A stretch of 64,000 bases of DNA, taken from NCBI GenBank assembly GCA_903813345.2, contig CAIIXF020000001.1:27032001-27096000 (forward strand), in the 5' to 3' direction. Numbering within the stretch: position 1 is the first letter of the stretch; each line of letters starts with the position of its first letter. The DNA is from Owenia fusiformis (taxonomy: Eukaryota). This document shows, piece by piece, positions 1 through 64,000 of the stretch. Both the position numbers and the translations under genes were made by a program. A model generated the notes under the pieces. It ran no database searches and was not told the origin of the DNA. It saw nothing but the letters and a program-made list of their open reading frames with translations.

Positions 1-1027
1 AGCTGATGTGTCACCGTACAGTTCTGATCTTTTTTAAATAAATACACTGAATGATTATTTGCCGAATATTCATCTGTTCTAAAATGTGTAGATAACAAAT
101 ACATATTCTCATAAAAATAATCCATACTCTCAGACGACAGTGAAAATAATAACCAAACGAAAAGTGAAAAAACAACATTTTTCTCTCGAGTCGATAATGT
201 GGGCCGATTCACTCAGAAAAATGTTTTTATTACACCCGAAACCGTATTTATTTTCATCTAATTAATCTTTTTAAAACCCTCATTATAGTTTTTGCTTCAA
301 CTCAGTTAATTTTCGTCACCGTACAGAAAACTGTACTACTATATTTTTTGACGCTGTACGGTGACGCCTGCTTACGCGATGGTTAGGCGTGTTTCAAAAA
401 AGATTATCTTTTTAACACCAATGCAAAGATTGAACAAAGGACACACTATTTCAATAATAAAATGCCATATTTAATGGGCCACTTCAATGTTTTAGCATAT
501 CAAAAATATTTTGAAACATTAGTGATGTCACTAAGGTACCCAAAACATTTTGAAAAAAATTGAAATATTTTTTTCGATGTCAATCTTTTCTAAATATGTT
601 AGACTTTCATAAAAAAAACAATGTTGATTGTCTAACCAGGTTAAAAGGAAGAATAAATTATGTTTTAGATATCATTGTACCATTGGTTTCTATGAGAACT
701 AAAATTTTGAAATGCATTTTTCTCAGAACCATTTTTATGCACTGATAAGTTCATTTCTCGCTTATTTATGAACCGATTTTCTTAATTTTTTCGGCAAAAA
801 ACACTTGAGGATGAATGCTATGCATTGGTATGAATTGTGGCTAATTAGAAGATATGAGTGACCTCTAAAAGTTGGTTTTAAATAAATTCACAAATTTTGG
901 AACAAAAAGTTTATCAAAAACCACATTTTGAAATTTAAAAAAAAAGTTTCACATATCACACTTTGCTCATATTGGGTAAGACTACAATATAAGCCAAAGT
1001 GGTTTAAACTTTAGATGGGGCCTTTAA
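1..1027. mobile_element. Right part of a non-autonomous DNA transposon, Kolobok-like end; related fragment in reverse orientation at about 22760-23150
   Basis: Ends GATGGGGCCT followed by TTAA (1024-1027). About 680-1015 recurs reverse-complemented near 22760-23150 (e.g. TTTAAACCACTTTGGCTT). Confidence 0.5.
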
Positions 1028-1249
1028 GCAGAGAACAGAATATATCAATAGTATAAGGTTTCTCAACCAGTGCTAGAATTCTTATGCATTTTCCATTTTT
1101 GAAAAAAATAAATTGTACATGTATTTACATTATTTCTTTTTTGGAATTTGGATTAAATATGATTGTATAATCTTAGCTTTGCAATTTCAATTTAAGTAAA
1201 CTACTATTTTCGCCACACATCATATTATTTTCTAATCTATGAATCAATA

Positions 1250-1787
1250 CACTGGTGATCCACTCGATTACGCTGGTTACCAAAACGAACCGTTTTGGTA
1301 ACAAAATGTCGGAACGTCGAAGGCACGATTTTTCTTTTTTCCTTATTTCACGCGTTGTAGGGAGAATCCCCACGACGTTTTTTCTCACAACGTGCATCAG
1401 TATCATATGTCTTAGAAAATGTACATGTTTGCGAAAAAATAGCTCAGAGGACAACAGAATCGTCGATTTACTTCTTCACTTAAGTTACATAAACGGTTTT
1501 TTCGAAAAACAGTCAAGATCTGCACTTTTAACCCAAACCGTTTATGTAACTTAAGTGAGGAAGTAAATCGACGATTCTGTTGTCTTCTGAACTATTTGTT
1601 CGCAAATATGTACACTTTCTTAAACATATGATACTGATACACGTTTGTGTTAAAAAATGTCGAGGGAATTCTGTCTTCAACGTGTAAAATAAGGAAACGA
1701 GAAAAATCGTACCTTCCGGATGTTCCGACATTTTGTTACCAAAACGAACCGTTTTGGTAACCAGCGTAATCGAGTGGATCACCAGTG
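1250..1787. mobile_element. Near-palindromic MITE with CAC termini and 5-bp TSD (Transib-like); truncated relative at about 38860-39124
   Basis: CACTGGTGATCCACTCGATTACGCTGG...CCAGCGTAATCGAGTGGATCACCAGTG, arms about 250 bp, flanked by CAATA at 1245-1249 and 1788-1792. Confidence 0.85.
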
Positions 1788-4719
1788 CAATAATGGCAGA
1801 TTGAGTTTATCTATATCTCTAAGTCTGCGGTAATACTAAGTCTTGTTAGTGCTGCTGTCTATGTTGTCACTCTACTATACTTAACTCCTAGAAATGCATA
1901 AGATACTCTGTTTGTCTAATTGCATTGTTTAGTATATTTTTGAAAGTATTTATTTTTTATTTTATTTTATTTCATGATAATATAACATCTAACTGTCAAC
2001 TGATAAACCATTAATAAGGAACAGACAAATAAAAACAAATAACATAATTATTATTAAAAAGCCACATGGGTTGCTCATGAACACCAGATGCAATGTATAG
2101 TAGAGTGTAAGGACTTGTAATGTGTATAGACTTCATGTCCCTAGTCATACTGGGGACATCTTGCATACCATTTAATGGATTGTCGCAGAATTCGGCACTC
2201 ATAAATGTTAAAATTATGATGTTTGTTGGAGACCTACCCTTTATTTGACCTGCCCACTTCTTTCCTATCTCATTTATACAGTTGAAATTGTAATTCTTGA
2301 GTTCTTAATTATCATAAATCCTTCGTTCTATAAGTATAATGTCCAAGCAATTTCAACTTCGTTGAACCCTCTCCTCTGGTCGTTATGCAAATCTATATGA
2401 ACACCAAGAAACGAAATTATTATAATAAGATTTCCCTAAAGCTACTAAACGTGTAGCGAGATATCATATTCTTTCATGCTCAGAAAAAAGTTTTGCCGCG
2501 AACATTTTTAGAAATGCCTAGGAGAAAGGTATCTTTGTCTGGGGGTAAAGCGGTTGTAAACGTGACACCAGAAACAACGCCATCGTATTGAAATAATGAT
2601 TTCGATTAGTGAAAAGTTTGACATGCGATACCGCGCATTAAATTTCAAAATTAGTTCCAAATTTTTGACACAAATCTCCTAATTACTCAAGAAATACCAA
2701 ATCACTTCACTAAGAACGTAGCAGAGTGATTTCGGAGCATTCAAAGATAGAGTAGCTGCACTAAGTTTATCGCAGTTTGCTGCCGCATCATTATAAATAT
2801 AGGTATGCGTAATGATATCATGGCCATTGGGAAAGGCTAAATGTGTAAGGCATGTGTCTTTGTGCAGTTTAAAAACTGTGGACCTTCTCCATGAAATCCA
2901 GCTGTTTGGGTTGAATATCTAGTACAGGGTGTGATAATGTTTGCGAATTAATAGTTCTTTAGTTCAAAAACTAAGTACATGTCTGATTCATTCTTAGAAA
3001 ATGAGGGAGTAGAAGGGATTGATCATTTTGTTTCTAATTCGGCTGATACAACGAAAATAAGAAATCTTTTGCATTTGAATGTGACATACAACTGTTGTTT
3101 TTCAAAGCGACGCTAGAGTGGATTACCTCTGTCTCAATTATTTACATTCATTCTCATGAAAAAACTGACTGCACCATGGTTAAAATAGTTTTGTTTGGAT
3201 GTTTTTTCTTAGGAAAAGTAAAGAAAATATATACTTTTTCATTTCCAAAGGCTGGCTGAAGTTTTATTAGTAGTGTGTTTGTGTATCTACTTATACATGC
3301 AGGCCGGTAACCAGGATTTGCCAAGGGGGTTCACTTTTTGAGAAATTCCAGGGGGGTTCACTTTTGACAATTCTGGTCCAAAAATGGCCAAAAAGTGCTC
3401 AGAATGGTGAAAACTGCATGATTTTGAAAGATTTTGCTACTGTAGAATCCTCATAGAAGTCTAACTTTGTTATTTGTGATATGTACGATTAGTAAATTGA
3501 ATGTTTCAGTCTAGAACGCTAGCTAGATACATGTACTTGCCAGAAGATTATCACATAAACAAGTACAAGGAATTTATTTGCTAGCAGTATTTCTGGATTG
3601 GTAAGTTAAATATTAGTCTGAAATAAAGTTTAACAATACACTCAACCTGCAGGTGCAAGCTTGTTATTGACTTAAATCCTCATTTTGATACCTGTATAAT
3701 GTTTATTAATTTTGAAATAATGTTTATCAATTTTGAAATAATGTTTATCAATTTTGAAACTTTTCGTAGATTATTCCTGGGAGCATATGTTCATTGAAAT
3801 TATTTGTCAAAATTATTAAATCTTGTAACACCTGCAACTATTCGATTCATATTTAAATGAGTTGGTCATAAAACAGTAGGTTAATCCGGTAGCCAACAGC
3901 CGTTAGTTGCATTCGCGAATACAAGCTTAGTAACCAATCATCAACTGAAGCTATCTGTAGTTAGAGATACAGTAGGTAGACATAGAAAACATATACCATT
4001 AGATAAAGAATGTCAGCAAATAGATAAGTACACTTTATAACCTTGAACATACAGACAGAAGATGAAATGAATTGAACTCCAAGTGCTCCAAATATGAAAT
4101 TGTTTGAATAGATTCTTATGTAGCCAAAATAAAATTGGGATGTGTTCTTCAGACCCCAACTTTTTGTGTTTGGTATTTACTTTTTTCTTCTCTCTGTTTC
4201 AATGAATGAGAGTGATAGCCCGAGTTCAAAAGTTAGAATACAAGACAACGTTTAGGAAACAAGACAATAGCGCACATCCTCCCATACTTGCCAGTAGCCA
4301 GGATTTACCAAGGGGGAGCTTTTTACACTTTTGGCTAAAAATTCATGCGAAAAGTGCTTGGAAGGGTGAAAAACAGCATGATTTTGAAAGAATTTCTGGC
4401 TTGGGAGGGGGGAGGGGCTTCCGCTGTCCCAGCTCCTCCTGGCTACAAGCCTGCCATATACCCGGTGCTAATTGGCAAAATGTTCAAAGGAATTTACTAT
4501 GCCCTGGCATTGCTATGGTATTTAATTCCAGTTGAACATTATTTTCTTATGGCTGTGTATTAAATGTTTGAAATACCTTTTTGAATTATCATGTTTTTGA
4601 CAAATGAGTATGATAATCCTTCTCATGTGAAAAAGAATAGTTTTGGACACAACATTACATCTGTATTTATACAATTTTGATGTAATTTCATTTTGTGATT
4701 TGTTCTAATTGCAGTTACC

Positions 4720-7700
4720 ATGGCAAGTATGATAACAGATCTGATCAGGCAGTATGATGAGGCCTTACCCCATGCAGGTATGTTTTACAGTTAACGTATG
4801 AGGCCTTAAAAATCAGGCCTATGGCCAGTTTTCATCAAGGAATAGGGATTAGGTTCTAGTTTTTCAAGGGGACTTTCATTATTAGGGTGGTGATAGCTGT
4901 CTTTATGTGCATGCTCCCAGTCAGAGGGCACTGGCGGATCGGCCTTTGGGTGGGCCCAGAAAAAAAATTGGGCCCAAAAAAAGCCTCAAAGCCCCAAAAA
5001 GTGGGCCTTTTAGTCATTACTGGGCCTTGTAAGGCCTTATTTTTTTAATTTCAGGCCAAACTTCGAAGAAAGTGGGTCTAAAGATTTCAAAATTGGACCC
5101 ACTTTTGGGTTATAGTGGCTCGAAAATTTTTTTTTGCATGTATTGAGAAATAGAAAACGTTCTTTATTGGCTATGCTGCATTCTGATTGGTTGAGAAATT
5201 CAAATAGAGCAGGGTCATGTTTGAATTAATCTTAAAAATAGAATGAGAAGGATAAGCTAAACATATATATATTTACTGTGGCCTCATGGCAAATATCTGG
5301 GTTAGTTGAGAAATAAGATGCAATTGTGAAATGATAGCACTTACTTCAGATGGGTTATTTCAGTCTTCTGACTGATTACTTGCATGTCAATCGAGTGTAA
5401 CTTTCCATTTAGCCTAGTTAAGTAACAGTAGAACATTTTTACTTGATTGAAATGGAGAGCCATATGTGCAGGAAAAGGAATTGTTAGTGTTTTACTCTTT
5501 TTAGTTATGCAAAACTCATGCAAAAATTCATTTTATCTTTTCTTGATCTAAATACATGACAACCCAATGCTTCTCATGCTCTCCTATGGGGTAAAACAGA
5601 TTCTCTACTCTATTTTTAATAATATGGAACCCAGTTGTAATTAGGTTTCTGGTGTCATATAAATCAAAATCAATGGAGCCAGGGTGCCATAATTGCCTAG
5701 GATGTAAATTACATTTACAGGTTTGTTGCTTGTTTAATAACTGTAGGTGCTAACATTAATGTTCACTAGAACTGGAGTAGGATGTTCACTTGCTCTGCTC
5801 AGTATTTTTATCTCATTCGGTTGCAGTCCTAAACACATATACACAGGTTCTTACCAGGCCTTGATTCTTGATTCTCAAAGTTTCAGTCACCTTGATAATT
5901 TAAGAATGAGTCCATGCCTGAGCTATGATACTGAGTAAACTCGCTGTTTCATTCATTCAGTATCATTCGGTATGGTAAGTTACCCTCCCTACCCCGCATA
6001 ATACATAAGCGTAGCCACTGGCCAGGGGGGTGCGAAGGGTACCCCCCCCATAACCAATAAAAATGAACCATAGATAGAGGAAAAGAGCTTTAAAATGCTT
6101 TTTATTTAAAACTTCTAGCTCAATTTTGAAGGTAGTTGCATCAAATTTTGTAAAATTCAAAATAAATCTTAATTTTTGGCTTGTATATGCCATAATCGCA
6201 CCCCCTGACTGGAAACCGGAAAAAAATTTGGTGATCGCAACCCCCCCCTGACTGAAAGCTGGCTATGCCCCTGCTTAGAAAGTTGAACATGCTACTTCTT
6301 GGAATGATGATTCATGAACAGCTGGTTGATTTTGTTGTAAGTTAAATGAAAATATCAGGTTCATCTGATAATTTTAACTTGGAATTTCTAGACAAAATAT
6401 CCTTGGCAATCAATTTACTCCAGTAAAGTTTTTTTTATCAGGGCTCCAAAAATCCCAAATCTAATCATGTTATTATTTGCTAGTGATGAGGAGCAAATAT
6501 ACATAATATACTTTATTTTTATCGCACCCTAAGGTGCTATATTGTAATCAGTTTGCCGGCGGGCGTCCTGAATAATCTTGTCTACAGGTTTCCAGCCAAA
6601 TTCTCAGGGATACCTATGAAAGTTTAGAACTGATTAGTTTTTCGGCAATCTGGGTAAATGTTAAGGTGGCCATTTTGGATTTTCCGTCCTAAAATCTTGT
6701 CTACAGGTTTCCAGCCAAACCGTTTGAGGGATTCATTTGAAATTCTCAGGGATGTTTCTACCTATGAAAGTTTAGAAGTGAATAGTTTTTCGGCATTCTG
6801 GGTAAATGTTAAGGTGGCCATTTTGGATTTTCCGTCCTAAAATCTTGTCTGTCAAGGCTTGTCTACAGGTTTCCAGCCAAACCGTTTGAGGGATTCATTT
6901 GAAATTCTCAGGGATACCTATGAAAGTTTAGAACTGATTAGTTTTTAGGCATTCTGGGTAAATGTTAAGGCGGCCATTTTGGATTTTCCGTCCTAAAATC
7001 TTGTCTGTCAAGGCTTGTCTATAGGTTTCCAGCCAAACCGTTTGAGGGATTCATTTGAAATTCTCAGGGATGTTTCTACCTATGAAAGTTTAGAACTGAT
7101 TAGTTTTTAGGCATTCTTGGTAAATGATAAGGGAGCCATTTTTTTTCAGGAAAATCTGAATTGTAGAAAAAAAGCTGATACACTGTGAAGTAATACCTTA
7201 AAACGTGTCTCTTGAGGGTTGTTTACAGGTTTCATGGATTCATCCTAAAATTTTAGAGATGTTTCTATGGAAAGTTTAGAACTGATTAGTTTTTAGGCAG
7301 TCTGGGTAAATGTTAAGGTGGTCATTTTAAATTTTCCATCCCTAAAAGTGTATTCTGTTCAAGGGTGCGATTCTGTTCACCGTGTGGCTTATTTATATAC
7401 ACATACTCCTTAAAAAAGTTAAGGATCTGTCTTTTTCTCATAGGATTACATGTTTAATCCCATGTATTGATGTTTGAACTCTATTTTCTAAGACTTAAAC
7501 AAAGAAAAACTGATAATGTAAATAATAATTATGCAATTATCGGATATATGAAATTATAAAGGAAGTAAGAATGATCCATCCCCTGGACAAAGATCACATG
7601 CCTGATGTCAACGCCATGAGGTAATTGGGACTTCATTATTCCACTGAACTTCAAAGAAGTATGACTACTGAATAAATGTATATTTACCCTGACTCTATTC

Positions 7701-10700
7701 TCTATATTTCGGGAAATTTTCAAGTTAATCTCTCTGTTACAATAGACAAGTTAGCAAATTCAATTGTCTATTTGAATTCCATTTTTGAGAGCAATTATAT
7801 ACGATACCAGTAGAAATAATCTTAATTTATGTCATTGAATATTTAAAATTCAGTCAAAGTGATGTCATATTTGAAATTGACATGTAAAAGTATATCTAGA
7901 AATATGGTCTAGAAATAAGGTTCTCTTATCAACTTTGAAATTTTTTTTTTGAAATGTGACTTCTTGTTCGTGGAGATTCCCCATAGACCCCATGTTATAA
8001 AATCACAAAAAGTGAAATATCTCTTCTTATCCTATGCCAAGTAGAGTTTTAGGGAGATAAGTTGGTAAGATATATCCCGTATCCTGATTTTGAGGTTCCC
8101 ATATCCTGGACCTCCATATCTCCCGCCATATTTCCCGCTCCGGGGCATATCTTCCCGCTTAGAAAAAAGTTTGAAAAAAATAAGAAAAAATTGAAAAAAT
8201 AAAAAATATGAAAAAATCGAAAAAAAAAATTGAAAAAATTGAAAAAAAATTAGAAAAATGTGAAAAAATTGAAAAAATAAAAATTGAAAGAAAATTAGAA
8301 TACTCTACTTGGTATAGGATAAAGCAGTTATGTTCGGTCGGTTTGGATATTGGGTTCATCCCTCGTGAGATATACACATCTACCTTCGGTCCCTACGGTC
8401 CCTCAGGTAGATATGTATATCTCCCTCTGGATAAACCCCATATCCAAAACCTCCCAGTACATAACCTTTATTTGTGTTGGACAGATAATATTTTCTTTTA
8501 TTGGACATATTTTAACTTGCTAATAGATACATAAGGGTGATATGAAAATTGAACCACTAAACTGATGAATATTTAAGTTAAAGGAAACTTTTAACTATAT
8601 CCTGCCATGCTATTTTTGAGGAGTATAATTTATACAGTTTATATGGTTTTCAATGTTTTTTCTTTTTACATTTTGTACTTTGGACTTAAAGCTTTTATTG
8701 TAGGGTCTACAATCTTTCAAACATAACCAATTCTTTGATCTAGACTTTCAAATCAGAATCCTCAATGATAATAGAAGATAACCCCTCTGATATGGCCTTT
8801 CAGATTTGTCCTTTGCGATATAAGATTAAACAAGATTTTGGAGAACATTCTTTTCATTGGAATGTGCTATGCCTGGTCTATTCTCTAGCATTGATTTATA
8901 AGAGTAGGTATAAAAAAATTAAATTATGATATCTTATTTGCAGATCCAAGAACCAAAGATTGGCTGCTGGTCAATAACACTCCGGTATATGTATGGGCTC
9001 TTACTGCCATCTATATGCTGATTGTGTTTCTGGGACCAACTATTATGAAGAATAGACGACCATATGACCTCTCAGCATTCTTGGTAGTCTATAACCTTGG
9101 CCTGGTGGCTCTTTCCGCCTATATGCTAATTGAGGTATGTAAGCGAACATGATGTAAATGAGAACACAATATTATACAAATATAGAATTCTGTGATCGTT
9201 GAATATCTGTATATATTTCTGAAGGTGTATTTGCCGCAGCCCGAAGGGCCAGGTGAATACATCCCTCAGAAATATATACAGATATTAAACGATCACAAAA
9301 TTCAATATTTCTTTTATTATTTCCCCATTAAAGTAGTACACAATATTAAAGTTAGAAGTACAAAATATTGTTATGATATGATGTTTAGTTTCAACATACA
9401 TGTATTTCCAAATGTTTGCCAATATTCTGTTATAATATATCTGTTATATCGGATGGAAATACTTTTTACTAATTTCCTGGGAATTAAGTGATGTGACGTC
9501 ATTTAATTGAATATATAGTGGTATTCACTTAAAATGACGTCACTGGCGCTGAATACACTCTTCACACGTTTTCTAAGCAGGGAGAAATGGAATACCTCTA
9601 TATATTTTTAGTCACATGGTATCTAATTGACCAATGAGAGACTGAGTATCATAACATGGAAATAATAACAAATAATATTTTTACTTTCTACTCTCTAACT
9701 TAGTTAAATGCTGAGAGAATGATCAATTCTAATTGGGTAGTGTATTTTGATTGACCTAATCTGATTGGATAAGACTAGATCCAAGGATTATTACTGGGAA
9801 GGGTAGATTTAAAAATAATCATAAATTGTACCTGACACATTGTACTCTGTGAATATAGAGGCACGAGCAGCCCTCAGGCCTTGTTTTATGAATCAATTGT
9901 AATTCAAGGTACCTATGAGTACATGTATCATGCTATGAGTACATGTACCTGTATATTGAATTCATCCCCTGATCATGTATGTTATGACATGGTGAAGAGA
10001 TTCTCCATAGAAAAGGCCAAATAAAATAGTTTTTTCATAGCTGTTGAAATGCTGTATAATAAGGCATTCTAAAGTTCATGCAAATTCTCACTTTTTACTT
10101 TGTCACCAACATTTGTGGTGACATATTGTTATTGTATCAAACTTTTTTGTGGCAGTGGTTGGTGTTCTGCATTCAGCGTCTGTAACAAATGGCAAGTAGT
10201 AACATTTAGCATGTTAATGCATTTTTAATATTGCTAAATTATATAGCTTTTGATATAATTTTTTCTTATGGCCAGTTTTACTACCTTAGGTGGCCATGAA
10301 TCATTTTTGGCTTTTATTTATTAAGCATATAAAAAGTGTGTACAGGTCCAAAGTCTCTAGTCCAAGTTTTCAAGGTCCCCAGCCCAGCTGGTTAATTACT
10401 ATCTCATCACTTGAATCTGATCTCTAAAATGTAAACACTCAGTACAAATCAGCTGATACATATTTCTTCTAATGATAGTGCATTGTAGCATTGCTTTTAA
10501 GATACATGTATTTCAAAATAATGCAATTGGGTGTTAAAATGAAGGGTCATCATATAAGGAGATTCAGTATTCAAAACCTTAAAGTAATTTCAGTGATTGG
10601 TCTGCAGCCATTAGAATGTATACGATTAATTGTTGTCCCATCGAATGAAGTTCGGAGGGATATAGGGAACACCTACATCTGTCCGTCTGTCCATCTGTCC

Positions 10701-13700
10701 GTCCATTCGGGCAATAACTCAAATACTGTTGGCCTGATTTTGTTAATATTTTGTACACATATACCCTATTGGGGAAGAGGTTCTGCTCGAAAGCCGATTT
10801 TCAAAATGGCCACTCATTAAAAAAATTGTGGCCATTTTAGTGCCGATTTTACAGTTATTTAGGTGCAATATGTAAAAATGTAATAGCAATATGTTTTAAA
10901 TGTAAAAAAATTATATGGGACATTAATAAAGCTAGAAATGTAGATATTGAAGAAGCACATGGCAGCCATCTTGAAAAATGGCGGCTTTTACTCATTGTTT
11001 TACGATTTTTGCTGTAACGCAAAAAGTAGTGGAGCGATTTTGTTCATATTTGGTATGTGAATATTATAAGCAATTGGCACACTGTCTAATGACACTTTTG
11101 ACACTAATGACACTAGAAAGTGGCCATTTTGCTATATACTTTGTTTGTAAAAATGCCAGCCATGGCTGTTCAATGGGATTTGCTATGCTTTGGTGTTGCT
11201 GTTTAACCTGCAATAATATGTACTTTATACTCAGTGCTAATAATTGAGGCTCTCAATGAACTGATAAAATGCAAACCTTTTGAACCCATTCAATGAGTAG
11301 TTCACGGACTCTTATGAGCTGTCATATTATAAGAACTGATTGATGGATAAAAACAAGAAAAATGCTATGATTATTTTAACAAATTGTTCAATATTCACTG
11401 TCAGTGGTTCTCTTGCTCCCACTGGACATTTTTTGCTCATGGGTGTTTATGTGAAACCCCTCAACAATTTTCAAGGGGGTGGGCTGATGATAATAAATAT
11501 CATAAATTTTGGAACCTTAGGACTTTATAATGATAATCACACAATCATTTCATGAACGTTGACCGATATGTGACCGTTTGAATTCCATCTTGACATTAAG
11601 TTGCATTCATATAATTCTGATCTAAACAAAACAAAATTTTGAAGTAAACCATGGTACATGTATGAACATATGTCATTGTTTTTTCATTGAATGTCATTCC
11701 AAAATTTCTGTATCATTCAAGGCAAGGGAGTTCATGTGTTAAGCACATGTAGGACTCTGTTTCAAGAAAATATCAATGGGGTATTAGACACCAACAGTCT
11801 CATATTTCTATTTTTATGTCACCACCAGAAGTTGTTTAAGTCTCAAATTTTTTGAGGCGGCAGCTGGTGTTTGGTGTTTGACATCCGTAACAAATGTAAC
11901 AAATAGTAGGATGTGACATTTTGCATGTTAATGCCCTGTACAGTGTATGTTTTATGTTTCAGATAATTTTGAGTACATGGAATGCTGGTTATTCCTATAT
12001 ATGTACACCATACAGTAAAAAATCATGGGATAATCCAAAAGAACTCAGGGTAAGTAGAAGTGATTGAATGTATTGCCTGTTTTAAAACTTAAACGGGGTC
12101 CAGGAAACTTGGCATGCAAGACATGGCTGCAATGCTATACTGTACAGTATATGCAATGTTGAGTAAAAAAAGTCAGTTGGTCCTATAGTTCAGTGGTAGA
12201 GCACTCGTCTGGAAAACAAGGGGCCATGGGTTCGATCCTCACTGGAACAGAATGACATTTTCCCAATATCCCTTAGTGCAGAATTTTGATGCTTTGTTTT
12301 CCTTAGCGATGACATAGTGATTTAGTTAATCCTACAGCCAGTAATATGTCTCCCCATGTATTTACAAACCATGATTTGGACCACATATTACAGACAAAAA
12401 TAACATCTCACTCAAAGAAATCCTCATGTTTGTTTCTTTTGGTGTACATGTAGTTCAAACCTCAGTTATATGAGTTAAATAAAAATGCCAAATATTTTTT
12501 TTTAATCAGATTCTGTGTGTTATTAATTAAATTTATTTCAACTGCCAAATCCAATATTGTCATATATCACTTTTTATAGGTGTCAGTTTTCCATAAAAAC
12601 AAATACCGGTAGATGATTTTAAAAAACTGTCATACCATCCTGTACTTCCAGGTTGCCAAAGTGCTGTGGTGGTATTTCTTTTCTAAAGCAATAGAGCTAT
12701 TGGATACTGTGTTGATGGTGTTAAGAAAGAAGAACAATCAAATCACCTTCCTGCACTGGTTCCACCATATCTCCATGCTCAACATCTGGTGGTGGGTGAT
12801 GATGTTTATACCAGGGGGCCAATGTAAGTGACATTATTCTGTCTTATTCTGTCTTCAGTTTGGACTATGAATAAATGAGTAGTCGATTTTCTCTCACCAT
12901 TTCCAAACCATGCTGGTTCGAAAACTCATAGTTTCCAATATTGTCTCGATATATATCTACTGAAATTTGCATATTTTATAGAGATGTCACGGAACAAAAA
13001 AAATCGGAACGGTTCGGTTTGGAACATTTTGCTTCGGAACGGAACAATTTCGGAACGGTTCGGAACAGAGTGACTGCGTGTTTAAGATTAAAATAAGTTG
13101 ATCATCTAGGTCTATTTGGTAGCCAAAACTCTTCAATGAGAAAGAGTGAAAAGAATAAACCTCATTTGGTGCAAAATATTGAAAGAAAAATGCTGTTTTG
13201 TGGTAATTTAAGGGCCAAAAGTTGTGAAAGGGTAAAATGTTCTTGTTCCGGAACCGAACCGAAATTCTCAATTTGTGTTCCGTGTTCAGTTCCGAGGGCA
13301 TAATTCCGCGGATCGGAACAAAATCGGGTATCCGTGACACCTCTAATATTTTACACTTGCATTGACTGATGTATGACCTCTTGAAAATTCTCTTATTTTT
13401 AACATGGGAAATCCTCACTTCAGCAAATTTATGACTCATTTATTTATGGTCCAAACTGTAATACTAATTCAAGAGGTGTGGCCCATTTGGACAAATCTCC
13501 ATATTCATTGGTAAAATTTTTCTCATTGCTCCTCTTACACTGTTCAGTTGCGAAAAATAAAGAAGAGAATTCCTATTCGACTAACTTATTAATGATATGT
13601 TGAAAAATAAAATGTTTACATTTTGATTTTTTCATCTTGCACAATTTCTCATATTACTCTCAAAGCAGTTTACATGTAATCAACGATAATGCATTTCTAT

Positions 13701-14960
13701 GTAGAAATGCTCATTGCTTTGTATATGCCATCTATACTTGTGACTTACAATTGGTTTACTTTCAGCCATATTTGGAAGTTCACTTAACTGCTCTGTGCAC
13801 GTCGTAATGTACGCTTATTACGGTCTATCAGCCATCCCATCTTTACGTGGAAAACTATGGTTTAAAAACTACATTACACAGTTTCAGCTGGTGAGGCTCT
13901 TAGGTTATTTTTGAATTTACATTTTTTAGTGCCAAAGAAGGTTTATACTATGTTTTGCACATGATTACAAATTACTGTAGTTAGTTACTGATTTCACCAA
14001 GACATAACTTGAGTGAGAAAAAATTCCAAACATAATTTTCTCTAACCTTCTTGAGTTTGATAATTACATAACTTCAAATGAACAACAACAAACAATGAAT
14101 GTTTCCTAAACAAAGGTTATACTGTATCTGCCAATAAGACAATTTACAATTCATCAGCAAAAAAGAGTGAATAGAGGGAGACATCTATTTAAACTCATAG
14201 TAAAATATGAATACTTTAAATATTTATATTGAATAAAGTTTTTGAAGAAAAAGTCAGGTCAGCTTTTAAAAAGCAAGGAAAATCGAGCTTTTAGAACTGA
14301 ATAAAAAATCCCTAGTCTAGTCTTAATATTTTGAATATTAAGCAAATATTTCATTCTATGGAAGGCAATACCTGTTCATCTTTCAATTATTTTTGCAGTA
14401 TGTATTGCATAGCTGTGCATGTTGTTTCAGCATGCATTGTCTTATGAACATTCTATGACTTATGTATCCAAAATATATTATAAATTTTCTTTGGCCTCAG
14501 TGTGTAATTCTAAATAAAAAATAGTGTAAAATATTCCTGATACATAATATCACTTAACTTTATAAATATTTGTTATTTTGAATCATTGTTAAATCAACTT
14601 TAGATACATGTTAACATCAAATCAAGAGATACTAAATAAATGACTTTTTTGTTCCAGACTCAATTTTGTGTAACATTAGCACACTCGATTCATTCTATAT
14701 ACAAACCATGTGATTTTCCAAAGTGGGGCGAGTGGCTATTGGTTTGGTATATGGTTGCCATGCTGATCCTGTTTTCGAATTTTTATATTCGCACATACAT
14801 GTTAAAGAGACAGAAGGCCAGGGATGCGAAAAATGGAGTTTCTCATAAAAATGGTTTCGTCACCAATGGAAATAGTGTTTCAACCAATGGTGTTTCAACC
14901 AATGGTGTGTTATCAAACGGAGATGCTTCCAATGGACATGTGAAAAAACGAAAAGTTTAA
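4720..14960 (+). CDS. elovl: Elongation of very long chain fatty acids protein (PUFA-type Elovl), 311 aa; coding exons 4720-4777, 8944-9134, 11963-12049, 12652-12823, 13766-13890, 14658-14960; probable 5' UTR exon ending at 2802
   Basis: All introns GT-AG, phases join to 936 nt. Motifs [27 protein letters not shown] (HxxHH), [12 protein letters not shown], ITQFQL, LFSNFY and C-terminal KKRKV ER-retrieval signal. Confidence 0.96.
4930..5137. repeat. GGGCCC-rich dispersed repeat; reverse-oriented copy at about 30035-30223
   Basis: GGCGGATC...AAAAAGTGGGCCTTTTAGTCATTACTGGGCCTT matches the reverse complement of 30035-30223. Confidence 0.7.
6521..7392 (+). mobile_element. Helentron-associated non-autonomous element (HINE/DINE-1 type) with an internal ~140-bp tandem array
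   Basis: Subterminal IR ATCGCACCCT/AGGGTGCGAT in T-rich flanks; 4-5 repeats of TTGTCTACAGGTTTCCAGCCAAACC...GGCCATTTTGG. Confidence 0.65.
10636..11203 (+). mobile_element. HINE/DINE-1-type element (copy 1)
   Basis: 5' TCCCATCGAA and 3' TTCAATGGGA subTIR, (GTCY)n microsatellite, 3' hairpin; colinear with 16100-16931. Confidence 0.75.
12179..12248 (+). pseudogene. Degenerate tRNA-like sequence (SINE head or tRNA pseudogene) in an elovl intron
   Basis: A box TAGTTCAGTGG, B box GGTTCGATCC, anticodon-like loop CT-GGA-AA; acceptor and anticodon stems mispaired. Confidence 0.6.
12979..13345. mobile_element. hAT-family MITE
   Basis: TIR TAGAGATGTCACGGA/TCCGTGACACCTCTA, 8-bp TSD ATATTTTA on both sides, subterminal CGGAAC repeats. 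Confidence 0.9.
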
Positions 14961-16099
14961 TACATAGAGTGATACTGTAGCATTTAGGATCTAAATATTG
15001 GCATCTGATAGTTTTATGTCACGTCACCACCTCAAGTGGCGATATATTGATATAGTCTCCAACTTTTTGTGGAATGTGTTTGGTATTTGACAGTTGGCGT
15101 ACAGTGTCTTATAAATGGCAGATGGTGACATTTTGCATGTGAATGCCTTGTTTTCAATCTATTTTATACTATAAACATGTATGTGCACTTAGGTCCTTTG
15201 GAGTGATATTGTAGAATTTAGGATCTTAAAGATAAGCTTCTGAAGCATATTTATGATGTATTTTAATTTTACTATAAAATGGTTATATATAAATGACCAA
15301 AGTAGATCAAAAGAAGGACACTACTCCTGCAGGAGGTTTGAATATACCATTGGAAAGGGAAAATGTATGGAGAAATTAGATGGATTTTGAAGATGACAAA
15401 CAATTTATTGAAAATTGATATTTTGTTATATGAATGAATACCAAACAGAATCCGAAGTGGGATCAGAAGATTTGTCAAAATGGGGGGCTTTAAGCTATTT
15501 TTGTAAGAATACTAAGAGACCTCACAATTTATCTTATTTCAGATGTATCATACCAAAGAATAAATAACCTTCTTTGGTGCATTTTTCACAATCTTTGATA
15601 ACCACCAGAGGTTATGTGCTGATGCTATATGGGCATAGAAATCTACACAAGAATTCATTTTCAAGATGGCAGCTGAATTCAAAATGACCGCATTTTCAGA
15701 AAAATATGATTCCCGATCACAACTACCAATAATTGGATTTACTCCAAATTCTATGTAGGATGATGCTTTTATGGGCTTAAGATCTCTTCTGCTGAAGGAA
15801 TTTCTAACTTGGTGCCCTGTCAATATCATAGGTGTCAATGTGGCTAAAAGGAGATAAAATCTCTGCCTGGTTATTATTTCTGTCATAAAATGTTCAAAAT
15901 GACAAATGTTTGATAACATACTATGTTTTGTCTGTTGGGATTTTCTATTCCGGGAAATTTCTTTTCCAAACATATTATAGTAAGCATAGTGTTGCTTTAT
16001 AATACACATCCAAATTTCCAATGGTGCATCACAAGCCCTTAACAAAACCTCTATGAGGACCTACTTTGCTTGAGTATACATTGTTGTATACAGTGTATT

Positions 16100-16931
16100 T
16101 ATCCCATTGAACGAAGTTCGGAGGGATATAGGGAACACCTCCATCCGTCCGTCCGTCCAGGCAATAACTCAAATACCGTTGGCCCGATTTTGTTCATATT
16201 TTGTACACATATACCCTATGGGAGTAGAAGTTCTGCTCGAAAGCCGATTTTCAAAATGGCAGCTCATTTAAAAATGGTGGCCATTTTAGTGCCGATTTTA
16301 CAGTAATTTAGGTGCAATATGGAAAACTGTAATAGCAATATGTTTTAAATGTAAAAAAATATATAGGACATTAATAAAGATAGAAATGTAGGTATTAAAG
16401 AAGCACCTGGCAGCCATCTTGAAAAATGGCGGCCTTTACTCGTTATTTTACAATTTTTGCTTTAACTCGAAAAGTAGTGGAGCGATTTTGTTCATATTGG
16501 GTGTGTGAATACTATAAGCATAGCACACTGTCTATGACACTTTTGGTAGAAGGCGGCCATTTTAAAAAATGGCTGGCTGCCATTTTAACATATTCTACTA
16601 TAACTCTAAAACTAGTGAAGCGATTTTGTTCATATTTGGTATGTGAATACTATAAGCATGGCACACTGTCTAATGACACTTTTAGTAGAAGGCAGCCATT
16701 TTGAAAAATGGCCACCATTTTAACGTATTTTACTATAACTCGAAAAGTAGTGGAGCGATTTTGTTCATATTTTGTATGTGAATACTATAAGCATGGCACA
16801 CTGTCTAATGACACTTTTGGTAGAAGGTGGCCATTTTGAAAAATGGCTGCCATTTTTGCTATATACTTTGTTTGTAAAAATGCCAGCAATGGCTGTTCGA
16901 TGGGATTTGCTACGCTTTGGCGTTGCTGTTG
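16100..16931 (+). mobile_element. HINE/DINE-1-type element (copy 2, internal unit amplified about 3x)
   Basis: Same ends as 10636-11203; (TCCG)n; GCGATTTTGTTCATAT...GGCACACTGTCT unit repeated; hairpin GCTACGC-TTTG-GCGTTGC. Confidence 0.75.
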
Positions 16932-16970
16932 TCTAGTTATACTATTTATACTGGTAGAAGTATGTATATA

Positions 16971-18044
16971 CAGGGTGTCCGGAAAGTAAAGATACAAATG
17001 CTCTTATTTTAAGAAATTTGGGGTTTTTGAAATGAAATTGCTACAGATTGTAGAGGAACAATATTAAAATATATCTACCAACTTTCATCACATATAGTCT
17101 TAATGTGTTTAAGTTACGGTTGTTATGGTTACAGATGTGAGGGGTATGCGGAGCAGTTCCAGAACAACGCTAAAAAGTGAAAAATTGCTAAAAGACAACC
17201 ATTTGAAACAGTGTTTTTGTTGTTGTATTTTCTATCTATGTTTTTTTGTTCATCATTGTATTATTGCTGCCATAGTGTTTTCTATTATATAATGATGTCA
17301 TTGCTACATATCAGAACTATGTTATGTCACTTACCAGTATAATGAAAGAAATGTTATACAAGTGCCTAGAAGAATGGTCCCTGGCCATTAGTAGAAAAGT
17401 CAATATTGCATCTCCACAATGCACCAATTCACAAAGCAAAAAAAAACAAATCTTACAATGGAGTGTCTTGACATTAAACCTTTCTATACAATGGCCCATA
17501 TTCACCTGATAAAGCCTATTTAGACTTCTACCTTAATGACCATTTGAAAGCAATATTTGTAAAAAGGTCAACATACAAATTAGACTCAGCTGGAAGCCAA
17601 TGTTATCAGCAATCTGAGAGATGGACAGCAGCGGTTTTGTCAGGTCTTTGAACCGCTGGTCAAGATGCACCAAGAATGCATAGATAATGGGGAAAATACT
17701 GAATATCCAATGATAGCAGTAATATGAAATGATCAAATAATGTTACATTACTAATCCATATGCTGTTGTGGTACATAGTTTGATACAATACAGGAATAGA
17801 TGGTGGAGTGCCAAGATCATGTGAGTAGGAAAGAGATTTGTAGAACACAGTTGTGACGTTGCTCCACTTACCCTCGACTCCCGTTACCATAACAACCATA
17901 ACTTTTTAATTTTGAAACTAAAAGTCATGACAGTTGCAGGATATATTGTTATAATGTCATTCTACATTCTGGAGCAATTTCATCTCATAACAGGTAAATC
18001 TCTTGAAATTATAGCATTTGTATCTTTACTTTCCGGACACCCTG
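16971..18044. mobile_element. Tc1/mariner-type MITE
   Basis: TA|CAGGGTGTCCGGAAAGTAAAGATACAAATGCT...AGCATTTGTATCTTTACTTTCCGGACACCCTG|TA. Confidence 0.9.
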
Positions 18045-18524
18045 TATGTGATACAAAGCTTTAACATAGTTTTCTATTTGACTGACATGTAGTTGATATA
18101 CATTCTGATATATATGATTATTATGTTTTGTTAGTACCCTAATGTAGATACTCAATTTTAATTGGTAAATAGGCCATAGTTTTGATAATTGTCCATGGAA
18201 TGGATTGCTTGTTTAGTACTTTATGTTTTAAGTCCACTAAAGGGATTCCTCTAAATCATATCAGATGAATCAGTTAGAAAATATGAAATGATTTATTGTT
18301 TAATATTAAAGGTATTCTAGTCTTACTAAGCATTTTCTTCAGCCAAAAAACAATCATAGATGTTACATTTGGTTGACTGTTAAACATTATTTCCCAGGGA
18401 TTATATCCCTTAACTCTAAACCTGAGCATAAGTCTGTAAGTTCTCAGTTCAACATGCTTAGCACAATTTTGACAGCTGACCTCTTTAAGAGTCGAATGCA
18501 TGGTTGTGCACAGTGCTGACAGCA

Positions 18525-18905
18525 TCGGTACATTTAGCTAGCTACTAGTGTCTTTATATACAGAACTTGTATAGCTACTAGTGCATATTATGTAAAGTAC
18601 TGACAGTACTGGTACATATAGCTACTAGTGCATATTATGTCAAGTACTGCTAACTGGTACATATAGCTACTAGTGCATATTATGTCAAGTACTGCTAACT
18701 GGTACATATAGCTACTAGTGCATATTATGTCAAGTACTGCTAACTGGTACATATAGCTACAAGTGCATATTATGTAAAGTACTGACAGTACTGGTACATA
18801 TAGCTACTAGTGCATATTATGTAAAGTACTGATAACTGGTACATGCATGCACAGCTACAAGGTTATCTTATGAATGCTGGTACATGTAGCTACTAGTGTA
18901 CATTG
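18525..18905. repeat. Minisatellite, 45-47-bp unit
   Basis: GCTACTAGTGCATATTATGTCAAGTACTGCTAACTGGTACATATA repeated about 6-8 times. Confidence 0.9.
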
Positions 18906-19478
18906 TGTTATTAATATTAATGACTAGATGATTTAGATAACACAAAGATCATATTGTTGCTATATTGTTTGAATAAATGGCTTCAGTGGTCCTAATGCAG
19001 CATTACAATGATGTAAGATTTTATATGTTTTGTCAATGAGCAACTAACATATTAACTCATTTTTATGTTCAATATGGTGACTTTTAGCAACTTAAATTAA
19101 AGAGCTAATAGGTGTAGTAATCTCCGTTCATTCAGAATCATATGTAACTTGCACAATTTATTGCAGAATTTGACATTGTACGTGGTAGGTTACTTCAGTC
19201 TTTAGCCATCAGATAGAAAAGATGAAGAGCAATTATGTTCAACCTCTGAACTCAGGGAAGGAATGGTTTGGATGATATATAGAGCCCTGCATTCAGAGGA
19301 TGAGTTATGTTAGTTATTTGTCCCTTTTTTCATAACATCAAATCAGGGAAGTAGTTTCTGTAAGTCCATGATCAAATAATTAAAATATTATCTGTTAGCT
19401 TGTTATGTCTTATAATTTATTCAATTTTCAATTGCCTCCTCTTCCTAATTTTTTGGGCGGTCCTGATTCTTAGGTCTA

Positions 19479-20426
19479 CAGGGTGGGCCAATAAAAATTG
19501 GAACATTTTTCCTTTTTATTCAATTTTCTTTGTTATTGCAGTTTAGTTCACAAAAATTCAGATTATGGTAAAATGATTATTTGTGAAAATGTTAAAGATA
19601 ATAATATTTATGTATGATTATTTTTGGCTTGTCATGGTCATGATCTGTATTCTGAGTGTTTCAAGAAAAATTTTCAAATTTTCTCTTCTTGAGACATCAC
19701 TGCTGAAAATAAGTATCTTTCATACCATACAATATGCACCCTTCAAATGGTCTCAACACAATTTCCATCAATTAAATGTATTTATCTGTAGTTATATGTA
19801 GTTATCTCTAGGGGAAGCAAGACATGTCTCCCTTGGATAATATAGCTTAACTGACCTCAGCTTTTTTCAAAATTGACACAACATGTCTCAAAACTTGTAA
19901 TTTAAGTCAAGTATGACTGTCAAATACAGCTAAAACTGATTGTTCAGGTGGGTGGAGGACATGTTCAGGAAACCCTTGCGTTGAGTAAAAAAAAAGAGAA
20001 CATTTTTCCATCAACTGTAACTTTTTTGTTAGTCATGTATTATCTTTAATACTTTAGGAAATTGAAAAACAATTCATTTTCGACAGCTTGGACAAATATG
20101 AATATACAAGCTCAACATTTAATTACTGAACATGTCCTCCACCCACCTGAACAATCAGTCTGACACACACAGTATACAGATCATGACCATAGATTCTGGG
20201 CCGATATAAAGCTGGCAGCACCAACAGAATCTAGTATTGTCTATATATTATTTATCAATAAACAAAGATCGATTCACATGCCATCTTTATTTAAAAATTA
20301 TTTCTATCAACACATATTTGTGTCTTTAACATTTACACATATAATCATTTTACCATTATCTGAATTTTTATGAACTGAACTGCAAAAATAAAAACAATTG
20401 AATAACCAGAAAAATGTTCCACCCTG
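19479..20426. mobile_element. Tc1/mariner-type MITE with degenerate TIRs
   Basis: TA|CAGGGTGG...GGAACATTTTT and AAAAATGTTCCACCCTG|TA; internal IR TGATTGTTCAGGTGGGTGGAGGACATGTTCAG. Confidence 0.7.
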
Positions 20427-20625
20427 TATGTATTGACCCATAGACCCCCTAGTGTTGTGTTTGTATAGATTTGTTTTGATCATGTCAGCCTGCCAATGAG
20501 TATCATTTATAATAAAAAGTGTGAAAATAAAAACGTTTTTTTTTGTATTATTAAGATTAGAGAATTTGGGTCAACTTGGAATAAAGTATCATCCACATGG
20601 CAGAATTGCATACCATGCAATTTTA

Positions 20626-21112
20626 ATGATACTAGTGCAAACCATTATAATACTAGCGCAAACCATTATGATATGAGTGCAAACGTTCATGATACTAGTT
20701 CAAACCATTATGATACTAGTGCGAACCTTCATGATACTAGTGCGAACCATTATGATACTAGAGCAAACCATGATACTAGTGCAAACCATTATGATACTAG
20801 TATGCAAACATTCATGATACTAGTACAAACCATTATGATACTAGTGCGAGCCTTCATGTTACTAGTGGAAACCATAATGATACTAGTGCGAATCTTCATG
20901 ATACTAGTGCAAACCATTATGATACTAGTGCGAACCTTCATGATACGAGTGCAAACCATTATGATACTAGTGCGAACCTTCATGATATTAGTGCAAACCA
21001 TGATATAAATGTGAACATTCATGATACTAGTGCAAACCTTCATGATACTAGTGCAAACCTTCATGATACTAGAGCGATCATTCATCATACCATTGCGAAC
21101 CTTCATAATACT
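20626..21112. repeat. 21-bp minisatellite with two alternating variants (42-bp higher order)
   Basis: ATGATACTAGTGCAAACCATT alternates with ATGATACTAGTGCGAACCTTC; about 23 units. Confidence 0.9.
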
Positions 21113-22207
21113 ACAGTGCGGCGAAGTCCATGTGTAAACTTCACGAAATTCTTCCCTCCAGATAAACGCCAATAAATTCCCTCTTAAAGGAACAAAATGC
21201 GCAAATGAAGTCTCACATTTGATCTTCATAGTATTTCCAATAGATTAATAAGCACCTGATCTTTCATTTGACACCAAAAACAGCTCAAACAGATCACATC
21301 AGAGTTGATACTAGATCATGAAAAAATATTTTTTGATCTATCAATTTATATATTTCAAGTTTTTAGCAATGCCATTGAATGATGGCATTGTTTTTCGTAG
21401 GATTAAATGATTAAAGCTGAGCTATGTCCATTTTCCTATGTATTTCAATGGACACAAATTCCTCTATTCGTTCTTTTTCAAAAATAAATTCAAATCTCAG
21501 TTTGAAATTGTATTATAATAATTCTGAGTCGCATAGTGCAATTCAAACAATTAAGTCGGTTAAAGTGATACATGGAACAAAGTTAAATTGTATTTTTGAA
21601 TTTTGTATGGAGTTAGGACAATTTGACACTGAAAGAGGATGATTTAAAGAGTGAAAATATCATTTTTTCAAAAATGGCACTTAGGACATTATTATTTTCA
21701 TTCGACTAGATATCTAAATTGCAATATGTCATCATACACCATTCTTCACTCTGGTATATTGTTCAAATTATCCATCTTTTTATATGTGGGGCATAACCAA
21801 AATATGAATACGTAATGTTGTGACGACAAATATCACATTGAAACGGGGGGTTTGCATTTACTATTTTTCTCATCCAAATATATATAAAGATACACATACC
21901 GGTATGGCTCCACCTCCTGTGAAATTTCTTGATATCTATGCAATCTCAAAAATATATTGACGTAGACTGATATAGCAACATTGATTTTGTATGCATCCGC
22001 TCTAGTTGAGGGTTGTTTGTTCTTTTATAAAAGGATATGATACGAACTATTGCTGTGTGCGGAAGGCTGCTAGGGTCTGCTTTCCTTTGTAAAAAGGAAC
22101 TAGAGTCTAGCCTCTTTAAGCTCTTTCAGTGACTCCCATTGTAGGTTTGTAAGAGTATTGGTGACACAGTTTGTAAATTAGGCCGGATAAATGACTTGTA
22201 TCCCCGG

Positions 22208-22614
22208 TGTGAAAGAAATGATGGTCCCCTTTCTTAACGGCCCTTACTGGCCCTGATTGCGTTTAAGATAATAAGGGTTGTATAAAATTATGGTCCTACT
22301 TTCCATTGATTTATATGGTGACCTAAATACAACTCTTTCCCTCATTATCTTATACGCAATCAGGGCCAGTAAGGGCCTTTAAAAAGGGGGACCATAATCC
22401 CCGGGGGACCATAATTACTTTCACGCCTGATAAATGACTTGTATCCCCGGTGTAAAAGGGTAGCTGGTCCTATCAAATTTTGGTCCTACTCTCTATTGAT
22501 TTATATGGTGACCTAATTACAATCACTTTTCTTATTATTTATACACAGGCAGGGCCAGTATGGGCCGTTAAGAAAGGGGACCATAATCCCTGAGGGACCA
22601 TAATTTCTTTCACA
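22208..22614. mobile_element. Two adjacent copies (22208-22425, 22451-22614) of a ~165-bp TGT...ACA MITE, Ginger1-like; others at 24899-25071, 35934-36099, 46114-46278
   Basis: Termini TGTGAAAG/CTTTTACA; flanks CCGG or near-CCGG, perfect CCGG|...|CCGG at 22451-22614. Confidence 0.75.
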
Positions 22615-23890
22615 CCGGGCCTTCTGTTATTCAGGGCATTTGATTGAGGTTGCGCCTGGGAAACCATTTAGCCCTTAATTGGATTTGGATACAATTGTTT
22701 GAATATGTGTTAGTTATGTGAGATCCCAATGCATGTGTATAGGACGTGTCCTTAAATCCCCCATTTAAGTTTAAACAGCTGAGACATTTATTTTATGTCT
22801 TTGGTTTAAACCACTTTGGCTTACATTGTAGTCTTCGCCAATGTTATAAAAGAGTGATATGTGAAACATTTTTTTAATTTCAAGAACTGGTTTTTGAAGA
22901 AGGTTTTGTTCGAAAAAAAATGTGAATTTATTGAAAACTAACTTTTAGAGGTCACAAATTCCTTTTAACGAAAGACAATTTACACCCATTCATCCTCTTG
23001 TGTTTTTGCGGAACAATTAAGAAAATGGGTTCATAAATAAGCGAACATGAACTCATCCATGGATGAAAATACCGGTTCAGAGAGAAGTGCATTTCAAAAT
23101 TTTAGCTCTTATAGAAACCAACATTGGTTACCATGGTACTTCTTTTTTCAATCAACAACAGTTTATTTTTGAAGTTAACCTGAGTTATGGCAGACCATTT
23201 TGCCCACTTGTGGACTTTGCGAGGCTTCTTTTAATGCGTTGTCAGATTTATGCCTGATGGTCACCCATGCCCGAAACCACACCGACACCCCTTTCTGCGA
23301 GGTCGGGCATGTCGTGAATACTAAATCAAGAATGGTATTTTGTCTAGTTGGTTCATTGACTAGTCATAAGATATTGTGATCATTTTCTCGTTAACATCAT
23401 TTGGATATTCTAGAATTAGGCCTTACGGTTCGATTATACCAACATTTTGAAATGTTGATTGAATTTTTAGGTTGGAAGAAACATACGAGAGGAGAGGTTT
23501 AAGAAAAGTAACAATATGTAGACGGAGAAAGAAAATAGAGACACGCTAGTGATTAAAAAAGGCTTCTCTAATGAAAACTGAAACAGGATTTGAAGTTTCT
23601 TTTTTGCAGTTGACTCTTGCACTTTTTGCACGCCTCCCTAAATATCAATTTCATCGATCAATATATATATAAAATATCTTACAATTAGCACAAAAGTTTG
23701 CAAGACAGACATGCTGTAGGCATTAGATAAACATAATTTGTTTACTTACTTTTGTGATAAGCTTGTCAACGCAAAGTAAAATCAATTAAAAAAAAAGTCG
23801 AATGATTTTCTTCTTCCTCTTCCATGCAGACTAGCAGACGAGTTGACTTGCACTAAAACTTTTATCAAATTGTAAGCGATCACATAGAAA

Positions 23891-26800
23891 ATGGAGAAAG
23901 TTTTTGTAATTATGCTGCTTGGAAGTTTCACATCATTTGTTATGTGCTGTGTAAGTTCATTTGCGGGAGATAATTGCCAATGTAAGTATATATACTTTAA
24001 TATCATTGAAATTCACCCATTCGTGTTCTTATTTAACTAATATTAATTTTTGTTTATCCAAGTTCTCTCATAATAGTAAATATTTTTTAGAGTTTCTCGC
24101 ACAGTTTCAAAATGTAGGAAATACATCTAGTTGGCTTCCTGGAAATTAACCGAACTGGTTTATTTTCAAAAATCAAGGGAGGTTTGTAATTAGTAGATTG
24201 CAAAAACAAACAAATCCTAATTTACATGCATGACATGCAATATTCAAAACTTAGTCAAAATCATGTATTTGATTTGTATAATAAATAATCAATATTTTGA
24301 ACCGTAGAGTCCATGTTTTAAATTATGAAAAGTGACATATCTTTTCTTGTATTGAACAGACAATATTTTCATTTTATGTACAAATTAACAGTTGTATAAT
24401 TATCAAATTTTAAAAGGTTATATGAAAATTGTTCCACTTAGACTAATGTAAATTAAAGTTAATGAGTTCATGGTTTGCAGTTTTATCTGATCTGACCCGA
24501 ATAAGCCACCTGGTGGTGAAATTGGTAACTACCACTTGTAATATTGGAAATTTTAATATTCAATAATTCTTGCCAGAATATAAGAACCAAAGTGAGGAAA
24601 TTTGGAAAGAGTAAGTGCAAAGAATTTTTGAGTTGGCCAATACAAACACTTGTACAGGATGCCACAAAAATCTGTATCGATTACCGCAACATACCTGAAG
24701 AATGAATTCGCTGTTTATAATGAAATCGACTTTAATCTTTAAATTTCTGAAAAGGCAGAGGGGTACAATGATCACTTACAGTGAAAATGACCGTGTCAAC
24801 TACAGATATCAAGTAGCATTCACAATGTGCATTGATGTTTACAGTTATGTACGTTTTTATTCATGATTAACAATTTCGTGTCACTCTGTAGATTGCCGTG
24901 TAAAAGTGTAGGAGGTCCTATCAAATTTTGGTCCTTCTCTCTATTGATTTATATGGTGACCTAATTACAATTATTTTCCTTATTATTTATACACAGTCAG
25001 GGTCAGCAAGGGCCGTAAGGAAAGGGGACCATAATCCCCAGGGGACCATAATTTCTTTTATTTCTTTTACACCGGCATGTACTTTAGTTAGGAAAGTCAA
25101 TAAAATTCGTTGTTTTTTAGAAATCAAAAGTTATTTGTAAACAACTCGGAGTGTCCATGAACAAAAACAATAGCATATTAGCCTGATCAAGTCGATCAAT
25201 ATGTTCTGCGAGAAGAGTTCCTTAAAAAACTAGGTTTTATAACTTTTATATTGATCTTCCATAGATATTGGTAGCATTATTCATTGATCAAGATTTTCCA
25301 GGTTAAAAGTTCGGTTAAGGCCATGCTTTTGAACTTTCCGTGGAGGTTTTATGTCCTTTTGCAAACCACTGTTTTCAATACTTGACACATTTTTTTACAA
25401 AAATAAAATCCCTTTTATAAATATAATTCACCGAGATAAGTTTTTTATTTTCCAACCCTCGTATATACCCCAAACTTTGCAGTTATATAGTGCTAGGTTT
25501 TTTAGCCTTGCCCGAGTCGGTATTTTTTTTACTTATCTGATCTCGAATTATTACCGCCTTGTACAATCCAATACACCTTCACTGGTATTATGCTAAGTTA
25601 ATCTGCGGTTTCAAGATTTCCATCATACCTACGCTGTAAAGAATGGGTGCCTTTATACCATCTCTTGGAGACCTTCCCATACCCTATTCTCACTTGGGAT
25701 TGCATCAGGACTATTAGCTTGGTGGTCATCAGGCCGTATCAGTTCAGGAACATTTAGCAACTTATATTTATTTCTCATGGAACACCACATGTTTAAGTGA
25801 GACGCTGGTGACATATTTTATTCAAGTAAAAGTGTACAATTCATAATCCATGGCTAGATAGCATCCTCAAGTTTCATTTGGTATATGCAAATTATGATTT
25901 TGTAGCAAAAATTAAAAAAGTTATATATAGCATTTTGAAAAAAAGTGGCGTTTTTTGGCCTACTTTGTATAGTCCTTTAATAAATGATTTATATTACGTA
26001 TAGACGACGTATATAAGAACATCACTCTTATTGACGTATAGGCAGCCGTGAAATCTCTTTATTATCATATCATATGATAACAATTTTTGACAAGCTATTT
26101 TGTTTTTGACATTTTAAGGCTCTTAATGTTATATTTTATGTGAAATAATTGTGTAGGCTACTAGTATACCGTTATTGAAAATCGCCCCTTGTTGAAATCC
26201 TCCATAACTTAAAAACCCCAAAGCAATTTGCTGTCAAAAAGAGGAATCACTATAGCAATATAAATACTACAGGTTCAAAGTAATAAAAAGTATGGTTCTT
26301 CAACAGGACATATTTCTGAATTTTCTGGGGTCTTGAGTATAACTATTTGAATTTCAACCCATATCGAAAGTTATGACATGCCTAAACTATATTTTCTATA
26401 TTTAAAGATATTCTGTTTTAGATGAGTACAAGGCTTACAACAACGACGATGATATGGACAGAAATATAGCGGAAACTAAGTGTGCCACACAGTTTGGCGG
26501 AGTCCTGGCCAAAGTAAACAGCGCGGTCGACAGCGCAACTCTTCGTAACATCCTTGCATCCTACGGGTAATCAATTTTAGTATTATCTTTAAAATGCAAA
26601 TTGAGGTGGAAATGACGGAGTGAGATATTGTATCATTGAGAGAGGATACATTTAGTCTTGAGAATATTCAAATTCATAAAAAATAATACAATTGACCTTT
26701 AACATGACATTGATATTTTATTTTGACCTTGACACGGAGTAGCCTTGATGGTTGTATATGATGATTGAAATTCTTATGCTGCACTCAACAGAAAACACAA

Positions 26801-27656
26801 TCACAGAAAATTGCATCTTGAACATATCCAGCCAGCATACGCGATTTTCGCGTAGATCATTAATACTTTCTAATATTTTCTATTTATTTTTTATATAGCG
26901 ACGAAAAGGTTTGGATTGGCGCCCAAAGGGACAGTGGAGGCAATTGGTATTGGCACAATGATGGATCTCCAATAACTTGGACAAACTGGGATAGTGTTCC
27001 GGATGGTTCTGAGGACTGTGTTTACGTCATGGCCGACAGCATGGACTGGATAAACAAAAACTGTGACGAAGAAGCTCCTGTTGTAGCCTGTATGATAGGT
27101 AAGAGGCACGCCTTTAGAGTTTAGAGGTATTCTTTTAAAGAGGCACTCCTGCGGTCTAATATTGGCAGACGGAGTCGAATACAGTTTACTAGAAGTCGAA
27201 TGGGGTGTACTTTCCCGGTTTGTATAGAACTTCGATTTTATTTTACACAAATAACTTTTACTCTTAATTGTATTTGCAGTTCATGAATCAACAACCGAAC
27301 AAACAACCATACAAACAACCGTGCAAACAACCGAACAAACAACCGTGCAAACAACCGAAATGACGACCATACCACAGCCTTGTGACACACCACAATTAGG
27401 AAAAATGACATATGCTTTGAAGATTGATAAAAAAACAGTGAATGATCTCTCAAACGCTATAGGCGGGGAATTCGTCGCAAGGTCCAAATTGGAGTGTGCG
27501 ACAAAATGTTTTGAGCTTACAAAGTGTATATGTCGAGCTTTTGTATTTAACAAATCTGACAAAAAGTGTACACTTCTAGAATCGAAGATTCCATTGAGCA
27601 ATTTTGTTGTTGACGCCAATGGTTTGTCTTACTATGAATTAGACAATGTCAAATGA
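23891..27656 (+). CDS. Secreted C-type lectin + Thr-rich linker + PAN/Apple domain protein, 270 aa; exons 23891-23981, 26422-26566, 26899-27098, 27280-27656
   Basis: Signal peptide MEKVFVIMLLGSFTSFVMC; CTLD AETKC..GGVLAKVNS, VWIGA, WYW, WTNW, EDCV, WINKNC..C; (QTTx)n linker; PAN SKLECATKC..CRAFVFN..KCTLL. Phases 1,2,1 join to 813 nt. Exon 1 is the least certain. Confidence 0.85.
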
Positions 27657-29683
27657 GTCATAATTTGTAGAAAGAATTTTAAATGAAATGATGCTAAATT
27701 GCAATTATATGATGATCTGAGAAAAACATATTTACTTTGATGAGGTAAATTTTCAAGATTTGGATAATGGAGGTAGCAAAATTGAATATCTCGTTCGGGA
27801 TCATACCTAAATTGTTAAATTTATTAGAATGGCTTTCGTGCGGAGAAGGCAATTCATTTATAACATATGATATTAATTTCCACGTATTAATTTTGTATTT
27901 GTTGTTAACAGTGGTTGTTAACAACAAATACAAATATAGTGGTTGCGTTGTTAACAATAACCCCAAGGTGGGCTGGGTGAAATTGTTATTCATTTTTCAT
28001 ACTTTGTTGAATTGTTAGACTGACTACTATAAAGAAATAAACTAAACTAACTATCTAGCTAACTATAAAACTTTTTAACTATAAAAGCATTTGAAGTGAG
28101 ATGTCCTAGGGTATTTGGATTTATGTACTTGATCCTTTGTCCATAGATAGGTTACGAGTGACTGCAAGCAATAATTACAAAGATTAGAGCCATGGACAAA
28201 AATAATGCATTAACATATAATGTTACTATAATCAAGAATCAACATACATGAACATCCTGTTTTTAAGTAATGCCAGTGGGGTTTTCAATATATCTCACGA
28301 TGGTATCATACTGAACGGGTTGTGATCGAAAGACTTGTTCGGCGTGGAGAGAGCATGTCACTTTTCATAAAAACACCAATAAAACTTAGTGGAATATTTT
28401 TTATTTCATGTTTCGTTATACCTTGCAATGGGTATATCATTTTGGGTTAACTTTCACTTCTGTTGAGTTCAAGAGTAGGAGTCAACCCAATGAAAACGGC
28501 GAAACCACACTCTAAAATTTGCTTTTTAACTTTTTAATGGCACGACATAGTGACATGATAATATTAACATATGTTTCAGCATCAATCTAAAGGTATTAAA
28601 ATGAGATCTATCGATGTATTGGGTCTTTTTAATTTACTAGTATTTTAAAAATAATATTTAACTTTGTTGTCCGGCGTGGGGGAACAGTTTCAAATGTTAA
28701 ATGCAAAGAATTCAACCAATGCAGACGGGGGCCTATGGGAAATATTTGGGGCGGCAGGAATGAGCGTTTGGTGCGGAGTTAACAGTCAATTTTAAATTTG
28801 AAGGACCAGGTTTGGTATGGCCTGTGATTCTGGACCATGAATACTTTCTGGCCATAAATAAAATGTTTGTTTTTTTATGAAAACAATATGTTTTCTTTCA
28901 AGTGAAGTCCCCGTGGTAATAAAAATATCAATCCCAACTCTCGGAAAATTATGGATTAGGACCCCACTTTGTCACTTTTTTTAAATGTTAGAGTGATCTC
29001 AATTCAGATATATCAAAAGTTTCTTACACTATATTCTGAAAAGGGGATAGGTATTGAAATGCGATGAAGTTTAAAAATCCATATCCTATGTTATTTTCCG
29101 ATAAGGAAAACTACTATATCCATTGTTTTCAGCATAATTTTGGTCATCCAAAATTGATATCTAAAAAACTAGACCTTCAACACTATTCTATTTATGAAGA
29201 AGTTTTAAACCCATTTGTTGAATAATCCTTTCATGCAATAAAAATTAGAAAAAGATCCTCTTTTGTGTAAATAGGTTCAACATCTTGAAAAGAATTTTGA
29301 CATGTGGTCCATATTCATAATTTTTCGAATTGTTTGATTGATATTTTTTATTATCCTTGAGAATTTTCTTGAAAGATAACATATTGTTTTAATGAGAAAT
29401 GTCATATTTGATTTTAGAAAGCACTCATGATAAAATATATCGTCTAAAATTACTCGCCATACTATACCGGGTCCTTTGTAATATTTCTGAAACTAAGTCT
29501 TTTTGGGTCTCCAAATATGTCCATATGTGTGTAGTAGGGATGTTTCACGATCCCGATAAAAGTTTACTGATTAGAGTTTACTGATAAGAACTACTGTAAA
29601 TCGTCACTACTATAGATTTTTTCACATTAATTTTTCATAATTTTTTAAGTTTAGGCAGGGAAGCAGCGTATATCACAAGATAT

Positions 29684-30035
29684 TTAATTAAACAAGGTAG
29701 TTTTCCTTACACTAAGTCCAGCGCACAGTTCAACAATCTTAGCCATATTTTCACGTGGGTGTCTAAAGAGTGTTCCAATACATCTAAAAACCTTCAAATT
29801 ACCAATTACATGCTCTACATAAATTCTACGAGACCCAATTATTTTATTAAGACGCTTGCATTTTCGTCGCATCCTCAAAGGTTTTCGTCTTAATTCGGAA
29901 GTTTTATATTTTCGTAAGAGTGGATAGGTACATGGACAAATTTTGTCGGCTAATATTCTACAATCGGCAGAGAAAGGTAAATTCTCGTAGGGTCCATTAT
30001 TGTCCATCAATGCAAATGTCTGGGCATCACAGCTC
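29684..30035 (-). pseudogene. 3' fragment of DDE_Tnp_4 (Harbinger-type) transposase
   Basis: ILADK...YPLL...LNKIIGSRRIYVEHVIGNLKVFRCI; 5' part missing. Confidence 0.85.
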
Positions 30036-30225
30036 ACAAAAAAAGTTTTGGGCCCCTAAAACCGAAAAGTGGGCCCAAATTTTGAAAATTTGAGGCCCAT
30101 TTCCTTCAAAATTTGGCCTAAAATTAAAAAAATAAGGCCTTTGAAGGCCCAATAATGACCAAAAGGCCCACTTTTTGGGGCCTTAAGGCCTTTTTGGCCC
30201 CATGGGCCCCACCGGATCCGCCATA

Positions 30226-31555
30226 GCATCATTCATGTGGCCCAGAAAACCGCTGTGGATATGCCTGATGTTCTTGCTATTATCAACTATTATTTGCGTC
30301 TGTAAACAATGATAACCTCGGTATCCAGAATAAAACAGTTCTTGTTGGGGAAACTAATGACAGGAAAAGATCCACCACAAGATGACGAAGTAAAGTACGT
30401 AAAAAGTTAAAAATATTTTACATGTGTTAAAATACCATAGTCTGAAATCACTCTATTTGCAAGCAAATCACAAACCCATCATTTGATACTTGTTTCGCCT
30501 CATTCAATTTTTCTTTTGATATTGTTTGAAAAAGGTATCTGATTGATTTTTTGTTTAATATTAATGTCTGATGTTTGCAGGTATGCGATCGCCGAAGTAA
30601 AGAATATGGAAACGCGATATACTTCGAAAAAGCCGCTGACTACCAAGGAGACCCCAAAGGAGACCCCGAAGGAGACCCCAAAGGAGAACTTTGAAACGCC
30701 AATGTCGTCAACCTCAAAACAGGAGTCCGATGCTGACGATAAAGGATCAAATGATGGGTTCAGAGATTTACTTCTAGACCAAAGGACCATATACATATTC
30801 CATTGGGATCCATGAGAAAAAAATAATTCATCTGATTTTTCAAAATGAGTATTCTGCTTTAATTATTACATTTATTTGCACACTAGTATCTTGTTGACTT
30901 ATATTCAGCACTGTATTGATGTATAGGCCACTTATTAGGGTCATAATTCAATCATGAAGTGTAGAGGCATAGATTCCAAACAAGGAAGTATTTGTGTGTC
31001 TGTCAAAATCCATTTGCATCCTACGCATCCTTACATCTTATCCAAATATGTTACTACATAATGAAATATAATAGTATATTCTTTGGTTTTACAAAGTTGT
31101 ATAATTTTTGATAAGTGTAAAAGTTGTTTTTGGAGCATTTTTCTATTGCCATTTTGTAGGGAAAAAATGATAAAAAAATGTACAATCTTTTAATTTTAAG
31201 TATGACCTGAATCGATTGCAAACTTCATATTTGCACTTGTGATGAGATAAACCATTTGTGTCATATTGTGAAATTATTAAGTTTGCAATCGATTCAGGTC
31301 ATAGTGTATTTTTGGTATTTTTGTGATAATCAATGGAAACCAATGGCCTCTATTGGGATCTGCTGATATCCTCATGTTAAGTCAATGGTGCACAGCACCA
31401 TGTAAGTCAATACAGCCTTACACCTAAGAATTATTCATTCTCACCATAGGGGTATTCGCCAATAAATGCACTTCTTCCTTTCCACAGATGATGATGATGA
31501 CGTTGCTGCTCCGAAAAAATCAAAACAGAAGAAACGGTCCAAAAGGAGTCCTTAG
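30226..31555 (+). pseudogene. Spliced accessory gene remnant of the PHIS element (exons about 30226-30394, 30581-about 30756, 31488-31555)
   Basis: GT-AG join gives DDEVK-YAIAEVK in frame; one in-frame TAA; KETP repeats; basic NLS-like tail KKSKQKKRSKRSP*. Confidence 0.55.
30784..31417. mobile_element. ~635-bp element without TSD (Spy-like), copy 1, nested in the PHIS element
   Basis: Reverse complement of 42312-42950; GG...CC ends; flanks AAA|TTA; internal 25-bp IR TATGACCTGAATCGATTGCAAACTT. Confidence 0.7.
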
Positions 31556-32959
31556 CTGATATACATCGTCGGGTTTTGAAATCACAGGAACACTTCCTGT
31601 TGAAAAAATACCAAAATAATGAACAGCTTGGGTATCGATATTAGTAGCTCAGAAAGTAACTAGTATTGTCAAATGATCAAATGAAATATAAATAAATAAA
31701 TAAATATTATGTTAAATGATGTACAGTATTTGGTGTTGAATTGTTCGAAAAAACAATAAATAGCATTGCGACTCTATCATAATTATTGCCTTGAAATTAA
31801 ATGTAAATCTGAAAAAACCTACAACAGTGATGATTTACAGTTATTCTTATCAGTAAACTCTAATCAGTAAACTTTTATCGGGACCGTGAAACATCCCTAA
31901 TTAACACCTAATATGAATAAAATTGCGAAAACAATTACATATAATCCATTCTATAGCGACGCAGTATGCATTAAACCTTTCCCCGACCTATATATTTTGA
32001 AATCGTCGTTTTTTTATACAGCGTCCCCAGCATTCATAAAGAATGCTTGCATGAGAAAAGAAAAAAGAACATTTCCGCTCTCAATAACACAAATTAATAA
32101 GTAATCATGGATATGAATTTACAGGTATAAAAACATTTCTTTCAATATGCATCTATTTTAAACTGAAGAATGTAGGGAATTATCACTCTTCAACACTACA
32201 TAATAGGATTTATTTGTACTGATGCCCTTTTAGGGCCTAACGTACATTCAACATACAATTTTCAATAACAGAAAAATAGCAGTAAAGTAAAGAAAATAGG
32301 ATTACATTATTCGAATGACATATTCGCATATGCGTATCTGCTTGCATTGTTCTTACACCTTTTTGTCGTCGTCCTCTCTAATATCAGAAGGATGCATATT
32401 CATTTTAAATAAACACGTCAACAACTGCATTTACTTCTATTATCATAATTTTTTAAGGTTGTGTTTTATTTATTCATACAATCATGATACATGGTCCGAC
32501 AATCGATGGTGATATGGGTCTTCTGTGGGTCGCGGGGCAAAAGGGATACAATCGATATAGAAACCATATGTACTGTTTTTTCAAAATTAAGTCACATCAG
32601 ATGTCGTTATCGACGAATTTCATTTAAGACGAATGAAGAACTTTACTCAAAACATCTTTGCAATTTGGCTATAATTCTACACTTTAATTCATACACACAC
32701 TCGAAACCTTTTCCTGATTGACTGAACATTTAAATTAGAGAAAAACGGGAAACGCTGGGTCTTATTGGGAATAATTATCCGAGAGAATCGTGATGGACAA
32801 TAAATAGTATTTATATTATTATTATGAGGTTTATTATACTTTATCCCAAGTTTGGGCAAATTGTACATATAGCTTACAGAAAAATAAATGAAAAAGCTTG
32901 AATAATTATATTTACTAACTAACTAAAATGTGTCTGATCATTGCAAGATTTTATTAGAT

Positions 32960-34850
32960 GCCTTGAGTTATTTTCATTGAAATTTCCATTGAAATTATTA
33001 ATTCCAATTCCAAGAACATAATTGTAAGCATCATCTATAAACCGCCAAATGTAAACATTGACAACTTTAATCAAAATCGAAATCACTTCATGACAAGGGT
33101 AACATCTGAAAATAAATATTCAATTATAACTGGGGATTTTGATATTGATCTATTCAAATGTAAATCCCATCATGCATCGAGAGAATTTTTAAACCTTATG
33201 GAACCATTCAATCACCAACCCTTGAAATATAGGCCAACACGAGTTACATCACATTCTGCTACATTAATACATACTATTTTCACTAATCTAAACAATGTTA
33301 TACATAGTGCTGTCATTTTAATGGATATTTCAGATCATTTTCCAGTATTTGCAATGACTAGAATGAATACAAAAAAGACAACTCAAAGAGAAATATCCTT
33401 CAGAAGATACAATGATACAAATGTAACTGACTTAAAACACAAACTTAATATTCTTGACTGGTCTGAAATGTATGCATCCACAAAGGTTAACGACTCATAT
33501 TCTTTATTTTACAATGCTGTATTTGATGTATTTGAATTGTAAAGAAAAGAGTGAAATGTTTTAATAATTCTACCCGACCATGGCTTACCTCTACTAAAAA
33601 TAAAAATAAGTTATATTCTAAGTATATCAAATCTCCAAGTATTACTAATTTGAACATTTATAAAAACTATAAGCGTCAACTATAAGCGTTTCTTTCAGAA
33701 AAAACTTTTCGACCTTCATGGCTATTCTTACTTTTGTAGAGAACGTCAGAAAAGCTTTAGAAAATGACAAGTACCCAATAAGACTGTTTCTTGATCTTTC
33801 TATTTAGCATTTGATACTTTAAATCATGGTATTCTTTTAGAAAAAATGAATTTTTATGGAATAAGGGATACATCCCTTAACTTCTTCCAAAGTTATTTAG
33901 AAAACAAAAAACAAAAAGTTTTTTATAACAATGTTTTCTCTGAAACAGAATCAGTGTCATATGGTATTCCACAAGGCTCTGTCCTCGGTCCTCTTTTGTT
34001 CATTGTTTATGTAAATGATATATACTTAGCAGTGACTACTCTAAAACTCCGTTATTTTTGCAAAAGATACAAATGGCTTAGCACTTGATTCTTGTATTGA
34101 CTCTCTTGTAGAGAATCTTAACCAGGAACTAGTCACTCTTGATGAATGGTTCAGATCAAATAAACTCTCTCTAAATTATTCAAAAACCAAAAATATAGTA
34201 TTCACAAAAAAGAAGAAACAAATTCATAAAAATCTAAATGTGAAAATAAACAATATCCTTATCGAGCGAGTCAAATCAATTTTCCTTGGAATAGCCGTAG
34301 ATGAACATCTTGACTGGAAAAAACACATAAAGCGTCTTGAAACCAAAATCTTTTGTACAATTGGTATTTTGTTTAAATGCAGACATCTCCTAAATATTCC
34401 AAGTATGCTTGCAATTTATAACTCATTAATTTATTCTCATCTCATTATTCTCATCAATTATTGTACTGTAGTTTGGGGTAGCAACTATACAACTGCTCTG
34501 GACAAACTGTCAAAACTTCAAAAATCATTTTTGATATTATTGGCTATGAAAAACAGGAGAGAACATTCATCTCCTTTATTTAAACAATTTAAAGTTTTGC
34601 CAAGCATCTTCGAGTATAACATTGGTCAATTTGTGTATAAATGGTATAACAACCTCACAATTTACCAACTGCTCTTCGGTGACTATTATTATCGCAATGA
34701 CCAAATTCATAATTATTTTACAAGACAAAACAAAGAGCTACATACACAAAAGTTTGAAACAAATATAGGATTGTTTTCAATAAAAACGCAAGGACAAATC
34801 ATTTGGAATAATCTACCTTTGTATCTAAAAAATAGCCCTTCTCTGAGCAT
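32960..34850 (+). mobile_element. Degraded CR1/L2-group LINE ORF2 (APE + RT), internally deleted and frameshifted
   Basis: IYKPP, GDFDID, PTRVT, ISDHFPVF; LFLDLS..AFDTLNH, GIPQGSVLGPLLFIVYVND; NYCTVVWG. Confidence 0.9.
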
Positions 34851-34884
34851 TAGAGGGGGGCCAATAATGCTATATAGCCTCGGC

Positions 34885-35512
34885 TGTTACGCGGTAAACA
34901 CGATACAAAAATATGCCATATTCCGCAACGAATATGGCATATTCACTTGCGGTGTATGACAGATTCACCTGCGGTATATGGTATATATACCAATGAGAAC
35001 GTGATACGGAAGTACGCAATTGTCAATTGCATCGATTGAACGAACAAGTAAAACTTTATAAATTATATGATTACTGAATCAACAGTGCAATTTATCGAAT
35101 ATATCAACGTATGCAGAAGTATCACTCACCAATCTCACGTAGGTAATAAACTTACCCAATCAATCCAGGATTCATATATAAGTACTCGACGCACCAACAA
35201 TATTGGTAATCCAGCGTAGTTTTACATTTAGAGTCGATTCTGGCAACCAATCAAACCAAGTCTTTCTGTATCACGTTTTCGCCTGCGGAATATGTCATAT
35301 TCACCTGCTGTATATGGCATATTCCGCAAGTGAGTATAACATATTCTGCAGGTGAGTATCGGGTATTCACTGAAATCAATGTATCGTATATTCACTGCGA
35401 AATATCGCATACTCACTTGCGGAATATGCCATATACCGCAGGTGAGTATGGCATATTCACCCGTATCACAAATACCGCGCAACCATGAATATATGGCATA
35501 TTCCGCGTAACA
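34885..35512. mobile_element. 628-bp TGT...ACA element with 5-bp TSD (Ginger2/TDD-like MITE or solo LTR), copy 1
   Basis: TGTTACGCGG...CCGCGTAACA; TSD TCGGC; subterminal ATATGCCATATTCCGCA repeats in both orientations. Confidence 0.85.
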
Positions 35513-36104
35513 TCGGCCCCTTACAATCTTTGTAAATAATTATGTTGAATAATATGGAAATAAATAACAATAACCTAATAAAAAAGTATTTTTAAATCAA
35601 GACTAAAAAACTTCCTGATCAGCAAAATTCCAAATAATCATTAATTTAGGGCATAGTTCACATTGATTTTTATTCTTCCTTATTTGTTAACTCATCATAG
35701 ATGTCATTATGTTACACATTATACATATCTCTAGTATCAGTTAGGTGTCCCCATTGCTCCTGCTCCCAATAAGTTGCTCATACTCTCTTTCTTATAAATT
35801 AAAGGTACTATTTTATATTCATACATTTTTAATTGAAAACTCAGTATATACACATAAACACGTGTCTACTGTTAAAATCTTTATCATTATGTAATTGAAT
35901 CAATTTGAAATTATATGTGGTATTCTGAACCGGTGTGAAAGAAATGATGGTCCCCCAGGGACTATGGTCCCTTTTCTTAACGGGCCTTACTGGCCCTGAT
36001 TGCGTATTAAGATAATGAGGGAAAGAGTTGTATTTAGGTCACCATATAAATCAATGGAGAGTAGGACCATAATTTGATAGGACCTCCTACCCTTTTACAC
36101 CTGT

Positions 36105-36470
36105 CTTCTTGTTACACATTAGATATTTTCTTTCTTCAATAGGGATACTTGGTTTTTTGTAACGACCCGTTTCGATTTCTAGCGCTAATTCTTAACTTTG
36201 TTATTTCCGTCTAATTCATTTTTGATTAAATCCAAGTAGGGACCCTTGTTTCTTCTTGCTTTTATTATTTTATTAAACCTCATTTTACCGTTATTTGATT
36301 TTATTTTAGTTTCCCAAAACTGTAAGTATCTATTTTCCAGTAATTTCCTTATTTCTCTTGGTTTTAAGTTGGAATACACTGTAGTTTGCAAAGGACGATT
36401 CTCGGTTTGGAGAACAGTCTCCCGGGCTAATAATTTTTTCATGAAAAATATAGAAATATTACCCAAATTA
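36105..36470 (-). mobile_element. 3' fragment of a LINE ORF2
   Basis: Minus strand reads FWETKIK...PYLDLIKN and LEIETGRYKKPSIPIEERKYLMCN, a typical LINE C-terminal motif. Confidence 0.65.
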
Positions 36471-38250
36471 AACTATGAATATTCAAAAGAGGACATTTAA
36501 ATCTACAAGATGTAAAAATAACAAATTGGTCTGAAGCAGGGATAACGCTCAATTAGACCGATTCAATAAAATACAAGTCTCGATTTGGGGAAAAAAGTTC
36601 ATCAGTGTACTGCGCTAATATTTTTTTGCGAAAAATCTAGAAATATTACCCAAATTAAATTATGACTATTCAAAAGAAGACATTCAAATCTATATTATGT
36701 AAAAAAAAATCAAATTTGTTCAAAGCAGGGATAATGCTCATTTATATTGATGAACTTCGTTCTCCAAACCGAGAATCGTCCTTTGATGCAGTACCATTGT
36801 TAATATATTTGAGTACACTATTGATGTGCTTGGGCCCTGGGGCCATAATTGTTTTTTTCATATCTGTCAGTTGTTTATTTACCTCAAAGGCATCGTAAGC
36901 GAGTCGTTCCTTTATCGTTAATTTGATTAAGATATCTTATTTTATTTATCTATTTTATTCACCGTGAGTACTAGCTGGCCATAAATACAACTTGGTCTTT
37001 ATTAAAACAATATGTTTTCTTTAAACCGAAGACCCTAAATTTAATAATATTTTGGAAATTTAGTTTATGATAATTTTGATTAAACTACTTACAATACCAC
37101 CAGTAGGTGGTCCAGTTTTAATAACATCGCCCAATTGTTCAATTTAGAACAGACGATACCTTACGAAACGTGAGCATTGTCTATACTAAGTCGTGATTCA
37201 TTCTGTTTCGGTGAATATCCGATCAGATCATAATTTCATCATCATATGCATTTATTAGCAGCACGGAGAAATCTCGTGATTTATTTTTGCTTTCCTTATG
37301 CTATACGCGTGGTGGTATCAGTGGTAGCGTATGAACGGAAACATTAGGTCACTATGACCTCAATTGAAAATAAAAACAAAACTGACAAAAAACATGTTTA
37401 TTCAAAGTACCGAATGCAGGCGTACCTGGTCAGTGGAGTAACCTTGACAACCGGGTTATTTGAGGATACGGGGTAGTCTTAAGGCAGCGAATGAGGTGAG
37501 CTATTTTAATCTTGAGTACATTCACAGATATTAAGGTCAATTCATGTTATCTGAGTAACCTTTGAACAATAAAAGTACGCTTAACAGTATACATATATGT
37601 AATAGCATGGCATCTTGCTTACTTATCACGTTCACAATGTCAGTAAATAAAAAAACAACCGCTAATTCAGTGAGCAGTAAATAGTAAATACGCGGTAAGT
37701 TGTGTACGACGGACCTCCTTTTTTGCTTCAATGACAGTGGTTTATGACCCTGGATGGTAAACACTATTGTATCAGCTGACGTTTTCTGGGTCAAGGTAAC
37801 CAAGCAGCTGGTTGTTTGCATGCACTTTGCATGAAAAGCTCTCTACAGATAAGTCAGTATTTCAAAAAAAGACTTCAACAGGACGTATTTAGCATTGTGA
37901 AATATAACGGAAGCATGATGGTTTAATAACTTGCTTTGGAGATTTCTGATCGGAAAGGGCATCATTTCAGGTATGTTCTAGTATATGCCGTTTTTTCTCA
38001 CGGCCATAAAATAATTGCATGCATTTATCGATCAGATCTATATGTTACGCTGTATGTAAAGCTCTTCATATTCGGAGTTTATGTTACTGATAGGCCTAGT
38101 CCATATGAACATTGATTCGCACTCTGATTTATTGCAGTGTTTTTACACGCTAACACAACGTGTTAGCAATCATAGACAAGGTTAAGGCTAAAATGATATC
38201 CGATGTCTATGGTAGGTTATTGTGTTTTCTCGCACTTTATGCAACACTGT

Positions 38251-38434
38251 CAGGCCCGTTGCCAGGTCTGGCCAGAAATTCTTTCAAAATCATGCAGTTT
38301 TTCCGGGAGTTTTTCACCTTTCTGAGCACTTGTCGCATGATTTTGCCAAAAACTGTCAAAAAAGCTCCCCCTCTTGGCAAAAGTTCCCCCTTGGTAAAAC
38401 CGCTCCCCCTAGGTAAATCCTGGCTACGGACCTG
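38251..38434. mobile_element. Short CAGG-terminated MITE; relatives at about 3300-3440 and 4290-4455
   Basis: CAGGCCCGTTGCCAGG...CCTGGCTACGGACCTG flanked by CACTGT repeats; shared core GGTGAAAAAC..CATGATTTTGAAAGA. Confidence 0.65.
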
Positions 38435-39124
38435 CACTGTATTGTGTATTGTAGTGTACAATAGTACAATAGTACTGTATATTGTAGTGTTCTGTTGCAC
38501 TGAATGATATGTTGTAGTGTACTATAGAACCTCATAGCATTGTAGTGTACTAGAGGGTCCTGAAAATCAGGATAAGGACCTAAAATTGATTTAAAAATGG
38601 CCTCAATAATGAAATCGGAGGTGATTTCTTCTTCTCGGACATCATTTCTTTTTGTTTTGGGGGCATCTTTAGGGGATGTGTTTATATTGTTACATGAAGT
38701 AAATATAAAACAGTTTAGATGGTAAATTTTAGTTTAGTTTTATATCAAATAAACAGGGTAATCCCAAAATGCACTCAGCGAATTAAACATATTCCATAAA
38801 TCGTTAACCACTCGGTCACACAAACTAGTTCTCAAACTGTCTTGTTCCGGTCCTCGGTTCGTTTCGGTAACAAAATGTCGGAACGTCGAAGGTACGATTT
38901 TCCTTTTTTCCTTATTTCACACGTTGTAGGCAGAATCCCCACGACATTTTTTCTAACAAACATGTATCAGTATCATATGTTTACTGATAACACGTTTGTG
39001 ATAAAAATGTCGTGGGAATTCTGCCTACAACGTGTGAAATAAGGAAAAAAGAAAAATCGTACCTTCGACGTTCCGACATTTTGTTACCGAAACGGTTCCA
39101 GCGTAATCGAGTGGATCAACAGTG

Positions 39125-39460
39125 ATGTTGCAGTATACCCGATATATTGAGCAGTGTCTAGTACATTGCAGTGTACTCAAGCAGCTAATGGTATATTATA
39201 GTGTACTCTAGCAGTGTGTGGTACTTTTCAATTTACTCTAGCAGTTAACGGTATATTGTAGTGTACTGTAGCAGTTTGTGGTACATTGCAGTGTACCCTA
39301 GCAGTTAACGGTATATTGTAGTGTACTCTAGCAGTTTCTGTTACATTGCAGTGTACTCTAGCAGTTAATGGCATATTATTCTAGTACTTCAGCAGTTTTT
39401 TTGTGGTACTTTGCAATGTACTCTAGCAGTTAACGGTATATTGTCGTGTACTCTTGCAGT
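39125..39460. repeat. 30-bp minisatellite with alternating variants (60-bp higher order)
   Basis: GCAGTTAACGGTATATTGTAGTGTACTCTA alternates with GCAGTTTGTGGTACATTGCAGTGTACTCTA; related degenerate units at 38435-38552. Confidence 0.85.
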
Positions 39461-39511
39461 CTTATGTATTGCACCTTATTCGACCAGCAGAAATACGTGG
39501 ATGTGCAAGCT

Positions 39512-39689
39512 CACACCGGAATAGCCTGACGACGGTAAAGTCAGATATCGTTGTCACAAATGGCGAACATAACCGTCGCTTCAACTCTTCAATCACTTGG
39601 TCCTCGTTTCATGGGACTTTATCGACGGTTATGTTCGCCATTTGTGACAACGGTATCTGACTTTACCGTTGTCAGGCTATTCCGGTGTG
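39512..39689. mobile_element. Palindromic MITE, CAC termini, 5-bp TSD; related remnant near 53790-53870
   Basis: CACACCGGAATAGCCTGAC...GTCAGGCTATTCCGGTGTG, ~65-bp arms, AAGCT on both sides. Confidence 0.8.
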
Positions 39690-39829
39690 AAGCTAGCTAG
39701 ACTAGTCTATGATACAAAATGTTATCTTGTATACAAGACCAGTAACAACTATACTGTAGTATTCTCAATTCTTTACAATTTTGTTTTTCAGTCACTACAT
39801 TATTGCAACGGTAGACACGTATAGACACA

Positions 39830-41542
39830 ATGTCTCACATCGACGATATTACCCTTCCCAACGCACCACTTACACGGAGCTACCTGTATGGGGCGCCTAA
39901 AACACCCCTTGTGGACATGACATTAGCCGAGGCCCTCAATAAAACAACAGAGAAATATCCTGAGAAAATTGCTATAACGTATCTTGATCCTACCCAAGAA
40001 ACATCACACTCTATGACATTTCTAGAATGGCAGAAAAGTTCCAAGAATCTTGCGGCATCGTTGAAAAAGATGGGGATCACCTCAAGGCATCATGTGGCTA
40101 TATTAGCTCCTAACTGTAAAGAGTTTTTGATCGCTACATGGGGTCTATTCTACATAGGCGCTACCGCTGTCTTCCTTAGCCACGAATTAAAGAGCGGAGA
40201 AGATATTCTAGGGAAACTCAAGGCAACCAAGTGTAAAGGCTTGATCATTTTTAATGATGATGGGCCCATGGTCTCCAGTATAATAGAAACAATCTTATTC
40301 GATCCAAAATGCCGAGTCCCGACACGTTTCATCGTTACGATCGGTCAGAGTACCCACGATGGTATCCACAGTCTACAGACATTGATAAATAGCGCCAGGG
40401 AGGCGGATTTGAGCAATTTAGAGAGAGCAACAGGGGGAAATCTTAGTGGAAACAACGACGCTATCGTCTGCTTTACTGCCGGAACAACAGGCAACCCTAA
40501 AGCTGTCCCACTCAATCACGTTAGCTTGATTAATGCTTTCACTTTCATTTTGAGGAGATTCGGAATCGATGACCAACAGGTGTTTTTCAACGATCGTCCT
40601 TTGACATGGCTCGGTGGCTTCTTGTCTCCCCTCTGCGCGGTTCTGTTTGGCGCTAGAGTAGTTTCTGTGGATACATCTAAGACTGTCAATCAGCACGACA
40701 CGGAGTTTATCCTGGGTACGATGAATCGTGAAGATGTCACCCATGCAATGACATTGCCGTATTTGTTATATGATATTGTTCACTTTGGAGAAAAATCAGA
40801 ATACAAACTTCGTCATCTAAAAGCTATATTTGTGAGTGGACAAATGGTCCCGAGTAATCTTGTAGCTGATATGATAGCAGCTTACCCAAATATAACTGCC
40901 TTTAATGCCTATGGTAACACAGAAACATCTGGCCCTATAGTAACGATCTTCGCCGGTGAAAATCTAATGCAAGATGGTTCTGTCACCGTTGGTCTTCCTA
41001 TACCACATTGTGAGGTCAAGATCATTGACAGTAATGATAAAATCACCCCTATCAATGAATCGGGTGAGGTCTGTTTAAGAGGTCCAAACTGGGTCAGTAG
41101 ACCGTATCGAGATTCTGAAGGATGGTTTCGCACTGGAGATATAGGTAAAATGTCTACCAATGGAAGACTATTTATTCTTGGTAGATGCAAAGACATGATC
41201 AAAAGAGGCACACGCTCAATACTCCCTTCGTACTTGGAGACCGTCATAGCGACGCATCCTAGCGTAGAAAGCGTATGTGTGGTCGGTGTCCCAGACGAGA
41301 GGCTATACGAGGAGATATGTGCCTGTATCGTTGTGAAAGCTGGTGCCACTCTCACTGCTGAGGATATGACGAGCTGGTGTGACGAAGTGTTCGCTGCTGA
41401 AGGCACAGCAGATGGCATGAGTATGGCACCGAAATATTTTATATTTGTGGACAGTCTCCCTGTTGCAACAATAGGGAAGATTGATAGAAAGAACTTATGG
41501 GACCACGCTGTCACAACCCTAGGCATACAAGTGCGTCAATAG
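39830..41542 (+). CDS. AMP-binding acyl-CoA synthetase, ACSF2-like, 570 aa, single coding exon; acceptor at 39791, probable non-coding exon ending at 37970
   Basis: FTAGTTGNPKA, AYGNTE, GEVCLRGP, GWFRTGDIG, GRCKDMIKRG, VVGVPDERLYEEICAC, IGKIDR; N-terminal SYLYG..TPL as in ACSF2; in-frame TAG upstream at 39812. Confidence 0.93.
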   Translation: MSHIDDITLPNAPLTRSYLYGAPKTPLVDMTLAEALNKTTEKYPEKIAITYLDPTQETSHSMTFLEWQKSSKNLAASLKKMGITSRHHVAILAPNCKEFLIATWGLFYIGATAVFLSHELKSGEDILGKLKATKCKGLIIFNDDGPMVSSIIETILFDPKCRVPTRFIVTIGQSTHDGIHSLQTLINSAREADLSNLERATGGNLSGNNDAIVCFTAGTTGNPKAVPLNHVSLINAFTFILRRFGIDDQQVFFNDRPLTWLGGFLSPLCAVLFGARVVSVDTSKTVNQHDTEFILGTMNREDVTHAMTLPYLLYDIVHFGEKSEYKLRHLKAIFVSGQMVPSNLVADMIAAYPNITAFNAYGNTETSGPIVTIFAGENLMQDGSVTVGLPIPHCEVKIIDSNDKITPINESGEVCLRGPNWVSRPYRDSEGWFRTGDIGKMSTNGRLFILGRCKDMIKRGTRSILPSYLETVIATHPSVESVCVVGVPDERLYEEICACIVVKAGATLTAEDMTSWCDEVFAAEGTADGMSMAPKYFIFVDSLPVATIGKIDRKNLWDHAVTTLGIQVRQ

Positions 41543-41628
41543 CTAGGCATACACGTGCGTCAATAACTAGGCATACACATGTGTCAATGACTTGATATAC
41601 AAGTGTGTCAATTACTAGGCATACAAGT
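41519..41628 (+). repeat. 24-bp tandem repeat containing the stop codon of the acyl-CoA synthetase
   Basis: CTAGGCATACAAGTGCGTCAATAG x about 4.5; units end TAG, TAA, TGA, TTA. Confidence 0.85.
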
Positions 41629-42311
41629 ACATGTCGAAAAAAGGAATAAAAAATGTACATAAAGACTGTGTCAGATTGACACAATTCGTTTGGTACTACA
41701 TTTACTCTGCATATCTTGTATAGGTGGCAATATACATGTAGGAATTAATAAATGATATTTATATAATCGCTCTAACTGTGCTATACAGATGATTTTTCAA
41801 AATAGATGGCAATTTGAAGATTATTCGTTTAACTGATATTGATCATGATTAAATACATTTTTCAATATATTTGATCCAACAGAAAGTCTGTTGTTGATGT
41901 ACAACATGTGCCCGCAATAACAATTACGATTGTTATAGAAAAAATTTCATGTAAAAGTGTACTTTTACCAGAAGACAAATATGTGAGATAAATAAAAAAA
42001 GTGTTTTAGTTCTTGGGTAGAATTAACAACCAGTTAATATATTGAAGGATAATAAATTAACTCAATCGTATGTTTACTTAACACTCTAATATAGATTCTC
42101 TATATGTCAATTACATACTTGTAAGATTTGAATTTTTTGTGTTTCCACTATGGTTCTAAAGGACAAGGTGCAATTATTGGCAAATATCCCTATGGTCAAA
42201 ATGAATCATTCGTAGGTGTAACATGAAGAATAAAATGTCATATAATACTTTGGAAAATATTAAAGTGCTTGGACACACATAAGCTGAGATAGGGATCATT
42301 TCGTTCAGCAA

Positions 42312-42950
42312 GGTTGTATTGACTTACATGGGGCTGTACACCATTGACTTAACATGAGGATATCAGCAGATCCCAATAGAGGCCATTGGTTTCCATTGAT
42401 TATCACAGAAATACCAAAAATACACTATGACCTGAATCGATTGCAAACTTAATAATTTCACAATACGACACAAATGGTTTATCTCATCAAATGTGCAAAT
42501 ATGAAGTTTGCAATCGATTCAGGTCATACTTAAAATTAAAAGATTGTACATTTTTTCATCATTTTTTTCCCTACAAAATGGCTATAGAAAAATGCTCCAA
42601 AAACAACTTTTACACTTAACAAATATCATACAAGTTTGTAAAACCAAAGATTATACTATTATATTTCAATTTGAAGTAACATATTGGGATAAGATGCAGG
42701 GATGCGTAGGATGTAAATGGATTTTGACAGACACAAAAATACTTCCTGGTTTGGAATCTATGCTTCTACACTTCATGATTGAATTATGACCCTAATAAGT
42801 GGCCTATACATCAATACAGTGCTGAATATAGGTCAACAAGATACTAGTGTGCATATAAATGTAATAATTGAAGCAGAATACTCATTTTGAAAAATCAGAT
42901 GAATTATTTTTTTCCCATGGGGAGATCCCAATGGAGGGTGTATAAGGTCC
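42312..42950. mobile_element. ~640-bp element without TSD (Spy-like), copy 2
   Basis: Reverse complement of 30784-31417; flanks CAA|TTT. Confidence 0.7.
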
Positions 42951-43197
42951 TTTTCTCAATTTAAGTCTATACGTGTTCATAAATATAAAATATTGTGCTA
43001 TCTCTCAAGAATTGGTATATTTTCTCAACATTTCCATTTGCCTCCTCTTTTCAAAAGTCAAGGCACGTTATCTCTAATTCCTCGGGTAGTTTAGTCCTGG
43101 TATTAAAGACATTTAACACGTATACTAGTATTTTAAAAGTCCTTATATGTGCGTAACCTTTTGGAAAAACAATGAAAGGTACCTCACAACGTTTATA

Positions 43198-43685
43198 CAG
43201 GTTGAGCCAAAAAGGTAACCCAAACAAATCTTACTACATACTAGTAACTCAGTCATCCAGTATATGTTTTGCGTCAGATTTGGCACCGTCATTATACTAA
43301 GTTTCATTGGTCCATTTCAAATGGTCACGATGTTATGGCCATTGAATATACTTCAAATGCCAAAACATACCAAAATCACCAAATCGGCTATAAACCCCGA
43401 GAATTCTACCTTTGTGGCTATTTCAAAGATCTTATGTATATTAACAACTCTAGAAGCATTAGAAAGTTGCAACAAGAGATTAGATGTGAAATGAGAGCTT
43501 TTACACAAGATATTTGTGAGCATGTAGTCAGAAAACGTCACTCTAAAGTCACCCTAAATTCAACTAAAGTGAATGGAAAAGCATTGAACACGGCTCAGTT
43601 GTGCCAAATATGACTTCAAATCCCTAATGGATGACGGAGATATTAAATTAAAATTTTGTTTGGGTTACCTTTTTGGCTCACCCTG
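43198..43685 (+). mobile_element. Internally deleted Tc1/mariner (maT-like) element with transposase remnant
   Basis: TA|CAGGTTGAGCCAAAAAGGTAACCCAAACAAA TIR; PREFYLCGYFKDLMY resembles the P.DFFLWGYLK..VY motif. Confidence 0.8.
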
Positions 43686-44468
43686 TATATTCAAGAGTTA
43701 TCTACGGCATTGGTAAAAATGACCCGAAATGTTCTGGGCTACTCCGAGTACATATACCATCTCAAAATAGATCGAACTTTAGACTTGATAAACTACTCGT
43801 TTTTTATATGCCCTGTATATGTGTGTTTGCTTTAAGTAGTTTAAAGTATCTGTGTTATACTTTCGTGCCCTGGAGTTAGCTATAACGTTTAGGACGAAGC
43901 CTACTGAAAAGGATCCAATTTCCAGACAAGTCTGAAGGTAAGCCTTTTAGTAACAATAAAACACCAACTGACAAAATAATGCTTATGTATAGTATACTAC
44001 ATATTACGCCCTTCAAAAAGGAAGAACGAAAGATCTTAACAGACAGGGAAATGTGAGATTCTAATTTCGACTTGATGATTTGATTCTGCAAATTGACATA
44101 TCGATTTGTGGTTGTAGGCGGTGTAGGAGGTGCCCATCGAGAAAAGGTACAATATAATGACTAGATAGAGGCTCACAACCTCCATCCAGAACGCAAGCAA
44201 CACCACGGAGTAGCAAATCCCAACGAACCAATTTTTCATAAACTTAAAATATATCTAAATACACATCAGACGTGCATGTAATAAACCTTTGTAGTTATCT
44301 AAATCTTCCACAAATTCTCACCTTTGGGTACTCATTTTGGAAAGGACGAAATTTCAAATAATAATCAATATTGCGATCTTCTCGAAAATACTACCGAAAT
44401 GAATATTAGCTAGAATTTAAAGTTAGAATTTTTGCAAAGATTCTCTTAATTTTCGGAGACCATTTATA

Positions 44469-45514
44469 CAAGGGGCGATCAATATATTCTGATAAAAATG
44501 CTCTCATTTTGCTATTTTTCACATATCCATCTCATTTCAGAAAATGTAGATTATGTAATTACACGTACAATACTCAAATATTATAGCTACATCTTAAATT
44601 AATTAAGAGATATGGTTACCATGGTAACCTGTATTAATGGTAGACAGGTCAATTAAATTATAACGTATAAAATATCATAATAACTTGTTATTTTAATCAA
44701 AAGCATGCGGAAATCATACATTTGTTTGCCATTGTTTCTCGTTGTTTGTTGCTAAACAAATGTTTATTTGTGATCACTATAACATCACAACAACTCACAA
44801 TAGCAATGTATGACAGGATGGGCAAATTAGTGGAAGTACATGTCATATAGACACACCAAATATCAAAATGACAGATCAGATGAGGTTAGTGCGGCTGTTG
44901 CAGAGTGTGACATTAACAGATACATCAGGAATACCATTAGATTTTATGTACTATCAAGAATAAGTAAGAGGACACTGCCAGAGATCATACATGGACTCGT
45001 ATAATGTATGGACAAAGTGTTGTATCTGCTCTAAGGATCTCTAGGTAGTATTGTAAATTTGAGGAAGGCTATTCACTGTTGAATATCATTCCCAATCTGG
45101 TTGGACGAAGAGCTTGCGGACAGAGAATAACACTACGATAATTTGAGATGCAATTTATGAAAAAAGAACTTTTCCACAGTGCAAATAGCAAACAAGGGCA
45201 ACATGGGGTATGAAGCAGTTCAACAAATAGTTGGCAATGACCTGGATATGCGTTTGATCTGCTTGAAATAGGTATCGAGGAATGATTAAATTAACAAACT
45301 TATCTATTTTATACGTTATAATTTAACTGACCTGCCTACCCTAAATACAGGTTACCATGGCAACCTTATCTCAACAATAATTTAAGATATAGCTATAATA
45401 TTTTAGCATTGTATGTGTAATTACATAATCTTCAGGTTCTGAAAAAATGAGAGGGATATGTGAAAAAACCACAAAATGAGAGCATTTTTATAAGAATATA
45501 TGGATCGCCCCTTG
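44469..45514. mobile_element. Tc1/mariner-type MITE with ~200-bp TIRs
   Basis: TA|CAAGGGGCGATC...GATCGCCCCTTG|TA; arms include AAAAATGCTCTCATTTTG and GGTTACCATGG. Confidence 0.85.
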
Positions 45515-45767
45515 TATATATGTTTTTGCGCTCAACTAGTACGAAAATCATACATCCTTATTTGAAATATTGCTCGGAAGCACGGACGGATGAACTAGAG
45601 GACGAAGGGGTTCACTATAATCGAACTTCGTTCAAAGGGATAATAAGGAAGTAAATTGAATTTATTTCTACATATCAGCCAATCACAGTCTATCAAATCT
45701 CTTGTTCTCCTGTTATCTTTTTTATAATTTATCGTACGTTCAATTTTATTTCAGCATACCCACAATC

Positions 45768-48700
45768 ATGGCAGAACAGGACCACAAGAAAAACATCCAT
45801 GGCACAAAGTATAGCCTACACAGGTCTCTTAGTATCATGGAAGGTGATACCAAAGAAATACCACATATGACTATTCACCATGCCTTCGAGGATATCGTCA
45901 AGTCATCAAGGGCGTCTGGTCCAATATCTGAAAAAGTAGCTATAAGGTAATATGGAACTTCACTCTGCTTCGTCTCATTCACGGTGACCAAGAGTTAACA
46001 GTGCAAACTCAAACTCTTTAGACGTGTTTTGTAAGAACATGGGATGCGATATTCGTTAGAATGGAGCAAAAAGGTAAGAATAACGTTTAAAGAGTTTGAA
46101 AAAACACGACCAGTGTGAAAGAAATGATGGTCCCTCAGGGATTATGGTCCCCTTTTTTAACGGCCCTTACTGGCACTGATTGCGTATATGATAGTGAGAG
46201 AAAGAGTTGTATTTAGGTCACCATATAAATAAATGGAGAGTAGGACCATAATTTGATAGGACCTCCTACCCTTTTACACCGGGCCAATTTGCACTGTTAA
46301 CTCTTGGTCACCGTGTCATTGTGTGATCCACAACCAGTACTATCCCTTGGAATAGACTGACTGTGTCTCTCGCAAGCTTTTATTAAGATAAAGAGAAACT
46401 TTGATAAAGAGAGACTTTGATAAATCAGAATGACTTAATTGGCTCTGGGGATAAGAAGGAGCCGTCATCAATATCTAAACAAAATTACATTAAGATACTC
46501 TTTTTTATCTTATCATTTAATAAAGTAAATATTATGTACTAGATTTTCTCATTTTGACTCACAAAATCAGGTTTTATAACTTATTACATACGTATTTCTT
46601 CTGCAATACAAAAACCGAAAAGTACAATTTAGTGCTATGGCCAAGGCCATTTGTGTCCAAAACACCTAGATTCAATTTGACTTTAGATTCTTGTAGGGGA
46701 TTCTTGTTTGTGAACCCTTGCAAAGCAGGCTCAAAAGTGCTGAGTCAGCAAATTTTATCATTTTCGAGTTGGAGTTTGACCATATGCTTGAAACTGTTTA
46801 ATATCTCATTTGAGGTTGTTGCAATTATAATGAAACATTGTTAATATATCAGTAAGGCATGTATGAAGAATTCCTTAAAATGTTTGGGTCTTATCCAACA
46901 GAATTTGGTAGAGATAATCAGTCATTTAAAAAAACAGTAAGGGCCTATGGTGTATTAAACCTGATTAAAAACTTCACTGATGATGTTAGCAAATATTCCT
47001 TGCATAAGTTTCAATAAAAAGTACAAGCATCTATTTTTTCTGATTTTTCTCTTTACCTTCCCCTAAAAATTCAAGAAAGGGGGCGTGGCACATTACGCTT
47101 CAGTCGTTGAACTTGTTGGTAGGGTCAAATAGAAAATGCGTATCGTTATAGCAAAATTTGTTATTCTAAATAAATCTTAACACTACATGTGACATCATAA
47201 AATGCTAAATATATTCATTATCTAACATCTTATATTTTTTATTACAACTTGTCATTGCCATACCCCATAGAACCGTTTAGGGTATGTGTGGTCAGCAATA
47301 GGAAATACATGTATGTGTACTAATAACATTCAAGTTCAAAATTGTATTTCAGATGCCATTCTATCCTAATGTTGTTTATGTAGTCATGGTATGTTAAGAA
47401 TGAATTGTTAAATTACACTGCCCATCATAAGTTTTGTAACTGGAATTCCCCCTTTGAATCACTTATCAAAGCTTGTCATGCTGTTTGGCAATTTTAAACA
47501 AGACATCAAGCTTTTGAAATAAAGCAATAAGGAACAAAATCGAGGTTCCAACATTGACAGACGTTGATATGTCATCATATGAAAACTTGCAGTTGCCAAC
47601 CTTATGGAGGGGGTGTATATGCTCTGTATAATATGTGTCATAAATTGTAGAAACCTAAAGCCAAAGGAAATAATAATGCTTTACATTCTCTCCAAGTGAT
47701 CAATTCCGTGGCACTGGGTTTGTTGATATTACTTATATGATGTGATGTGACATTAAGTGAGTTTGGTCCAAAGCCAACATATTCCAATGGCGCAGAATCC
47801 CACTCGCCCCTTCAAGTCCCACCATGCCATATCGAGTCCCACAATGTTCCATGGGACCATATTAACTTTGTCCCATGGAGTCTCATTGAGTCCCTCCATG
47901 TCCCATTGAATCCCACGGAAATTATGTAATTTAGTTTAGAAGGTTTTGTCTCAGTCATTTTGATCCCAAGTTAGCTGACACATCCCATGATCAAAAGTCC
48001 CACGATGCCCAAATGGAAAGAGAATGAACAGGTTCATTCTCAATGGGGCTTCGTGGGACTTTGTCAAATGATACCTCATCGAATCTCATGGGACTCAATG
48101 GGGCTTCATGGGGCAAAGTCCCAAGGAATCCCAAGGAAATCCATCGGGCAAATCTCAATGAAGTCCAAGAATTTCCATGAGGTCCCACCCAATGTTAAAT
48201 CAATGGAGGTCCCACCATGTCGTATTGGTGTATGTCAGACTTTAGCTAAGTAACTTCCTTTGTTTATATTCATCAAAACGTCAAAAAGAAAAAATTGTCA
48301 AAACTTTGTAAGTGCGTGATTATTTGGACTGATTTCACTTGTTTGCTACTTGTCTGCTTCAATCCTGGGGGGTTCACTGTGTACAAAATTTGGCGGGGTC
48401 CTAGGTTGAACCCTTAGATATCAATATATTCCCATACCAAAATGTCAAATTTGGATGTGTTCCCATACCAACTGAAATAGTGCCCAAAAGCCATACCAAT
48501 ACCATACCAAATGTCAGAATATAGGACCAATGCCATGACTGGTCCAAAGTAGAATATTTTCTGGGAAAACCCTATTTATTTAAACTGAAGAAGGTCCCAA
48601 GAAGAAGGCGATCTTTGAGGAAAACGAACCAAAACAACCTCATATTAGGATATGTGTAACTACTAGACCAATTCCATACCATATTTTCCATGACCATTCT

Positions 48701-51700
48701 CATACCAGAAAGTTGAAAATCTGACAATATCCATCCCTCAAAAGTCATAATGAGGGGGCATCCTCATACCACATCCTAAGATTTGGGTCCATTGACATAC
48801 CAAATGTCAAAAAGAATGTGTGCCAAGCCAAAAATTAAGATCTATCTTGAATTATACAAATCTTGGTTCAAAAATAGGGCTAGAAGCTTAAAATAAAGAG
48901 CATTTTAAAAATCTTTTCTTCTATCTCATGGTTATAGGGGGGGGTGCGATCCCATCCCAGGCTACGCCTATGGACAAGGTCTATTATTTTGACATAAACA
49001 AAACATACGTCATCTGTTCTACATACAACAAATAAACAATTTATGACATATATACAATACGAAGTGTGCAAACTGCAATCAGGCTCGGAGTAACTCTGGC
49101 TCTTAATCATTTGTTGTTACAATTTGTTATTATATAGACGTGTCGCAAAAAGCTCGCGCACGCATTGTTACACATTTTGTGGCGTAATCCAGAGGATCCT
49201 CGCTTTTAACATGATAGAATGTGACGTTTTTGAGAAAAATGTACACACATGAAAATCCTTTCGTCCTCCACATTTACCTCTATATCTCAAAACATTTTAG
49301 ACGAATAACTCTGATATCATATGTATATTGTTAATGGGCTAGGAGCATCATAAAACACGAATCAATTGATATTTTAGGTGAAATAAATATACGTGTTGCT
49401 GTGCTTGAAAATAGGCGAATGGCGTAAATAAGCCCTATTTTAATGAATTTTGAAAACCTTTCGTCCTCCACTTTTCCACATACAACAGAAAACACATACT
49501 TTTGTGAACAAAATCAACTATTTATTAATAAACTAGAGTTTAGGAGCAAAATAATCATGTATGATTTATTAAAAATTGATCTCGTATTTTTTGTTTAATG
49601 TACACCTGAAAAGTTGAAGGTACCAAAAAATGAGCAAAAAAGGTCGCTGTCAACAGATTCTATTTTTCAGACTCTATGACGTCACAATATGGGACGCTTA
49701 CTAAAATTCATCCTTTGAAATAAAACTTCCATCTACCTTTATCAAGACGAAAAATAAGTATAATAGTCATATATTGTTTGAGTTATGAGCGTTTAAAGAC
49801 GACACATAATTCAAAATGTAACGTGTCAACATGGGATATTTGCCAGATGTTTTGGTAAAAAACTCTTTTTTAAAAACGAACGCGCAAAAAATGTGAACGG
49901 AGTGTAGTTGATCTAAAATCTTCATCGAAACAGCTTTAAATGATATATAACTTTAATTAGAATATTATCTTATAATCCGGGGAATCAAAGTTACATTCAC
50001 GCGATACCCTTAAAAAACAAATGCGCCACCTTTTTGCGACACGTCATAGCTAATTATTTGCAGCAACAACAGGAGTCTCGTTCCAGTTTACATGGACCCT
50101 ATACTATAAACCATGTACACCCCCTCCATAAGTTTGGCAACTGGAAGTTATTATATGATAGCATATGAAAGTCTGCCAATTTTTAAACCTTGATTATGTT
50201 CTTTGTTACCATATTTCAGATACTTCGATTTCATATGCCAAAAATAGAAAGACTTTAATAAGTGATTCATGTTACGCGATAAACATGATACAAATATATG
50301 CCATATTCCGCAATGAATATGGCATATTCACTTGCGGTGTATGACAGATTCACCTGCGGTATATGGCATACACACTAACCAATGAGAATGTGATACAGAA
50401 GTAGGCAGTTGTCAATTGCACCTATTGAACGAACAAGTAAAACTTTATAAATAATTATTATATAATGATTACAGAATCAACAGTACAGTGTATCGAATAT
50501 ATAAACTTATGCAGAAGTATCACTTACCAGTCTCACGTAATAAACTTACTCAATCAATCCAGGATTCATATATTACTACTTGACGCACTAACTTTATTGA
50601 TTTCCAGCGTAGTTTAACATTTAGAGTCGATTCTCACAACCAATCAAACCAAGGCTTTCTGTATCACGTTTTCACCTGTGGTATATGTCATATTCACCTG
50701 CGGTATATGGCATATTCCGAAAGTGAGTATGACATATTCCGCAGGTGAGTATCGGGTATTCACTGAAATCGATGTATTGCATATTTACTGCGGAATATGG
50801 CTTACTCACCTGTGGAATATGCCACATACCACAGATCAGTATGGAATATTCACCCGTATCACAAATACCACGCAACCAGGAATGTATGCCATATTCCGTG
50901 TAACAATTCAAAGGGGTTTGAGTTGCCAAACTTATGATGGGAAGTGTTATCATTCATAAACATAAACCATAACTACATGAACAACATTAGGAAAGAATGA
51001 CACCTGAAATACAATTTTGAAAATGTTATTACACATACATGTATTTCCTATTGCTGACCACACATACCCTAAACAGTTTTATGGGGTATGGCAATGATAA
51101 GCTGTAAAAAATATAAAATGGTAGATAATGAAAATGTTAAGCATATTATGATATAACATATAGTGTTTAGATTTACTTAGAATAACAAATTCTGCTATAA
51201 TGATACACATTTTCTATTTGACCCTAGCAACAAGTTCCACAACTGAAGTGTAAGGTGCCACGCCCCCTTTCTTGAATTTTTAGGGGAAGGTAAAGAGAAA
51301 AATCAGAAAAATAGATGGATGCACTTTTTATTGAAACTTTTGCAAGAAATATTTGCTAACATCATCAGTGAAGTTTTTAATCAGGATTTTATACACCATA
51401 GGCCCTTACTGTTTTTTAAATGACTGATTAACTATCGACTGATTAAGAAATTTTGAAGAGAAATTATGTACTTTTAGGGACAAACTATCCCATATCTCTA
51501 CCAAATCTTGTTGGATAAGACCCAAACTTTCAGGAATTCTTCATACATGCCTTATTGATATATTAACAATGTTTCATTATAATAGCAACATCCTCAAATG
51601 AGATATTAAATAGTTTCAAGCATATGGTCAAACTCCGACTCGAAAATGATAAAATTTGCTGACTCAGCACTTTTGAGCCTGCTTTGCAAGGGTTCACAAA

Positions 51701-53454
51701 CTTTTTTTTACATGCCTTGGGGTCCCCTACAAGAATCTAAAGTCAAATTGAATCTAGGTGTTTTGGACACAAATGGCCTTGGCCGTAGTACTAATTCGCC
51801 ATGCGTATATTATAAGGCAAACGATTCCCAACAACGAACAAAAACCGTTGAGTCGTTGTTAGAATCAATGGGGGAAAAGGTCATTGACTAATCCATATAT
51901 GCTTGATTCTTTAGATTTGGTGACAGAGTGACAACGTTTGGACAATTGAATGGCAAGGCAAATTCATTGGCTCGTGCGCTTAAATTCCAACTCGTCAACA
52001 ACAAGAAGGTTGATTTTTCCGGCGACAAACAGCACATTGTGGCTTTGTTTATGTCTGAATCCGATACCGCAGTAATGAGTGCATTGTCCGTGTTAAAACT
52101 TGGTGCTGCCTACACCGTAATGGACAAAATCCTTCCTCCAGATCGTATTAAGTATATCATCGATCAAGCCGGTGTTGCCGCCATTGTAGCAACTGAAGAC
52201 AACATTGAATACCTAAAAGCGGCTAATCTCGGGGATGACACATTGGTGCTTTCACTGTCCGATTTGCTCAATTATGCACAGAGTGCTAACCTTTCCGAAG
52301 ACAACATTCCAGATATCGATGGCCTTCCAGGGTTTGACGAGAAGCTTGGAATGTGTATTGTGATCTACACTAGTGGTTCAACAGGCTCCCCAAAGGGGGT
52401 GCGCATCAGCCACGCCTCATTGCTCAACAACTTTAATTACATTTGGGATGTTGTTAACTTAAAAGAAGGCGACGTAACATCAGCAATGACTTCGCTCATG
52501 TTTATTCCGCACGCAACGGATATATTCTGCCCTCTTTTACAAGGTCTCCCAGTGGTTATCGTTCCTAAGTCAATTAAGCAAGACCCCGAAGAATTGATAG
52601 AGCTCTTGGACAGAGAAAACGTTTCTGTCATTCCTTTTATTGCACCTTCCTTATTGGACGTTATTCTGCAGTTCGTTCAGATGTTTGATGATCCGAAAAT
52701 ACAGACATTAAGATTTGCTAATGTAGGCGGAGAGGCTGTCCCCACTCAGATTGTTCACGATTTTTACGATTACTTCAACGAGGGAGTTGTTCTTGTTGAT
52801 AGCTGGGGCTTGACAGAGACTAGTAATGATGCTACTTGGATGGAGTTTAGAGGAAAGAAAGATATCGCCGAAGGAGTGTTTGATGAAGGCGTCAGCATTG
52901 GAGTCCCTCTGCATAACACCATTGCCTATATTGTCAATGAAAAGGGAGAAGCAGTGTCACATGGTGAAGTGGGGGAGCTCTGTATCAGCGGCGTTTGCGT
53001 CTCTCCCGGGTATATGGACAAAGAGAATGCCTTTTCATTTGTGCCAAACACGCTAAGAAAACAGAGTGGTCACGAAACCCTTTTCAAAACTGGCGACTTT
53101 GCAAAGATCAAGAACGGGCGACTGGTGTACTGTGGTCGGAGGGATCAGATGGTAAAAATACGAGGTTACCGAGTAAACATAAGCGAGATAGAAACTGCCA
53201 TTAACAAGCTTGATTTTATTGAAAAAGTTGCTGTTTTACCCGTCAAGAGGTCAGAAACGGACGTATACCTCGTTGGATTCTACTCATGTCGGCCCGGGAA
53301 ATCAGCAGAGGCGAACGATATCAGAAAAGCGTGCGAGGCTTCCCTTACACCATACATGATTCCAGAGAGATTTGTCAAACTTGACGAAATGCCGCTCAAA
53401 GAGGCTAGTGCCAAAACAGACAGGAATGCTCTCAAACAGCTTTTAGGAAAGTAA
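45768..53454 (+). CDS. Stand-alone Ebony-like NRPS adenylation-domain protein, 572 aa; coding exons 45768-45946 and 51915-53454
   Basis: Phase-2 join KVAIR-FGDRVTTFGQLNGKANSLAR; LKLGAAYTVMD, YTSGSTGSPKGV, GGE, WGLTE, IGVPLHNT, GELCISG, LFKTGD, GRRDQMVKIRGYRV, LTPYMIP, AKTDR; Ebony-like LSIMEG and FYDYFNEGV. Confidence 0.92.
45980..46315. mobile_element. Transib-like MITE containing a nested Ginger-like MITE
   Basis: 28-bp TIR CACGGTGACCAAGAGTTAACAGTGCAAA; TSD TCATT at 45975-45979 and 46316-46320. Confidence 0.85.
49137..50045. mobile_element. Nested MITE, unclassified
   Basis: TIR GACGTGTCGCAAAAAG/CTTTTTGCGACACGTC, flanked by ATA on both sides. Confidence 0.75.
50270..50905. mobile_element. 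636-bp TGT...ACA element with 5-bp TSD, copy 2
   Basis: Colinear with 34885-35512; TSD ATTCA; the empty site is visible in the opposite TIR arm near 47455. Confidence 0.9.
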
Positions 53455-54054
53455 TTATATACTTCTTAAATGAGATTTGTCAATATGATGCTAAAGAAGC
53501 TTGTGCCAAAACAATCGACAGCTTGCATAATACTATGACTAGAACTAGGACTAAAACTTATTTTTAACTTTAGTCAATATTGCGACATTACAGTGTCATT
53601 GTAACATTACAAAATTGTAAATGCTACAAATTAAAAGTCGAGATAATGTATTCAAAATAGAAAAATCAATTTAAGCAATTAAATATGACCTTAAACAGTG
53701 GTAATGAGAGTGAATTATTTGTTGTCTTTGTTGTTCAAATGACTGGTAATGGAAGAATATTACCACACCAGAACACCCTGAAAATGGTGTAAGATACCGT
53801 TGTCACAAATGGCGGACGTAATTGTCGCTCCAACTCTTTAATCATCACCCTGCTATAGCATGACGGTTACGCCACCTCTGAAAAACGAGGTTGGACGGCT
53901 ACGTTCACTGTTTTATCGAATAAAATGGCCGCTATGGAACAGAAAACAAAGGTTGGTGCATTATTTTCTACTACTGTGTATCAATGAAAGGATGAACGAT
54001 TTATGTAAGCATCGCATTCAGTGATGCATTTAGTAATGTATATTTTGAACGTAG

Positions 54055-56892
54055 TATTGTATTGTATTGTATATTTATTGCCTCATTTATATGAGAGAAT
54101 ACATTTTAGTATACATATGGTTTACATATAAAATATAAAATACAAGGATAAGATTAAATTATGTGATAAAAAAGTTGTTGTTTTGGAAAACATAAAAATA
54201 AAGTGATAGAGAAATTATGTGTCAAGCAGAGCCAACAGGTTGGCTCTGTGATTGTACATTTTGTGTACACATGATGAAACAATTATTAACGTCTCACATG
54301 AAACATCTGAGAGACCTAAAACTTTCTTCATAATAACACCCATACTGTCACCACGACAGCCAAGGGCTTCAAATATGTTATGCCTATATGGTTCATACAT
54401 AGGGCATCTTAATATAAAATGTTCAATTGTTTCAGTTTCACAGAGGATACACAATATACATCGTTTTGAACCATTGAAGTTGTTCGTATTTAATACATGG
54501 GCGTTACATATCAATTGCATCATAGTTTTACACTGGCTTTGACATTTAGGATATTTCTGACAAATCAACCACCATATGCAAGGTTTTAAGTCTGTGACAT
54601 AGTCACGTAGGTATAAAAGTTTGCCATAACATGAGCATTGCAAGAAAAATTGCTTGACCTCGACGGATCTTACAGCATTGACAATTTGCAGTCTCCATGA
54701 CCTCTTCGACGGAAGATATCCAGAGTCCAGCGCATTTTACATTTTAACCAGATTTTCAATTCCTAGCATTTTGGTCTTAAGGAAAATGCGCCGGAGAGGA
54801 GAGAAAATATCGGCATGGTTGTCATAAGTGACATGAAACATCTTTACTAACCGTGTTATAGTTATATCCCTGTAAATATTATTAAACCTAAGTAAACTCC
54901 AGAGATACATCATCTGCAACACTGTAATATAGCCGTCTATTGACAACCATCCCAACGGCATCGTTGCACTAGGATTGGCTGAGGTTTTTGGGAAAAATTG
55001 GATACGTTTGCCAATCTCCCTATGAGTCAATTCAAGCTTTTCAACATCTGAGGGCTTGGTAATTTATAACTGGTGCCCCAAACAGCATGGTTGGAATAGA
55101 AAAGGCCCAGTACAGTTTTGATGCTGTTAAGGGTGACAAACCACCTGTTTTGTGCCCCAGTCCCAAAAGTGAGCAGAATTTTCGCTTACCACTAGTGCAG
55201 CGATCATTAACATATTGTGAGATATCATTTTTACTAGATATTGGAATACCAACATGAACAGTGAAATTGACCTTTGGAATTCTCGTGTCACCTATCTTGA
55301 GGACGACATGACCTTTAACACTTGAATCAGTGACCATATCATTAAATGTCAGAAAGTTACATTTCGCTGGATGGATTTCATATCGCCATCTTCTACTATG
55401 TTCAAAGGCAGTGTTTAACATAAGTTGCATATCCTTTTGATTTGTGGCAATAATGGTCATGTCGTCCGCATAAGAAGGACATACACAATTTACATCATCA
55501 ATGTGGCCACCTATATTCATTTCACATAGATCCTGAATAAGGTCAGCCATGTACAACTGATAAAATAGCATAGATAGGACACCCCCTTGGTGGACGCCCT
55601 GCATGACATTAAAAGGTTTAGAAAGTGTATTTGAACTTCCTACACGAACGGCACATTCATATTTATGGTAATTATCATAAAGCATACGCCACAGTTTGCC
55701 TGACCATCAATCCATCTAACCAAACGGTGTCAAATGCTTTTCTAATATCTAATGTGGCTAATATTACATTTCTATGCTTTTCGACATTGTGGGCAATGGT
55801 TTCCTGAACTAAAAGGGAAGTATGAACAGCAGAGCAATGACTCTGAGAAGCACCTTGTAAGTTAGGCATAATATTTTTTGCAAGGGATCCAATTCTTTTT
55901 AACACAATATGATCGTACACTTTACGCAACATGTTCATCAGAGTGATGCCTCTGGAATTGTCTTTATTACAAGGATCTTTATTTCCTGCCTTTAGTATAG
56001 GTATCAGTATACCAAACCTAAAATTCATGGGAGTGTATTCGTTTAACATGGTTGCATTAAAAAGGGTACATATGATCGAAATTACAGTGTCATTGCTATA
56101 TTTTAAATGTTCGGCACATATCGTATCCGATCCACATGCACGATTATTATGCAACCGTGATATGGCATTACTCACTTCACTATCCTGAAATGGTTCATCA
56201 AAGAAAGTATTATCTTCAAAATATGATGTTTGCTTAATATGCATAATTTCATTTTCAATTTCACACTTGGCATGGCTGTGAAAATGAGGCTTATCAGAAG
56301 GGGTTGCCAAACGAGCAAAGTGAGTGCGCCATTCATCCCTTATTCCAGCCTCGTCACTTACGATGACGTCATTATCAGATTTAATTGGAGACAGACGCCT
56401 AGAAGCCTTATTTCGGCTCTTATTGAGAAGATGCCAATAGTAACGCTGATCAAGTGATTCTGACCTGTATAGACGATTAAGCTCATTTTGTTCATACATA
56501 AACTCACTACATCTTAAACATTTTCTAAAAGCACATTTGGCAGATTTATATTGGGCCCTAATTACATTATCCGCATTTCGAGGTCGACCAGCCGACACCC
56601 ACTCACGCCATCTTTTCTTCTTTAACTTTACTAATCTGGTTAATTCATCATTCCAGAATGGCTTTACATGCTTTGAGAACTTCTTAATGGGGATATGTGC
56701 ATTAGAGCATTCAATCAGGCCATTTACCAGTTTCAAGATATAACTATCAATTTGGCAGTTTTCCAAATTATTTACACCAATTAACCGTAAATCATTCAGA
56801 ATGCCCTTACATTGCAAATCAAGAGATGATGTGTACGTTGATGCCCGGGGATAACACGAAATAAGCGAAAAACTGTTGAGTATTAAATTCAA
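54055..56892 (-). mobile_element. 5'-truncated LINE (RTE-X-like; clade tentative) with RT and C-terminal CCHC
   Basis: SRGITL, LDIRKAFDTVW, GVHQGGVLS, YADD, C..C..ETIEHFILRCP; at least two frameshifts and one stop; 3' AATAAA plus (ACAAT)n tail; no APE domain retained. Confidence 0.9.
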
Positions 56893-57619
56893 AACAACAC
56901 AAAATTTAGTAATTTGTTTACTTTTGTGTAATCGGCATGGTCTACATTGCCTAACGACATCGGGGTATATAGATGTAACCTACACACGATCATAAAAAGC
57001 CAATTGAGCATTGGAAACCACCTAATATGTTCTACTCAAGCCATAATAATGTATATTGAATTTGCGGTTACGCAAAAAATCGATGGACCGTAACGCGAAC
57101 CTCGTTCAAATATGTATCCCCGATTCGTTGTTATTAATTTATTTTTTAAATTGTGAGACCGAATAGGCTGGTTCCTCCTTGCGTGCTATAGGAGGCGTCG
57201 GGAGTCATACAGTATGGTAACGATCACCCACCAAGGGCAGTAGTGGAAAGACAAGAATCGGTACCAGCATGGTTGTGTTGAAACTGAAGAGACTTGCGAT
57301 CGAGAATCTCGTGCCATTCGCGTTTATCTAGAAAAGACTCGCTGCTTGATCGCCGACTCACAGATAATTCATTAGTTTAGGAAGAATTCGATTCATTTTA
57401 TTTTATTCGGGAACACTTAAAATTTGCCTTTTACAGGTTGAACGGGTCTTCAACTTTCTACAAACCTCTTTAATCTTGACACATAGCGATTGTTTCGAAA
57501 CACAGATAACGATGTATGTTTTAAACTCCTTCAACATCAGTAACAACTCTTCAAAATCCAAAAGGTCTTACTAGATGTGAATACATAGGTCTAGTTTCAA
57601 ACTAGGGTTAATCGCTATC

Positions 57620-59411
57620 ATGAAAGTCATTTTGTTTCTTTCCTGCCTTCTTCTGTCTTCGACTGGAACGATTTCACAAGATTTAGGTAAGTTCTCATCC
57701 TGACGTAATATTTTTACTAAATATGATCCTCGTAATATGACTATAAATAAGAAACTAGTTATAGGATAATGGTTTCATTGACAGAAGGGGTTGATTATGT
57801 TTTACAGATTGTGAATTGGAAGGCCATACTTGTAAAGATTCGACAGTAGAGACGTGCGAAGATGGCGAGTTCGACACCAGTTTTGAATGTGATGGATATT
57901 GGGCGATACAATGCTGTGTGTCAAACCGGCCCCCTACACAACCCCCGGTGCCATCCACAACTGAGCCCACCACTCTTCCTGTAGTCTCACAGTCAGCAGG
58001 GTCTACGCTATCACCTACGAACACCACACAACCATTATATGGAGGTATGTCATCCCGGGTGTGTCATATATTGATGGCGTACAATATTACTATTTTTTCT
58101 AATTTTTTTAAGTCCATTTATTTCGCATGCCAGTTCGATCTGTTTAAAATAGTATTACTCAGATTTAACTCTCAATTACTGATGATCATGTTGATACCCT
58201 ATTATTGTTTGAAAATAGATTGTGGTCGACGACAGGTAGAAAGCAGTCAGATAACCAATGGGAGAGAAGCAACACCACATAGCTGGCCATGGCAAGCTTC
58301 TCTACGTACGGCCAATGGTGCTACACACAACTGTGGAGCTGTACTTATTTCAGATCGATGGGTCCTAACCGCCGCACATTGCATCAACTCGTAGGTGGTC
58401 ATTTTCACTTGGATACCTTGATTATTCCCTCCACCACACGATATTTGTTACTTTGACATTTTGCCTGTCGCTAATTCTCTCTCGAAAGTCCATGATGAAA
58501 CCAATAGAGACAAAATATCTAGAACTGAAAGAATAATTAGGATAACTCTTGAAAGATAAGTGTTAGGATAACTCTGGTCCTAAACTGAAAAGCGTTCATG
58601 TTCATAACGGTCAAAAATGACTGCGTATACACAGCTGACCAGCCATTCCAATTTTAGAAAGCTTTTGCTCAAAGACCATGTGCTATTTAATATCATCATC
58701 TAACAAAGAACAACCTCAATGTGCTCACTTGTGTAAGCTTGCTTAAAATGACACAATTTTCAATGGGAAAAAGTTCCATGGAAACGCATATTGAATAGAA
58801 TGCCCCTTATTTTTTAGCATATATGACAATGTAGCTACATACCGTGTGGTTCTTGGTACCCACTATCAATTTGACTACAATGCAAACGAGTATTCTGCTC
58901 ATCTTGAGCAAATGATTCCAGTAAGTACAGTGTATATTGTAATTTTGTCGTCCCAAGTTGTAGTAAGTAGCCCCATACAACCTTTATACATTATCTAGTA
59001 GTGGCATTTCGGAAGCTAGCTCAATTTAAGAACCAATTTTGCACGACTTGATAGCTGAAGTTATTCTATTAAAAAGGCGTTCACATGCAAAATGGCACCA
59101 CCTGCCATTTTTTACAGACACCGAACACCAGCCGTAACACCAATTATCGTCGAACACAGTCCACAAAAAGTTGGAAACTATAACAAAATATCACCACTTG
59201 TGGTGGTGACATAAGTTCTTGATAAGTTATATTTTACAGCACCATCTCTATGATCAAGAGGGCCCAGGGTTTCCTTATGATATAGCGCTGTTAAAACTTG
59301 ATCTACCGGTTCCGTTCAACCGATATATACAGCCAGTATGTCTTCCCCTAGAAGGCGAGGAGTTCACAACTCAAGATGAATGCTTCCTAACTGGTTGGGG
59401 GGATACAAGAG
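57620..59411 (+). CDS. Secreted trypsin-family (S1A) serine protease, 3' part not in window; exons 57620-57686, 57808-58044, 58219-58390, 58818-58920, 59240-59411
   Basis: Signal peptide, six-Cys module, P/T linker, [43 protein letters not shown]; phases consistent; GDSGGP absent from the window. Confidence 0.92.
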
Positions 59412-60242
59412 GTACAAATTGTAGCAATGCATTAATATTATTGATAATATATTAAATGATATTGTTTAGTACTTGTATAATTTTTGTCAATTTTTTGCCG
59501 TTTGTTTTTCGAATGAATAATTCACTTTCACAGTTTCAGAAGTATAGTGGGAGAGTAGTATACGGCGGGCCTTTCGACCCCCTACCGGCACCGGTACTTA
59601 CTGTTCCACGTTCCAAAATTATAGATATTTTTGGGTATCTTGAGTTATTTAAGAATATTTTTTAAATTGTCACTGTTGATCAATTTCTGCTTACTTTTTT
59701 CACCAAACGATCACTTGATTCTTACTCCCGGGTCATTTTAGAGTATTTTTTCAATCTTCACGCTTGAGTGATTTTGGATGATTTCTGGAGTTTGAGGTAT
59801 TTTATCAACAAATGGACACTGTATTCTTACTCCCGAGTAATTTTAGAGCATTTTTACAATCTTCACGCTTGAGTGATTTTGGGTGATTTCTGGAGTTTGA
59901 GGCATTCTTTCACCAAATGATCACTTGATTCTTACTCCTAAGTCATTTAAGAGTATTTTTCAGTCGTCATGGTTGAGTGATTTCGGTTACGCTTGATCGA
60001 TTTCTGCTAATTTTTGGAGTTTAAGGCATTTTCACAAAATAGACACCCACCCACTATACAAAATAACACGCTTTAATAGGCATCTGTTAATTTAACATGC
60101 CACTGATAAAAATATAAACCCCTACTAGATAAATAAATAAAAAAATGCTAACATTAACAGTTTTACAGCAGAACATTTTCGACCAATCAAAGTGTATATG
60201 CAAATGAGCTGCTGAACCATTGCACCTGCACATGCCACTACC

Positions 60243-60815
60243 ACCGGAAGTGACGTCATAGGTCACGTGCACCGGAAGTGACGTCATAGATCACGTGGTA
60301 AGATGATGCACCGGAAGTGGAAGTGACGTCATAGGTCACATGGTTACTGATATAACTGGTCAAAGGTTTCTGATAATTGATAAGAGAGAGATAATAAACT
60401 GATAAGACAGTGAAAAAGATAACTACCATGGTTTCTGATATAACTGGTCAAAGGTTACTGATAATTGATAAGAGAGAGCTCAATTGATAAGATAATCAAA
60501 CAAACACTGTTAAGGTAACCTGGTGACTATGTGATAAGTTATCTTGTCTACTTCATGGATGTTTCATGGTTATAGGTCAAAGGTGGATAACAAACTGATG
60601 AAACAGTAAAAAAGATAACTGCAGAACCATTTTAACCAGACGGGTTTCAACTTGCAGAATTATGTTAACCGATCCCAGTACAGTATGTTTCAACCAATCA
60701 GGTTTTGAGATGCGATCATTTTAACCAATAAGGGATAATATGCTTGGACTTTGTTAACCAATCGTGGTACAGTATATTTTCATCCAATCAGATATAAGAA
60801 AATCGACCAATAGGA
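60243..60815. promoter_or_regulatory. Dense transcription-factor site array (duplicated at about 62503-63075)
   Basis: Repeated CCGGAAGT (ETS), TGACGTCA (CRE) and CACGTG (E-box), then many GATA(A) sites, then spaced AACCAAT boxes. Confidence 0.55.
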
Positions 60816-60876
60816 GAATATTTGTACAATTTAACCAGTTCAGACAGGTATTGAAGTTTTTTAACCAAGAATGTAC

Positions 60877-61612
60877 CCTTCTCATTGTATGTCTTTGTCT
60901 GATTTTGTTATTTCTCTCAATCACCTTGAGTATCTTTTGGATCTAAAACAAATAATTGAAGACTTTCTATTCACATGAAAAAGGTGTTATACTTTCATTT
61001 TGAATAAAAGTATTTTATACTGAGCTTAATTCTATAAATAATTCAATAATATACCTTTCTATACTGTTGTTGAAGTATAGCTCTTTCCTTTGACAACATG
61101 CTTGAGACCTAAAACCAAACGAATAAATGTTAAGATTCTAACAAATCAATACATATTTAGAATATTATTATTATTTAAAACAAAATATTTAACATTCATG
61201 TTTTATGAAGTAAATAAATATTTTTCTTACTTCTGCCCTGGTAACATATTGTCCACCGCAACTGGTACTTGGACCATCTGTGACTCCATTCTAAATAAAT
61301 AAATAAATAAATGAAAAATAAGTCTGGAAGAAATCCCTTAAAGTTAGTTTTGTGGATTACCCTGTAAAATATCTTACAGCCATATTTTAAATTAAGTCAT
61401 CATTTTTCTGAAAAAGCTTGTATACTTTTAATTTTTATTGTTTTCATTGAATAAATTTTAAGAATGTAACAAATCAATACATATTGGGAATGTTATTTAA
61501 AATAAAATATGTTACAATTGTATTTTATGAAGTATATTAATAATTTTCTTACTTCTATTCTTGTTAAAGATGTATTGGAACCATGCAATCTTAGTCCACT
61601 TCTGTTCTCAAT
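60877..61612 (-). CDS. Fragment of an unknown spliced gene: four phase-0 micro-exons 61553-61612, 61231-61290, 61055-61108, 60877-60942
   Basis: Each has a TTTAG acceptor and GT donor; lengths 60/60/54/66 nt; joined frame open: IENRSGLRLHGSNTSLTRIE-NGVTDGPSTSCGGQYVTRAE-VSSMLSKERAILQQQYRK-IQKILKVIERNNKIRQRHTMRR. Confidence 0.6.
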
Positions 61613-62278
61613 CTAAATAAATATAAAGTAAAATTATAGATATTTTTGGGTATCTTGAGTTATTTAAGAATATTTTTTAAATTGTCACTGTTGATCAATT
61701 TCTGCTTACTTTTTTCACCAAACGATCACTTGATTCTTACTCCCGGGTCATTTTAGAGTATTTTTTCAATCTTCACGCTTGAGTGATTTTGGATGATTTC
61801 TGGAGTTTGAGGTATTTTATCAACAAATGGACACTGTATTCTTACTCCCGAGTAATTTTAGAGCATTTTTACAATCTTCACGCTTGAGTGATTTTGGGTG
61901 ATTTCTGGAGTTTGAGGCATTCTTTCACCAAATGATCACTTGATTCTTACTCCTAAGTCATTTAAGAGTATTTTTTCAGTCGTCATGGTTGAGTGATTTC
62001 GGTTACGCTTGATCGATTTCTGCTAATTTTTGGAGTTTAAGGCATTTTCACAAAATAGACACCCACCCACTATACAAAATAACACGCTTTAATAGGCATC
62101 TGTTAATTTAACATGCCACTGATAAAAATATAAACCCCTACTAGATAAATAAATAAAAAAATGCTAACATTAACAGTTTTACAGCAGAACATTTTCGACC
62201 AATCAAAGTGTATATGCAAATGAGCTGCTGAACCATTTCAATCAATCAGATCAGATTATTGCACTCTTTGACCCCACA

Positions 62279-62477
62279 ACCGCCGCCGCCACCACCGCCG
62301 CCACAACCGCCGCCGCCACCACCACCGCCGCCACCACCACCGCCACCACCGCCGCCGCCACCACCGCCGCCACAACCGCCGCCACCACCACCGCCACCAC
62401 CGCCGCCGCCACCACCGCCGCCGCCACCACCGCCGCCGCCACCACCGCCGCCACCACCGCCGCCACCACCACCGCCA
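62279..62477. repeat. (CCG/CCA)n microsatellite; second tract at about 63547-63642
   Basis: Mixed CCG and CCA triplets; both tracts follow CAGATCAGATTATTGCACTCTT. Confidence 0.95.
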
Positions 62478-63594
62478 ACCTGCACCTGCACATGCCACTA
62501 CCACCGGAAGTGACGTCATAGGTCACGTGCACCGGAAGTGACGTCATAGATCACGTGGTAAGATGATGCACCGGAAGTGGAAGTGACGTCATAGGTCACA
62601 TGGTTACTGATATAACTGGTCAAAGGTTTCTGATAATTGATAAGAGAGAGATAATAAACTGATAAGACAGTGAAAAAGATAACTACCATGGTTTCTGATA
62701 TAACTGGTCAAAGGTTACTGATAATTGATAAGAGAGAGCTCAATTGATAAGATAATCAAACAAACACTGTTAAGGTAACCTGGTGACTATGTGATAAGTT
62801 ATCTTGTCTACTTCATGGATGTTTCATGGTTATAGGTCAAAGGTGGATAACAAACTGATGAAACAGTAAAAAAGATAACTGCAGAACCATTTTAACCAGA
62901 CGGGTTTCAACTTGCAGAATTATGTTAACCGATCCCAGTACAGTATGTTTCAACCAATCAGGTTTTGAGATGCGATCATTTTAACCAATAAGGGATAATA
63001 TGCTTGGACTATGTTAACCAATCGTGGTACAGTATATTTTCATCCAATCAGATATAAGAAAATCGACCAATAGGAGAATATTTGTACAATTTAACCAGTT
63101 CAGACAGGTATTGAAGTTTTTTAACCAAGAGTCAATTTAAAGCATTTTTCCAATCTTCACGCTTGAGTGATTTTGGATGATTTCTGGAGTTTGAGATATT
63201 TTTTCACCAAACGGTCACTTGATTCTTACTCCTGGGTCATTTTAAAGTATTTTTTAAAGTGTCACGTTTGGGCTATTTCAGTCACTGTTGATCGATTTCT
63301 GCTAATTTTTGGAGTTTAAGGCATTTTCACAAAATAGACACCCACCCACTATACAAAATAACACGCTTTAATAGGCATCTGTTAATTTAACATGCCACTG
63401 ATAAAAATATAAACCCCTACAAGATAAATAAAAAGTGCTAACGTTAACAGTTTTACAGCAGAACATTTTCGACAAATCAAAGTGTATATGCAAATGAGCC
63501 GCAGAACCATTTCAATCAATCAGATCAGATTATTGCACTCTTCGACCCCACCACCGCCGCCGCCACCGCCGCCGCCGCCGCCACCGCCGCCGCC

Positions 63595-63642
<48 letters not shown>

Positions 63643-63749
63643 TTTTGTGCCTTTATCATATTTTATTCAACAGAGGGATGTATTAAAACTATATAAGTGA
63701 AAAGCAGGCTTGATTCATTCATTCAGCGCAACCTCATCTACATGACAAC

Positions 63750-64000
63750 ATGGATTATATTTGCTCAGTGTGTTCTGGCACATTTGCCAGGAAGGATATT
63801 CTTCTGAGACATATGAGAAACATTCACAAAAAAGATGAGACTAACTTCGATCTCGACTCACCTATACAGTTCAGGCATCCATTTACTAAAATTGTTGCAG
63901 GTCCTACTGGATGTGGAAAGACAACCTATGTTGTCGACCTTATTGATAGAGCCGAACAATTAATCAATCCACCACCACAAAGAATAGTATGGTTCTTCAA
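63750..64000 (+). CDS. Polinton-type DNA-packaging ATPase (A32/FtsK-like) with N-terminal C2H2 zinc finger; truncated by the window end
   Basis: MDYICSVCSGTFARKDILLRHMRNIHKKDETNFDLDSPIQFRHPFTKIVAGPTGCGKTTYVVDLIDRAEQLINPPPQRIVWFF. Not in the supplied ORF track because no stop codon falls in the window. Confidence 0.85.
   Translation, partial: MDYICSVCSGTFARKDILLRHMRNIHKKDETNFDLDSPIQFRHPFTKIVAGPTGCGKTTYVVDLIDRAEQLINPPPQRIVWFF

Follow-up and report, generated by a model that had tools for sequence, protein, structure and literature searches.

An expressed, free-standing Ebony-like adenylation gene with an altered substrate pocket in the annelid Owenia fusiformis

To our knowledge, NRPS-type enzymes are very few in animals. 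Ebony and Sm-NRPS are beta-alanyl-biogenic-amine synthases composed of an adenylation domain, a carrier domain, and an atypical C-terminal amine-selecting (condensation) domain, and the beta-alanyl-amines of the Ebony family serve in pigmentation, in neurotransmitter recycling, and as a schistosome pheromone. A gene detected in a 64-kb stretch of Owenia fusiformis DNA (the window, to which all coordinates refer) raises the question of whether an adenylation domain of this kind has been maintained as a free-standing enzyme and, if so, which type of acid it activates.

The gene consists of two coding exons on the plus strand (45768-45946 and 51915-53454; Table 1) that encode an intact protein of 572 amino acids. 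The joined coding sequence spans 1719 nt, from the ATG at 45768 to the TAA stop at 53452-53454, contains zero internal stops, and ends in ...DRNALKQLLGK; exon 1 closes at 45946, ahead of GTAATA, and exon 2 opens at 51915, directly after TTTAG. The product is 100% identical to P0002, an uncharacterized Owenia fusiformis entry ("unnamed protein product"). The exon 1-exon 2 GT..AG joint is present in contigs from two of the four sequencing runs compared. The runs are not recorded as RNA, and the RNA nature of the contig sources had been guessed beforehand; X6 and X14, however, must hold RNA because their contigs carry this splice. The intact 572-aa reading frame proposed in the initial annotation is thus confirmed by the joined coding sequence, the identity to P0002, and the splice in RNA-derived contigs, and an assembly or annotation artifact was rejected because the exon structure is reproduced by RNA contigs from several runs. 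In both spliced contigs (X14 record 9 and X6 record 16), matching to exon 1 begins at 45753 and is preceded by 74 and 111 additional 5' letters that are absent from 45500-45752, so that at least one further upstream exon must exist; from the acceptor to the ATG, a distance of 13 nt, the sequence is free of in-frame stops.

Table 1. Coordinates of the gene, its transcript features, and its adenylation motifs within the 64-kb window
Feature	Position	Strand	Details
Start-codon exon	45755..45946	+	CDS 45768-45946 = residues 1-59 and two bases of codon 60; preceded by acceptor-like TTTCAG
Intron, 5968 nt, GT..AG	45947..51914	+	Joint 45944>51913 (cut +2) in one contig each of X6 and X14
Last coding exon	51915..53454	+	Residues 60-572, entire adenylation domain (N-terminal core and small C-terminal subdomain), and TAA
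Motif A3, TSGSTGSPK, residues 212-220, phosphate-binding loop, intact	52369..52395	+	T212, S213, G214, S215, and G217 in invariant columns (70-row alignment)
Motif A4 pocket residues Ile257-Pro258-His259	52504..52512	+	Val-Asp-Ser in 20/20 Ebony-like rows; amine-binding Asp lost
Pocket positions 299-301, Asn329-Val330-Gly331	52720..52728	+	Ebony-like rows: Ile/Val, Cys/Ser, Ser/Asn
Motif A5 and pocket floor: Ser356 (322), Trp357, Leu359, Thr360-Glu361, Asn364 (330), Asp365 (331)	52801..52830	+	Alignment
Codon of Lys560, catalytic A10 lysine, 12 residues ahead of the stop	53413..53415	+	Invariant column (70-row alignment)
Transcribed 3' UTR	53455..53760	+	Joined to the CDS in contigs to at least 53566; separate contig 53493-53760
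Tandem copy of 53367-53418 (A10-coding stretch), degenerate and broken in frame	53472..53513	+	Inside the 3' UTR

Exon 2 is crossed completely or for the most part, at even depth, by contigs of three of the four runs (X1, 51913-53423; X6, 51949-53489; X14, 52078-53566), and almost no reads of a single raw-read RNA run fall on the exons (depth, 0 to 0.55). Within the intron, repeats at 46082-46372 and about 48990-50740 are very deep in the RNA-derived contigs; across the bins of 46373-48118, X6 has zero depth, and the depth of X14 does not exceed 1.02. At the 3' end, a donor-like AA|GTAATT overlaps the stop codon and had been pointed out initially as a possible route to further exons. No use of this site was seen: the X6 and X14 contigs pass unspliced through the stop codon, and no joint or loose end falls at 53450-53455 among those listed, with 224 more loose ends beyond the listing. 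Downstream of the stop, positions 53472-53483 repeat 53367-53378 exactly (12/12; spacing, 105 nt), and 53493-53513 match 53398-53418 at 19 of 21 positions (spacing, 95 nt), a tandem duplication that marks local remodeling at the 3' end of the gene. A search of 45500-54200 against Rfam gave zero matches. The 22 coding differences listed include 17 synonymous and 5 nonsynonymous ones and no indels, which yields a pN/pS of 0.083 from a partial list, with 148 more differences across the stretch beyond those listed. The gene is therefore transcribed, spliced, and under purifying selection: spliced RNA contigs are present, and the ratio is not near 1, the value that would have spoken against a functional gene.

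The protein contains an adenylation domain and nothing else that could be recognized. Pfam detects AMP-binding (PF00501, 203 bits; cut-off, 29.9) and AMP-binding_C (PF13193, 30.5 bits; cut-off, 24.5), both encoded in exon 2, with no domain in the exon-1 peptide and no PP-binding domain in the 572 residues; the protein terminates 12 residues past Lys560. Conversely, a PP-binding carrier domain is present in all six relatives tested. When three relatives with the adenylation-carrier-tail arrangement were compared with the 64-kb window by tblastn, only noise was found outside the adenylation domain (best tail match, E = 1.4), and a profile of 21 Ebony-like tails, with the Ebony-type carrier included, reached a best E of 5 against 2872 six-frame pieces from both strands of the window. 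The next downstream coding sequence on the plus strand is a trypsin-like exon, and an unrelated retroelement lies downstream of the adenylation gene, as does a protease gene. The absence of a carrier and an Ebony C-terminal domain, as originally described, accordingly stands on the Pfam, tblastn, and tail-profile results for the window and on the contigs that read through the stop. Against the NCBIfam model of amino acid adenylation domains, TIGR01733, the protein scores 277.3 bits, under the curated cut-off of 317.4; this shortfall is typical of these animal proteins, because three of four Ebony-like relatives also remain under the cut-off (P0003, 270.4; P0271, 284.9; P0009, 311.5; P0005, 326.6). 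Among the CoA-ligase models, NF004837 is the best, at 202.5 bits (cut-off, 476), and it stands beneath the NRPS models in rank.

Comparison of single domains places the protein in the Ebony family. Ebony-like proteins score 320 to 210 bits, with a maximum of 320.5 for P0003 of Owenia itself, versus at most 216.4 for the non-Ebony-like adenylation domains compared, and the query aligns from residues 17-23 onward with the N termini of Ebony-like proteins. In a carefully built tree, sampled without AASDH and other animal adenylation domains, the query falls beside the full-length paralogues of Owenia itself: it shares a 5-row clade with P0003, P0271, P0272, and P0273 (support, 95/85), an 8-row clade encloses these five (99/98), and the Ebony-like rows together with the query are split from 12 bacterial-type rows at 100/100. 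The proposal of an Ebony-family paralogue is thus upheld by both the scores and the nesting, and a grouping outside the clade was not observed. When a far outgroup was used, constraining the query to group with 26 Ebony-like proteins gave a tree that exceeds the free one by 8.09 lnL, and this grouping is not rejected by the AU test (p-AU, 0.683); when the outgroup was very distant, a free quick tree placed the query basal to the Ebony-like proteins, not inside them. The branch of the query is long, 1.91 versus a median of 0.44 (about four times) and about twice that of the paralogue P0003. The second Owenia paralogue, P0271, was found with the Ebony tail of P0003 as the query (four proteins returned), so that Owenia possesses at least two full-length Ebony-like paralogues with carrier domains. 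An orthologue in another species was not found in the databases searched, including a length-limited search; none of the 15 matches from the search for shorter relatives exceeded 36% identity or was a fragment of an orthologue. In a HMMER search across 1.84 billion representatives of any length, the 150 matches listed, apart from the query, were all multi-module synthetases of 4327 to 7864 aa, whose summed scores hide single-domain relatives. Horizontal transfer from bacteria was rejected because the gene has a spliceosomal intron, seen in use in the RNA, and because its product nests among animal proteins. Literature searches on the accessions of the protein and on Ebony together with stand-alone adenylation in metazoa returned nothing on this protein, within a scope that excludes the supplementary tables of PMC10531068.

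The residues known to act in adenylation are all retained. Apart from the intact A3 loop, E361 (A5), D454 (A7), R468, D470, and K474 (A8), and K560 (A10) are kept, all in invariant columns of the 70-row alignment. The AlphaFold2 model is confident (pLDDT, 90.9; pTM, 0.90) and predicts a two-subdomain fold like that of NRPS adenylation domains; the top Foldseek match of this model is 1amu_A (E = 6.7e-45), and the best TM score, 0.81, is to holo-EntF (5t3d). The query deviates at nine columns with a conservation of at least 90% elsewhere (P128V, W235Y, S259H, V302I, N355D, Y357W, Q472M, P538T, and G559A), among them residues in A2, A5, and A8 and beside the A10 lysine. Both these changes and the long branch would be equally consistent with catalysis that has been weakened or altered.

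The substrate pocket, conversely, departs from that of the family. The strings on which the initial annotation relied are all real: TSLMFIPHA, ANVGGE, and DSWGLTE occur in the query protein, and the Ebony counterparts given there (TALTFVDS, WVCSGE, and NFYGSTE) are found letter for letter in P0005, an Ebony-like protein of a termite. The claim of a rebuilt pocket stood as to the replacement of Val-Asp-Ser and required correction as to the location of the Asp: the canonical Asp235 aligns with Ile257, and the Asp of the Ebony family lies one position on, at Pro258 of the query. Positions 278, 299, 301, 322, and 330 also differ from the Ebony-like rows, and at eight of the nine variable specificity positions the query has residues that few or none of the 20 Ebony-like rows show. 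An Asp at neither 235 nor 236 is a feature of only 8 of the 967 adenylation-domain segments compared, the query included. Asp365 (position 331), however, is common to 19 of the 20 Ebony-like rows, and because it is retained, an amine-bearing substrate is possible. Naming the substrate from the specificity code was rejected, there being no comparable code to match. The activation of a non-amino carboxylic acid, working with CoA, a carrier in trans, or direct amide formation, had been proposed from the lost Asp and may be one outcome; from the pocket residues, the substrate is probably a different acid from beta-alanine.

The reading that we consider reasonably probable is that of a maintained, free-standing, Ebony-derived adenylation enzyme that has lost domains, has an altered pocket, and forms the acyl-adenylate of a different acid for an acceptor supplied in trans. 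Under this reading, an annelid gene for an Ebony/Sm-NRPS-type synthetase, with adenylation, carrier, and amine-selecting domains, would have been duplicated; in the duplicate, the carrier and C-terminal domains would have disappeared, followed by fast evolution that also affected the substrate pocket. The enzyme would still use ATP to turn a carboxylic acid into its acyl-adenylate. Because the Asp that holds the amine is now Pro, beta-alanine would no longer be bound in the usual way of the family, and the pocket lining would instead consist of His, Thr, Asn, Ser, Asn, and Asp. The enzyme would then hand the activated acyl group to an acceptor in trans, most likely a phosphopantetheine thiol, given that two elements of the thioester half-reaction, the A8 hinge and the VKIRG lysine, are kept; this thiol might belong to CoA or to a separate carrier, for which the carrier domain of a full-length paralogue is one possibility, and direct acyl transfer to an amine appears less likely. 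A more specific version, in which a new acid other than beta-alanine is loaded in trans on the carrier of a full-length Owenia Ebony-type protein, whose amine-selecting domain joins it to a biogenic amine, is distinctly unlikely; if it were true, the pair would amount to an animal NRPS split over two proteins and producing acyl-amines of a new class, with a place in signaling or in cuticle or tube chemistry.

The principal alternatives concern the substrate and the activity. An enzyme with an unchanged substrate in a new format, which would activate beta-alanine, or a small amino acid resembling it, with the amine held by Asp365 or another residue, load the carriers of the paralogues in trans, and so add capacity or regulation but no new chemistry, is compatible with the widely shared Asp365, the kept catalytic motifs, and the full-length Owenia paralogues that could provide the carriers. 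Nevertheless, it is unlikely, the change of an otherwise invariant Val-Asp-Ser to Ile-Pro-His and the differences at five further pocket positions being hard to reconcile with it. The protein could also be a weakened or non-enzymatic remnant, that is, a truncated duplicate that is decaying or has been kept for a binding or regulatory role. The long branch, the nine altered near-invariant columns, the confinement of the gene to one lineage, the near-nil depth in the raw RNA run, and the degenerate tandem duplication at the 3' end all point in this direction, but a pN/pS of about 0.08 with no coding indels listed, the retention of every residue known to act in adenylation, the confident fold prediction, and the spliced mRNA in contigs from several runs make a remnant rather improbable, to about the same degree as the two-protein synthetase.

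It is far less probable still that the gene is not stand-alone and that more coding exons, for a carrier or other domains, lie upstream or beyond the window in a transcript form absent from the contigs. Assembled contigs do lose rare variants, the donor-like site overlaps the stop, and the unplaced 5' letters represent an upstream exon, with the short stretch ahead of the ATG open in frame. However, the X6 and X14 contigs continue into the 3' UTR with no joint listed at the stop, carrier or tail signals are absent from the 64 kb, and what follows downstream is unrelated; furthermore, the N terminus of the query aligns with those of Ebony-like proteins, and the public annotation likewise ends at 572 aa.

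As a maintained adenylation enzyme derived from the Ebony family, this expressed and constrained offshoot shows one route by which animal NRPS-type genes diversify, namely, domain loss combined with pocket change, and it points to unexplored small-molecule chemistry in Owenia fusiformis, an annelid used in the laboratory. Because the protein is compact and looks soluble, it lends itself to direct screening of substrates. The general view of adenylation enzymes is unchanged, because free-standing adenylation domains are common in bacteria.

Among the known systems, vertebrate AASDH (ACSF4-U26) resembles the query in having an animal NRPS-type adenylation domain; at about 1100 aa, it is not of a length that the length-limited search for relatives covered. 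Passages of PMC10531068 describe AASDH as beta-alanine activating, a figure legend there places it apart from the Ebony clade, Ebony and Sm-NRPS are both named, and annelid adenylation domains are stated there to cluster with Ebony. To the Ebony/Sm-NRPS family the query is nearest by score and by tree, and it has the N-terminal region and the Asp at position 331 in common with its members; it differs in the lack of the carrier, present in every relative tested, and of the C-terminal domain, as well as in the Ile-Pro-His in place of the invariant Val-Asp-Ser and in most other pocket positions. The adenylation domains for acids without an alpha-amino group (aryl, 2-oxo, and 2-hydroxy) likewise lack Asp235. 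The amine-binding Asp is absent from only 7 of the 966 other segments compared, and the query has Ile-Pro-His where, for example, three of these seven have Val-Gly-Gly. Codes such as Val-Gly-Gly mark domains for oxo or hydroxy acids. The bacterial free-standing enzymes DltA, CytC1, PltF, and VinM/VinN share with the query the adenylation-only architecture, the length of about 500 to 570 aa, and the fold, and Foldseek matches include DltA (3e7w; TM, 0.79), PltF, and the VinM-VinL complex. These enzymes share operons with their carriers, whereas no partner carrier gene was found beside the query in the 64-kb window with a profile that includes Ebony-type carriers. On the NCBIfam models of DltA, the query obtains 188 to 197 bits, far under the cut-offs of 476 and 560; unlike the bacterial enzymes, to which it is not related by descent, it nests among the Ebony-like proteins of animals.

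The coding sequence between positions 45768 and 53454 of the forward strand specifies an Ebony-derived adenylation (A) enzyme that is A-only in form, expressed, under constraint and altered in its substrate pocket. Reading of the sequence places the start ATG at 45768 in a first coding stretch of 179 nt, which ends at 45946 and is followed by GTAATA; coding restarts at 51915 behind TTTAG and continues to a TAA stop at 53452 to 53454. The joined coding sequence (1719 nt) yields a 572-aa protein with the C terminus DRNALKQLLGK, identical to one database entry (P0002), an “unnamed protein product” recorded for the annelid Owenia fusiformis. The strings TSLMFIPHA, ANVGGE and DSWGLTE, quoted in the initial annotation, are all present; together with the coding sequence and the database identity, they confirm the earlier observation and its coordinates. 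Protein database searches found no orthologue in species other than O. fusiformis, and literature searches found no mention of the protein.

Four sequencing runs were compared with positions 45500 to 54200. One of these, a raw-read RNA run of which ∼6% was read, had hardly any reads on the exons, and assembled contigs of the other three (X1, X6 and X14) span exon 2 wholly or for the most part. The joint from 45946 to 51915 (GT..AG, skipping 5968 nt) occurs in contigs of both X6 and X14, and these two runs therefore contain spliced RNA. The depth of exon 2 is even in the contigs of all three runs, and that of repeat-free intron bins is zero or nearly so in X6 and X14. The stop codon is crossed collinearly with the genome by contigs of two runs, which extend to 53489 (X6) and 53566 (X14); one X1 contig stops at 53423, short of the stop codon, and another spans 53493 to 53760. 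Splicing out over the stop at a donor-like AA/GTAATT, which the initial annotation had named as an event that would undo its reading, was not seen among the joints and loose ends listed, beside which 224 more loose ends exist, in contigs that drop rare forms. At the other end of the gene, the spliced contigs of X6 and X14 carry 74 to 111 extra 5′ letters that are absent from 45500 to 54200 and break beside an acceptor-like TTTCAG at 45753-54, and thus an upstream exon exists. This exon is probably noncoding, because the N termini of Ebony-like proteins align from query residue 17 to 23 onward.

Sequence differences between the contigs and the window are numerous. The 22 differences listed within the coding sequence, with 148 more over the whole stretch from 45500 to 54200, comprise 17 synonymous and 5 nonsynonymous changes, and none of those listed is an indel. 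With 379 synonymous and 1337 nonsynonymous sites, the listed differences give a pN/pS of 0.083, so that a silent gene with a dN/dS near 1, listed in the initial annotation among the outcomes that would refute it, is at odds with both this ratio and the spliced contigs.

The gene lies in low-GC eukaryotic DNA containing retroelements, one of them directly downstream, with a trypsin-like exon beyond it as the next plus-strand gene. The trypsin-like domain is preceded by a Cys-rich and a Thr/Pro-rich stretch. Approximately 4 kb upstream of the first coding exon, a second ANL enzyme (27% identity to the A-only enzyme) is encoded on the same strand, so that two different adenylate-forming genes stand in tandem; the nearest solved structures to the upstream protein are acyl-CoA synthetases of the luciferase/4-coumarate-CoA-ligase type. 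Within the intron, a short element has a mean word depth of ∼66,900 in X1 for its bin and many loose ends on both flanks, and is therefore a repeat highly represented in transcripts; at the gathering threshold, it had no Rfam match.

Features accompanying the A-only gene
Feature	Positions	Strand	Evidence
Tandem-repeat stretch with long ORFs, probably a minisatellite and not a gene	20469-21244	both	∼8-residue repeated motif, HYDTSAN-like on +
Exon-like ORF, Thr/Gln-rich repeat then PAN/Apple domain	27255-27656	+	Pfam PAN_1, 33.6 bits
Another element with long ORFs	32967-34959	+	
Second ANL enzyme, uninterrupted 570-aa ORF	39830-41542	+	AMP-binding, 190 bits; AMP-binding_C, 50 bits
Short intronic element, ∼80 nt	46203-46282		Extreme depth in RNA-derived contigs
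Intronic repeat block, probably a family of transposable elements, either active or abundant among transcripts	48990-50740		Deep both-strand coverage in 4/4 runs; several back-joints and skips
Non-LTR retroelement, three adjacent long ORFs	54215-56979	-	RVT_1, 35 bits, in one ORF
Exon, start of trypsin-like serine protease domain	57795-58394	+	Pfam Trypsin, 56 bits

The A-only form claimed at the outset is borne out by the domain content and by the surrounding DNA. Pfam detects AMP-binding (203 bits) and AMP-binding_C (30.5 bits) and no further domain, and a PP-binding domain is present in all six relatives scanned. When three relatives with a carrier domain and a whole or partial Ebony-type tail were compared with the window by tblastn, only the A-domain exon and the unrelated upstream ANL gene were matched, with tail residues aligning as noise at E-values of at least 1.4. 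Likewise, the window's 2872 six-frame pieces yielded no significant match to a profile derived from the tails that follow A10 in 21 Ebony-like proteins (best E-value, 5). The A10-region coding stretch (53367 to 53418) recurs 95 to 105 nt downstream, at 53472 to 53513 in the 3′ untranslated region, as a 12-nt block matching at 12/12 positions and a 21-nt block matching at 19/21, and a 10-nt length difference between the blocks breaks the frame. This degenerate repeat shows local remodelling at the 3′ end, where the carrier-coding part would be expected.

Among NCBIfam models, TIGR01733 (amino-acid adenylation domain) scores highest (277 bits, below the cutoff of 317.4, which three of four Ebony-like relatives tested also miss), and the closest solved structures by sequence, LgrA and GrsA among them, are nonribosomal peptide synthetase A domains. 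A confident AlphaFold2 model (pLDDT, 90.9; pTM, 0.90), built from a 70-row alignment in which all of the catalytic residues fall in invariant columns, retrieved GrsA-PheA (1amu) first by E-value in Foldseek. It superposes best on thioester-state structures (holo-EntF 5t3d; TM, 0.81); the conformation of the predicted model is the predictor's choice and carries no weight for function.

The classical specificity positions, whose numbering relative to the motifs we take to be the standard one, were transferred through the same alignment, with 278 the least certain; the resulting pocket consists of I257, P258, (H259), T261, F301, N329, G331, S356, N364, D365 and K560. Positions 235 to 237 read V-D-S in 20/20 Ebony-like rows and I257-P258-H259 here, a departure that upholds the proposal of a rebuilt pocket. 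Asp at 331, found in 19/20 of these rows, is retained as D365. Absence of Asp from both 235 and 236 is rare, occurring in 8 of the 967 A-domain segments compared (from 272 proteins), the present one among them. The query also departs from the alignment in nine columns conserved to 90% or more. We infer that the enzyme would adenylate an acid other than beta-alanine and then transfer it to an acceptor provided in trans, either a thiol or an amine.

The proposed Ebony paralogy is supported by both similarity and phylogeny. In a length-limited search, the next-best protein after the enzyme itself was a full-length Owenia paralogue (P0003; 880 aa, 33% identity, 303 bits), followed by insect Ebony proteins and unnamed relatives, with bacterial A domains ranking lower; a second full-length Owenia paralogue, P0271, surfaced in a tail-restricted search. 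The best single-domain scores agree, at 320 to 210 bits for Ebony-like proteins and 216 for the top other domain. A quick tree was built from 64 rows: the query, 26 Ebony-like proteins (after omission of 12 near duplicates), 36 others (the 20 with the best scores and every 14th row thereafter) and a very distant outgroup. In this tree the query fell basal to the Ebony-like proteins, and a tree constrained to unite the query with these 26 lay 8.09 log-likelihood units above it (p-AU, 0.683). In a careful tree of 39 rows, with the far outgroup dropped and the root set on 12 of the 36 others, the query joins P0003, P0271 and two further rows, P0272 and P0273, in a 5-row clade (95/85) that sits within an 8-row clade (99/98), in turn within the Ebony-like proteins (100/100); the query branch is long (1.91 versus a median of 0.44). 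This nested placement puts the enzyme among the annelid members of the Ebony family, and its long branch marks it as fast evolving. The trees were sampled without AASDH; according to a published analysis (PMC10531068), the A domains of annelids group with Ebony, and AASDH falls elsewhere.

What the first reader, a model, noticed from the sequence alone, without database searches (positions are those of the whole stretch)
59554..64000. Polinton/Maverick left end apparently inserted in a serine protease gene
Seen: the protease stops after the TGWG exon; about 140 bp later AGTAGTATACGGCGGG opens a distinct repeated block leading to a packaging ATPase. Known: Polintons have AG/AGT-repeat termini, long TIRs, 6-bp TSDs and an A32-like ATPase. 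Inference: a young endogenous virus (repeats near-identical, ATPase frame open) sits in an intron and separates the catalytic His/Asp exons from the Ser exon.
Basis: partly seen in the sequence, partly recalled or inferred. Interest (0 to 1): 0.72.

Follow-up and report, generated by a model that had tools for sequence, protein, structure and literature searches.

The report
Two-gene mini-Polinton in protease intron
A young 7.4-kb virus-like mobile element sits in an intron of an otherwise intact serine protease gene; it is not a whole virus but one of many miniatures that keep only a DNA-packaging motor and one small protein, both under selection, and that probably parasitise full-size Polinton viruses.

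Summary
It is not a full endogenous virus: no polymerase, integrase, protease or capsid gene, only a zinc-finger/packaging-type ATPase (frameshifted in this copy) and a 131-aa basic protein. It is one of 20 near-identical cassettes at 19 loci. Both genes are under purifying selection between mini subfamilies (dN/dS about 0.2). The element is a chimera: ends and the small gene's first half match a full-length Polinton family in the genome, but the ATPase comes from another clade (35% identity; AU p=2e-5). Five divergent lineages share this two-gene layout. Best reading: helper-dependent packaging satellite; encapsidation is not shown. The scan noted similar two-gene minis before in two other genomes (unchecked AI notes); ten literature searches found no description. 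Presence/absence between individuals and splicing across the insert remain untested.

The parts
57620..57686 (+). Host serine protease exon 1 (ATG, signal-peptide-like)
57808..58044 (+). Protease exon 2 (Cys-rich module and Thr/Pro-rich linker)
   Evidence: no Pfam hit
58219..58390 (+). Protease exon 3 (catalytic His, TAAHC)
   Evidence: Pfam Trypsin E 7.8e-16
58818..58920 (+). Protease exon 4
   Evidence: AG/GT ends, in phase
59240..59411 (+). Protease exon 5 (catalytic Asp DIALL, TGWG); intron 5 starts at 59412 and is 8,386 bp with the element, 972 bp without. Exons 6 and 7 (GDSGGP, stop) lie beyond the window at L011:8798-8949 and L011:9164-9325
59548..59553 (.). Left copy of the 6-bp target-site duplication TGGGAG; the right copy lies beyond the window at L011:7962-7967
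59554..64000 (+). In-window part of the 7,408-bp element (L011:554-7961). Beyond the window: rest of the ATPase (first frame to L011:5928, helical C-terminal part in a second frame at L011:5820-6176), intact 131-aa small gene (L011:6272-6667), right inverted arm (L011:6775-7961)
59554..59614 (+). Left terminus AGTAGTATACGGCGGG...; 62-bp query is 100% identical at 6 other places; matches this element's right end over the first 26 bp only
59615..60221 (+). Extra copy of inner-arm sequence with a 105-bp tandem unit (99.7% to 61630-62237)
60221..60870 (+). Extra copy of the outer arm (99.85% to 62481-63130)
60871..61629 (.). AT-rich low-copy block; relatives at four other genomic sites, one beside polymerase and standard-ATPase fragments of the partner family
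61630..62480 (+). Second inner-arm copy ending in a GCC/ACC triplet tract
62476..63644 (+). Left long arm of the inverted repeat (1,169 bp; 1,065 bp with 0 mismatches and 1 gap to the right arm outside the triplet tract)
63750..64000 (+). Start of the extended ATPase gene (ATG, C2H2 finger, FtsK/A32-type core with Walker A at 63900-63923); runs past the window end and is frameshifted near L011:5820 relative to sister copies

Best explanation
A recently integrated copy of a helper-dependent two-gene mini-Polinton that works as a packaging satellite. SHOWN: it has Polinton ends and a 6-bp scar, lacks polymerase, integrase, protease and capsids, belongs to a multi-copy family, and both of its genes have been kept by purifying selection. 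Its ends and the first 60-75 codons of its small gene match a full-length Polinton family in the same genome; its ATPase comes from another Polinton clade. INFERRED: the partner's protein-primed polymerase copies it from the shared ends and the partner's integrase inserts it. The small basic protein is a virion-internal, DNA-associated protein whose partner-like front half fits the partner's capsid and protease. The extended ATPase, with two zinc-binding modules and a helical domain, binds the mini's own arms and feeds that DNA into borrowed capsids, which is why selection keeps just these two genes. The window copy has a frameshifted ATPase and a rearranged left arm, so it is a decaying or complemented member. 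The host gene is probably spliced around it. Structure and non-autonomy: about 0.97. Genes selected in the mini state: about 0.8. Packaging-satellite mechanism: about 0.55.
For: Gene content and ends. Family: 20 cassettes at 86-100% aa identity, 20 of 20 with the small gene within 3 kb and no capsid or HNH-type polymerase hit within 7 kb; 13 of 20 ATPase frames uninterrupted. Selection (Nei-Gojobori): ATPase dN/dS 0.20-0.23 in 6 of 6 pairs between the two subfamilies (dS 0.17-0.20, Fisher p<1e-10), 0.12 in the core and 0.07-0.11 in the finger; small gene 0.16-0.19 in 4 of 4 such pairs; an independent mini lineage gives 0.26-0.31 (ATPase) and 0.15-0.38 (small) in 3 of 3 pairs. Partner: a 13.4-kb element with duplication CAGAGC, polymerase pieces, standard ATPase, integrase, protease, capsid, small gene and penton shares the terminus, about 440 bp of arm at 86-87% and 160 of the first 180 nt of the small gene; three more copies of that family. 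Its ATPase is 35% identical to ours and a tree joining them is rejected (AU p=2e-5). Fold: best PDB match is the STIV2 packaging NTPase B204 (E 8e-6); viral matches include IVa2, A32 and adintovirus FtsK proteins. Recurrence: five lineages with this layout (A, L025, L034/35, L043/44/50, L084/85/89/98); one clade is rejected for the mini ATPases (p=0.00025; p=0.0012 without the long-branch lineage) and for their small proteins (p=4e-45, 14 rows); four of the five share ends with a family that carries virion genes and the fifth with a polymerase-bearing one. One stranded RNA run shows about 4x single-strand coverage on the small gene.
Against: No particle, protein or binding evidence. The same RNA run has zero reads on the ATPase. 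The extended ATPase is not satellite-specific: it is the native ATPase of a complete element with polymerase and capsid (2 of 87 loci), which killed my first idea that it marks satellites. dN/dS pairs between the two subfamilies share one branch and are not independent; one lineage's ATPase pair is not significant (0.42, p=0.11), nor is the window copy's small gene against a sister (0.28, p=0.076). Selection could predate the reduction if both subfamilies came from unsampled larger parents. Many related elements are gene-less or small-gene-only foldbacks that spread without the ATPase, so the ATPase is not required in cis. The small protein has no significant Pfam hit, no Atlas hit and no named match outside the species, and folds poorly (pLDDT 61): its virion role rests on gene position and a recalled protease-site motif. 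Only 89 of 267 ATPase candidates were scored.
Confidence: 0.55

Rival explanations
1. Ordinary non-autonomous deletion derivative of a chimeric full-length parent that is absent from this assembly; the two genes are passengers and the low dN/dS was laid down in the parent.
For: Module swapping between Polintons is published for polymerases (PMC10748475, passages). A 10.3-kb polymerase-less element joins the partner-type capsid module to an extended ATPase (L031/L052), a plausible intermediate. 7 of 20 family ATPases are broken or altered, including this one.
Against: Both subfamilies have the same two-gene layout; low dN/dS also appears among copies at about 5% synonymous divergence or less (0.12-0.28 in 3 of 3 within-subfamily ATPase pairs and 0.14-0.24 in 4 of 4 pairs with the window copy); five lineages kept the same pair; no larger element with this family's ATPase among the scored loci.
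Confidence: 0.2
2. The two genes are selected, but for genome maintenance and not packaging: the zinc-finger ATPase binds the arms to aid excision, replication or transcription, and the small basic protein coats or shields the DNA; spread is inside the germline without particles.
For: Capsid-less polymerase-integrase elements of 9.2-9.3 kb with full ends also keep the extended ATPase under selection (19 of 87 loci; dN/dS 0.17-0.23 in 3 of 3 pairs). C2H2 fingers are DNA-binding modules (established knowledge).
Against: The core folds like viral packaging ATPases; capsid-less elements would equally keep it if they borrow capsids; the small gene comes from the virion gene block.
Confidence: 0.17
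3. A defective-interfering or host-tolerated antiviral element: the minis arise by copy-back errors and are kept because their proteins poison or outcompete the full-size virus.
For: Fully palindromic foldbacks, a head-to-head dimer and duplicated arms look like copy-back products. Small proteins of minis end in a shared PPG-type tail in four lineages (RPYNIP in the fifth), absent from 5 of 5 capsid-bearing elements aligned.
Against: Copies are dispersed, young (arm identity 96-100% in 16 of 17 measured) and decaying singly, not fixed at one locus; selection acts between mobile copies.
Confidence: 0.08

Closest known systems
Autonomous Polintons/Mavericks (adintoviruses, class Polintoviricetes)
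   Same: (AGT)2 termini, long inverted arms and perfect 6-bp duplication (PMC8097293, passages); packaging-type ATPase; the small gene is the homolog of the gene that lies between penton and capsid genes, a position noted in PMC4028283 (passages).
   Different: 5-7 kb against 15-25 kb (PMC6431247, passages); no polymerase, integrase, protease or capsids; ATPase of about 480 aa with finger, CxxC and helical extensions against about 220 aa in the partner.
Non-autonomous Polinton derivatives (recalled from Kapitonov and Jurka 2006 and Repbase; paper not held)
   Same: Ends shared with a full-length family; mobilised in trans; 6-bp duplication.
   Different: Not a collinear deletion of its partner; keeps two genes under purifying selection; the layout recurs in five lineages.
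Phage satellites P4 and PICI/SaPI (recalled)
   Same: Small integrated element, helper-matched cis signals, own packaging-related genes, no full virion set.
   Different: Animal host, no own integrase or replicase, no sequence relation tested; packaging redirection not shown here.
Transpovirons and Tlr elements (listing and passages)
   Same: Reduced relatives in the Polinton network that lack the polymerase.
   Different: Those carry a helicase (Tlr also integrase and capsids); this carries neither.

Membership tests
Autonomous Polinton/Maverick | (AG)3 or (AGT)2 termini | tested here: met
   AGTAGT...ACTACT
Autonomous Polinton/Maverick | 6-bp target-site duplication | tested here: met
   TGGGAG both sides
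Autonomous Polinton/Maverick | Long terminal inverted repeats | tested here: met
   1,169-bp arms at 99%, but the left arm is preceded by 2.9 kb of rearranged arm pieces
Autonomous Polinton/Maverick | Protein-primed DNA polymerase B | tested here: not met
   No ORF or tblastn hit between the ends
Autonomous Polinton/Maverick | Retroviral-like integrase | tested here: not met
Autonomous Polinton/Maverick | Major and minor capsid proteins and adenain protease | tested here: not met
Autonomous Polinton/Maverick | FtsK/A32-type packaging ATPase | tested here: met
   Fold matches to B204, IVa2, A32; Pfam hits below cut-off; this copy frameshifted behind the core
Simple internal-deletion derivative | Ends shared with a full-length family | tested here: met
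Simple internal-deletion derivative | Interior derived from that same family | tested here: not met
   Small gene front half yes; ATPase no (35%, AU p=2e-5)
Simple internal-deletion derivative | Neutral decay of leftover coding sequence | tested here: not met
   dN/dS about 0.2
Satellite virus / packaging satellite | Lacks functions needed for replication and virion formation and has a matching helper | tested here: met
   (helper use itself inferred)
Satellite virus / packaging satellite | Own genes kept by selection and expressed | tested here: inconclusive
   Selection yes; RNA on the small gene but none on the ATPase in one raw-read run
Satellite virus / packaging satellite | Encapsidated in helper particles | not testable with these tools
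   Needs particles; no relative confirmed in IMG/VR
Satellite virus / packaging satellite | Interferes with or redirects helper packaging | not testable with these tools

The most novel reading that the evidence does not exclude
Animal Polintons have their own class of satellites, analogous to P4/PICI: two-gene elements that bring a packaging ATPase with DNA-recognition domains and a virion-internal protein, and that retarget to new helpers by picking up the helper's ends and the front half of its small gene while keeping a satellite-type tail. With the polymerase-only and capsid-only elements seen here they form a complementing, multipartite community, which would be indirect evidence that Polintons make particles in animals.
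Probability: 0.4. Interest if true: 0.85.

Novelty: new variant of a known kind. Interest (0 to 1): 0.62.

Why it matters
Whether animal Polintons form virions is open (PMC10748475 says none has been observed; passages). An element that drops everything but a packaging motor and a virion-block protein, keeps both under selection and tracks a helper's ends is hard to explain without packaging, and gives a cheap marker: look for mini DNA in particles. Published surveys would have filtered these out: elements under 10 kb were removed (PMC4028283), capsid genes and 10 kb were required (PMC11131425), all five core genes were required (PMC10748475) (passages). The intronic insertion itself is ordinary.

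Tried and rejected
Full-length virus downstream: rejected. Assembly join at 59554: no N, exact duplication, exons in phase; a consensus error in the left-arm duplication or at the frameshift is not excluded. Disrupted protease: frame intact. Extended ATPase as a satellite-only marker: rejected, 2 of 87 loci have polymerase and capsid. Single origin of the minis: rejected by both genes; the first tree of 39 rows did not force several origins and a 17-row tree that had lost eight of 25 loci to a filter slip did not reject one clade (redone with 24 rows, L079 left out). Presence/absence and splicing: no RNA holder listed; the raw DNA run had depth 0-1 on the single-copy flank, no loose end at the junction was among the rows shown, the RNA run had no reads on exons 6-7, and the supposed RNA contig run behaved as DNA: inconclusive. 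IMG/VR search: 60 pattern matches, none confirmed. ESM Atlas: no usable hit for the small protein, only zinc-finger leads under 0.9 for the C-terminal part. Pfam and PDB sequence searches did not name the capsid, penton or polymerase ORFs of the larger elements; those labels rest on size, gene order, recalled motifs, weak Peptidase_C5 hits, an rve hit and the database label F54H12.2-like, recalled as the Polinton capsid. The last nucleotide-comparison block printed nothing and was not used. No complex prediction was run.
Full report
OBSERVATION. The window is G000:C1:27032001-27096000. Coordinates above 64000 are the window count continued into the next stretch (L011 position + 59000). The protease exon with TGWG ends at 59411; AGTAGTATACGGCGGG begins at 59554. 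The right end, CCCGCCGTATACTACT followed by TGGGAG, is at 66961, so the element is 7,408 bp with an exact 6-bp duplication. The host gene has seven exons (the last two at 67798-67949 and 68164-68325), six GT-AG introns in phase, 1,065 nt and all three catalytic motifs; intron 5 would be 972 bp without the insert. Sister proteins are deposited under Owenia fusiformis, an annelid.

ANATOMY. Between the ends lie two genes only. The first (from 63750) is an ATPase that in uninterrupted sisters has about 480 aa: C2H2 finger, core, disordered linker, CxxC module, helical bundle, acidic tail. The model of a sister protein (pLDDT 79) matches viral packaging ATPases over the core. In the window copy the frame shifts near 64820, behind the core. 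The second gene (65272-65667) encodes 131 basic residues and is intact. The right arm (65775-66961, 1,187 bp) matches an inner left arm at 62476-63644 with no substitution over 1,065 bp outside a triplet tract. In front of it are 2.9 kb made of a terminus variant found intact on other copies, duplicated arm pieces at 99.7-99.9% and an AT-rich block with relatives at four sites, one beside partner-family gene fragments. I read this as recombination or template switching during replication (inference); similar rearranged arms, a head-to-head dimer and foldbacks occur in other copies.

FAMILY. The terminus has 38 matches; 14 of 14 elements with both ends in view had a perfect 6-bp duplication. 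The ATPase has 20 close copies at 19 loci in two subfamilies (97% and 92% nt to the window cassette in the 16 compared), each followed by the small gene; 13 of 20 are uninterrupted. Of 87 loci with an extended ATPase taken (89 of 267 candidates scored), 45 have the small gene and no capsid or HNH-type polymerase hit nearby, 19 have polymerase only, 19 capsid only, 2 both, 2 neither. I read 20 of the more distant loci directly, 20 flanks and family copies and 28 further stretches. Ends with duplications were found for three polymerase-ATPase-integrase elements of 9.2-9.3 kb, four capsid elements without polymerase of 8-10 kb, and nine minis of four other lineages; six further mini-like loci (L043, L076, L087, L095-L097) showed no duplication within the stretch read.

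PARTNER AND CHIMERISM. A 13.4-kb element (C5:3929-17338, duplication CAGAGC) carries polymerase pieces, a standard 221-aa ATPase, integrase, protease, capsid, small gene and penton, and shares the terminus, about 440 bp of arm (86-87%) and 160 of the first 180 nt of the small gene, identity falling to background after codon 80. Its ATPase is 35% identical to ours and sits in another clade; standard and extended ATPases split at 100% support and joining ours with the partner's is rejected. The same pattern holds for another lineage, whose ends match a second standard-ATPase family (L044 with L080). One clade is rejected for mini ATPases and for mini small proteins (groups named before the trees; a long branch is present, and the ATPase test still rejects without that lineage in the group). 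The small proteins of four mini lineages end in a PPG tail, the fifth in a similar RPYNIP, and none of five capsid-bearing elements aligned has it.

SELECTION. Pairwise dN/dS is 0.20-0.23 for the ATPase and 0.16-0.19 for the small gene between the two subfamilies, and 0.26-0.31 and 0.15-0.38 in an independent mini lineage; two comparisons of very close copies were not significant. Pairs across subfamilies share a branch. A trans-acting gene in a non-autonomous element should drift; it is kept if it helps the DNA that encodes it, in cis or within the same infected cell (established reasoning).

MECHANISM. Shown: dependence, shared ends, chimerism, selection, recurrence. Inferred: replication and integration by the partner; the small protein as a virion-internal protein (position between penton and capsid genes, cf. 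PMC4028283, passages; basic; a GxG motif recalled as an adenain-type site); the extended ATPase as a self-favouring packaging motor. Against: no ATPase reads in the one raw RNA run, though the small gene had about 4x on one strand; foldbacks spread without the ATPase; the extended ATPase is also native to complete elements and common in public data, with named hits in molluscs and a sea anemone (168 proteins at E<=1e-20).

WHAT IS KNOWN. Seen as passages: PMC8097293, PMC4028283, PMC11131425, PMC10748475, PMC11161782, PMC6431247, PMC3014272, bioRxiv 10.1101/2025.02.07.637071 (reports polinton-related variants lacking polB); PMC8502044 as passages and section 3.2 (42, 47). None of these passages describes ATPase-plus-small-gene minis. 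Ten searches listed no such paper; the library lacks most subscription papers, the founding Polinton paper was not held, Repbase was not searchable and no supplements were read. Non-autonomous Polintons as such are known (recalled). Earlier scan notes report two-gene minis in two other genomes and related reduced elements in this one; they are unchecked leads, and I confirmed only the 7,972-bp polymerase-less element and that the foldback's small gene is a homolog of ours.

VERDICT. Observation confirmed, interpretation partly supported. Not a member of autonomous Polintons; not a simple deletion derivative either. New variant of a known kind, interest 0.62; satellite-class reading probability 0.4, interest 0.85 if true.

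Noticed in passing
window 54215-56979, minus strand: Fragmented LINE-type retrotransposon (reverse-transcriptase-like frames, label from recalled motifs) just upstream of the protease gene.
   Followed up: no
window 51907-53454, plus strand: Intronless 515-aa frame of an adenylation (AMP-binding, NRPS-like) domain, unusual for an animal gene; label from recalled motifs.
   Followed up: no
L056/L041, L038/L055, L057/L046: Capsid-less elements of 9.2-9.3 kb with full ends and 6-bp duplications that keep polymerase, extended ATPase and integrase; 19 of 87 loci. One shares its terminus with a two-gene mini (L085).
   Followed up: partly
L031/L052, L032/L053, L036/L054, L049/L058: Polymerase-less elements of 8-10 kb with capsid module, integrase and extended ATPase; with the capsid-less class they suggest a complementing, multipartite system.
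   Followed up: partly
L077:2011-7030 and six similar pairs: Foldback elements carrying two inverted copies of the small gene and no ATPase; gene-less foldbacks with this family's ends at L019, L027, L029.
   Followed up: partly
L016:2347 to L017:6082: 13.7-kb head-to-head dimer of the mini with one pair of outer ends and duplication CATTGC.
   Followed up: partly
L084, L085, L089, L098: A fifth mini lineage whose zinc-finger ATPase has a different C-terminal domain and whose small protein has a poly-Asp run of variable length.
   Followed up: partly
L019/L020 (C5:23701973-23710971): A 5.45-kb tandem duplication that includes a foldback element and its flanks; could be segmental duplication or an assembly duplicate.
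   Followed up: no
L059-L061 (C2:22071536-22094653): Family copy stretched to 23 kb by nested insertions including a 1,755-aa retrotransposon-like frame; duplication CACAAG.
   Followed up: partly
L011:8633-8686: A short, very high-copy repeat in the same protease intron, right of the element (depth in the thousands).
   Followed up: no
L093:4861-8724 and L030:5889-6527: Two polymerase classes coexist: one with N-terminal zinc fingers and an endonuclease VII-like domain, one with a weak DUF559-type nuclease hit, echoing the HNH and VSR inserts of PMC10748475.
   Followed up: partly
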